IMG/VR virus record: IMGVR_UViG_3300012940_000040
Location: 1-45,759 of that record
DNA length: 45,759 bases
Strand: one strand, 5' to 3'
From: a virus
Taxonomy: Duplodnaviria; Caudoviricetes
Below are positions 1 to 45,759 of the stretch, one piece after another. Made by a program: the position numbers and the translations under genes. Below the pieces are notes generated by a model. It ran no database searches and was not told the DNA's origin. It saw nothing but the letters and a program-made list of their open reading frames with translations. How positions within the stretch are numbered: position 1 is the stretch's first letter; each line of letters opens with the position of its first letter.

Positions 1-128
1 GAAGCAGTAGGTAATTTTTCTTCTTCCTTTTTAGGACGGCCTCTTTTCTTTCCTTCTACAACAACTTCTTTCTTAACTATTTTTTCTTTAGTTGTTTTTT
101 CTGCTGTTTTTTTATTTGTTTTTGCCAT
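1..128 (-). CDS. Partial CDS running off the window start: basic protein with an AT-hook-like motif
   Basis: Not in the ORF track. ATG at 128 on the minus strand reads MAKTNKKTAEKTTKEKIVKKEVVVEGKKRGRPKKEEEKLPTA with no stop to position 1. KRGRPKK matches the AT-hook core. Confidence 0.7.
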   Translation of the reverse strand, partial: MAKTNKKTAEKTTKEKIVKKEVVVEGKKRGRPKKEEEKLPTA

Positions 129-142
129 TTAAAAAATTTTTT

Positions 143-1321
143 TTATTTAAGAAAACCTATTTTATTATTTTCTTCTTTAGTTTTTATTTGTTTAGTATCA
201 TAAGTGTATATTTCTGCTAATGTTAAAGGTTGTTTACTAACAAAATTTTTATCTTTATGAATTTTCTCTAACAACTTATTAGTTTTTTCAAGAGTTAATT
301 TATCAAATTTATATTCTGCAATTAATCTTCCGGGTCTAGTTAATGCTTCATCAATATCACTGTATTTACAATTAAAAGTACAAATTATTTGAATTTTAAG
401 TGCGTCTCCTAATAAACCGTCTGATAAATTAAGCAAATTAGAAATTGCAGCATTTCCACCACTAGAACGCTTTTTTAATATATTTTCAGCATCTTCAATT
501 AATAATATTGAGTTTTTATTTTTAAGCATAAACGTTATAAAGTCTGGTTCACTTAAAACTGTACTCATATCAGGAGAAATATAAATAAGCTGTTTTGTTT
601 CTATCTTTTGAGTTAAATATCTCAAATAAGTAGTTTTACCAGTTCCGGGTAAACCAGAAAATAAAACAATGCCATTTTTTTCCTTTTTATTTAAATCTGC
701 AATTAACTTTTCATTAATTTCTGCAAATTCATCATTATAATTTGATGAAATATCTACAATTTTTTCTGATGCTTCAAAAGGATATAAAGATAAACCATAT
801 TCATCTTTAGTAATTACATTTAACTCCCTTATTGTCTTTTTTCGTTTACGATTTCCTTTAGCTAAAACAAAGTCAATAAATTTTTGCAAATGTTCTTCAG
901 AAGTTAATTTTGATAGGCCATTAAACATTATGCCTATTTCATCATTTTTAATATTATTAACTTCCTTATCAATTACTTCTTGATATTCTTCATCATTATC
1001 ATCATTTTCTTCACTTATATTATCAATTCCAGTTACAATTAATGATATACAATATTGATCTGTTATATTAGTATATAAAATTTCAGAAATTAATTTTGAT
1101 TGATTATAATCATAGTATTTATATGATTTTTTCTTTTTTATTTCTTTCCCCTCAAAAAAAATATCTATATCCTTTATTAATTCATTAAGTTTATAGTATG
1201 AAATATTTGTATGTATTACTACTTCCGGTTCTGAATTTAAATTTTTAATAAATTCAAGTTTCGACATAAATTCTTCTAAACCATCACTATATGATCTTGT
1301 ATAATTGAAATTATAATTCAT
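143..1321 (-). CDS. AAA+ family ATPase
   Basis: Walker A GLPGTGKT, Walker B ILLIEDAE, sensor ICTFN and arginine finger ALTRPGRL. Confidence 0.9.
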   Translation of the reverse strand: MNYNFNYTRSYSDGLEEFMSKLEFIKNLNSEPEVVIHTNISYYKLNELIKDIDIFFEGKEIKKKKSYKYYDYNQSKLISEILYTNITDQYCISLIVTGIDNISEENDDNDEEYQEVIDKEVNNIKNDEIGIMFNGLSKLTSEEHLQKFIDFVLAKGNRKRKKTIRELNVITKDEYGLSLYPFEASEKIVDISSNYNDEFAEINEKLIADLNKKEKNGIVLFSGLPGTGKTTYLRYLTQKIETKQLIYISPDMSTVLSEPDFITFMLKNKNSILLIEDAENILKKRSSGGNAAISNLLNLSDGLLGDALKIQIICTFNCKYSDIDEALTRPGRLIAEYKFDKLTLEKTNKLLEKIHKDKNFVSKQPLTLAEIYTYDTKQIKTKEENNKIGFLK

Positions 1322-1340
1322 GCTATTAACTTATTTTTTT

Positions 1341-1616
1341 TTAAAATTCTACTCCTTCTTCATTAAGATTATTGCCATTATAAATATTAACCCTTGATTC
1401 TTCCATAAGGGTTTTTTTAATTTTACCATCATCTAATAAAAAAGAACTATCTACTAATATGTTCCGAAAACTTTGTTTCATATTTTCTTGCACTGTTAAT
1501 ACTTCCTGAACTTTCTGTTCAAGTTTTTCTATATATCCATTAAGACGCACCATTACAAAAAAGAATACCCCTATAAGGATTATATTTAAAATTATCAAAA
1601 TCCATATTATTATCAT
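1341..1616 (-). CDS. Hypothetical membrane-anchored protein
   Basis: N-terminal hydrophobic helix (IIIWILIILNIILIGVFFFVMV) followed by a coiled coil. Overlaps the upstream gene by ATGA. Confidence 0.7.
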   Translation of the reverse strand: MIIIWILIILNIILIGVFFFVMVRLNGYIEKLEQKVQEVLTVQENMKQSFRNILVDSSFLLDDGKIKKTLMEESRVNIYNGNNLNEEGVEF

Positions 1617-1990
1617 CTTAACCCTAATTTATAAATTGTTGAATTATTTAGTTCTAACATTTCATCAATTACATTTATAATACCATTTTCTGATTCAAAT
1701 GATTTTCTAAATGAAAGAATAATTGAATTTATTTCATTAGCTAATGACAAGTTATCCATATCATCAATAATTCTATACATTTCATCATTTATCATCAATG
1801 ATTGTCTGCCAAATGTACCAGCAATTGATTCTACTAAAGTATCTAAATTGGCACTTATTTCTTTATAATAATCACCCAACACTTCATGCTGCCAACCTGA
1901 ATTTGATTCTATCCAATGGTTAAATTGAATTTGATTTTGAATCCAAAAAACTTTTCCTAAAAAATCTTTGGGTACTTTATTTACTATCAT
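1613..1990 (-). CDS. Dps/ferritin-like four-helix protein
   Basis: HW-x7-HE..LGDYY..LDTLVE resembles the Dps ferroxidase-centre pattern, and 125 aa is a fitting size. Confidence 0.7.
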   Translation of the reverse strand: MIVNKVPKDFLGKVFWIQNQIQFNHWIESNSGWQHEVLGDYYKEISANLDTLVESIAGTFGRQSLMINDEMYRIIDDMDNLSLANEINSIILSFRKSFESENGIINVIDEMLELNNSTIYKLGLR

Positions 1991-2023
1991 TAATATTTAA
2001 TTTAATTGAATTGGAAATTTCTT

Positions 2024-2271
2024 CCAGCTAAGTATGTAGGATTTGCCTACTATACCCAGTGTATTTATTTATTCTTTATTTCCCTCTGCACTATGTTGTA
2101 GTGGTCACCAGTCTGTTATAGTCTGATATTTAATCTTCTCTCTATAGAATAACCACTACAACTACCACCTTTTAAGATTATTCTGGAACAATAGGATTGG
2201 TTACCTACCAAGTTCATAATTAATCAGGAGGATTGGATATACCTCATGTGGTTATGCAAAGGAACAGCTGG
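2024..2271 (-). ncRNA. Candidate structured non-coding RNA (~250 nt), family not recognised
   Basis: ORF-free intergenic stretch, GC-richer than its flanks, with nested complementary segments: CCAGCT/AGCTGG at the ends, TCCTTTGCA/TGCAGAGGG, a 14-bp stem 2149-2162/2095-2108 and three AGG..AATCCT hairpins. Wobble pairs read as G-U on the minus strand. Confidence 0.6.
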
Positions 2272-2286
2272 GTTAATTTATCTCTA

Positions 2287-2484
2287 TTATCCATGTAAAA
2301 ATTGTTTTGAATTAGATGAACCATTTAATTTAGCTTGATAATTCTGTTCTTGTAATAAACTACTAGTATAAACGATTAATTCAGATACAGTAGGGTCATT
2401 TCTAAGTACATTATATTTTTCCTCTGTTATTTCAGCTTTCTTTAAAATTCCACTTTGTAAATATGTAACATATAATTTTTTCAT
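2287..2484 (-). CDS. Hypothetical protein
   Basis: 65-aa ORF co-oriented with neighbours, preceded by TATTTAAA (2517-2524, minus strand). Confidence 0.7.
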   Translation of the reverse strand: MKKLYVTYLQSGILKKAEITEEKYNVLRNDPTVSELIVYTSSLLQEQNYQAKLNGSSNSKQFLHG

Positions 2485-2549
2485 TGCTTTTTTATTTTAA
2501 TTTATTAAATAATACATTTAAATATTTAGAAACAATTATAAATTGCCTA

Positions 2550-2753
2550 TTAAAACAAAAAATCTTCATCTAATTGATATTTTTTAGTTTTCAATTCTAC
2601 TTCTGAAAACAATTCATCAAGTTCTTCATTAAATGCATTTCTCATACTGTCTTTAATATCAATCATCATATTCAATCGTTGATCGATATTTTTTTCTTTG
2701 TTAATCTCCTTAATTGATTTTTTAATAGTATCTACTGTTTGTTTATCTAGCAT
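2550..2753 (-). CDS. Hypothetical protein
   Basis: 67-aa helical ORF overlapping the upstream gene. Confidence 0.65.
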   Translation of the reverse strand: MLDKQTVDTIKKSIKEINKEKNIDQRLNMMIDIKDSMRNAFNEELDELFSEVELKTKKYQLDEDFLF

Positions 2754-3172
2754 TGTACTCTAAATTTTAAAATATAAATTGTTTTTTCATTATTTGAATG
2801 TTCTAAAAAAATATCTTGATTATTGTATTTCGTTTTATGCTTAATAATTATTTCTTCAAAAGGATAAGATAATACAGATAAATCTTTTCCCTTTTTATAA
2901 AAGGCATAAATTTCTAAAATTAAAGGCTGGAACCACGGAAAATTTAAAGGTCGGCTTCCAAGAATATGTAAACTTTCATTGTTTACTTCATCAGTAAATA
3001 CATATCTATCTTGCAATTCTTTTCTATGTTGACGGAGATTATCTTTGATTGTAAGGAATATTTTTTTCTTCGCTTCTTCATCACCAAATACATCTGATCT
3101 ATCCACATAAAAATATAAGTATTCTAAATTTTTTTTCTTCTTTATAAATAGAGTTTTCAAAAATTTAAACAT
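2747..3172 (-). CDS. Hypothetical protein
   Basis: 141-aa ORF with no recognised motif. Confidence 0.65.
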   Translation of the reverse strand: MFKFLKTLFIKKKKNLEYLYFYVDRSDVFGDEEAKKKIFLTIKDNLRQHRKELQDRYVFTDEVNNESLHILGSRPLNFPWFQPLILEIYAFYKKGKDLSVLSYPFEEIIIKHKTKYNNQDIFLEHSNNEKTIYILKFRVQC

Positions 3173-3252
3173 TAGAAAATCAATTTATTTTAAAAATAAA
3201 ATAACATGATTACAAAAACAAATAAAAACGTAAAAAATTTTTTTGAAGCAAT

Positions 3253-3284
3253 AAAAAAGACCTACAAATTAATGTAAGTCTTTT
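3253..3284 (-). terminator. Intrinsic terminator after the tRNA pair
   Basis: Minus-strand hairpin AAAAGACTTACA-loop-TGTAGGTCTTTTTT downstream of the tRNA 3' exon. Confidence 0.7.
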
Positions 3285-3350
3285 AAGGTTAGCTTTCTAT
3301 CCTATTTTAGTTGCGGAGGCAGGATTCGAACCTGCGATCTTGTGATAATG

Positions 3351-3985
3351 CTTACTACTATAGTTTTCACTACCATTAAAATTAATGTTTGTAGTCTGGA
3401 CTTTATCTTCATTTTTTAATAAAAAAAATGTTCGCCGTTAAGTCTCTACACCTTCTTAATCTTAAATTAAGTTTGGCTCGGTATTACCACGCTTTCAGGC
3501 TTCACCGAATTTGACGAATTATACTGCATTTGTTTATTTAATGCAGCAGCCCTAATAATAGACCAAGCATTTTTAAAAAATTCAGGGTTATATGTTGATT
3601 TACTATTTTTAATGTTTTTAAATTCAATAGTAAATTCTTTTTTATTATTACAAAAAATATCAGATGATATAATCCAAAAATCATTAGTATCTATAAAATG
3701 TGCTACAACAAAATCAAAATCTTTAACATAATAACTTTTAGTTTTAAAATTAACTCTATTTGTTAAAGTTCTTATATTACCAGCACAGCATAAATTTCTA
3801 CTTTTAGATTTATAAACTGATTTAACTTGAATTTTTAAAAGAACATCATCAACATCTAAGATTAAGTCATATTTTAATCTATCACCTAATGGTTTAGAAA
3901 CATTAAAACCATTTTTAAGACATTCTAAAATTACACTTTGTTCTGAAATATCGCCCTTTAATTTTTTGTCCATTATTAATTATTG
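3351..3985 (-). mobile_element. Group I intron (IC3-like, 635 nt) inserted after U33 of the tRNA
   Basis: The 5' exon ends in U and the intron ends in G (3351). Core elements: P AAATTCGGTGAA (3512-3501), Q AATACCGAGCC (3485-3475), R GTAGAGACTTAA (3449-3438), S AAGATAAAGTCC (3409-3398). P3 is TTCGTC/GGCGAA and P2 is CTGCATT/AATGCAG. P1 pairs TGGCT|CAATAAT with ATTATTAGGGCTG, giving U-G at the splice site. Confidence 0.92.
3467..3973 (-). CDS. Intron-encoded PD-(D/E)XK homing endonuclease (I-Ssp6803I-like)
   Basis: Pattern KGDISE...VSKPLGD..KYDLIL...KIQVKS. The ORF starts in the P1 loop and its 3' end overlaps the intron core. Confidence 0.88.
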   Translation of the reverse strand: MDKKLKGDISEQSVILECLKNGFNVSKPLGDRLKYDLILDVDDVLLKIQVKSVYKSKSRNLCCAGNIRTLTNRVNFKTKSYYVKDFDFVVAHFIDTNDFWIISSDIFCNNKKEFTIEFKNIKNSKSTYNPEFFKNAWSIIRAAALNKQMQYNSSNSVKPESVVIPSQT

Positions 3986-4030
3986 AGCCACACGGGATGA
4001 CCACTTCCCCACTCCACGATATTATGTTAG

Positions 4031-4104
4031 TAGCGTTGGATGGATTCGAACCACCGATTTCTAGCTAATGAAACTAGCGAGATAGACCTCTTCTCTACAA
4101 CGCA
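4031..4104 (-). tRNA. tRNA-Met(CAT), initiator-type, intronless
   Basis: Cloverleaf TGCGTTG TA GAGA AGAGGTCTA TCTC G CTAGT TT CAT TA GCTAG AAATC GGTGG TTCGAAT CCATC CAACGCT A, with a U1:U72 mismatch and A11:U24. CCA is not encoded. Confidence 0.88.
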
Positions 4105-4126
4105 ATATCAATTTTATATATTGTTA

Positions 4127-4157
4127 CAAATATATTTTTTATTTTTTAAAAAACAAA
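4127..4157 (-). promoter_or_regulatory. Bacteroidota-type -33/-7 promoter for the tRNA pair
   Basis: TTTG (4157-4154), 19-nt spacer, TATATTTG (4134-4127) matches TTTG-N19-21-TAnnTTTG. Confidence 0.7.
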
Positions 4158-4196
4158 ATTGAAGATAATTTTTTATTACTACCTTCAATTTTGTTT
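4151..4196 (-). terminator. Hairpin/terminator after the Hc1-like gene
   Basis: 14-bp inverted repeat AAACAAAATTGAAG/CTTCAATTTTGTTT followed by a T run on the minus strand. Confidence 0.6.
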
Positions 4197-4217
4197 AAAA
4201 TTTAGCGTATAAAAAAA

Positions 4218-4415
4218 TTACGCTTTAGACTTAGCTGCTTTTTTAGCTTTTTTCAATTCGCTTACTTCTACACGAATTGATTGAGAAAGTCTTTTTACTT
4301 CTTGTAATAATTTTCTTAATGCAAGACCAGCAGACTGATTTCCTTTATTATAAAATTTATCGGCTGGAATCTTTAATTCTTCTACTAGAGAAACTAATTG
4401 ATTTACTTTTTCCAT
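4218..4415 (-). CDS. Histone H1-like (Hc1-type) small DNA-binding protein
   Basis: ADKFYNKGNQSAGLALRKLLQEVK resembles the Hc1 signature KF..KGN.aAG.R.RK. Basic tail KKAKKAAKSKA. Confidence 0.8.
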   Translation of the reverse strand: MEKVNQLVSLVEELKIPADKFYNKGNQSAGLALRKLLQEVKRLSQSIRVEVSELKKAKKAAKSKA

Positions 4416-4434
4416 TTTTTAATATTTATTTAAA

Positions 4435-4465
4435 CAAATATAAATATTAAAAATTAAAAAACAAA
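4435..4465 (-). promoter_or_regulatory. Bacteroidota-type -33/-7 promoter
   Basis: TTTG (4465-4462), 19-nt spacer, TATATTTG (4442-4435), upstream of the Hc1-like gene. Confidence 0.7.
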
Positions 4466-4479
4466 TTTAACTGTTTAAA

Positions 4480-5769
4480 TTATTTTTCTTTTTTTGGTTC
4501 TTCATTTTGATTAGCTGCTTCAGGATTAGTTTCTTCAGAACCAAAATCAACGGGGAAACCATCTTCATCTGTAGGCAATGGTGTATCGCCATCTTCTCCA
4601 TTATCTTCAATTGAAGTATCATCAGGTAATTCTTCGCCTTGATTTGCTGTTAAATCAATTGGTGAACTAAAACTATCACCAGACATTGCAGAACCACCTC
4701 CAAATCCACCAGCGCCAGAACTTGAACCACCACCATCAGCAGAATCGTTATCCATATTTCCGGGTTCATACTCTGAATCTTTTTCCCACGGTGAAACTAT
4801 ATTTGAAATATAATTTTTAGGTTCTTTGAAAACAGAATCTTTATCAATTATTTGATTATCATTTTTATCTTTAGCTGCTTCAATTTCATTAGTAAATCTA
4901 TTTCCAACTTGATAACCATTAGCTGAAAAAAATTCTTGACCTTCTTCTTTTTTAATACTTTCAATATGATGTATATATGCAGAACTTGTTTGTGATTGCT
5001 GTTGCATATCCATAACAAAAGTATTACTAAAATTATCTTTTATTTTTTTTGATGCAGCTTTATGGTTTAATAATTTAGAAACATATTCATTTACACCTCT
5101 ATTTAAAATGTTATCTTCAAAAAATAAACCATTATTATATAATTCTTTTAATTTACTAATATCTAAAACTGTTTGATAACCCTTTGAAACAAGATCGATT
5201 TTTTCAATCATATCCTTTCTTTCTTTATACAATTCTTTGATTCTAGCACTTAATTCTTTTTTAGAAACTTTAACAGAAGTACTTAATGCATCTGAATAAG
5301 AGAAAAAATATCTAATTAAATTAGAAAGCAATTCAGATGGTAAATTGGAAATTTTTTCAATAAAACCATCTAAATCAGTATAATTTTGAAGTGCAGTAAA
5401 AAATTTTCTTATTTGTTTTTTAACTGTTTCTTCCAATTTATCTTTTTCAACTAATTCTTTTTTAGTAAAGAATTTATTGCATAATATTTTTAATTTTTGT
5501 TCTTTCAAAAGTTCAGCCCATTTATCCGGCTGTTCATGCATAGAATTATCAACAGTTTGCAAGAACCAATCCCATAATTCGGTATCAATTTCCGTATTAT
5601 CATCTATTTCTTGACTACCAATATCTTTCATAAAATTATTGATATTCATAGTAAATAATTCATTTAAAGATTTTTTTTGTTTTTTATTTTTAGTTAAATG
5701 AATTTTTTCATCTACAAATTTATCAATTTCTTCTTGTAATAAGATATTAAAAGTTTTAAATTCTTTCAT
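4480..5769 (-). CDS. Hypothetical protein with Gly-rich and acidic disordered C-terminus
   Basis: 429-aa ORF with GGGSSSGAGGFGGGS followed by a D/E-rich tail. Confidence 0.8.
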   Translation of the reverse strand: MKEFKTFNILLQEEIDKFVDEKIHLTKNKKQKKSLNELFTMNINNFMKDIGSQEIDDNTEIDTELWDWFLQTVDNSMHEQPDKWAELLKEQKLKILCNKFFTKKELVEKDKLEETVKKQIRKFFTALQNYTDLDGFIEKISNLPSELLSNLIRYFFSYSDALSTSVKVSKKELSARIKELYKERKDMIEKIDLVSKGYQTVLDISKLKELYNNGLFFEDNILNRGVNEYVSKLLNHKAASKKIKDNFSNTFVMDMQQQSQTSSAYIHHIESIKKEEGQEFFSANGYQVGNRFTNEIEAAKDKNDNQIIDKDSVFKEPKNYISNIVSPWEKDSEYEPGNMDNDSADGGGSSSGAGGFGGGSAMSGDSFSSPIDLTANQGEELPDDTSIEDNGEDGDTPLPTDEDGFPVDFGSEETNPEAANQNEEPKKEK

Positions 5770-5774
5770 TTTGA

Positions 5775-6371
5775 TTATTTTCTTAATTTATCAAACATTT
5801 CACTTTCAGCTTTTTTACAACCACTTTGATATGCTTTAAGTGCATTTTGATTATTTTTAAATGATTGTTCTTTTTGTAAAGAAGCCTGTAATGTTTTATA
5901 TATTTCCATTCTTCCAGCAGAAGTAGGATTTTTTAAGTTTCTAATAAATGCATTTAAATATGCGATAGTATTAGTATAACCTAATTGTTGAATTTCTTGA
6001 ACTGAAACTTGTGAAGTTGGTTGCTTAGTTCTTCTAACAGGAATATCAAAATCTTCTAAAGATTCCATTAAATTTCTTTTATTAGAATATCCTTCCATAT
6101 CATTTTTTAATTGATTTCTAATATCAGTTTCTATATTCCCTGTAGATTTAACATGTCCACCACTCCAAGAATCTTTGTGGCCTAAAGAAGTATTTGCAAA
6201 TGCTTCTTCACCTATTAATGTTTTGGCACGTTCAATTGATTCTTTCATTGAAGTACCTACATTTCCACCAGCATTTATATATTTTTCAACGTGTTCTGGA
6301 TTCAAAGGGCTTAAACCTTGCATTTGCATATCAAGTCTTTGTTTCTTTGTTAAATTAAAAAGATTTGCCAT
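5775..6371 (-). CDS. Hypothetical protein, probably late-expressed
   Basis: 198-aa ORF preceded by TATTTAAA at 6396-6403 (minus strand). Confidence 0.8.
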   Translation of the reverse strand: MANLFNLTKKQRLDMQMQGLSPLNPEHVEKYINAGGNVGTSMKESIERAKTLIGEEAFANTSLGHKDSWSGGHVKSTGNIETDIRNQLKNDMEGYSNKRNLMESLEDFDIPVRRTKQPTSQVSVQEIQQLGYTNTIAYLNAFIRNLKNPTSAGRMEIYKTLQASLQKEQSFKNNQNALKAYQSGCKKAESEMFDKLRK

Positions 6372-6426
6372 TATTTAAAATTTCTTTTTTTATTCTTTAA
6401 ATATAAGTTTTTTAATATTTAACAAC

Positions 6427-6457
6427 AAAAAAAGGCTAGGAAAATTCCTAACCTTTT
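6427..6457 (-). terminator. Intrinsic terminator after the AP2 gene
   Basis: Minus strand AAAAGGTTAGGAA-TT-TTCCTAGCCTTTTTTT. Confidence 0.7.
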
Positions 6458-6516
6458 AAGTTTAAATTTTAGTTAATGAAGTCAAATAAACATTAACTAA
6501 TTCTTTTTAGAAGAAA

Positions 6517-6801
6517 TTAAAGTTCATTCCAATAACCTAATTTCTTAGCAGTGCGAGTAGTGTAGTGTTTTCTTGCACCATCGTTATATGCTTTTGCAGC
6601 GGCTACAGCATCTTCAAGTAAGAAACAACCTAAATGAAAACGTTCTCCATTTTTTTGAATACGGCTACGTAAACGTACACCCCAACCACTTTGAGTTCTA
6701 TAAGTATTTACAGATACACCACGATAAGTAATGCCCAATGATTCTTTGTTAGGGCGTTTTCCCAATTTTTTGTTTGTTTTCTTTGTTAATTTGTTTGTCA
6801 T
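6517..6801 (-). CDS. Stand-alone AP2-domain DNA-binding protein
   Basis: YRGVS...W.VR...FHLGCF..EDAVAAAKAYND is the AP2 signature. No HNH domain is attached. TATTTTTG (-7-like) lies at 6827-6820. Confidence 0.8.
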   Translation of the reverse strand: MTNKLTKKTNKKLGKRPNKESLGITYRGVSVNTYRTQSGWGVRLRSRIQKNGERFHLGCFLLEDAVAAAKAYNDGARKHYTTRTAKKLGYWNEL

Positions 6802-6890
6802 AATTGTTTATTTATAAATCAAAAATAAGCGGCTTTTTTTAAAAAAACAATTTTTTTAAAAAAAATTTTTAAAGTTTTATGTATTAATTT

Positions 6891-8600
6891 TTATTTTAAT
6901 TTACCCCAATTGGTGCCATATTCATACTTCACCCTTCCAATTAATCCATTTATATCTGCTTCCATAATTGTGTTTATTGTTTCAAATATATCAGTGTCAT
7001 TTATTAATTTATCTTCCAATTGTAATAATATAGAATCATGATTTTGAAGAATTATTTTATTTTTTTTCAAATTAACCTTTCTCTTTTCTAATATATCTAT
7101 AATCAATCTTATTTTAATATAAAGAAAATCTGAAGCGGTAGATGAAATATAGTTATTTAATAAAGCATGGCGTTTTTCAACTCTAATAAATCTTCCAAAG
7201 TAATTTTTAAGTAAATGATTTTTTACATTAAAATTTTCATTAGTAATTTTTTCTGTCAAACATTTGATAGCTTTAATAATCCAATGGTGTTCAATTTTTA
7301 ATTTTAAAAAATCCCTTATTTGCTCCATTTCACTTTTCTTTATTTCATCTTTATCTTCATCATTACAAAAATCATCAATAATTGAATCAATTATCTTATC
7401 TAAATTCATTCCATATATTAAAGAGTAATTAATTTTTTTGCCTAACACTCTGTATGAATCCTTATTTTCTAATATAAATTCTTCACCAAATAAATATTTT
7501 ACAATATCAATGTGAGGGTCTAATTCAGTAGTAATAGGAATGTTAGATAATAAACATAGAATATCAAACTCAAAACTTTTATAATCAAATTCTATTAAAG
7601 TACAATTTTTGTCTGCATTTAATATAATTCTTTGATCTTTATTTAAAGTTTGTAATGATTGATTTTTATTTAAATTGACTGGATAAATACGTCCTGTTAC
7701 AGTATCACTTCCATTATATTCATACTGAACCATTCCATTTTGTATAGGAAATTCTAAATCTTTGAATTTATTGAAATTTATGTTCTTGATTTTAATATTT
7801 GAAAAATAATTTTCAACGATAAAAATATTTTCGTAAAAATTATTGTATTTATTCAAATTATTAATACCTAGTACATGACTGCTTATATAATGAGTAGTAT
7901 TAGTATCAATTGATTTATAAGTACGCAAAAAATAAAAATAAACTACTAACCACTTATAGTATTCATTAAAATCATCAACCTTATAATCAAAAAACTTAAA
8001 ATAATCAAGGAAGCTATTAAAATTAAATGATTTATCAACTAAACCTTGTTCTTTTAAATTTAACTTTATATCATTATAAGCTATGAAATTAATTTTACTA
8101 TCCGGTAGTAATTCCTCAATGGTAGTTATTTTTTTATTTAAAACAAAAGAAAAGTAATTAAAATCTATTGTATATATGTTTTTCCCATCGAATAAATACT
8201 GAATATTGTTTTTTGTATTATTTATTTTAAAAATATCACCATTTATTTCCTGTAACTGTTCTTGTTTATAAACATTAATCCTTTTATATTCTTTAATTGG
8301 CAATAAAATATTTTCAAAAATAAATTCTTTTAAATTGGAGTAGTATAAATTTAAATCATTCAATTCATCAGGACTATAGTACCAATAAACGTTTTCAGCT
8401 ATTTTATGATCTGAAAATATCGCTGCCGTTTCAAATAAATATGCAGCTAATTCAAATCCATCTACTATTATATTATTGTCTTTATTAAATTCACCATTTA
8501 TAAAAGATTCACTATCAATAACTTCTAATATCAAAGGACAAGAAGTAGTATTTATTATTTTAATATTATCAGATACCAATGTAATAGCAAATAAATTCAT
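6891..8600 (-). CDS. Family A DNA polymerase-like protein (palm/fingers domain, divergent N-terminus)
   Basis: TVTGRI, motif A IEFDYKSFEF, motif B RVLGKKINYSLIYGM, NYFGR and motif C LQNHDSILL. Confidence 0.85.
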   Translation of the reverse strand: MNLFAITLVSDNIKIINTTSCPLILEVIDSESFINGEFNKDNNIIVDGFELAAYLFETAAIFSDHKIAENVYWYYSPDELNDLNLYYSNLKEFIFENILLPIKEYKRINVYKQEQLQEINGDIFKINNTKNNIQYLFDGKNIYTIDFNYFSFVLNKKITTIEELLPDSKINFIAYNDIKLNLKEQGLVDKSFNFNSFLDYFKFFDYKVDDFNEYYKWLVVYFYFLRTYKSIDTNTTHYISSHVLGINNLNKYNNFYENIFIVENYFSNIKIKNINFNKFKDLEFPIQNGMVQYEYNGSDTVTGRIYPVNLNKNQSLQTLNKDQRIILNADKNCTLIEFDYKSFEFDILCLLSNIPITTELDPHIDIVKYLFGEEFILENKDSYRVLGKKINYSLIYGMNLDKIIDSIIDDFCNDEDKDEIKKSEMEQIRDFLKLKIEHHWIIKAIKCLTEKITNENFNVKNHLLKNYFGRFIRVEKRHALLNNYISSTASDFLYIKIRLIIDILEKRKVNLKKNKIILQNHDSILLQLEDKLINDTDIFETINTIMEADINGLIGRVKYEYGTNWGKLK

Positions 8601-8629
8601 GGTGGCAATTTAAGTAAAAAAAATATGAA

Positions 8630-8637
8630 TATTTAAA
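8630..8637 (+). promoter_or_regulatory. Putative late promoter TATTTAAA (neck gene)
   Basis: The same octamer precedes nearly all structural transcription units in the window. Confidence 0.6.
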
Positions 8638-8656
8638 AATTAAACACTTATTTTAA

Positions 8657-9859
8657 ATGTATCTTGATATTACAGAAGCAGAATTACAGCAAATATATGA
8701 GGAAATTTTAACATTATTAGGTGCATATTCTATTGATGTTGATATTGAAAAAAGGGAAGTATTAGTTGTATTAAGAAGGGCTTTATTAGAATTTGAAAAA
8801 GAAACTTCACTTTGGCAATTAAGAAACCAATTTGGCAATGTTTATGGTTTACCTGCTGGACTTATTATGTCTAATCAAATAGCTACATTTAATATGAATT
8901 TAGTAACTCAAATTACAGATTGGGTTGCTAGTATGCAAAGATTAGGTGGTAAAATACCGTGGAAAAAAGATTATGTTACTTTAGAACCCGGTAGACAAAT
9001 TTACAATTTGGCAACTGAATCATCTAAACCATACCCTCCCGGTTCAAGAAGAATACATAGAGTTTTATGGTGTGCTACTCCTGAATTATTCGATGGTTAT
9101 CATTTTAATGGTAGATTAGATAATATTCAAGGAGATGATATTTTATATTCTTCTGCATGGAATTTTACTAATGCAGGTCTTAATTATGGTTCAAATCCAT
9201 TAACATTTTTAGGTTATGGATTTGATACAATTATGATGTTACAATCAATTGAAACTAGAAGAAAAATATTATTTTCTGAATTTTTTCATAATTTATCTGG
9301 TGATATTTTAGAATTATTACCTATGCCCGGTAGTAGATCATTATCTGTTAGGCCCGGAACTAGAGTATTTTATTATTATTGGGATGAAGCAGAAGTAATT
9401 GCAGCTAATAAAGTTATAAATGATACTGTTAATTCTTCAGTTAATTCAGAATTAAATATAATAGAAGGTGGCGGTTTAACTGGTTTACCTCCAAAAGACA
9501 AACCATTAATTGCTAATCCTCTTGATATGAAAATTGATGTTGTTCCGTGGTCTATGTTATCGCCGTGGGCTAAACAATTTGTATTTGAAATAACTTTTGC
9601 TCGTTGTAAATATATACAAGGCTCAAAATTAAGAGCAATTAAAAGAAATTTTTCAACTGGTGAAATGGAATTTGATATTGAATTTGATTATCAATCATTT
9701 TTAGATGAAGCAAGTAATGAAATTCAACAAATAAGGGATGAATTAAAAGCTACATTAGAAGCGTTGAATTTAGCTAATTTATATCAAGATAAATCTACTA
9801 TGATAGATGCTGCAAAAAATGCAAATAGAATGCAACCTAGACTTTGGAATTTAATGTAA
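8657..9859 (+). CDS. Neck/head-tail adaptor protein (T4 gp13-like)
   Basis: LLGA..IDVDIE at the N-terminus, KDYVTLEPGRQIYNL, and W.KQF..ARCKYIQG at the C-terminus resemble gp13-like proteins. A gp14-like gene follows. Confidence 0.7.
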   Translation: MYLDITEAELQQIYEEILTLLGAYSIDVDIEKREVLVVLRRALLEFEKETSLWQLRNQFGNVYGLPAGLIMSNQIATFNMNLVTQITDWVASMQRLGGKIPWKKDYVTLEPGRQIYNLATESSKPYPPGSRRIHRVLWCATPELFDGYHFNGRLDNIQGDDILYSSAWNFTNAGLNYGSNPLTFLGYGFDTIMMLQSIETRRKILFSEFFHNLSGDILELLPMPGSRSLSVRPGTRVFYYYWDEAEVIAANKVINDTVNSSVNSELNIIEGGGLTGLPPKDKPLIANPLDMKIDVVPWSMLSPWAKQFVFEITFARCKYIQGSKLRAIKRNFSTGEMEFDIEFDYQSFLDEASNEIQQIRDELKATLEALNLANLYQDKSTMIDAAKNANRMQPRLWNLM

Positions 9860-9882
9860 TTTTTTTGTTAATAATTAAAAAA

Positions 9883-10276
9883 ATGAATTTAATAAATAAA
9901 ATTTTATTAGAAAGCAAAGAAATAAATGCTTTAACTGTATTTCATGGAACTTGTAAAAAAAAATGCTGAATATTTATTATTAAATGGATGGCAACCTAGA
10001 AGTGGTGAATATGGTAGTAATATGGGTCAATCTAAATATTTATATGTAACAACAGGTGCAGAAGATGCACTTTGGTATGCTGAAGAAAAAGGATGTAATA
10101 CTATATTAATAATTGAAAATTTACCTTTGGAATATTTAAAACCAGACCCGGAAGATGAAGCTGGATATACAATGAAGGAATTATTAAATACGATAATAGA
10201 AAAACCAAATTTTCCTAGAAAATTTGTAATAATAAAACCATTAGATAAACATTATTTTAAACTATACAATATATAA
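9883..10276 (+). pseudogene. ADP-ribosyltransferase-like gene interrupted by a frameshift in an A9 run
   Basis: ATG 9883 reads MNLINKILLESKEINALTVFHGTCKKKC*. Removing one A from 9955-9963 joins VFHGT to KNAEYLLLNGW..YLYVT..A.WYA of the 9944 ORF, completing an ART-like pattern. Confidence 0.65.
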
Positions 10277-10845
10277 TGGCAAGATTAGGTCATCAAGGAA
10301 GCAATAAAGAAACAGATCATGGTAGACTTTACTGGAAAGATAATAAAACTATTGATTTTTTAAAAGAAAAAAGTAGAACGGTATTAGAAGAATATCAAGA
10401 TATTTCATTGCTATATTTTCAAATTGATTGGGCTAAATCGCAAAGAAATTTTTATGGAGAAATGAAATTTAAAAAATTTGTTAATCCATTAGGAGTTCAA
10501 GTAAAAGGTGCTATTAAAATGAATCAAGGTGATGAACAACAAAATCAAGGTATTCCTAGTAAAATAATGAAATTAACATTTAGTTGTTATACAGAACAAT
10601 TGAAAGAATTAGGAATTGAACCTAATTTTGGAGATTATTTTGCTTATGGACAAAGATTATATCAAATATATGATAAAACAATAAAAGATTATGGCCCCGG
10701 TAATGTTAATGGTAATAGAGAAAGAATGCGTATAGATTATTTATGCATTCAAGAAGATGATGAAACAATACAAAAAAATGCATGGGGTGATAATCTTGGT
10801 TTAGATATACAAATCAGAGGTAATGGTTCAATAGAAAATTTATAA
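10276..10845 (+). CDS. Head-closure/neck protein (T4 gp14-like)
   Basis: NFYGE..K.F and QLKELGIEPNFGDYF..RLYQI patterns, located next to the gp13-like gene. Confidence 0.6.
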   Translation: MARLGHQGSNKETDHGRLYWKDNKTIDFLKEKSRTVLEEYQDISLLYFQIDWAKSQRNFYGEMKFKKFVNPLGVQVKGAIKMNQGDEQQNQGIPSKIMKLTFSCYTEQLKELGIEPNFGDYFAYGQRLYQIYDKTIKDYGPGNVNGNRERMRIDYLCIQEDDETIQKNAWGDNLGLDIQIRGNGSIENL

Positions 10846-10855
10846 TAAAAAAACA

Positions 10856-11998
10856 ATGATACTTTATACAGGAAGAACAGTTAAATCAACTGAATTTGAT
10901 TACAATTATGTTGGATTAGAAAATGCAATAGATCAAGAAGGGCCGGGGTTTTATTTTTCAACAAGTATTAATACAGCTTTTGGATATGCTGGCAATGATG
11001 GTATTGTAATTATTGCTGATGTAGATACTACAAAATTTTTAACCAAAAAAAACAAACCAAAATTAAGTGATATTAAGAAATTAATATTAGCTGCGCCCGA
11101 TTTAGAAGATACATTAACTAATTTTGCAGAAGATTATAATAAAGCATTAAAAATTGCTATACAATCATATATAGAATATTATGATTCTGCTTTAGATTCT
11201 TATCAAACTATATGGCATGATTTTTACAGATATGAACCAGTTAAATACTTAGAACAATTAATTAAACTTGGTTATAATGGTCATTTCGGTGAATTATTTG
11301 AAAAATCTAATTTTGTTGAAGAATCGCAACATGTAGTAGTTTATAATAATAAAGTAATAAAAGTTTTAGATGTAAAATATTCAAAAGGAATAAATGAATC
11401 TAAAAATGCAATCAATAAAATTCTAAAAGAATCTGAAGAAATTGTTAATGAAATTGCTGTTCATGGATTAGGATATGGACTTATTCATGAAATAGGTGAT
11501 GGTTCTGGTAAATCATTTGATTTTAATCTAACGCAACACTCTAATGTATATGCAAAATATGAGTTTGAAACAGATCAAAATACAGAATACAAAGTTGCAT
11601 TTGTAAATGATAAATTAGATAATAAAAATAATCAAGATATTTGGGAATTATCTTTTGGAAATGTTAAAGATGCGTATGGTCATAAAGCTATGAGTACTGA
11701 AACAGATACAAATAAAGGTGAGCAATACAAAGTTATGGCTACAATTATTAATATTGTTAAAGATTTTATAAAAAGATACAAAAATATTGATGGTATTAGA
11801 TTTCATGGAACTGATGATAGACGAAATAATATGTATGCAAAATATGTGTCAAATCATATGGGTTCTAATTGGGAGGTAGGAATCGATAAAGAAGGTAATT
11901 TTATATTATCGCCAAAAGAAGTATCTATACTAGAAGAATCTTATAAAATGATAAAAGAATTAATTAAAAAATCTAAAATAAAAAAGGGAGTAAATTAA
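10856..11998 (+). CDS. Two-domain protein: N-terminal ART-like domain plus an uncharacterised C-terminal domain
   Basis: LYTGRT...GPGFYFSTS..TAFGYA...LGYNG...QHVVVYN resembles phage polyvalent-protein ART domains. The linker is GINESKNAINKILKESEEIVNE. Confidence 0.65.
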   Translation: MILYTGRTVKSTEFDYNYVGLENAIDQEGPGFYFSTSINTAFGYAGNDGIVIIADVDTTKFLTKKNKPKLSDIKKLILAAPDLEDTLTNFAEDYNKALKIAIQSYIEYYDSALDSYQTIWHDFYRYEPVKYLEQLIKLGYNGHFGELFEKSNFVEESQHVVVYNNKVIKVLDVKYSKGINESKNAINKILKESEEIVNEIAVHGLGYGLIHEIGDGSGKSFDFNLTQHSNVYAKYEFETDQNTEYKVAFVNDKLDNKNNQDIWELSFGNVKDAYGHKAMSTETDTNKGEQYKVMATIINIVKDFIKRYKNIDGIRFHGTDDRRNNMYAKYVSNHMGSNWEVGIDKEGNFILSPKEVSILEESYKMIKELIKKSKIKKGVN

Positions 11999-12013
11999 AT
12001 ACTCCCTTTTTTT
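11980..12013. terminator. Bidirectional intrinsic terminator
   Basis: AAAAAAGGGAGTA-loop-TACTCCCTTTTTTT between convergent genes. Confidence 0.85.
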
Positions 12014-12014
12014 A

Positions 12015-12560
12015 TTATTGCTCTAAAATTTTCCTTTCTACATCTAAATTTCTGTTAATTGCATTTTCTTCATTAAACTTTTCTGGATAACGTGATTTTA
12101 ATTTATCAATATTTAGTTGAAGAATACTTTCAATATTAAAATTTAATGTTTCGCATAATTGTAAAATTAATTGATTTAAATGATTAAAAAAACCAAATTG
12201 TTTATTAGCATCATATGGTTTTTTATAAGCAAATAATTTTTTATCTAAATCTTGTAATTCTCCAATACACACTAAAATATCTTCTACAATTTCTTTAGCA
12301 TCTTTTACAATTACACGTTTATATAAATCAGTAGTCAAAGATAATTTATGTAATGTGGCATAATTGGCTACATACCACATTAAATCACCAATTTCTTCTT
12401 TTACATTCACTACATCAAAATTAGAACTTGATAGTGGTTTTAATAATTCAGCAGATACTTCAGTATTCATACCAACTGTCATATGAATACTATCATGAAC
12501 TAATTCACCTAGATTAGCCATAGTTCTTGTGGCTTCTTTTTGATAAATTTCTATTTTCAT
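12015..12560 (-). CDS. MazG-like nucleotide pyrophosphohydrolase
   Basis: YQKEATRT, KEEIGDLMWYVA and NIDKLKSRYPEKF. An internal partial repeat (GELQDLDKK) is present. Confidence 0.85.
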   Translation of the reverse strand: MKIEIYQKEATRTMANLGELVHDSIHMTVGMNTEVSAELLKPLSSSNFDVVNVKEEIGDLMWYVANYATLHKLSLTTDLYKRVIVKDAKEIVEDILVCIGELQDLDKKLFAYKKPYDANKQFGFFNHLNQLILQLCETLNFNIESILQLNIDKLKSRYPEKFNEENAINRNLDVERKILEQ

Positions 12561-12571
12561 ATTTACTTTAG

Positions 12572-13267
12572 TTAAATTAAGAATTTTTCAATAAATGATT
12601 TTTCTTTCGAAAAAATAGGTGGTTGTATATCAATCACCCATTGATTTTTATTTTGTTTTTTCGGTTCAGAAAATTTGTTTAAAATTATTTTTTCAATTAA
12701 TTCTTGTTTAATAACAACCGGAAATTCTACTTTATAAAAACAAATTCCATTTGCATATTTTGTACCAATAAATTGTTTTATTGATTCTTGTTGCTTAAAA
12801 ATAAAATTATTTTCCACTTCAAAATATGGTAAATTATATACAGCTACACTAAAATAAGCAGGTTCGTAATTATCATATTTTAATTGTTTACTTAAATAAT
12901 TATTGAATTGATAAGTAAATTTAGAAGATATTGTACTTGTTATCTTTTGAATATCTCCTTTAAAATATTGCTCCTGTTCTTGTTTTTGATCATCCCTCAA
13001 TAAAAATAAAACTTCATCTTTTTGATAAAATGCAAAAACAATATTTCCTACTTCTTCACATATATTTCTAATTGTTAAAGCAAAAGCAGAAGCTATATCA
13101 ATATCTAAACTTTTATTTTCTAATAATAAATTATTCGTAAATTTATCATAATGTCTAAGGTTTACTTTAACAATTGCTGGTTGTTTGGGCATTAATTGAT
13201 TTTTAGTTACTTTTTCATACCCAAACATTCTTTCTCCTAAATTTATTTTTTTAATTTTCTGTTTCAT
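12572..13267 (-). CDS. tRNA(His) guanylyltransferase Thg1-like protein with a degenerate active site
   Basis: LGERMFGYE..LMPKQPAIVKVN, FYQKDEV, YFKGDIQKITSTISS and WVIDIQPPIFSK follow bacterial TLP architecture. Confidence 0.8.
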   Translation of the reverse strand: MKQKIKKINLGERMFGYEKVTKNQLMPKQPAIVKVNLRHYDKFTNNLLLENKSLDIDIASAFALTIRNICEEVGNIVFAFYQKDEVLFLLRDDQKQEQEQYFKGDIQKITSTISSKFTYQFNNYLSKQLKYDNYEPAYFSVAVYNLPYFEVENNFIFKQQESIKQFIGTKYANGICFYKVEFPVVIKQELIEKIILNKFSEPKKQNKNQWVIDIQPPIFSKEKSFIEKFLI

Positions 13268-13339
13268 ACATTATATAATTTATTTTTTGTTCTAATGTAA
13301 AAATTAAAACATTAAAACGAAAAAACAAAATTTAACCCC

Positions 13340-14425
13340 TTAGTTTGATAAGGGAGCCTTAATAGCTTCTTCTGATTTATAATTTTCTAGTACTATATCT
13401 TCAAATGTAAATTCTTCTAATGAAGAATAATTTTCTTTTGCAAATTTAATTGTAGGTAAATCATAACCATCTTTACTTAACTGTTCTATACATTGAGAAT
13501 AATGATTGTTGTAAATATGTGTATCGCCTCCAACAAACATTAATTCTTCAGGAATCATGTTTACTACTTTAGCAATCATAGTTAATAACAATCCATATGA
13601 AGCAATATTAAATGGTAACCCTAAAAAGGTATCTACACTTCTTTGATTCCATTGCAAAGAAATAGCCCGTTTTGGAATGTTATGAGAATCTAAAAATTTT
13701 TCTTCAGGAATCATAACATAGTCAGAATGTTTTTTAGAATAAAAATCTATTCTTTCTTGAAGTGTTAATTTCCTTGTCCACACTTGAAATGAATAATGAC
13801 AAGGTGGTAAAGTCATTTCATCTATTTCACTAACATTCCATGCACTAACAATCATTCTACGATCATCTGGATTATTTTTCAATCTTTCGATAATATCTTT
13901 TATTTGATCATAATGAGATACTTTTTTCTTAGAATTATAATTTGTCCAATTACGCCATTGCTTGCCATATACAGGCCCTAAATCGCCAAATTTTAAAGTA
14001 AAAAATCTATCAAATTTTTCTCCTTTTATTTTATTTACAAACGTTTCTAAACTATGTGGTTTGCCATTTCCACCTATGAATCCGTATATTGAAAACTCTT
14101 GTAAAATTTTTTCATTTCCGGGTTTACATGCATTTTCAATTGTTTGGCAATATTTTTTATATGCATCGCCATTCCAAATGTTAACATTATTATCAACTAA
14201 GTATTTAATGTTAGTATCACCACGAAGAAACCATATAAGTTCATGCACAATGCCTTTCCAATAAACCTTTTTAGTAGTTAATATAGGAAAACCATCATTC
14301 ATTTTATGTTTTAATGAAGTGCCAAATATAGAGGTAGTTCCCGTACCTGTTCGATCTTCCTTTTTATAACCAACATTCAGAATTTCTCGTAATAATTCTT
14401 GATACTTTCTGTCTAAATTATTCAT
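13340..14425 (-). CDS. thyA: Thymidylate synthase
   Basis: DRTGTGT, ELIWFLRG, LGPVYGKQWR, catalytic LPPCH, QRSVD..LGLPFNIASY and GDTHIY. Confidence 0.97.
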   Translation of the reverse strand: MNNLDRKYQELLREILNVGYKKEDRTGTGTTSIFGTSLKHKMNDGFPILTTKKVYWKGIVHELIWFLRGDTNIKYLVDNNVNIWNGDAYKKYCQTIENACKPGNEKILQEFSIYGFIGGNGKPHSLETFVNKIKGEKFDRFFTLKFGDLGPVYGKQWRNWTNYNSKKKVSHYDQIKDIIERLKNNPDDRRMIVSAWNVSEIDEMTLPPCHYSFQVWTRKLTLQERIDFYSKKHSDYVMIPEEKFLDSHNIPKRAISLQWNQRSVDTFLGLPFNIASYGLLLTMIAKVVNMIPEELMFVGGDTHIYNNHYSQCIEQLSKDGYDLPTIKFAKENYSSLEEFTFEDIVLENYKSEEAIKAPLSN

Positions 14426-14475
14426 ATTTTGATTTTTTTAATACATTTTTAGTGGCTTCTATAACCATCTTCGTT

Positions 14476-14507
14476 CAAATGTAAATGGTAAAAATGAAGA
14501 ATCCAAA
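14476..14507 (-). promoter_or_regulatory. Bacteroidota-type -33/-7 promoter for thyA-thg1-mazG
   Basis: TTTG (14507-14504), 20-nt spacer, TACATTTG (14483-14476). Confidence 0.6.
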
Positions 14508-14612
14508 ATAACGGCTGAAAACTTTTTTTTTAATAAAACCGTACACAAATATGGAGAGATAATAAGATTATTATTATTTCTTTTTTTAAAAGATTAATAT
14601 TTACTTTACAGT

Positions 14613-16958
14613 ATGAAAGAAATGGATAAAGAATTAATAGAATTAATTAAGAGAAATGATTTCAAAACAATTAAGAAAAAGCTAAAACCATTAGGAAGTA
14701 AGTATGTAAAAAATTTTTTAGAACCTTATATTGAAAATAAATTTGGTATAGACTACCACAAAAATTTGTATTCAATAGTTCGTTATGTAAACAAATTTAA
14801 CAAAAAACAATCTGAATTATTTTTAGAACATATTAAAGGTAATTTACAGTATGATGAAAAAAATTGGAATAAAAACATTTATAAATTTGATATACTTATA
14901 CCAGAAAGCATAGCCTTATTAATTGAAAATTCAATATTAGATGCAAAAATAAATGATGGTGAATTATACAATTTTCTTATAAATAATAGAAGCGGAATTT
15001 ATTGTATTATTTTAAAAATATATAAATTCTGGTTTTCTAATAAGAACCAAAATGATATTGAAGTAAAAAAATTGTATGAAAATAATTTTGAAATTGATAA
15101 TTTTTTTGTGCGTATTTCAAGGGAGGAATTTAAAAAATATTCTGAAAATTATATCAAAATACTAAATTATTTAGATGCTATTAAGGTTGTGTTTACTGAT
15201 CACTTCCATAGACCTACAGTTTTAAATAAAGAAAAAAATATTTTTAAACCCGGTATTTGTAAGGGATATAGACTTAATCCATTGTTAGTTAATATTCAAA
15301 AAAATGCAGAAAATAAATTTTTCATTATAAGAATAAACAACAAAAAATCTGTAATCAGCCTGTATCATGATTATATTTCACAAAAAGAAGTGTTAATCAA
15401 CAAAGATGATAGTGAAGAATATTTTAGTGATGAAGAAAATTTATATTATCTTAAAAATTATAGCAATAGACCTAAAAGGATAGGTATTTCAGATGATTGT
15501 AAAGAATTGATTAAAAAGTATAATGATAACTTAATAGTTACGCCTATAGAGGAAATGTTTGATTATGTTGATAAGCATTACAGTGAACTTATAGATCAAG
15601 GCATAAAAAGAAATAAATTAAATCTTATTGAAAAAATATACGATTATCTTAATTTTTTTGAATTAAGGTACGATGATGCAGATGAAGATAAATTTAAAAA
15701 TTTCAATTATTTTCTTGATCGAACTGGAAGGTTTTATACATTTTTTAATCATTGTCCGAAGGAAATTATTACTGAAATGTTTAAAATAAAAAATTCAAAA
15801 GGTAATGTTGAAAAACTTGTTGAAATAGATATGAGGTCGTGTCATTTGAATATGCTTGCCTTATTATTCAATAAAAATGTTTTAAAGAATTTTAGTATTA
15901 GAAATTTCGTAGGCCCTGAATTATTAAATTGGTTTGAAAGAAAATTAGAAAAAATACCAATTGAACAATTGAATGCTTTTAAAAATTTATGTTCAAGTTC
16001 AGATTATTATCAAAAAATGGCTAATCTAATTAATGAAAAATCTGAAATAAAATATGATATTGATTCAATAAAGAAGATGAATATGTATTTCTTATATGGA
16101 AATAATATTTATAATCCTATTGTAACAATTTTTAAATTTTATTTTCCATTTGTTATTGATTTTTTAAATGAAGTAAAGAAAAATTTTCATTCTCAAAGTA
16201 AACTAAGTTACTTATTAATGAGACTAGAAAGTTATTTTTTTATTGATAAAGGAATAGCAAGTGTTTTGAAAGAAGGAATAACTGTATTACCTAAACATGA
16301 TTGTTATTATGTAGCAGTAAGTGATGCCCAAAAAGTACGAAATATATTGACAAATATTTATTTGGAACTTACAGAAGGTGATATTAATTATATCCCTAGT
16401 TATGATAGAGAAACAAGCCGTATTAAAAGTTTATTCAGCAAAACAATAATTGATAAAAAGATAGTATCAAGAAATGTTCAGTTAAAAAAATTCATTAACA
16501 AAACAAGAGAAGAAAGAATTAAAAATAATTTATATACAAATATATATTACAAAGAGTTTAATGATTTTTTGTTAAATTCTGGCATCAAAAAATTAAAAGT
16601 AGACAGAAAATTGAATGTAGATAAATTTAAAAAGATATTAGATAGATTAGTAAAATTATCTGCTGATGACAATTGTATTAAATTTTTTGAATACTTATAT
16701 GATATATATGAAAGCAAGAATTATGAAAAATTTGTTAAAGAAAACAAAAAATACAATTTTACATTTTTAAAATTTGTTATAGCAGAATATATATCTGAAG
16801 ATATTAAAAACAAAACAATTCAGCAACCTATATTTATTTCGAAACAAAAAATTTCAAACACTAAAATTATCACTCCTTATGAGTTTTATTTAAAGAAAAC
16901 GAATGAAAGTAGTGGATTAAAAGATAGACAGGTGCAACAAAATTATCTTTTATATTAA
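14613..16958 (+). CDS. Divergent PolA/T7-RNA-polymerase-superfamily protein
   Basis: Ordered motifs DRTGRFY, A-like VEIDMRSCH, B-like IKKMNMYFLYG, LMRLES and C-like PKHDCYYV. Confidence 0.65.
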   Translation: MKEMDKELIELIKRNDFKTIKKKLKPLGSKYVKNFLEPYIENKFGIDYHKNLYSIVRYVNKFNKKQSELFLEHIKGNLQYDEKNWNKNIYKFDILIPESIALLIENSILDAKINDGELYNFLINNRSGIYCIILKIYKFWFSNKNQNDIEVKKLYENNFEIDNFFVRISREEFKKYSENYIKILNYLDAIKVVFTDHFHRPTVLNKEKNIFKPGICKGYRLNPLLVNIQKNAENKFFIIRINNKKSVISLYHDYISQKEVLINKDDSEEYFSDEENLYYLKNYSNRPKRIGISDDCKELIKKYNDNLIVTPIEEMFDYVDKHYSELIDQGIKRNKLNLIEKIYDYLNFFELRYDDADEDKFKNFNYFLDRTGRFYTFFNHCPKEIITEMFKIKNSKGNVEKLVEIDMRSCHLNMLALLFNKNVLKNFSIRNFVGPELLNWFERKLEKIPIEQLNAFKNLCSSSDYYQKMANLINEKSEIKYDIDSIKKMNMYFLYGNNIYNPIVTIFKFYFPFVIDFLNEVKKNFHSQSKLSYLLMRLESYFFIDKGIASVLKEGITVLPKHDCYYVAVSDAQKVRNILTNIYLELTEGDINYIPSYDRETSRIKSLFSKTIIDKKIVSRNVQLKKFINKTREERIKNNLYTNIYYKEFNDFLLNSGIKKLKVDRKLNVDKFKKILDRLVKLSADDNCIKFFEYLYDIYESKNYEKFVKENKKYNFTFLKFVIAEYISEDIKNKTIQQPIFISKQKISNTKIITPYEFYLKKTNESSGLKDRQVQQNYLLY

Positions 16959-17033
16959 AAAAAATGTAGCATAATATTTATTTTTCTTGTTAAAAGTAAA
17001 TATATTACACTCTAATTTAAGAACAAAAAAAAT

Positions 17034-18812
17034 ATGGAATATTCAAAATATCAATTGGACGTTTTTAATTTTATTAAAAATGAGAAAGGAAATTGTGTTA
17101 TTTCTGCTGTTGCTGGTAGTGGTAAAACTACTACAATTGTAGAATCATTAAAGATAATTCCCAAAACAAAAAGTATATTGTTTTTAGCTTTCAATAAAGC
17201 TATTGTTGAAGAATTGAAAGATAGAGTTCCTTTCAATGTAAAGGTTAGAACATTTCATAGTTTAGGTAATTCTTATATTTTGAATACTTATCCAAATATG
17301 AAAATGGATGGCTATAAGTTTTATAAATATTCTGAAAAGTTATTGGAGCCGTATGTTAAAATGAATTATCCTAGAAAACAACATTCAGCAGTTTTAACAG
17401 AATATAGAGACTTGATTAATGTATTTAGAAATAATGCTCTTTATATTCCTAAAGAATTAACATCATCTAAAATTGATGATGTATTATCCAATATTTATAA
17501 AATACAAAGTAATAATTTTGACTTTGAATATATTGGTTCTGAAGATGATTATATAAGGGCAATTAAAATGTTGAATGAAATGAATGAAGATCGAGAAAGA
17601 TTTGATTTCAATGATATGGTTTACTTGCCAGTAATAAATCAGGATATAAAGAATAATATTATTTCTTATGATTATGTTTTGGTTGATGAATGTCAAGATT
17701 TGAATATTACTCAACAATCATTTTTAGATAGTATTGTTAAAGAAAAAACAGGTAGATTTATTGCTGTAGGTGATGAAAGGCAAGCAATTTATGGCTTTGC
17801 TGGTGCTGATATTCATAGTTTTAAAAATCTTACCAATAAAGAAAATACTATTACTTTACCATTATCTTTTTGCTATAGATGTGGAAAAAATATGATTAAA
17901 TACGCACAAGGATTTGTTAAACAAATTGAAGCCGTTGAAACTAAAGGTGATGGTATTATTCGTGATGGCAAAATAGAAGAAGTTCAAACAGGTGATATTG
18001 TTCTTTCAAGAGTTAATAAAAATCTTATTAGTTTATTTTTCTCCTTATTAAAAGAAAATAAAAAGAGTTTCATTAAGGGTAAAGATATTGGCGAAAATCT
18101 TATTAGAATGATAACCAAATCTAATGCAAAAAACTTAAAAGAATTTGAAAAATATGTTGGTGAAGAAGTTAAGAAATTACGTTTAAAGTTAGAAACAAAA
18201 ATAGGTAGAATTATTGATGAAGAAACTTTTATTAATTCTAGCGAATATCAACATTTAATTGAAAAAGTGGATTGTATCAAAACATTGAATCAACATTATG
18301 AAAAACAATTAAAAACTTTTCAGGATTTAAAGGATAAAATAAGTTTGATTTTCATGGATGAAGGTGATGGTATAATGCTTTCTACTGTTCATAAAGCAAA
18401 AGGGCTTGAAAATAGTCGCGTTTTTATTTTAGATGCATTTATGTTCCCCGCTACATTTGCTAAAGAAAAATGGGAAAAAATTCAAGAACAAAATCTTTAC
18501 TATGTGGCAATTACAAGAGCAAAAGACGAATTAGTGTTTATACATGAAAATTTTGAAAGGAAAATTTATAGATACTTACTTTTAAACGATTTTGATTCAA
18601 TTGAAAAATTAGTTAAAAAGAAAAAAATGGATATTGATGAACTTTATTTTATGGAAGATGTAAGTAAATATACTTTTGATTTTTCTATGGAAAACAAAGA
18701 AAAAGTTTATTCATACTATTCTATTCCCGGATATATTACTTTTAAAGAACTAATTAATAAAAATAAAAAAATATTAAATGGAAGAACAACAGGAGCCAAT
18801 AGCACACTTTAA
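17034..18812 (+). CDS. UvrD/Rep-like SF1A helicase
   Basis: AVAGSGKTT, LAFN, TFHSL, VDECQD, VGDERQAIYGFAGA, STVHKAKGLE and YVAITRAK. Confidence 0.95.
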   Translation: MEYSKYQLDVFNFIKNEKGNCVISAVAGSGKTTTIVESLKIIPKTKSILFLAFNKAIVEELKDRVPFNVKVRTFHSLGNSYILNTYPNMKMDGYKFYKYSEKLLEPYVKMNYPRKQHSAVLTEYRDLINVFRNNALYIPKELTSSKIDDVLSNIYKIQSNNFDFEYIGSEDDYIRAIKMLNEMNEDRERFDFNDMVYLPVINQDIKNNIISYDYVLVDECQDLNITQQSFLDSIVKEKTGRFIAVGDERQAIYGFAGADIHSFKNLTNKENTITLPLSFCYRCGKNMIKYAQGFVKQIEAVETKGDGIIRDGKIEEVQTGDIVLSRVNKNLISLFFSLLKENKKSFIKGKDIGENLIRMITKSNAKNLKEFEKYVGEEVKKLRLKLETKIGRIIDEETFINSSEYQHLIEKVDCIKTLNQHYEKQLKTFQDLKDKISLIFMDEGDGIMLSTVHKAKGLENSRVFILDAFMFPATFAKEKWEKIQEQNLYYVAITRAKDELVFIHENFERKIYRYLLLNDFDSIEKLVKKKKMDIDELYFMEDVSKYTFDFSMENKEKVYSYYSIPGYITFKELINKNKKILNGRTTGANSTL

Positions 18813-19161
18813 TTTTTCATCTAGTTTAAGTAATGAATTAGGTTGGCAAGAAGTGCAAACAAAAACAACAATTGTTACTCGTTTATTTAATCAAGGGCAT
18901 ATTAATTTTCATGAGGCAACTATTCTATTAAAGGAATTTGTTATCATGGAAAAACAAAATGAAAAAGAAAACTATTGGTTTAAATATCCTTATACATATC
19001 CTTTCCAGCCTTATAATGATGGTAAATATAATCATTGGGAACATTGTTCTTGTAATCCTAAAAATGGTGGAAGTGGAGTATGTAATTGCACGTTAAATCA
19101 ACCATTTACATTTTCAAGAGATCATTTTTCAAATAATAATGAAAATGAAAATAACAAGTAA
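18778..19161 (+). CDS. Hypothetical protein with a Cys cluster
   Basis: HCSCNPKNGGSGVCNC is a possible metal-binding motif. Confidence 0.7.
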   Translation: MEEQQEPIAHFNFSSSLSNELGWQEVQTKTTIVTRLFNQGHINFHEATILLKEFVIMEKQNEKENYWFKYPYTYPFQPYNDGKYNHWEHCSCNPKNGGSGVCNCTLNQPFTFSRDHFSNNNENENNK

Positions 19162-19534
19162 TTTTTTAAAAGCAAATACAGTAACACCTTCTGGTATTTA
19201 TTATACTGAAGAGTGTTTAAAAAAAATGTGTAATCAAATACAAGATATAATTGATAAAAATGGTGTTGCTTTAGGAGAAATAAAACATGAAATTAATCAA
19301 TGTTATCCAGTTGAACTTAAAAATGTTACACATTTAATTGAAAATGTTTATTATGATAAAGTAAAAGGAATATCAATTGATGTAAAATTTACTAAAGATT
19401 ATTTGGAATATTTTAAAGATAAGTTAGCAATTACTCCCCGTGGTACTGCTTCTTATAAAATTGATGAAAGCGGGAACAAAATTATAGATCAAATGGATAT
19501 TGTTTCGTTTGATTTAACACGTAAAATAGATTAA
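19139..19534 (+). CDS. Prohead-protease (gp21/S77)-like paralog, probably inactive
   Basis: Colinear with the 33895 protease: KANTVTPSGIYY/KGDTPNRNGRIY, ALGEIKH/SYGELDH, ELKN/ELKN, AITPRG/GISSRA and IVSFDL/LICWDL. Confidence 0.7.
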   Translation: MKMKITSNFLKANTVTPSGIYYTEECLKKMCNQIQDIIDKNGVALGEIKHEINQCYPVELKNVTHLIENVYYDKVKGISIDVKFTKDYLEYFKDKLAITPRGTASYKIDESGNKIIDQMDIVSFDLTRKID

Positions 19535-20127
19535 TGTATGTATTATCGTTCGATTTATCATCTACTACTGTAGGTTATTCAATTTTTAATAAAGAAAGTA
19601 AAGAGTTAATAAAACTGGATTATTTCAAATATTCAGATTGCGAAGATTTATTAGGCAAAGGGAAACATTTAGAAATTACAATTGAAAAAATTCTAAGTGA
19701 TTTCCCTTTAGTCAATGAATTTGTGATTGAAGAAAGATTAAAGAAGTTTCAGCATGGGAAAAGCAGTGCTGATAATATATTAGTTTTAGCGCAGTTAAAT
19801 TATATTTGTCAATATTTGATGAAGTATAAATTCCAATTAAAAATTACTGAAATTAATGTTTTGAAAGCGCGTGGATTAGTGTTTCCAGAAATTTTTAAAA
19901 TCACTAAGTCTTTAAAAATTAAACAAAAAGATTTCGTTTTTGAAAGGGTATTAACTATATTAGATAATAATTTATTTCCTAAAAAAATTATAAGTAGAGG
20001 GAAAAATAAAGGTGAAGAAGTATTTTTAGAGGAAGCAAAAGATATGGCTGATAGTTGGTTAATTGGTCAAGCATATTTTAGATTGAGTGAAGAACCTAAA
20101 TTTATAAAAAAGAAAAAAACAAAGTAA
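19534..20127 (+). CDS. RuvC-like Holliday junction resolvase
   Basis: VLSFDLSSTTVGYS, FVIEE and DMADS give the RNase H-fold acidic residues. Confidence 0.85.
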   Translation: MYVLSFDLSSTTVGYSIFNKESKELIKLDYFKYSDCEDLLGKGKHLEITIEKILSDFPLVNEFVIEERLKKFQHGKSSADNILVLAQLNYICQYLMKYKFQLKITEINVLKARGLVFPEIFKITKSLKIKQKDFVFERVLTILDNNLFPKKIISRGKNKGEEVFLEEAKDMADSWLIGQAYFRLSEEPKFIKKKKTK

Positions 20128-20131
20128 TAAT

Positions 20132-21037
20132 ATGGTAAGTATTAAAGAAGTTTCATTAGAATATTTAATGCCTAATTTGGGTGTTCCTAAATTTACTTAT
20201 AATCAAGTCAAATTTAATTGCCCTAAGTGTGATAAAGGTAATAAATACAATCTTGAAATAAGTACTGATACTTTAATATTCAACTGCTGGTCTTGTCATT
20301 ATTCAGGGTATATTACTAAGATACTTCGTGAGTATGCAAAAAATGATTCATGGAAATTAATATCTGAATTTAGAGATTCATATAAGCAGAAAATTAGTGG
20401 TAAAGTTACTAATTCTCATTTAAAATTGCCGGATAGTATTGTTCCTTTTTACTTCAAGAAAGAAGTAGAAGATTATTTAGTTAATATTAGGAAAATAGAT
20501 AAAGAAGTATTAAAAGATCGGAAAGTAAGCTATGTTTATTCTGAAGAAGAACCTTTATATAATCACATAATATTTCCTTATTATGATATTACTGGAACAA
20601 TTTTAACAGGATATTCAGTTCAAAATTTTGAAACTAAAAAATATAAGAATTTTGGTAAGCAAATTTTTGTTCCATACATACAATTTATTAATCCTAATTA
20701 TCCTATTTGTTTAACTGAAGGGGGATATGATAGTCTTTCTTTACCAAATGCTATACCATTATTAGGTACTGGTGTTCCTAAAGCTGTTTTAGAATTTTTA
20801 ACTAATAAAAATGTAATATTAGCATTGGATAATACAGTAGAGGAACAATATAAGCAACAAATAGTAGATGCATTAAAGCATTATAGTGTTAATTTCATTC
20901 ATATTTTTAATACTGGTGAGTATAAAGATTTAAATGAATTTAGACAAAAAGATCGAGAAAGTTTGATAAAAAAATACAAATTAGTAGTTGAAACAATTAT
21001 GGAAAATTCTGAAAAATTTACATCCTATGCAGCGTAA
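20132..21037 (+). CDS. DnaG-type DNA primase (gp61-like)
   Basis: Zn ribbon CPKC...CWSC, IIFP, and TOPRIM motifs TEGGYD, LALDN and KDLNE. Confidence 0.88.
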   Translation: MVSIKEVSLEYLMPNLGVPKFTYNQVKFNCPKCDKGNKYNLEISTDTLIFNCWSCHYSGYITKILREYAKNDSWKLISEFRDSYKQKISGKVTNSHLKLPDSIVPFYFKKEVEDYLVNIRKIDKEVLKDRKVSYVYSEEEPLYNHIIFPYYDITGTILTGYSVQNFETKKYKNFGKQIFVPYIQFINPNYPICLTEGGYDSLSLPNAIPLLGTGVPKAVLEFLTNKNVILALDNTVEEQYKQQIVDALKHYSVNFIHIFNTGEYKDLNEFRQKDRESLIKKYKLVVETIMENSEKFTSYAA

Positions 21038-21242
21038 GCGATATATAGTAATGGAATGGGATGATAGACTATTTACTAAAATAACATCCTATAATCCATT
21101 TAGAGTTGATGATATAAGTGAATTTATGAATGATGAAGTTGGAATTGGTCAATTTAAAGGAGATATAATTATTATAGACACGTTTGAAAACAAAATTATA
21201 GATAATCATACTTGTGAGTGGAAAGTATTAGAAGAATTTTAA
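20988..21242 (+). CDS. Hypothetical protein (ATG start near 21027 more likely)
   Basis: Fills the gap between primase and sbcCD on the same strand. Confidence 0.55.
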   Translation: MKQLWKILKNLHPMQRKRYIVMEWDDRLFTKITSYNPFRVDDISEFMNDEVGIGQFKGDIIIIDTFENKIIDNHTCEWKVLEEF

Positions 21243-21259
21243 AATAAAAAAAAATATAC

Positions 21260-24200
21260 ATGCAAACAAAAAAGATTTTAGCAATTGGAGATATTCACAT
21301 TTTTAGGTCTAAAAGATTCGATGAACACCAAAATTTATTTAATAAATTTTATAAAGTAATTGATGAAGAAAAACCTGATTTGGTAGTAATACCGGGTGAT
21401 GTTATTGATAGTAAAGTCAATATTTCTCCCGAACAAGTTATTTTATTACAAGATTTACTTATTAATATAACTAACAAAGTTCCAGTAATTCAAATCTTAG
21501 GTAACCATGATTTAAATTTACAAAACATTGAAAGAAAGGATTTAATTTCTGCTGTTGTTGGTTCATTACAAGGTCAAACAAAAAATCCAATACATTTTTA
21601 TCCGCATTCTGGAATTTATGCAGCATATGGTATAAATTGGGCTGTATGGTCATGTCTTGACAATCAATTGAACCCATATACCATTGAAAACATTGAGACT
21701 AATCCATCTGGTGAAAATTATACAATTGGATTATTTCATGGTGCAGTGGGTGGTTGTTTATCTGATACTGGAATGGAATTAAAAGATGGAATTGATATAA
21801 CTGAATTTGAAAATTGTGATATTTGTATTTTATCCGATATTCACAAACGCCAATCATTTAGAAATAATGAAATAAATTATACTGGTAATTTTATTCAAGT
21901 AAAAGAAAATGAGGTTCCACATGGAACATATTTAGTTTATGAATGGAATGAAGAATTAAATAAACATTTTCCTACGGTTAAAAATATAGATAATGAATTT
22001 TCTACGTTGGTTTATGAAATAACTGATATAAATGAACTTCCAGAATTTGAAAAAATTTATGAAGATCAAACTATTAAATTAGCTTATAATCAAGATGTAA
22101 TTAGTAAAGCTGATGTTTTAGAATACAAAAAGAAACTTCAAAAGATTTATAATAATAAAATTGATTATAAACCAATTGTTCCACAACGTAAAAAATTGAA
22201 TACTGATAGTATTACAATAGAAGGAAATGGTGAAGAATTGATTAAATCTTTTAAGACTTTATTAAAGGATTATTTAGAATCACAAAAAAGTAATATCAAA
22301 TTTTTAAAAGATATTAATGAAGATTATCAGCTAATATTAGATATTGATAAAATTTTTGGAGGTGATTTAAGTGCTGATAAAACATTTGAAGCAGGTGATT
22401 TTTATTTTGAAAAAGTAATTATTAATAATCTATTTTCTTTTGGCCCTGAAGATACTGAAATAGATATTTTTAGTGTAGATGGTATTAATGGTATTAATGG
22501 TGAAAACCGTGCTGGTAAAAGTAAAATATTTGCTTCTCTTATGTTTGCTTTATATGGAAGTATGCCTAAATCAATTTCTTCCAGTAAAAATGTAATTAAT
22601 AAAGATAATAGAGATAAACCAGCCTATGTTAAAGTTATAGCAGTTAAAAATGGTAAAAGATATTGTGTTAAAAGAACTATTGAACCAGTTTCACCTAAAA
22701 ACGAAAAAGTGTCTTATGTTTTAGAATTTGATGAAATTGATGAAAATAATAATTCTATTCAAAATTTAAGGGATGAAAAAAGACAAGAGACAGAAAAGAT
22801 AATTAGTAGATATTTTGGTACTGAAGAAACTTTTGAATTACTTTCAATGTTTTCTGCCCAAAAGAAACAAATTGAATTTATTGATTGTTCAAATTCTTTG
22901 CGTCTTGAATATATTAATAAATTTATGGGTTTGCAGGAATTTGAGTTAAAACATAAAGAGGCCAGTGAAGAATTTAAAACTCAAAATAAAGTATATCAAG
23001 AATTAATTAAAGATTTCAATGATAAATTAAATATAGAAGATTTAGAAAATGAAATTGAGGAAAGGCGAAATAGAATAATTGGAATAGAAAACAGTAATAA
23101 AGATTTAGATAAAGCATTAGCTGGTTTAGATGAAGAATTGTCAATTTTAAATTATGAATATCAAAAACATAAAATTATTGCTGAAACTAAGTACGATGAT
23201 GTAGATTTTATTAATTATAAAATTGAGCAGCAAAACAAAAAAATAGCTGATATTAATGCTTCTAGGGATAATAAACATTTAGAAATTAAAGTAATTGAAG
23301 ATAAAAAAACGCATTTAGATTTAAAAATTGAATCAAAAAAAGATTTAATTAAGGAAAATTTACAGCGGATAGAAGATTTAAAAATTGTTGGGAAGCAATA
23401 TAAGATCGAATTTCAGACAGCCGTTAATTCAGACGAAGAAAAAGAAGTATTGTTTGATTTAGTTGATATGTACAAAAAGGATATAATGAATTTCAATAAA
23501 GAAGTTGCTATCCTTGAATCTGAAATTAGTGCAAAAGAAAAACAATTAAGAATTGACATTTGTAATAATTGTGGCAAAGAATTTAGTGAAAAAGATAAAG
23601 ATAACACTCGTAAACAAATTAAAATAAATCAAGATAAAGTTATTTCTATCAACACTAAAATTAATGATCTGATGGAAAAAGAAAGCCATTTGAAGCAATT
23701 AAGTAAAAAGTGTAAAGATGTTATTAATGATATTAATAAAGTAATTTCTGAAAATAAATCGTTGGAAATTGAAATAAGTAAATTTGAAACTGAAAAATCT
23801 AATTTTGATTTTGAAATTCAAAAAATAGAAAATAAATATCTAAGCATAGATAATGAAGTTGCTAAGATACAGATGGGTATTATTGATTTAGAAAAACAGA
23901 TTGATGAAACTAATAGAATTGTAAAATCAATTAAAGAGGCTAGTGAAAAAATGGAAGCTATTCGCATTACTAAACTTCCGTTGGAAAATGAAAAGCAAAT
24001 TTATAAAAAGCAAATTGATGATAACAACATTTTGTTAGGTGAATTTAGGCAAAAAATCAAACAATTAATTAAAGAGGTTGATGATTATAAGAAAAAATAT
24101 GATGTTATTAAAGATAAAGAAGAAGAAATAAGATTGCTTTCTTTATATCGAGAAGTTATTGCAAAAGATGGATTACCATTATTCATTTTAAAGCAGCGTA

Positions 24201-24610
24201 TTGGTGCTATTAATAATGAGATTAATACTATTATTAACCAAATATTTGATTTTGATTTGAGATTTACTGTTAATGAAGAAACTGGTGAATTGAAAATTGA
24301 ATTTATTTATGATGAAGATAAAGATAAAAGTGATGTTTCGTTAGCATCTGGTTCTGAAACTTTTATTATAAATTTATGTATAAGAGTTGGTTTAAGTCAA
24401 ATTTCAGAAATACCTAAATGTCTTTCATTAAATGTAGATGAAGGATTTGGAACATTGGATAGTAAAAATATAGATAAAATTCCTTTATTATTTAGTACAC
24501 TATTGAACTATTATAAGAATATTATTTTAGTGTCTCATTTAGATGTGATGAAAGAAATTTATACTTGTCAAATAAATGTAACCAAAGATAAGTACACCAA
24601 AATTTCTTAA
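21260..24610 (+). CDS. Fused SbcD/Mre11 nuclease and SbcC/Rad50 ATPase (gp47-gp46 fusion)
   Basis: Phosphoesterase motifs GDIH, GDVID, GNHD, FHG and DIH are followed by Walker A GENRAGKS, coiled coil, Zn hook CNNC, signature ASGSE, Walker B VDEGFGTLD and VSH. Confidence 0.93.
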   Translation: MQTKKILAIGDIHIFRSKRFDEHQNLFNKFYKVIDEEKPDLVVIPGDVIDSKVNISPEQVILLQDLLINITNKVPVIQILGNHDLNLQNIERKDLISAVVGSLQGQTKNPIHFYPHSGIYAAYGINWAVWSCLDNQLNPYTIENIETNPSGENYTIGLFHGAVGGCLSDTGMELKDGIDITEFENCDICILSDIHKRQSFRNNEINYTGNFIQVKENEVPHGTYLVYEWNEELNKHFPTVKNIDNEFSTLVYEITDINELPEFEKIYEDQTIKLAYNQDVISKADVLEYKKKLQKIYNNKIDYKPIVPQRKKLNTDSITIEGNGEELIKSFKTLLKDYLESQKSNIKFLKDINEDYQLILDIDKIFGGDLSADKTFEAGDFYFEKVIINNLFSFGPEDTEIDIFSVDGINGINGENRAGKSKIFASLMFALYGSMPKSISSSKNVINKDNRDKPAYVKVIAVKNGKRYCVKRTIEPVSPKNEKVSYVLEFDEIDENNNSIQNLRDEKRQETEKIISRYFGTEETFELLSMFSAQKKQIEFIDCSNSLRLEYINKFMGLQEFELKHKEASEEFKTQNKVYQELIKDFNDKLNIEDLENEIEERRNRIIGIENSNKDLDKALAGLDEELSILNYEYQKHKIIAETKYDDVDFINYKIEQQNKKIADINASRDNKHLEIKVIEDKKTHLDLKIESKKDLIKENLQRIEDLKIVGKQYKIEFQTAVNSDEEKEVLFDLVDMYKKDIMNFNKEVAILESEISAKEKQLRIDICNNCGKEFSEKDKDNTRKQIKINQDKVISINTKINDLMEKESHLKQLSKKCKDVINDINKVISENKSLEIEISKFETEKSNFDFEIQKIENKYLSIDNEVAKIQMGIIDLEKQIDETNRIVKSIKEASEKMEAIRITKLPLENEKQIYKKQIDDNNILLGEFRQKIKQLIKEVDDYKKKYDVIKDKEEEIRLLSLYREVIAKDGLPLFILKQRIGAINNEINTIINQIFDFDLRFTVNEETGELKIEFIYDEDKDKSDVSLASGSETFIINLCIRVGLSQISEIPKCLSLNVDEGFGTLDSKNIDKIPLLFSTLLNYYKNIILVSHLDVMKEIYTCQINVTKDKYTKIS

Positions 24611-24632
24611 AAAATAGGCAAAAAATTAATTT

Positions 24633-24674
24633 AAACCCTCTTTCTTTTTAAAAAAGATTGAGGGTTTATTTTTT
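24633..24674 (+). terminator. Intrinsic terminator
   Basis: AAACCCTC...GAGGGTTT followed by ATTTTTT. TATTTAAA follows at 24679. Confidence 0.7.
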
Positions 24675-24707
24675 GTAATATTTAAAAAAAAACAACATTT
24701 AATTTTG

Positions 24708-24983
24708 ATGGCTAATAAAGAAAATAAGGAAATTAAAGACCCGATTATTATTCTTGAAACATCTTTGTATTTTGAAAGAGGTAAAATCTTTGAAGAATAT
24801 GAATCTGTTGATGATGGTGTATTGATACAAGAACATTTTATTCCTAAAAATCAATTTGTTAAATTGAATGAACAATTAAGTCCGGCTGATGAAAAAAGAG
24901 TTAAAGACTTAATCAGGGCGCAATTGAAGTATTTTTTTTGGCAATTATATACAAAACAATCTTTTATGTTAGGAAATATTTAA
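24708..24983 (+). CDS. Hypothetical late protein
   Basis: ATG at 24708 downstream of TATTTAAA (24679-24686). Contains an LNE site. Confidence 0.75.
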   Translation: MANKENKEIKDPIIILETSLYFERGKIFEEYESVDDGVLIQEHFIPKNQFVKLNEQLSPADEKRVKDLIRAQLKYFFWQLYTKQSFMLGNI

Positions 24984-24990
24984 TAATATA

Positions 24991-27129
24991 ATGAAAAAAA
25001 TATATTTGGGTAAATTTGCAAAATATTTGGAAAGTTTGTACGAAGGCTTACAAGTCACTTCAATAAAAAAAAGTGAAAGCTATTCTGATGCTTATGAAAT
25101 TTATTTTAGTTATGAAGGTGAGTTAAGGTTAAGAATTTTAAATTCATTAGAAGATCAAGTTGAAACTTCTCTTGGTGAATATTTATATGATATTTCAGTT
25201 GAACTAGATAGTGAAGCAAGAGTAAAAAATGAAAATAGTTCCTTATCATATGGCATTATTAGTTTAGGCTTTAATGATAAAAAAGTTAAAATTTTTGAAG
25301 CTGAAGGGTTTGAAGATAAAAATGAATCAATATTTGCTAAAAAATTTAATCATTTTATCAGTCATTTATGGAAAAATAATATTGAAAAAATGATTGTTAA
25401 AAAGATATACAAATACAAAAGATTAATTGTTAAAGACCCGGCAAAAGGTAAAGAATATTTGAATGACCTTTATTTAAACAATAAGGATTTAATTGATTCT
25501 AATGCTTCTTTAGAGTTTAAAGATGAATTAAGTAAACTTATAAATGATTATAAGGGAGAAGAACAATTAAATGAATTGCAGGATGGCACTAAATATTTTA
25601 ATAAAAAAACTAAAAAATTATATTCAGATGCTAATTACTTTGGTGAATCTATTAATAATAATAAAATGAATAATAAAAATTTAGAGTTAATTAAAAGAAT
25701 TGATAATTTCTTTTATATTGCAGAAAATGAAAGTGCTTTGAATAATTGGGAAGATTATAAAAAAAGTATTTTAAAAGAATCTAACATTAAAACATGGGAA
25801 GAATATGCTGAAGTTTCTTCTTTAAATGAAGAAATTAAAACAGCTACGGGATTGTTTAGATTACATAATTTAATGCCTAGAGCAGAACTTTTTTTACAAA
25901 AAGAAAATTATTTATACAGACCTACAAAAGATTATTGTTATAAAGTAGGTTTAATTTTTAATCCTTATGCTGACAAAGAAGGTAATATTTTCTTTGACGA
26001 TGAAAACGTTGCTAAACAATATGCAGATAGTTCAAGAGGTAAATATGAGTATATTGGCAAAGAAAATATAAATGAATCAGTACAACTTAATGAGGATAAT
26101 GATACTGAATATGTAAATGTTAGAATTTCATCTACTAGAGGTAAAATTTCTAAATTAATAGGCAGTAAGATTATAGAAGAATTAAGGGATGGTTTTGATA
26201 TTGAAAAAGGTCAAATAAAAATTAAACCAGTTGAAAGTGTAATATTAGTTAGTAAATTGCCTTTAGCTGATTTGGTGCCTTTAAACAAAAGTATGCAAGC
26301 AATTAATCCAGCATTAGATACTAAAATGATTGGTTTTTATTCTGGTGATAAATATTTTAATGCTGAAAAAGGTGAGTATGCAGATTTACATGAAGATGAA
26401 AGTTTAAAAGATAAAAAATTCGATAAAGTTATGGGTGAATTTGGTGATGGTAAATTAAAAACTGGTTCTGGTAAAAAAGTTACTAATCAAAAGCAAGCTA
26501 TTGCAATAGCGTATTCTGAAAGTGGGAAAGATAAAATGAACGAATGTGATTGTAATGATGATGTTGCAAAAGAAGCTAAAAATGCTCATATTGAACCTTA
26601 TGAAGATTGGAAAGAATTAAAAGATACTGAAGTTTTAAACGAAGAAACTACTACTGCTGATATAGCTATACCTGCTTTACCTGTAATGCCAGTAGTTAAA
26701 AGAATAGATGAAGCAACCTTTGAAACTTCTTATAAAAATGAAATTAATGATTTAGTTTCAGATGGTAGTTTTGAAAAAAAATTATTAAACTTTGACCCTT
26801 ATAAGAATGCTAGTAATGTAGTTAAAGGAAGCAAGACAGAAATTAAAAAGAAATTTGATTGTTTATTTGAAAAGTATTCTATTAAAGATCATAATTTAAA
26901 AGAGAAGAAAATTGACAAGTTTTCTGTTTTAATTGAGAATGATTATAAAGAATCAAAAATTGTTTCCTTTGGAAAAAAAGATTTTGCTAAATACATTTTT
27001 GAAAATAAAAATGTAAAAAATTATATTAAAGAAGGAAAATTTGATTATTTTAGATACATGAATAATCAAACTCATGGTTCAACGCATTCTTTGATTAGAG
27101 AATATTTTGAAGCTAAATTATCAAAATAA
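24991..27129 (+). CDS. Mosaic hypothetical protein, probable internal head protein; includes a DUF6496-like segment
   Basis: Many [IL]-x-E sites (QLNE twice, ILKE, SLNE, NINE, VLNE) and the segment KVMGEFGDGKLKTGSGKKVTNQKQAIAIAYSE. Confidence 0.7.
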   Translation: MKKIYLGKFAKYLESLYEGLQVTSIKKSESYSDAYEIYFSYEGELRLRILNSLEDQVETSLGEYLYDISVELDSEARVKNENSSLSYGIISLGFNDKKVKIFEAEGFEDKNESIFAKKFNHFISHLWKNNIEKMIVKKIYKYKRLIVKDPAKGKEYLNDLYLNNKDLIDSNASLEFKDELSKLINDYKGEEQLNELQDGTKYFNKKTKKLYSDANYFGESINNNKMNNKNLELIKRIDNFFYIAENESALNNWEDYKKSILKESNIKTWEEYAEVSSLNEEIKTATGLFRLHNLMPRAELFLQKENYLYRPTKDYCYKVGLIFNPYADKEGNIFFDDENVAKQYADSSRGKYEYIGKENINESVQLNEDNDTEYVNVRISSTRGKISKLIGSKIIEELRDGFDIEKGQIKIKPVESVILVSKLPLADLVPLNKSMQAINPALDTKMIGFYSGDKYFNAEKGEYADLHEDESLKDKKFDKVMGEFGDGKLKTGSGKKVTNQKQAIAIAYSESGKDKMNECDCNDDVAKEAKNAHIEPYEDWKELKDTEVLNEETTTADIAIPALPVMPVVKRIDEATFETSYKNEINDLVSDGSFEKKLLNFDPYKNASNVVKGSKTEIKKKFDCLFEKYSIKDHNLKEKKIDKFSVLIENDYKESKIVSFGKKDFAKYIFENKNVKNYIKEGKFDYFRYMNNQTHGSTHSLIREYFEAKLSK

Positions 27130-27213
27130 TAATCAAACATTATTCAAAACATTATAAATTAATCATTTTTATTTAATACACTATTTAAAATATTAAAATT
27201 GCACATAAAAGAA

Positions 27214-28938
27214 ATGAAATTTCCTAAAAGCATAAATTTTTCTAACGTTAACGTAAAAAAAATATTCGAACCTACATCAAAAGAATATAAAGCATTATTG
27301 GCTTTAAATGATGAAGGTGAATGGAAAGATTATATAAATGAGATGCTAACTTTAGGCATTTCAGTTGTTTATGATGCAAGTGGTGACTTTTTTATAGTTA
27401 AACCAGTAGCTTTCAAAGAAAATAACAATAAAATGTATTCAAAAGGTAAAAAATTAAATTTAAGCGATTTTCAGTTCTTAAATGAAGATTTCGATAAAAA
27501 ATATCTTTTACATGATGATGATGAAGAAACGGAAAATTTATCAGACAATAATGTAGATATTGAAACATCAGTTAATGATTTAATACATTTAGATGATCAA
27601 GATGTAGAATTAGCTACTCCTGAAACAGCAGAAGAATTAGTTCCATCTGATGATATTCCACAACAACCTACTTCAACATTGACTGTTCAAGATATTGAAA
27701 ATATAGTTAAGCAATTTTTAACAGGTCAACAATCTACATCTGATAAACAAACTTCTGTTCCAGATACTTTAGCTACAGGCGAAGCATCTACAGTTAATCA
27801 AGACGTAGAAGGTGATTTGGATGTATTGGAATCTGAATTTGCAGAAAATCAATCTAAAATTAATGTTGTTGAAAATAAAATAGAAAATGATGAAAGTTAT
27901 TTAGATATTTTAAATGGCGATTATATTGGTGAAACTGAATCAATTGAAATACCGTTAGCAGCAGAAGGTAGTCAAGTAATGGAGCCTACTTCTGCTATTA
28001 ATGACAATTTATCGACTGTAGGTTCTGAATTTGATATTTATGAACAACCAGATGAAGAAGAAGAACCTGAAATTATTAAGGAAGGCCCTGAAGATGAATT
28101 AGATATTGTTGAGCCAGTTGATTATGAAGATGGTGATTTAGATTTAGTTGAACCAGAAATTGAACCTGAAGTAGTTCCTAATAACTCAATTATTAATGTT
28201 GGCGGTACTCCTATAAAAATTCAAATAACTGGATGGCTAATTACAATGCCAGAAGTTAATACATTAGTTGAAGCTGTTAAAAAGAATAAAGCTAAATTAA
28301 GAAAACTTGAATCTAATAACGATAAAGAATTATTTTTGTATATTGAGTGCAATAATAAAATTTATAAAATAAGATATGAAGATAGACCTAAAGTTGAATT
28401 ATCACGTCCGTGGTCTATTAAAGGTAAAAAGTTTGCCTCTATAAATGAGGCTATATCTATGGTAAGAAATAGAAAACTTGTAAATGATAAAGAAAAATAT
28501 TTTAAAGATTTAATTGCTACAGATAAAGATTTAAGTTCAAGAACATTATCAAATTTAAAAGAAGCAAATATTTTTGAAGATTTTAGAAACGATAAAAATA
28601 GTGTAAATTATGTACCAGGATGGAATATTAAGCATGTAGGTGCTTTAGATTTAAAAAAAGGTTTAAACGAAGTTTTCAGTAATATAACACAACATAATAG
28701 TAAAGATAAAAATACATTATTTAAAACAAAAGATGGTAAATATTTTTTAATAAAAGGAAATTTAGGTGAAGCCAGCCAAAAAGGTGAAAAGAGACAATTA
28801 GTAGATTTAGAAGGGAAAAAAGAATATGGTATAGGACAAGTAGTAGGATTGTATGAAAACACATATAAAGGTTTAGGACAAGTTATGTATAAAATTCAAA
28901 GAACATCGATACCCTTATTAGTTTGGAAAAGAAAATAA
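27214..28938 (+). CDS. Hypothetical protein with an acidic disordered centre (ATG 27214 preferred to TTG 27199)
   Basis: Long ORF after TATTTAAA (27182-27189) with FLNE, IIKE and NLKE sites. Confidence 0.8.
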   Translation: MKFPKSINFSNVNVKKIFEPTSKEYKALLALNDEGEWKDYINEMLTLGISVVYDASGDFFIVKPVAFKENNNKMYSKGKKLNLSDFQFLNEDFDKKYLLHDDDEETENLSDNNVDIETSVNDLIHLDDQDVELATPETAEELVPSDDIPQQPTSTLTVQDIENIVKQFLTGQQSTSDKQTSVPDTLATGEASTVNQDVEGDLDVLESEFAENQSKINVVENKIENDESYLDILNGDYIGETESIEIPLAAEGSQVMEPTSAINDNLSTVGSEFDIYEQPDEEEEPEIIKEGPEDELDIVEPVDYEDGDLDLVEPEIEPEVVPNNSIINVGGTPIKIQITGWLITMPEVNTLVEAVKKNKAKLRKLESNNDKELFLYIECNNKIYKIRYEDRPKVELSRPWSIKGKKFASINEAISMVRNRKLVNDKEKYFKDLIATDKDLSSRTLSNLKEANIFEDFRNDKNSVNYVPGWNIKHVGALDLKKGLNEVFSNITQHNSKDKNTLFKTKDGKYFLIKGNLGEASQKGEKRQLVDLEGKKEYGIGQVVGLYENTYKGLGQVMYKIQRTSIPLLVWKRK

Positions 28939-28960
28939 AAAAAAAAGAAAATAAAAATTT

Positions 28961-28986
28961 AAAAGGCTGTTTTTCAGCCTTTTTTT
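28961..28986 (+). terminator. Intrinsic terminator
   Basis: AAAAGGCTG-TTTTT-CAGCCTTTTTTT. Confidence 0.8.
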
Positions 28987-29012
28987 ATTATTTAAAAAAT
29001 AAATTTAGCTAA

Positions 29013-29774
29013 ATGTTTAAAAAAATTACAGATTTCTATGATAAAAATAAAAGTAAAATTAATATAGTTGTAATTGTATTTTTGATTTTATTGTCTATAA
29101 TTGGCATAAGAGGTTGTATTAATAATAATATAGTTGCAAAAAATTTAAAAATTGCTAATGATTCTCTTAATATGAAAATATTGGAATATGTAGATGAAAA
29201 TAATAATATTCATGCACGAGTAAGAGAATTAGAATTGTCTAAAAATGAATTAAATTCATTAAATGAAAACTTAAAAAACCATTATATTAATAAAATTGAT
29301 TCTTTAGCTAAAGTACTTAATGTAAAAAATAAAGAAATTCAAAATTATATAATAATTATTGCAAAATCTACTGGCACTGGTAAAGGAAGAATAGATACAA
29401 TCTATCAACCATCTAAAGCAAATGGAATTGATACAAGTTATAAGTTCAATTCTAATGATGGTTTTTTAGTTTATAATGGTATCTTGAATAAAGGAGGTTT
29501 AACATATGATTATGAATATACAATGTTATTAAATGCAGTAAGAATTTCTAAAAATAAAGGATTTTTAGGTTTAAATAAAGAATATTATTGGGATATATCT
29601 ACAAATAATAAAAATGCTAAGATAATTGGATTAGAACAATTTTCTCAAACACCAGTAAGTAAGTTAAAAAGATTTTCAATGGTTGTAGGGCCTTCAGTTG
29701 GCTTAACCAATAATTTTAATTTTGGTTTTCAACCAATAACGGTGACTATAGGTTTAAAAATTGTTGATTTTTAA
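29013..29774 (+). CDS. Membrane-anchored coiled-coil protein, spanin-like candidate
   Basis: N-terminal TM helix, coiled coil, and C-terminal amphipathic beta segments ending in Phe. Confidence 0.5.
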   Translation: MFKKITDFYDKNKSKINIVVIVFLILLSIIGIRGCINNNIVAKNLKIANDSLNMKILEYVDENNNIHARVRELELSKNELNSLNENLKNHYINKIDSLAKVLNVKNKEIQNYIIIIAKSTGTGKGRIDTIYQPSKANGIDTSYKFNSNDGFLVYNGILNKGGLTYDYEYTMLLNAVRISKNKGFLGLNKEYYWDISTNNKNAKIIGLEQFSQTPVSKLKRFSMVVGPSVGLTNNFNFGFQPITVTIGLKIVDF

Positions 29775-29776
29775 TC

Positions 29777-29805
29777 AAAAAGCTAGTATTTAAACTAGCT
29801 TTTTT
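29777..29805 (+). terminator. Intrinsic terminator containing TATTTAAA in its loop
   Basis: AAAAAGCTAGT-ATTTAA-ACTAGCTTTTTT. Confidence 0.75.
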
Positions 29806-29862
29806 TATTCTGTTTAAAATATATCTGATATATAAAGTATTATAAAAAAGGTTATTTTAATA

Positions 29863-31749
29863 ATGAAATTAACAAAGGAATATTTATTGTCTTTAGAAAA
29901 TAATCAAAAATTAAAAGAGCAAGAAATTTTTAAGGAATTTTATAATTGTAAAACTAATCCTAGATATTGTATTGAAACTTATTTCTCTGTAGTTGCTGGT
30001 GCTAATAGAGTTCCATTTAAATTATTCCCTCACCAAATAAAAACGTTAGATGCTTATGAAAAGTATCAAAACGTTATAACTATGAAAACAAGACAGATGG
30101 GTTTCACTACCTTTACTGGTGCTTGGATAGCATGGAATATGATGACAAAAAATAATTTCCATGTATTAATTATTTCTAAAAGATTGGATGATACTAAAAA
30201 ATTTATTGCTGAAATAAAGGCTATAATTGATGAAGTAATAAAGGAATATCCGTGGTTATGTAGAGGTTATGTAGAGGGGCATAATAATAAAACATATTTT
30301 AAATTAGAAAAAACTAATTCTACTCTTACAGGCCAATCAACTACAGATGATGCAGGTCGTGGATTTTCTGCTATTAATGCATTAGTGATTGATGAGGTGG
30401 CGTTTATTGATCGTAAAAGCCCTGAAAAGATGAATGAAATTGTTGCGGCGGCAGGTATTGCTTTGACTACTGTAAGAGGTAAAATGATTGCAATTTCTAC
30501 TCCAAAAGGTCAATCAGGATGGTATTATGACACATATAACAATGCTGATAAAAAAGGTTTTAGAATAGTTAATGCTCACTGGACTGAACATCCTAACTAC
30601 AAAAAAGGAACTTATAAATGGATTAAAGACCCTAATAAACCAGCAGGAGGATATATTAAATTTTTAGATCAATCATGGCCTGATCAAGTATTCGATGTTG
30701 CTACAGGTATGTATATTGAATTAAAAAAGGATGAATATCAATTTGTGTTAGATGGTAAAATTAGAAGTCCGTGGTATGATTTTGAATCAAGAAGATTAGG
30801 GCCTGAAAGAACAAGATGTGAATTAGATTGTTCTTTTATGGGAACAGGTGGTGAGGTTCTTGATGCTGATACTTTAAGAGAATTACAACTATTTTTAGAA
30901 AATTCAGCATATAAAGAATTTTCTAATCCTTTTGCTCATATTAATGGAATTTATAGAGAATATAAAGAATATATAGAACCTGTTGTGGGAAGGAGATATG
31001 TTTTATCTGCTGACGTTGCTACTGGTGACGGTTCAGATTATTCAGCTTTTACTATTATTGATGTTGAAACATTAGATATATGTGGAACTTTTAAGGCACA
31101 ATTAATACCTGATGCTTTTGGTAAACTTATATATATGGTTGGTAAAAGATTTGGTTTTTGTCCTGTAATTGTGGAAAATGCTGGTGGTGGTGGTACTACT
31201 TTACAGACATTAAAACAAGATGGTTATCCAAATATATACTATTCTATATTAAGAAAAAATGACCCTTCAACTGGTATGAAGAAAAGAAAAATAGGTTTAT
31301 GGCCTTCTGAAGAAGTAAGATGGCAAGGTGGAGATAGATTAGAACAGGTAATTAGATTATTTCAACTAAAAATACATTGTAAAGATATTTTAACTGAATT
31401 AAATACTTGGATTTGGGATAAAGATGGTAAACGCCGCCACGCTCCTGAAAAAAATGATGACTTAATTATGGCTGCTCAACATGGAATTTATTATATTTAT
31501 TATGTTATTAAAAGAGCGGATAGAAATCGTGAATTACAAGCATTAGTTTCCAGCGTTAAAAGAAATGGCGTTTCTATTAAAAAAATTGAATCTACAAATA
31601 ATTATTCTGGATTAGGTGGCATGATAACAAATGTTGAAGAAACTAATAGTACAAATAAATTTTTATATAAATATCGTGATAATTATGCCAATTTTAATGT
31701 AGATAAAGAAAGTGGTATGAATTTGCAACGTAGAGGTATGATACTTTAA
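29863..31749 (+). CDS. Terminase large subunit (T4 gp17-like)
   Basis: FKLFPHQ, Walker A KTRQMGFTT, Walker B LVIDEVAF, ISTP, and nuclease motifs ADVATG..DYSAF and DDLIMA. Confidence 0.95.
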   Translation: MKLTKEYLLSLENNQKLKEQEIFKEFYNCKTNPRYCIETYFSVVAGANRVPFKLFPHQIKTLDAYEKYQNVITMKTRQMGFTTFTGAWIAWNMMTKNNFHVLIISKRLDDTKKFIAEIKAIIDEVIKEYPWLCRGYVEGHNNKTYFKLEKTNSTLTGQSTTDDAGRGFSAINALVIDEVAFIDRKSPEKMNEIVAAAGIALTTVRGKMIAISTPKGQSGWYYDTYNNADKKGFRIVNAHWTEHPNYKKGTYKWIKDPNKPAGGYIKFLDQSWPDQVFDVATGMYIELKKDEYQFVLDGKIRSPWYDFESRRLGPERTRCELDCSFMGTGGEVLDADTLRELQLFLENSAYKEFSNPFAHINGIYREYKEYIEPVVGRRYVLSADVATGDGSDYSAFTIIDVETLDICGTFKAQLIPDAFGKLIYMVGKRFGFCPVIVENAGGGGTTLQTLKQDGYPNIYYSILRKNDPSTGMKKRKIGLWPSEEVRWQGGDRLEQVIRLFQLKIHCKDILTELNTWIWDKDGKRRHAPEKNDDLIMAAQHGIYYIYYVIKRADRNRELQALVSSVKRNGVSIKKIESTNNYSGLGGMITNVEETNSTNKFLYKYRDNYANFNVDKESGMNLQRRGMIL

Positions 31750-31797
31750 AACTATAATATTTAAAAAAAAAGTTTGATTATTAAAAATATATCATAA

Positions 31798-32508
31798 ATG
31801 AATTTTAAGTCTATTTTAGAAAAGATTTTTGAGAAGATTAAAAATACTAGCGATAAACAAGCTAGAGAAAAGGCATATAATTATTTGGAGGAATCTATTT
31901 CTAAAAATTACATATATAAGCATCAGTTTGAATTATTAAAGTTTTTAGAAGAAAATAAAGGTAAAATTAAAAATTCAGCTAAACTTCAAGATTTAATTGA
32001 TAAAGTAAATGGTAAAAATTACAAATTCATAAAAGAGAATAAAAACATTAATAGTTTAAAGGTGTGGCAAGAAAATAAAAAATTGCTTGAATACTTTAAT
32101 ATTAATCCAAATGAAATTATTCCTAGTGTTTTGGATAAAGCTATTGACATTAATGCTGATAAAAAATTGAATGAGTATGCTATTAAATCGTATATTGGTA
32201 AAGTAAGAAAAGTTAATCCATTAAATGAAATATACAAAACTTTAGTTAAAAATAAATCAGTTAAGGAATTAAATAAAGCTATGAAAAAAGTTAGAATTAT
32301 AGCTGAAAAATTAAGTGGAAAAGATCAAGTTTTTGTATATGAAAGTTTATCTAAATTAAGAGAATTAAAAGAAAGTAATTTTGATGAAACAGTTAAAAAA
32401 TTATATAAATTACATTTACTAACTGAAAATTTATTAAAAGAATTTCAGACAGAAATACCTAATGAAAATTTAGAAGTTTCTGAAGAACCTGAAAATAATA
32501 TTGCTTAA
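31798..32508 (+). CDS. Hypothetical head-module protein
   Basis: 236-aa helical ORF after TATTTAAA (31758-31765). Confidence 0.75.
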   Translation: MNFKSILEKIFEKIKNTSDKQAREKAYNYLEESISKNYIYKHQFELLKFLEENKGKIKNSAKLQDLIDKVNGKNYKFIKENKNINSLKVWQENKKLLEYFNINPNEIIPSVLDKAIDINADKKLNEYAIKSYIGKVRKVNPLNEIYKTLVKNKSVKELNKAMKKVRIIAEKLSGKDQVFVYESLSKLRELKESNFDETVKKLYKLHLLTENLLKEFQTEIPNENLEVSEEPENNIA

Positions 32509-32511
32509 TTA

Positions 32512-33315
32512 ATGAAATTAAATTTTCCAGATTTTTTATTGGAGAAGGAAATACATGTACCTGAATTAGTCGTAAAAGGTAGTTCAATAAAAAGAATATT
32601 GGAAGAATATTCTGTAAATTATTTAAAAGAAAATAGTAATAAAATGTTAAATAAAAAAATTTTAAAAGAAGATGTAACACCAGATTCGGAAAAAAGACAA
32701 CAGTTAATGAGTTTAACTGTTGGTGTTGAAGAAGCTGTTTTAAAACTTTATAAATTTGCCGTAACAGATCAAAATGTAGATAATTCATTGGTTTCAGTTA
32801 TTAATAAATTAAAATCACATGTAAGTAAATTTGTTAATGCTATTGATGCTAGAGAAACTAAAGAAGAAGAAGTAGAAGAACAAAAAATTGATTTAAATCA
32901 ACCTTCTGAAGAAAATAGGAAAGATTTTATTGAAAGCGAAGAAGTTGAAGATTCTGAATATTCTGAAGAAGGGAAAGAAGTAATAAATGAAAATAAAAAT
33001 CTTAATCTGAAAGAAAATAAGATTTGGAAGGTTTCAGTAGATATTTCTGATGAAGTTAAAGGATTGATAGAATGTTATGGAACTAATGGTTTTAAATCTA
33101 AAAAAACTAAACAAAGTTTAAAAAAATTAACTGAATCTTTAAAATCTAACTTAGATTTATTAAAAGAAAATATTGGTCAACAAGAAACTGCATTATTTGA
33201 AGAATTTGTAGATGATATTGGTGCATCTGATTCCGAAGGAGAATTTGAAGCAAATTATTCAAGAATGACTGAATGGGCTAATAAGGGTAAAAAAATCTAT
33301 ATTAATATTGATTAA
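32512..33315 (+). CDS. Hypothetical head-module protein
   Basis: 267 aa with several ILEE, YLKE, ILKE, VINE and NLKE sites. Confidence 0.75.
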   Translation: MKLNFPDFLLEKEIHVPELVVKGSSIKRILEEYSVNYLKENSNKMLNKKILKEDVTPDSEKRQQLMSLTVGVEEAVLKLYKFAVTDQNVDNSLVSVINKLKSHVSKFVNAIDARETKEEEVEEQKIDLNQPSEENRKDFIESEEVEDSEYSEEGKEVINENKNLNLKENKIWKVSVDISDEVKGLIECYGTNGFKSKKTKQSLKKLTESLKSNLDLLKENIGQQETALFEEFVDDIGASDSEGEFEANYSRMTEWANKGKKIYINID

Positions 33316-33753
33316 ATGGAAAAAAAAATAAAATATTATATAAAATTGCTTGAAAAATATTCTTCTAAAAAAGTTTTTTTAAAAGAAGCTGATGAAGCAA
33401 CAAAAAATCAGGCAGTTAATAATTTGCAATTTATTAAAACATCTATTGGTAATGTTTTAAGTAAAATTGAAGAATTACAAGATATACCTATTTTAACTAA
33501 AGAAAGGAATATTACTTTAAATAAAATTTCTAGTTCATTAGGTAAGATTGATCAAGAAATTGATGGTTTAATTGAAGAAATAACCGCTACAAGAACTTCG
33601 GAACAAGAAAAACCATTAGATGAAGATGTTTCTATGTCAACTGATGATATTATAAGAAATCCACAAGTTGTTAAAAAATTATCTGACAATAAAGTTGATA
33701 TAAAAGTTAAAGATAAAAATATGAAAAGTAGTAGTTCATCTGCATATGGATAA
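33316..33753 (+). CDS. Hypothetical head-module protein with the shared N-terminal peptide cassette
   Basis: MEKKIKYYIKLLEKYSSKKVFLKE resembles the cassette in ORFs 34676, 42971 and 44679. Confidence 0.75.
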   Translation: MEKKIKYYIKLLEKYSSKKVFLKEADEATKNQAVNNLQFIKTSIGNVLSKIEELQDIPILTKERNITLNKISSSLGKIDQEIDGLIEEITATRTSEQEKPLDEDVSMSTDDIIRNPQVVKKLSDNKVDIKVKDKNMKSSSSSAYG

Positions 33754-33816
33754 TTTAGCAACGTTGAATTTTTAATTCAACTTGATACATTTAAAAAAAA
33801 AATTATTTCAAAAATT

Positions 33817-33852
33817 AAAACCATTAGAAATTTATTTCTAGTGGTTTTTTTT
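33817..33852 (+). terminator. Intrinsic terminator
   Basis: AAAACCATTAGAAAT-TT-ATTTCTAGTGGTTTTTTTT. Confidence 0.8.
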
Positions 33853-33894
33853 ATTTTTAATATTTAAAAGTTAAATAAAATTTTTGTAATAAAA

Positions 33895-34671
33895 ATGAAT
33901 CAACATAATAAAAGAAAAGAAAGACAGGTATTGCTTGAAAATAGTAAAAAGTCTTATGGTGAATATTTATTAGAAGTGGATGGTGGTGAAAGCATGATTG
34001 AAAAAGCTAAAAAAAATCCTGATATTCCAATTTATTTAGTTGGTATTATTCAAAAAGGCGATACTCCTAATAGAAATGGTAGAATTTATCCATTCTCAAT
34101 TTTAAAAAAAGAATGTGATAGGTATATGAATGAAGAAATAAAAGACGGTCAATCTTATGGTGAATTAGATCATCCAGCAGAATCAACAGTACCAGAATTG
34201 AAAAATGCAGCTATGACACTGGAAGATATTTGGTATAAAGGGCTTGAAGTATGGGGTAGAGTAAAATTATTAAATGCTTATATGCCTGAAGTTGCTCCCG
34301 GTAAACTTGCTCGTGGTATTATTTTAAATGGGAAAACTATAGGTATATCAAGTAGGGCATTAGGTTCTGTTTATCAAGATCAAACTGGATATGATGTTGT
34401 TGAAGATGATTTGGAATTGATTTGTTGGGATTTAGTAAGTCGCCCTTCTACTTACGATGCTAATTTAAGAATAACTGAAAGTAAATCTAATAAAGGTAAA
34501 ATTAATACTAATATTTTAACTGAATCAAAATGTTTTGGTGGCAATTGTAATATAAAAACTTCAAAACAAATTATTAAAGGTAAAAAAATTGAAGCATTAA
34601 CTGAATCTGAAAAAATTTATTTGGATATTTTAGGTATTGAAAAATTTTTACAGATAAAAAATAAATTATAA
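33895..34671 (+). CDS. Prohead core protease (T4 gp21-like, peptidase S77)
   Basis: NRNGRIYP, GELDHP, GISSRALGS and WDLVSRPST. Confidence 0.95.
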   Translation: MNQHNKRKERQVLLENSKKSYGEYLLEVDGGESMIEKAKKNPDIPIYLVGIIQKGDTPNRNGRIYPFSILKKECDRYMNEEIKDGQSYGELDHPAESTVPELKNAAMTLEDIWYKGLEVWGRVKLLNAYMPEVAPGKLARGIILNGKTIGISSRALGSVYQDQTGYDVVEDDLELICWDLVSRPSTYDANLRITESKSNKGKINTNILTESKCFGGNCNIKTSKQIIKGKKIEALTESEKIYLDILGIEKFLQIKNKL

Positions 34672-34675
34672 TAAA

Positions 34676-35257
34676 ATGGAAAATAAAAATAAAACTATTT
34701 CTTTAAAAGAAAACACTGTGTCTAGTGCTATTCAAAAAGCAGAAAGAGAAATTAGATTTGCTATGAAAAAAGGCGATTTAGTTGCTGCTAGAAAATTAAA
34801 AATGAAATTAAAAAGTGATTTAGAATCAGCAGGATATAATTGGAAACAAGACCCTTACGCTGTTGATTTAATTCAAGAAGCAGCTAAAATTAAAGAAAAA
34901 TCAAAAGCAACACCAAAAAAACAAAATTCTAGTAAAAAAACTATTGAAGAAAGAAAAATAGCTATTTTAACCAAAAAAATTGAAGAAGCAACTGGTAAAA
35001 AAGTTATTTTTAAAGAAGCTGGATATTCTGGACAATTACAAAAAAGAATTGATACTATTAATGCTTCTGAACAAGGATTAGGGGGTAGTGGTTTTACTAT
35101 TAAACCTAGTATTGACGGAGCAGGTGCCAATATATTTTTAACAAATCCAAAGGGAGAAGGTGGAATTAGTTTATTTCGCGGTAGTGTTAAAGAGGCAGAT
35201 ATTTTTGTTCAAGGTATGTTTTCTGCTTTAAGAATAAAAAATGGTTTTGTAAAATAA
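34676..35257 (+). CDS. Hypothetical head-module protein with an internal copy of the shared cassette
   Basis: SLKE and LIQE sites plus EERKIAILTKKIEEATGKKVIFKE. Confidence 0.8.
   Translation: MENKNKTISLKENTVSSAIQKAEREIRFAMKKGDLVAARKLKMKLKSDLESAGYNWKQDPYAVDLIQEAAKIKEKSKATPKKQNSSKKTIEERKIAILTKKIEEATGKKVIFKEAGYSGQLQKRIDTINASEQGLGGSGFTIKPSIDGAGANIFLTNPKGEGGISLFRGSVKEADIFVQGMFSALRIKNGFVK
34946..35017 (+). repeat. 72-bp in-frame dispersed repeat, copy 1
   Basis: 66/72 nt identical to 42980-43051 by manual alignment. Confidence 0.9.
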
Positions 35258-35301
35258 AATTATTGAAAGAAAGTAAAATATATATTTTAACTAAAAAACT
35301 T

Positions 35302-35335
35302 AAAAGAATCATCAATTTGATGGTTCTTTTTTTTT
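35302..35335 (+). terminator. Intrinsic terminator
   Basis: AAAAGAATCATCA-ATT-TGATGGTTCTTTTTTTTT. Confidence 0.75.
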
Positions 35336-35366
35336 ATCATATTTAAAGAAATAAATAATAATTAAG

Positions 35367-36719
35367 ATGAAAAATAAGGTAGATAAAAAAATCTTAAAGG
35401 AAGAAGAAGGCTTATCTACTCCAAAGCCAATTAATAGATATACTGAAAGTGATATTGAAAGTACTATTAAGGGTGTATTGGAGAAAGAGTTTAAAGACTT
35501 CACTTTAAAAACTTATCAACATCAAGGAGAAACAGAATATATCAATTTAATTATTTGTTCAGAAATTGAAGATTTGAATAAAGATTTAGAGTTAAAAAGA
35601 TATGTTATTTCTAGGACTATTTCTGAATTTAGAAGATCATTTTTAACAGAATTAAGCAAGTATTTGAATGTTGTTAATGTTAATTGTGGTAGTTACAGTT
35701 TTGTAAAAGGAACTGATAAAATTACTTTCACTGTTACTATATTATTAAGTGATAATAATATTAGCGATTGGGTTAGTGGAAATAGAAAAAAAGTTGAATC
35801 TAATAAAGAATTTGTAAAAAAATCAAAAAATACAATGAAAAATAGTGTTACTGAAATAAAAGCTATTAGAAATGTTTTGACAAATTTATACGAATCAGTT
35901 TTGAAAGAAGGTAAAGTAACTAAATCATTCGAAACTAAGAAAGATGAATTTGAAATTAAAGAAAGTTTAGCTAAAAAAGGATTAAAAGCATCTGTTGAAA
36001 AAGCAGGAGTTGTAAGAGTTACTTACAATGATAAAAAGTATAATGAAGATGAAATTAAAAAATTAATGGAATCTAAAGAAATGCAAAATGTTAAAGTAAT
36101 TCTTGAAAGCATATACAAACAAATTTTAACAGAAGCTAGACCTAAAAAAAAAATTGAAGTGGAGCCAGAAGTTGAAAGTGAACCACAACAAAAAATAGAT
36201 ACTAAAAGTGAGCGTAAACTTCAAAAAGCTATTAGAGAATATGCTGCTTTATCTAATGAAATTGAAGAATTAGAAGAACAACATAGAAAGTTTATGCAAA
36301 AAAGAAATGACAAACAGACAAAATTAGAAGAAGTAATTTATTCAACAATGAAGTCTGTTAACATGAATTTATATATAGTAGATGAAATTGTTGCTAAATT
36401 AAGTGCTGAATTTGAAAGAGAAAATACAAAGTATGCTAAAATGTTTGAAGAACTTTTGACTAAAGTAAATGATGATACTAAAAAAGTTATTCACAAATTA
36501 AAGAAAAAATATACTTCTACAACTACTGTATATAGTAGATTGGATGTTCAACCACCTGCTTATCCTAGAGGCAAAGGTAAGAGAAATGAATCTTTAATTA
36601 AAGAAAGTTTTGTTAGTTGGTTTAAAGATGTGTTTTCTATTCTAAAAGGTTATTTATCAAGTTTAACTGCTAGTAGAAAAAAATTACAAGAATTAGCACA
36701 TGAAGTTAATTTGATATAA
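35367..36719 (+). CDS. Hypothetical multi-segment head-module protein
   Basis: 450 aa with ILKE, VLKE, ILTE and LIKE sites. Two similar helices: IRNVLTNLYESVLKE and VKVILESIYKQILTE. Confidence 0.8.
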   Translation: MKNKVDKKILKEEEGLSTPKPINRYTESDIESTIKGVLEKEFKDFTLKTYQHQGETEYINLIICSEIEDLNKDLELKRYVISRTISEFRRSFLTELSKYLNVVNVNCGSYSFVKGTDKITFTVTILLSDNNISDWVSGNRKKVESNKEFVKKSKNTMKNSVTEIKAIRNVLTNLYESVLKEGKVTKSFETKKDEFEIKESLAKKGLKASVEKAGVVRVTYNDKKYNEDEIKKLMESKEMQNVKVILESIYKQILTEARPKKKIEVEPEVESEPQQKIDTKSERKLQKAIREYAALSNEIEELEEQHRKFMQKRNDKQTKLEEVIYSTMKSVNMNLYIVDEIVAKLSAEFERENTKYAKMFEELLTKVNDDTKKVIHKLKKKYTSTTTVYSRLDVQPPAYPRGKGKRNESLIKESFVSWFKDVFSILKGYLSSLTASRKKLQELAHEVNLI

Positions 36720-36801
36720 AAAAGCAAAAAAATAAATACTATAATATTTAAAAAAGTAAATTTATACAATACATTTTAATTTAAATTAAAATAAATATTA
36801 A

Positions 36802-38202
36802 ATGGCAATAAAAAATAAAAAAACTTCTTTAAAAGAACAATCTGTAGAAAACAGATTAAGAGAAAAACTTAAAGAAAGTTATAATAATTTTCTTAAAGAA
36901 GAAGATGAAGATTTAGACTTGTCTGATGAAGATATTGATTCTGATGAAGATTTAGATTTTGGTTCAGATGAATTTGGTGGTGATGAAGGCGGTGAAGATG
37001 CTGGATTAGAAGATGATTTTTCTGATGAATTAGAGAATCCTGAAGAAGAAGAATTAACTCCTTCACAAGAAGAATTTTTTGATGATCAAATTGATTTATT
37101 ATTAGAACCTAATGTAGAACAACCTGAATTAGAAGAAACTGAAGAATTTTTAGGTGAGGCTGAAGGTGATAATGATGAATTTGCTGAAGATTCTTTTGAT
37201 TTTGAAGATGAAGATGGTTTTGGTGATGAAGAAGATGTTGATATTGAATCTGATTCTGATGATTTAGATGGATTTAACGATTCTTTAGAAGATGAAATGT
37301 CTGATGATTCTGCAATTGATGATGAAGAATTACAAGCTATAATTGATGCTCCTAATACTTACGAAATGTTGGGTGATGTTTTAAGAGATGAAGCAATTGA
37401 TGCATTCCCTTCTGATGAAGAATTATCTGATGACATTGATAGCGAAGTTGAATTAGAAGATGAATTAGATGAAGCATGGGATTTATATGATCAAACAGGA
37501 AACCATGATCAAGTTGGCTCTATGAAAAGAGTAGTTAATGAAGCAAATAAAAATACTAAACAAACAACAATGAAAAAAGCACAACCAGCTAAAAAACAAA
37601 AAGTTGCTGCTAAAAATGCTTCTTTAAAAGAAGAAATTAAATTAACTCCTGAATTAAAGCAATTAGACTTTGACGAAGAAGATAGTGATTTGGAAAGTTC
37701 TTATGATAAAGTTTCAAAACCTGAAGGCAAAGAAGGTAAAGTTGAACATGGTAAAGGTTTAACTCAAAACATGAAAGCGCAGGAAATGAAAAAAGAATCT
37801 ATTGAAAAATCAAAGATGTTAGTTAAAGCAGCTAAACATATCAATAATTTGGCTAAAAAAGTTAAAGAATTACAACTTGAAAATTATCGTTTAATTAAAG
37901 CTAATGGCATTTTGTCTGCTGCTGCTGATAAATTAGATAAAGAATCAAGAAAGAAAATTTCTGAAAGTTTTGATAAATGCAATAGCACTAAACAAGTTGA
38001 TCAATTATATGGACAAATTGTAAATACAATTAAGCAAAAAAGTAGACCATCTTTAAATGAATCAGTTAATAAAGTAAAATCTTCTGTAACAACTACTAAT
38101 ATTTTAAAAGAAGGTAAAGAAGAAAAATTATCTTTAGCACAACAAAGGAAGAATTTATTAATGGGCTTATCTACTGAAGATGATGTTTATATGAATTTTT
38201 AA
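36802..38202 (+). CDS. Prohead scaffold protein (gp22-equivalent)
   Basis: Extremely acidic central region and C-terminal coiled coil, immediately upstream of the major capsid gene, with many LKE/LNE sites. Confidence 0.75.
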   Translation: MAIKNKKTSLKEQSVENRLREKLKESYNNFLKEEDEDLDLSDEDIDSDEDLDFGSDEFGGDEGGEDAGLEDDFSDELENPEEEELTPSQEEFFDDQIDLLLEPNVEQPELEETEEFLGEAEGDNDEFAEDSFDFEDEDGFGDEEDVDIESDSDDLDGFNDSLEDEMSDDSAIDDEELQAIIDAPNTYEMLGDVLRDEAIDAFPSDEELSDDIDSEVELEDELDEAWDLYDQTGNHDQVGSMKRVVNEANKNTKQTTMKKAQPAKKQKVAAKNASLKEEIKLTPELKQLDFDEEDSDLESSYDKVSKPEGKEGKVEHGKGLTQNMKAQEMKKESIEKSKMLVKAAKHINNLAKKVKELQLENYRLIKANGILSAAADKLDKESRKKISESFDKCNSTKQVDQLYGQIVNTIKQKSRPSLNESVNKVKSSVTTTNILKEGKEEKLSLAQQRKNLLMGLSTEDDVYMNF

Positions 38203-38211
38203 AAATCACCA

Positions 38212-38219
38212 TATTTAAA
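38212..38219 (+). promoter_or_regulatory. Putative late promoter TATTTAAA (major capsid gene)
   Basis: TATTTAAAATTAAAA; a near-identical context precedes the sheath (40083) and tube (43702) genes. Confidence 0.65.
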
Positions 38220-38267
38220 ATTAAAATTAAAAACACAATAAATTGTATAACGTTAAATTTCAAATAA

Positions 38268-39995
38268 ATGAAATTGTTAAAAGAAAACATAGAAAATAAA
38301 AATTTGGGAAGGCTTATCGAACAAGACGAGAAAGCTAAACGTCAAGTTTTAGTAGAAGCATGGACTGGTACTGGTTATTTATTTGGTTTAAAAGGTCGTG
38401 ATGCTGCTAATATGGCGGTATTAATGGAAAACCAAAAGAAACAAATTTTAAAAGAAAACACAAGTACTGCTGATATGGCTGTATTTGATACTATTGCAAT
38501 TCCTATGATTCGTAGACAGAATGCATTAATGGTTTCTCCTAATTTAATTTCTGTTCAACCTTTATCTTACCCTAACGGTTTAGCATTCTATATGGATTAT
38601 AAAGTATCTTCAACTAAAAAACCTTTAAGAAGTGATTATTTAGAAAATGATCTTTCTGGTGGTCAAGCTGATGATATGAAAGGTAACCAATTCCAAAGCG
38701 TATCTGGTTATGATCAATTCTACGACAATGCAAATTACGATCTTTCTAAAGGTAAAGTAATTGCTCGTGGTTGGAATGGTACTAACTTCGATAACTCCGC
38801 TTCTGGTGGTCAAAACGATACTGCAAATGCCGCTGCATTATCTGCTGTTGCTGATTTGACTGATGCTAATAACAACGCTCAATTCGCTATTGTAGAATTT
38901 GATCTTTCTACAATCGGTGGTATTGGAATGGATGAAGCTGCTTCTATTATGATTTATGATGCTGCTGGTGGTGCTTTAGCTGGTAGAGATTTCTACTTCC
39001 AAAGAGTTCCACAAAATTACACTGATGATATTATGTCATCTGGACGTAATGCTAATCCTTTTGCTCCAAATAACACTACTTCTACTTTGGGTAGACCCGG
39101 TGGCCCTGGCGCTCCTAACCAAAAGTTAAGAGTTAAAATTATTCCTACTCGTTCTGATGTTGGTACATTACAGTTAAGATTAGGTTTCCGTCAATACTTA
39201 AATTTAGAATTATATCCTGCATTCAGTTCTGAATTAAAAATGGATATTGTGAGTGTTGATATTAAAACTCAAATCCATAAATTGAAAACTGCTTGGACTG
39301 TTGAATTAGCGCAAGACCTTATGGCTTACTATGCAATTGATGCTGAAGCTGAATTAAGTCAATTGTTAGCAGAACAAATTGCTGGTGAGAAAGATAGAAT
39401 GATTATTCGTGAGTTAATTACCTTAGCTGGTCACTTAGAATTATGGCAAGCCGATTTCTATGACGCTGTTGACCCTAATCCTGCAAATACTGTATTCCGT
39501 GGAACTGAAGCTGGTTATAACCAAACTTTAATCTACAAAATCAATAATATTGATGCTAAAATTAGAAAATCAACTAAACAAGGTGGTGCTAACTGGATTG
39601 TAATTTCTGCTGAAGGTGCTGCAAAAATCGCTAACTTAGATACTTTCAAAGGTTTTGATGTTGACGAAAATGGTACTAAATTCGCTATGGGTGTAGAAAG
39701 AATTGGTACACTTGAAAGAAAATATCAAGTTTATGTTGACCCTAATTTACCCGGTCATATCTGCTTAGTAGGTAGAAAAGGTACTTCTTTCTTTGACACT
39801 GGATATGTATATTGCCCATATATTGAGTATATCTTATCTCCAACTGTTATCGAAGATCAGGACTTTAACCCACGTAAAATGATCAGTTCTCGTTTCGGTA
39901 CTAAAATGTTAAACAACCGTTTCTATGGTGTAGTTTATATGCAAGGTATTAAAACTTTCGAAGCTGTTCAACCTGCTTTAGTAAACAATGCTTAA
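38268..39995 (+). CDS. Major capsid protein (T4 gp23-like)
   Basis: MAVLMENQ, IPMIRR, SVQPLSYPNGLAFY, KLKTAWTVELAQDL, IDAEAEL, YVYCPY, FNPRK..SRF. Propeptide probably ends at ILKE. Confidence 0.97.
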   Translation: MKLLKENIENKNLGRLIEQDEKAKRQVLVEAWTGTGYLFGLKGRDAANMAVLMENQKKQILKENTSTADMAVFDTIAIPMIRRQNALMVSPNLISVQPLSYPNGLAFYMDYKVSSTKKPLRSDYLENDLSGGQADDMKGNQFQSVSGYDQFYDNANYDLSKGKVIARGWNGTNFDNSASGGQNDTANAAALSAVADLTDANNNAQFAIVEFDLSTIGGIGMDEAASIMIYDAAGGALAGRDFYFQRVPQNYTDDIMSSGRNANPFAPNNTTSTLGRPGGPGAPNQKLRVKIIPTRSDVGTLQLRLGFRQYLNLELYPAFSSELKMDIVSVDIKTQIHKLKTAWTVELAQDLMAYYAIDAEAELSQLLAEQIAGEKDRMIIRELITLAGHLELWQADFYDAVDPNPANTVFRGTEAGYNQTLIYKINNIDAKIRKSTKQGGANWIVISAEGAAKIANLDTFKGFDVDENGTKFAMGVERIGTLERKYQVYVDPNLPGHICLVGRKGTSFFDTGYVYCPYIEYILSPTVIEDQDFNPRKMISSRFGTKMLNNRFYGVVYMQGIKTFEAVQPALVNNA

Positions 39996-40020
39996 TATTG
40001 AAAGTAGAATTTAAAAATAA

Positions 40021-40049
40021 AAAAGGGCTAGATTATTTCTAGCCCTTTT
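40021..40049 (+). terminator. Intrinsic terminator
   Basis: AAAAGGGCTAGA-TTATT-TCTAGCCCTTTT. Confidence 0.85.
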
Positions 40050-40133
40050 GTTGTTTTATAAACGTTCTTTCTATTTCTTCACTATTTAAAAATTAAAATC
40101 TAATTATTTAACAATTATTATATAAGACAAGAA

Positions 40134-42905
40134 ATGGCAACAAAAATAACTGATGTTTCAAGAGTTCCATATCAATCATCTGGTGTGTATTTTCGTGAAG
40201 TTGACTTGACTGTAGTTTCTCGTGCCACTGGTGGTTTTTCTGCTGCCTTGATTGGTTTAACAGAGAAAGGCCCAGCTTTCGATATTTCAAATAGCGCAAC
40301 ATATGAAGATAGAGCATTTAGATTGGGAGAATTGAATCCTAAATTCCCTTCAAGCTATTATGCTAGACAATATCTTGAACAAGCAAGAAATTTTAAAGAA
40401 ATAAGAGTTCTAGGTCTTGAAGGTTATTCTGATAATGTTGGGTTTGCAATAGCTTTGGATGTACCGGGAAGTAGCCCTGCTGTTCCGGGTGTTTCTGCAT
40501 TACAATTAGGAACACAATCTTTAAGGTGCGTTTTAAAGAAAAGAAAAGTAACTGTAACAGGTAGAGCAGAAATTACATCTGTAGCTGTTGAAGCAGTTAC
40601 ATATACTGACCCTGTTTCAAATGTATCAGTAACAGCTGCTAATGATTATTTATTCGGTTTAAGAATAAATTATGCAGATAGTACTAATGAATTAATTATT
40701 ACATCATTAAGACCAGAAAGCAACGATTATATCGTAAAGAAATTTGGTAAAGACCCTTTAGATAGTCCTTTAATTAGAAATAATATAGCTTCTTTATGGG
40801 TAGATTTTGTTGTTCCTTCTGTAAAATGGAGGCCAACATTAACTTCTCCTTTGGGATATTATTTACCGGGAAGTACAGTTGCACAAAGTACATTGCCTAT
40901 TATGGTAGGAAATATTGCTTTTGGAACAAATATTACATTGCAAAGTGAAGCAATCTCAAATGTAACATCAAATTCAACTAGTGTTACTGTAGAATTAGCA
41001 ACTGATGTTACTGCATGGTTAGCAAATAATGACTATGTTCAAATTACTAACGTAAGTGGTACTGGTAATATTACTGCTGTTAATAATGTTTGGAAAGTAT
41101 CTAATGTTACATTAGTAGCTGGTAAAACACAATTTAATTTAATTGACAAAAATACTAATACTCCTTTAGTAATTCAAGGCCCTATTACATTTAGTAATGT
41201 TAATAACCCTGTAGCTGCTGAATATGCTAATCCTACATGGGAAGTTGAAGTATTAGACTTTTCTGAATTAGCTTACCAAACTCCTATTACTCCGTGGGTA
41301 GTTTCTGATGGTGATGTTAATGGTGATTTCAAAAGATTGTTTAGATTTTGGTCTATTTCTGATGGTAAATCAGCAAATACTGAAATTAAAATTGAAATTA
41401 AAAATATAGACCCAACTGGTAATAATGGTAAAGGTTCTTTTGATGTAGTTGTAAGAAAATGGGATGATCGTGATGATGCAAATCAAATTAAATTAGAAAC
41501 TTTTTCTAATTTAAATCTTGACCCTAAAGATGATAACTATATTTTAAGACGTATTGGTAATGGTGAAGATTTTGCTTTAAGAAGCAAATTTATCTTAATT
41601 GATATGAATCTTGATGAAGAAATACCTGCAAATTCATTACCGTGGGGTTGTTTTGGTTATCCTAATGTAACTGGAACTAAATTTGATGATATTAAATGGA
41701 CTTTAGATTATAGTAAAATTCAACCTATTACTAAACAAACTTTAGGTTTAGCGAATAATGCTATTAATATGTATAAAGCTATAGCACCCGATCAATTAGC
41801 ATTTAAACGTTCAATTGGTACTATTGGTAAAGGATTTCATCTTAATCCAAATAATAATACTGCTTTTGCTACTAGTCAAGCAAATTTATTTGAATTTGCT
41901 CCTTCTTCTATCTATCTTGATACTCAAAATAGAGTAGTGGTACCTACTGAAAAAGTAAGAAGAAATAAATTCGTATTAGATTTTTATGGTGGTTTTGATG
42001 GCTGGAATGTATATAGTAAAAGAACATGGGGTGATATTACTTCTAAAGACTATGAAGCATTAACTTATGCAGTTGAAATTTTAAAAGATAAAGAAAGTCT
42101 TGACACTGATTTTACTGTTTTAGTAACTCCTGATATGTATTTTGATATACATCCTTCTGCTTGTGAATTAGTTTTAGATATGGTAAGAGAAAGGGGGGAT
42201 GCATTATATATTCCTGATATGAGTTATGACCCAACGGCAGATATTTATAATGCTGTTGATTTAACTAATAATTCAAATATGAAAAGTAATTCTGTTGCTA
42301 TTTACTTCCCATATTGTCAAATGGAAGATACAATTAATAAAAGCAATATTTGGTTACCACCTTCAATTTTAGCTTTAGGTACAATTACTTATGTTGCAAA
42401 TAATGAACAGGTATGGCAACCGCCCGGTGGTTCAATAAGAACTGTTACTAATAACTTATTGAGAACTAGAAAAAGGTTGACATTACCAGATAGGGAAGTA
42501 TTAAAAACTGCTAATATCAATCCAATAACTTACTTCCCTGGAAGTGGTTATGAAATTACTGAAGTTAGAACTACACAAGAGTATTTTTCTGCTTTATCTT
42601 TTATTCATAATAGATTATTGTTATGTTATGCTAAGAAAATTCTTAATCAAATTTTAAGGCCATTATTATTCCAATTAAATAGTCAAGTATCAAGGGATGC
42701 ATTCTTAATGACTGTAAGACCTATATTTGATAGAATTAAAAAATTAAATGGTGTTGAAGAATATGCTGTTGATATAGTTGATCGTCCTGAATTGAATGAT
42801 AGGACTACATTATATGGTAGAATTACAATAGTTCCATTATTCCCGATTGAAAGAATCGTTATTGACTTCGTATTACAAGATTCTGGCGTTAGTTTTAATG
42901 CTTAA
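40134..42905 (+). CDS. Contractile tail sheath protein (gp18-like)
   Basis: SSGVYFREVDLT, GLTEKGPAF, FYGGFDGW, NINPITYFPG, RLLL..KK, LFQLN and IERIVIDF. Confidence 0.95.
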   Translation: MATKITDVSRVPYQSSGVYFREVDLTVVSRATGGFSAALIGLTEKGPAFDISNSATYEDRAFRLGELNPKFPSSYYARQYLEQARNFKEIRVLGLEGYSDNVGFAIALDVPGSSPAVPGVSALQLGTQSLRCVLKKRKVTVTGRAEITSVAVEAVTYTDPVSNVSVTAANDYLFGLRINYADSTNELIITSLRPESNDYIVKKFGKDPLDSPLIRNNIASLWVDFVVPSVKWRPTLTSPLGYYLPGSTVAQSTLPIMVGNIAFGTNITLQSEAISNVTSNSTSVTVELATDVTAWLANNDYVQITNVSGTGNITAVNNVWKVSNVTLVAGKTQFNLIDKNTNTPLVIQGPITFSNVNNPVAAEYANPTWEVEVLDFSELAYQTPITPWVVSDGDVNGDFKRLFRFWSISDGKSANTEIKIEIKNIDPTGNNGKGSFDVVVRKWDDRDDANQIKLETFSNLNLDPKDDNYILRRIGNGEDFALRSKFILIDMNLDEEIPANSLPWGCFGYPNVTGTKFDDIKWTLDYSKIQPITKQTLGLANNAINMYKAIAPDQLAFKRSIGTIGKGFHLNPNNNTAFATSQANLFEFAPSSIYLDTQNRVVVPTEKVRRNKFVLDFYGGFDGWNVYSKRTWGDITSKDYEALTYAVEILKDKESLDTDFTVLVTPDMYFDIHPSACELVLDMVRERGDALYIPDMSYDPTADIYNAVDLTNNSNMKSNSVAIYFPYCQMEDTINKSNIWLPPSILALGTITYVANNEQVWQPPGGSIRTVTNNLLRTRKRLTLPDREVLKTANINPITYFPGSGYEITEVRTTQEYFSALSFIHNRLLLCYAKKILNQILRPLLFQLNSQVSRDAFLMTVRPIFDRIKKLNGVEEYAVDIVDRPELNDRTTLYGRITIVPLFPIERIVIDFVLQDSGVSFNA

Positions 42906-42913
42906 TAAAATTT

Positions 42914-42949
42914 AAATAGAAGTGAGTTAAAAATACTCACTTCTATTTT
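42914..42949 (+). terminator. Intrinsic terminator
   Basis: AAATAGAAGTGAGT-loop-ACTCACTTCTATTTT. Confidence 0.75.
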
Positions 42950-42970
42950 ATTGTTAAAATATAAATATAA

Positions 42971-43219
42971 ATGACAAAAGAAGAAAGAAAAATAGCTATT
43001 TTAACCCAAAAACTTGAAGAAGCGACTGGTAAAAAAGTTGTTTTAGAAGAAGGTAAAGCAGGTATTATTCAAGAAGTAAATAGAATAGTTAGTTTTGCTC
43101 AAATTTTAAAAGAAAGTGTATCAAAAATTCCTAGCAAATATAAACCTGAAGCAGTTATAATTAAATTGCGTGATGCAATTGATAGATTAGAATCTAAATT
43201 GGAAGATGAAATGGTTTAA
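42971..43219 (+). CDS. Small hypothetical protein with the shared N-terminal cassette
   Basis: MTKEERKIAILTQKLEEATGKKVVLEE followed by a two-helix domain. Confidence 0.8.
   Translation: MTKEERKIAILTQKLEEATGKKVVLEEGKAGIIQEVNRIVSFAQILKESVSKIPSKYKPEAVIIKLRDAIDRLESKLEDEMV
42980..43051 (+). repeat. 72-bp in-frame dispersed repeat, copy 2
   Basis: 66/72 nt identical to 34946-35017. Confidence 0.9.
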
Positions 43220-43267
43220 TAATTTGCCAAAGAATAATGTAAGTAATTTTTTAAAAAACAAAAATAA

Positions 43268-43609
43268 ATGAAAAAAGAACAAGTTATTTCAATTGTAAGA
43301 CACGTATTATCTGTAGTGGGTGGTCTTTTATTAGCTTATGGTATTGGACAAGAAGTATTATTTGCTAATTTCTCCGGTGTTGTTTTAGGATTGGTTTCTT
43401 TAGTTTGGTCTATTAAAGACAAAACAGCTACAATTAGTCAAACTGCTGGTGTTATCAGACAAGTATTGACTTTTGTTGGTGGTTTCTTGATTTTAAAAGG
43501 TCTTTTAACACCTGAAAAATTAGAAGCTACAATTGGTGCCTTAGTTGCATTATTACCTGTTATCTTAGGCCAATTTGATAAAATCCCTTCAACTCCTAGT
43601 GAAGAATAA
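43268..43609 (+). CDS. Putative holin, four TM helices from a tandem duplication
   Basis: SIVRHVLSVVGGLLLAYG and GVIRQVLTFVGGFLILKG repeat units, each followed by a second hydrophobic helix. Confidence 0.65.
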   Translation: MKKEQVISIVRHVLSVVGGLLLAYGIGQEVLFANFSGVVLGLVSLVWSIKDKTATISQTAGVIRQVLTFVGGFLILKGLLTPEKLEATIGALVALLPVILGQFDKIPSTPSEE

Positions 43610-43644
43610 AAACCATAATTAAAAAAATTTTTTGTTAACCCTAT

Positions 43645-43673
43645 AAAGCTAGAAAAAAATTCTAGCTTTTTTT
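43645..43673 (+). terminator. Intrinsic terminator
   Basis: AAAGCTAGAA-loop-TTCTAGCTTTTTTT. Confidence 0.8.
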
Positions 43674-43751
43674 ATTTTAAAATAAAACATGTATTCATAC
43701 ATATTTAAAATTAAAATATTAAACAATTAAAACAACTTAAATTTAAGAATA

Positions 43752-44249
43752 ATGGCAGGTAACGCTTTGTTTTCAGGTATTCCTTTAGAATATCCAATTT
43801 TAAGGAAGGATATGTGGTCGCTTATTTTTCCTCCTGAAATGGGTATAAGCGAAAGGTTTCAAGTTACTGCATCAAGACCGCAGTTAACTAATTCTGTTAA
43901 AATATTAAAATATAAAAATTCGTTCACAAAATATAAAGGCCCTACTCAATTTGAAAACATTAATATTTCATTTAGGGATGTTGTAGGCCCTTCTGTAATG
44001 CAAAAATTATGGGCTTGGCAACGTCAGCATTATGACCCAATTACAGGTTGTGGTGGTTATCCTTCAATTTATAAGAAAAATATTACTTTGGTTATGGAAG
44101 ATGAATGTGGTAATCCAGTTCAAAAATGGATTTATTATGGTTGCTTTATCGCTAGTTTAAACGGTGGTGGCCTTGATATGGAGAATGATGCAGACCCCGC
44201 ATTAGTTGAATTAACTTTAGCTTATGATTATGCTTCGTTAGAATTTTAA
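43752..44249 (+). CDS. Tail tube protein (gp19-like)
   Basis: TASRP, ISFRD, LWAWQ, GY...YKKNITL, W...GCF and LTLAYD, downstream of the sheath gene. Confidence 0.9.
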   Translation: MAGNALFSGIPLEYPILRKDMWSLIFPPEMGISERFQVTASRPQLTNSVKILKYKNSFTKYKGPTQFENINISFRDVVGPSVMQKLWAWQRQHYDPITGCGGYPSIYKKNITLVMEDECGNPVQKWIYYGCFIASLNGGGLDMENDADPALVELTLAYDYASLEF

Positions 44250-44275
44250 TATTTTTAATATTTTTTTAAAATATC

Positions 44276-44303
44276 AAAGGGCTAAATTTTTTAGCCCTTT
44301 TTT
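44276..44303 (+). terminator. Intrinsic terminator
   Basis: AAAGGGCTAAA-TTT-TTTAGCCCTTTTTT. Confidence 0.85.
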
Positions 44304-44353
44304 CATTTAATATTAATATTTAAAAATATAATGAAACACTAAATATTTTTCTA

Positions 44354-44698
44354 ATGGCACTAGATTTAAAGTATTATAACGAAACAACAATAAGTGCAGC
44401 AAAGGGTTTAAATAATAATATTGTTAAAGATTATTATTTCTTAGAAAAATATGAAACATTGAAATTATTAGATTCAAAATTTAAATCTAGAAAAATATAC
44501 CATAGTAAGGCATTTAATTCATTTATAGTAATTTTTAATACTGATAAGGATGAAGGTGATGTTTTTAATTATTTAGCTAAATTAAAAAAAGGTTATTCAG
44601 GTATTCAATTGATACTAGATATTGAATATGATAAAGAACAAGATATATTAAATTATATATTAAAAATAGAATATAAAAATGAAGTTAGTTTGCATTAA
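44354..44698 (+). CDS. Hypothetical late protein
   Basis: 114-aa ORF after TATTTAAA (44317-44324). Confidence 0.7.
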   Translation: MALDLKYYNETTISAAKGLNNNIVKDYYFLEKYETLKLLDSKFKSRKIYHSKAFNSFIVIFNTDKDEGDVFNYLAKLKKGYSGIQLILDIEYDKEQDILNYILKIEYKNEVSLH

Positions 44699-44981
44699 AA
44701 GCGGTAAGTGTATAAAGGAAGGTTCTGGTTTTATTGAGGTGTTTGAAGGGGATGAAGGTAACATAATTGAAAAACAACGCGCTGGTGATGTGGTAGCATT
44801 TATCAATGGAACAAGAGTTTTAATACCAGTAGATCATTTAAATCATGTTGAAAAATCTTTTTTAGCTTCTTTTAAAGTATTAAAGGAAGAATTGGTTGAA
44901 TCTAAATTGTTAAATAGAAAAATTAAGATTATGACTGAAAAATTAGAAACACTAACTGGTAAAAAAATTGTTTTGGAATAA
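44679..44981 (+). CDS. Hypothetical protein with a C-terminal copy of the shared cassette
   Basis: Ends LNRKIKIMTEKLETLTGKKIVLE*. Confidence 0.75.
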   Translation: MKLVCIKSGKCIKEGSGFIEVFEGDEGNIIEKQRAGDVVAFINGTRVLIPVDHLNHVEKSFLASFKVLKEELVESKLLNRKIKIMTEKLETLTGKKIVLE

Positions 44982-44997
44982 AAAAAAATAATAAAAA

Positions 44998-45321
44998 ATG
45001 TGCAATAATAATAAAAAATGTTCTTGTTCTTGTAAAAAAAATAAATTTAATGAAACTGTTTTATTGCAAGAAGTGATTAATCTTGAAATTTCTTCTTCAA
45101 GGAAAATAGAGGCATTAAAACAAGCTAGAGTAGCAAATGAGGCTATACTTTCATTATATGAATTATGTCAAAAATCTGGCGTTAAAAACCCTGATTTTTT
45201 ATCAATTTTAGATAAAGCATATAGCAATACAAATGCATTATTAACTGTTTTGGTTGTTCAAAATGAAAAGGATGAAAGTGAAGAACAAAAAATTCCTGCA
45301 ACCGAAAAAACAGAATTTTAA
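44998..45321 (+). CDS. Hypothetical protein with a Cys/Lys-rich N-terminus
   Basis: MCNNNKKCSCSCKKNKFNETVLLQE followed by a helical domain. Confidence 0.7.
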   Translation: MCNNNKKCSCSCKKNKFNETVLLQEVINLEISSSRKIEALKQARVANEAILSLYELCQKSGVKNPDFLSILDKAYSNTNALLTVLVVQNEKDESEEQKIPATEKTEF

Positions 45322-45335
45322 TAAATAATAAAAAA

Positions 45336-45759
45336 ATGGCAGAAATAGTAACAATAGATCAACTTAGAAAAATGACAGCTAGGGAAATAGCTGAAAGAAT
45401 AGCTAAGGATAGTGAATATCACAATCCACCTCCCCCTATGCCTGATCAAGTTCCATTCCCACAAAGAGGAAATATTTGGATTTCTAATGAAGAATATTCA
45501 ATTTCAGGTATTCCAGTATATAATAGAAGTACTCCACCTCCATTGTCAACTAGTACTACTTCCACAACTACTACTACATCAACAACGACAATAAGGCCAA
45601 CAACAAGTAGTACAACAACAAGTACATCAACTAGTTCAACTACTAGTACAAGTTCTTCTACTACGACTAGTACAAGTTCTACTACATCTACTACAAGTAG
45701 CACAACGACAACAAGTAGTTCTACAACAAGTACTACAAGTAGTTCTACTACTTCTAGCA
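45336..45759 (+). CDS. Partial CDS running off the window end: Ser/Thr-rich mucin-like protein
   Basis: Not in the ORF track. ATG 45336 reads MAEIVTIDQLRKMTAREIAERIAKDSEYHNPPPPMPDQ...STPPPLSTSTTSTTTTTSTTTIRPTTSS... and stays open to the end. Confidence 0.85.
   Translation, partial: MAEIVTIDQLRKMTAREIAERIAKDSEYHNPPPPMPDQVPFPQRGNIWISNEEYSISGIPVYNRSTPPPLSTSTTSTTTTTSTTTIRPTTSSTTTSTSTSSTTSTSSSTTTSTSSTTSTTSSTTTTSSSTTSTTSSSTTSS

Follow-up and report, generated by a model that had tools for sequence, protein, structure and literature searches.

The closest described relative of the element reported here is the tRNA-fMet intron of Synechocystis sp. PCC 6803, an intron of 655 nt that encodes an enzyme of 150 amino acids (PMC1995217), the homing endonuclease I-Ssp6803I (structure 2OST; PF11645). 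It belongs to the fMet.2Ug class of IC3 introns, which in the available text of Williams 2020 (bioRxiv 10.1101/2020.01.27.920355) stands among intron classes drawn from bacterial and archaeal assemblies only. I-Ssp6803I is described as a tetramer (PMC3384342), and the change E11Q as inactivating it (PMC2175346). For phages, the accessible part of a 2014 review (Hausner et al., PMC3984707) states that all group I introns to date lay in protein genes, despite the many phage tRNA genes. Introns in the anticodon loops of phage tRNAs are known from Lak megaphages, where they were described as the first introns found in phage tRNAs; two examples are shown, both of about 80–95 nt and with 'no hit in rfam', and the available text describes neither a ribozyme nor a nuclease in them (PMC6784885). 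Our literature search, with most subscription journals lying outside it, turned up no publication on group I introns located in phage tRNA genes; the main text of PMC7162821 does not contain the word 'intron', and the accessible portions of PMC11878797 and PMC12386605 hold nothing relevant.

The locus studied here lies in the window, by which we mean the whole 45,759-nt stretch of viral DNA that was analysed (IMG/VR record IMGVR_UViG_3300012940_000040; Caudoviricetes). It consists of the following features, listed in the direction of transcription:

4127..4157, minus strand: possible promoter of the two-tRNA unit, weak (Bacteroidota-type -33/-7 consensus; three matches against 2.8 by chance)
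4031..4104, minus strand: second, uninterrupted initiator-like tRNA-Met(CAU) gene, 12 nt upstream of the split one (U1×U72, A11:U24, U37, recoded anticodon stem)
3986..4018, minus strand: 5' exon of the initiator-like tRNA-Met(CAU), tRNA positions 1–33 (33 nt, last base U33; adjoins the 3' exon in an intron-free relative)
3351..3985, minus strand: group I intron, an IC3-type tRNA intron (635 nt; terminal G at 3351; Rfam RF00028; absent from the contig of the relative, X2)
3467..3973, minus strand: PD-(D/E)XK homing-endonuclease ORF in the P1 loop (168 amino acids; PF11645 and 2OST matches)
3547..3559, minus strand: internal guide sequence, the 3' strand of P1 (pairs with exon 3990–3986 and intron 3985–3979; cofold -13.3 kcal/mol)
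3351..3546, minus strand: ribozyme body (P2, 3546–3524; P3, 3518–3513/3436–3431; P4–P6a; P7, 3446–3440/3403–3398; P8 and P9 region)
3311..3350, minus strand: 3' exon of the tRNA-Met(CAU), C34 to A73 (40 nt; A73 at 3311; U37; CCA not encoded)
3255..3284, minus strand: intrinsic-terminator-like hairpin directly after the split tRNA (1 found against 0.3 expected)

Like the Synechocystis element, the phage intron is inserted after U33 in a U·G/terminal-G setting, is similar in size (635 against 655 nt) and encodes an endonuclease of the same family and fold with the same catalytic residues. It differs in residing in a phage rather than a chromosome, in its recoded exons (U37 and no GGG/CCC stem), in the second, intact initiator-like tRNA gene that adjoins it, and in an enzyme that is about 40% identical to I-Ssp6803I, falls in a clade of its own and has changes in its predicted recognition strands. 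Directly upstream of the tRNA pair, positions 4218–4415 (minus strand) encode an Hc1-like histone H1 protein (PF07432); its atlas clusters are mostly viral, with one from Ignavibacteriota, and a word search for its homologs returned none.

The intron is a well-formed group I element, and self-splicing is predicted. The first-pass annotation, made by a model from the letters of the sequence, had proposed a group I intron with a complete core and named a covariance-model search as a check. Rfam Intron_gpI matched positions 3376–3570 with 62.3 bits (gathering score 50; E 2.8e-15), and all 14 helix sets (P1, the P1 extension, a four-pair P10 and P2–P9.1), which were picked by eye from the Rfam alignment and assigned by coordinate, consist of standard pairs only, with no mismatch. 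The 5' splice site is marked by a U33·G3551 pair in P1 and the intron ends in G3351; P7 contains a bulged A and a G–C guanosine-binding pair, and P9 has a GAAA loop. A fast Rfam scan of the whole window missed the intron and listed the neighbouring tRNA alone.

The tRNA search on the joined exons gave the expected identity: once the exons had been joined by script, ARAGORN called a tRNA-Met(CAU) of 74 bases. ARAGORN alone cannot fix the junction, because 136 of 182 trial exon joins were called as a tRNA of one kind or another and, in intron mode, the program read the split gene wrongly as tRNA-Leu(CAA). Initiator tRNAs are distinguished by a 1:72 mismatch, R11:Y24, A73 and three G–C pairs in the anticodon stem. 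The split tRNA carries C1×A72, G11:C24 and A73, but it also has U37 and U3·G70, and of the three anticodon-stem G–C pairs only the central one, G30–C40, is kept. Thus, it is initiator-like but non-canonical. The insertion lies between U33 and C34 of a CAU tRNA, as in the fMet.2Ug class.

Three sequencing runs contained part of the region. One of them, X2, which comes from another study, yielded a relative of roughly 95% identity that has both tRNA genes, including the counterpart of 4031–4104, and no intron; it is represented by one contig of 352 nt at a depth of 3.9. This contig shows 10 differences and 6 gaps relative to window positions 3102–3350 and 1 difference relative to positions 4001–4081, and it joins position 3350 straight to the letters of the 5' exon. 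The bridge comprises 16 exon letters, which equal the end of the 5' exon save for a small D-loop change, the 13 nearest the junction being identical. Because the intron and the 3' exon both start with CA, the joint fits three registers; we chose 3986/3350 because only there does a U precede the intron and a G end it. The intron-free contig and the U·G/terminal-G rule together bear out the junctions originally read from the sequence (3986/3985 and 3351/3350, with insertion between U33 and C34). A repeat alignment restricted to a narrower stretch recovered neither this contig nor the source contig, probably because of filtering by the tool. The presence of the intron in one phage and its absence from the other could reflect loss rather than gain. 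In a further run, X3, both flanks were covered and the intron was not; no contig bridged the site, and this run was not counted as an empty allele. A pattern search of IMG/VR for the exact empty site gave 47 matches, all by chance and none of the 47 in a tRNA, and a search of IMG/VR for relatives of the phage through a flanking gene of 429 amino acids found none close among 24 candidates.

The first base of the endonuclease ORF is intron base 13. Over its 31 terminal codons (3559–3467, counting the stop), the ORF overlaps the internal guide sequence as well as P2 and P3–P6a, in line with the earlier estimate that about 30 terminal codons double as ribozyme. The proposal that the P1 loop encodes an I-Ssp6803I-like PD-(D/E)XK enzyme was likewise upheld: the protein matched PF11645 (PDDEXK_5) with 92.8 bits against a threshold of 26.1 and matched 2OST with an E of 2.7e-27. 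Its AlphaFold2 model has a mean pLDDT of 86.8, and a Foldseek search with this model returned 2OST as the top match (E 2e-16, TM 0.73–0.85).

A profile search identified 214 relatives of the enzyme among 1369 candidate proteins, and a relative was encoded in 398 of 574 candidate stretches from bacterial and archaeal genomes and in 291 of 389 from metagenomes. We classified 165 loci, namely the best 80 from genomes and the best 80 from metagenomes, with the window itself among them, plus six viral loci. In 119 of the 165, the ORF lies inside a tRNA-fMet intron of 623–713 nt, always with the canonical GGCT/CATAAC junction; the classification is based on exons, and some true introns remain under 'other'. 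Among the best 80 bacterial-genome loci, 57 are intron-encoded in fMet genes and span 13 named phyla, with 18 in Bacteroidota; these loci are mostly metagenome-assembled genomes, in which binning can err. The element is therefore not confined to cyanobacteria, contrary to the wording of PMC3384342 in its available part, and the special cyanobacterial link that the first-pass annotation had drawn is not supported. In the bacterial relatives that were fetched, the ORF likewise begins just inside the intron. A tblastn search of phages and plasmids in GenBank with the endonuclease gave no match.

In a quick tree of 100 proteins, the window enzyme fell, with a terminal branch of 0.85, into a long-branch clade of nine (SH-aLRT 99) that stands apart from the bacterial enzymes; this tree rests on 148 columns, with the careful search unfinished and a composition warning, and distant members of the clade may be missed. 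The clade is made up of the window enzyme, the free-standing viral homolog L061 and seven proteins without known context, whose length of 139–141 amino acids suggests that they are free-standing. In five of the six viral loci (L061–L065), a free-standing gene immediately precedes an intact, recoded tRNA-Met(CAU) gene, and the sixth is cut by the contig end. These five genes belong to the same enzyme family as the window enzyme, L061 to the same clade, but they come without a ribozyme and their tRNA gene is intact. L061, the sole clade member with known context, adjoins a U37 tRNA-Met gene. SegB and SegF of T4 are reportedly a case of such intronless homing. In L001/L061 (1497–2024) and in L062, the free-standing endonuclease gene lies between a tRNA-fMet-like 5' remnant and a recoded tRNA-Met gene that is complete, which would fit loss of the ribozyme or duplication of the start of the tRNA on insertion. 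Other arrangements were also seen. In three bacterial loci (L085, L091 and L130), a group I 3'-end motif precedes the endonuclease ORF, which suggests nested or tandem introns; L425 has a PD-(D/E)XK family match outside an intron-split tRNA-Arg gene, and L247 has a fragmented match inside a tRNA cluster.

The window enzyme keeps D8, E11, D36, Q49, K51, T71-N72-R73 and W137 as they are in 100 distinct bacterial intron-encoded relatives. By contrast, W54, D65, K70, Q125 and R126, which are 98–100% fixed in these 100 enzymes and unchanged in four other viral homologs, are replaced in the window enzyme and in all eight other members of its clade. The positions of W54, D65 and K70 lie on or beside predicted beta-strands of the AlphaFold2 model, within residues 52–78, which we take to face the DNA in 2OST. 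The target differs as well. The empty site of the phage departs from all 119 bacterial sites at -12, +4, +6, +9 and +13, and from 118 of the 119 by 6–8 mismatches over 17 bp, so that the ORF is flanked not by the canonical pseudopalindromic fMet site but by a variant of it; the variation is in the target and not in the fold. Target and enzyme have thus changed together, which suggests that the enzyme was re-specified to the phage allele.

We consider it probable that this intron is able to splice and spreads by homing among related phages, its endonuclease cutting the intron-free copy of the same gene. A transcript of both tRNAs would be made, and the intron would be removed at U33/C34 by the two-step guanosine mechanism to release a second initiator-like tRNA. 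The ORF would be translated from the unspliced or the excised RNA, and its product would form a tetramer like that of I-Ssp6803I. Re-specified to the phage-type anticodon arm (U37 and a stem other than GGG/CCC), the enzyme would cut the empty allele in co-infecting relatives, and recombination would then copy the intron into the cut allele. In the carrier, the site is destroyed by the intron, and the adjacent tRNA gene is presumably too different to be cut, with 11 of 26 bases unlike those of the intron-free site; nowhere in the window does a sequence come within 4 mismatches of the 17-bp target. If the window enzyme does cut the empty allele of a co-infecting phage, it would resemble the intron endonuclease that PhiPA3 uses against PhiKZ in interference competition, although in that nucleus-forming phage the intron lies in a protein gene and the effect has been shown (PMC12908238), whereas here it lies in a tRNA gene and the effect is predicted from sequence.

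Less likely, by a clear distance, is that the ribozyme splices while the endonuclease is decaying, so that the intron is passive and the empty allele reflects an older polymorphism or intron loss. The window enzyme has private changes at sites that are fixed both in bacteria and in its own clade, namely R67I, Y100W, P103S, R124S and K127T, and these may represent further tuning or decay; R124S and K127T fall within a low-confidence loop of the model, and it is R67I, Y100W and P103S that speak for decay, as does the long terminal branch. The second, intact initiator-like tRNA next to the split gene also relaxes selection on the latter. However, the ORF has stayed open over 168 codons in DNA of about 21% G+C, all catalytic residues are kept in a confidently modelled protein, and the empty allele is present in a close relative, all of which argue against decay.

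We regard as improbable that the enzyme is a weapon against the host, cutting the canonical tRNA-fMet gene, with the phage itself providing two recoded initiator-like tRNAs whose genes would escape cleavage. Both phage tRNAs do depart from the canonical site, and free-standing homologs lie next to intact, recoded tRNA-Met genes on five viral contigs; in addition, wild-type I-Ssp6803I is described as hard to express in E. coli (PMC2175346), and its fidelity as varying along its site (PMC3384342). However, the enzyme would have to cut the recoded site for homing, because the intron sits within that site and the sibling empty allele shares its junction, and the residues that are fixed in the enzymes with canonical targets are those replaced here. 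Cutting of host fMet genes is thus unlikely, given the 6–8 differences over 17 bp and the changes in predicted DNA-facing residues, and the predicted re-specification to the phage allele leads to the same expectation. Of the fMet genes first named as possible targets, those of competing, intron-free phages (as in the X2 allele) remain the likely ones, whereas those of the host do not.

U37 also occurs commonly in viral CAU tRNA genes that have no nuclease of this kind in their vicinity, which further argues against a host weapon. A pattern search for viral CAU tRNA loci (L227–L345) found U37-type loops in 70 of 119 loci (46 distinct sequences) and a fragmented family match nearby in 1 of 119, with full flanks fetched for 80 of them. 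We therefore rejected the idea that U37 marks immunity to this endonuclease. A possible alternative is that U37 in phage initiator-like tRNAs serves to evade host anticodon nucleases; such evasion has been proposed in general, although the phages covered in the available part of that work mostly avoid encoding tRNA-fMet (PMC10264068).

It is very improbable that the phage recently acquired the whole element from a bacterial chromosome and acts as its vehicle between phyla (such movement had been suggested at first): insertion site, ORF position and intron length are the same (635 nt, against 623–713 nt in the 119 bacterial cases and 655 nt in Synechocystis, PMC1995217) and the ribozyme core is compatible with the bacterial fMet group in AU tests, but the protein is only about 34–44% identical to its bacterial-genome relatives and groups inside none of them, its position on a separate long branch, together with a free-standing viral homolog, gives no sign of recent transfer between phyla, and the phage exons would not recombine readily with canonical genes. 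Those AU tests followed a first quick tree of ribozymes, which was built from the 162 of 204 cores that contain the anchor motif and which placed the window core with viral Leu/Arg introns. Once two long branches had been taken out, a tree constrained to join it to 87 bacterial fMet cores scored higher, and three subsampled AU tests rejected neither placement (p 0.20–0.80). A composite origin, with a phage ribozyme joined to a phage enzyme, was thus suggested by the first tree and contradicted by the constrained one, and we do not claim it.

Searching IMG/VR with the 3'-end motif of the intron, we estimated that about 530 stretches contain it. In 112 of the 120 that were fetched, a tRNA T-loop follows, and the 3' exons of the 120 comprise 77 Leu, 14 CAU, 11 Arg-like and 18 others. 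The view that phage group I introns sit in protein genes thus agrees with the literature searched but not with IMG/VR, where tRNA introns of this subgroup are common. The split phage tRNAs (loci L346–L465, L055, L059, L060 and L467–L471, and from GenBank L002, LR756501, and L472, OR578706) are mostly Leu-UAA, with Arg, elongator/Ile2 CAU, Gln, Thr and probably Asn also represented; some of their introns, at about 700 nt, probably carry ORFs. The introns in the tRNA-Leu gene of LR756501 and the tRNA-Arg gene of OR578706 are IC3-like and belong to the same ribozyme family as the window intron, which is 72.5% identical to the LR756501 core. Rfam reported an intron model in two of eight fetched loci (L151 and L376); L002, L400, L467 and L472 were unlisted at E 0.001 and are taken as group I introns by core similarity and exon joins. 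Such genes are therefore under-annotated in phage genomes: ARAGORN reads the split gene as tRNA-Leu, and the intron escapes the fast Rfam scan.

Among the 120 + 5 + 3 phage tRNA-intron loci, we found no initiator-type gene where both exons were readable and no PD-(D/E)XK ORF inside an intron; in the CAU cases with readable exons, positions 1 and 72 are paired, as judged by eye. A targeted search for fMet-type junctions returned five loci, all of elongator/Ile2 type and without this nuclease, and the motif and junction searches of IMG/VR gave no further viral fMet intron that contains a PD-(D/E)XK ORF. Two blastn matches were set aside: the one in Lak-B2 has no tRNA or Rfam match, and the one in a Kolpuevirus sits between two pieces of a DnaB gene. 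A related group I core, unannotated, lies between two capsid-gene pieces in Pelagibacter phage HTVC120P (L003, 1163–1355) and in L005.

The phage context given to the locus from the start was confirmed by CheckV and by genes for terminase, T4-type capsid, sheath and tube, because of which we regard the contig as a fragment of a large T4-like myovirus. CheckV completeness is 19%, which would put the genome near 240 kb. A Bacteroidota host, as first suggested, is plausible but weak: Flavobacterium phage immuto is the best or near-best isolate match, at 37% identity for the capsid, 26% for the terminase and 45% for ThyA, and a Shine–Dalgarno-like word precedes 1 of 43 starts against a background of 7%. 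The three matches to the Bacteroidota promoter consensus all lie upstream of coding-strand genes, at a count no different from chance, and a sigma-70 promoter scan was also at chance level. On the minus strand, the window further encodes a tRNA-His guanylyltransferase (Thg1; 12572–13267), a MazG-like protein (12015–12560) and a DUF5856 protein (1613–1990; a starvation-inducible regulator in PHROGs), pointing to translation and stress functions on the phage. A family-A polymerase-like ORF with a weak Pfam match (6891–8600, minus strand) is followed by a 94-amino-acid fragment that resembles part of an HNH-family gene (6517–6801, minus strand).

More tentatively, and with the balance somewhat against it, we propose that the window enzyme belongs to a phage-confined lineage of I-Ssp6803I-like endonucleases, both free-standing and housed in a ribozyme, whose DNA-reading strands may have been re-tooled to phage-type initiator tRNA genes (with U37 and a recoded anticodon stem, possibly shaped by host anticodon nucleases), and which would serve for homing and as a competition weapon between sibling jumbo phages. 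If this is true, the locus would provide the first case of a phage initiator-tRNA gene with a group I intron that bears an endonuclease, it would represent a natural specificity switch in a homing-endonuclease scaffold of solved structure, and it would be a single tip in a population, so far undescribed, that comprises hundreds of group I introns in phage tRNAs. Because the changes in target site and enzyme match, relative to a crystallised homing endonuclease, the specificity switch is directly testable. The architecture has long been known from bacteria and the setting, a phage initiator-like tRNA, is new: this is a real element of known architecture in a new setting, with a sibling empty allele and signs of a specificity shift. 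Together, the locus and its empty allele provide a testable homing pair and a clean counter-example to the protein-gene-only rule, as that rule is worded in the available part of PMC3984707.
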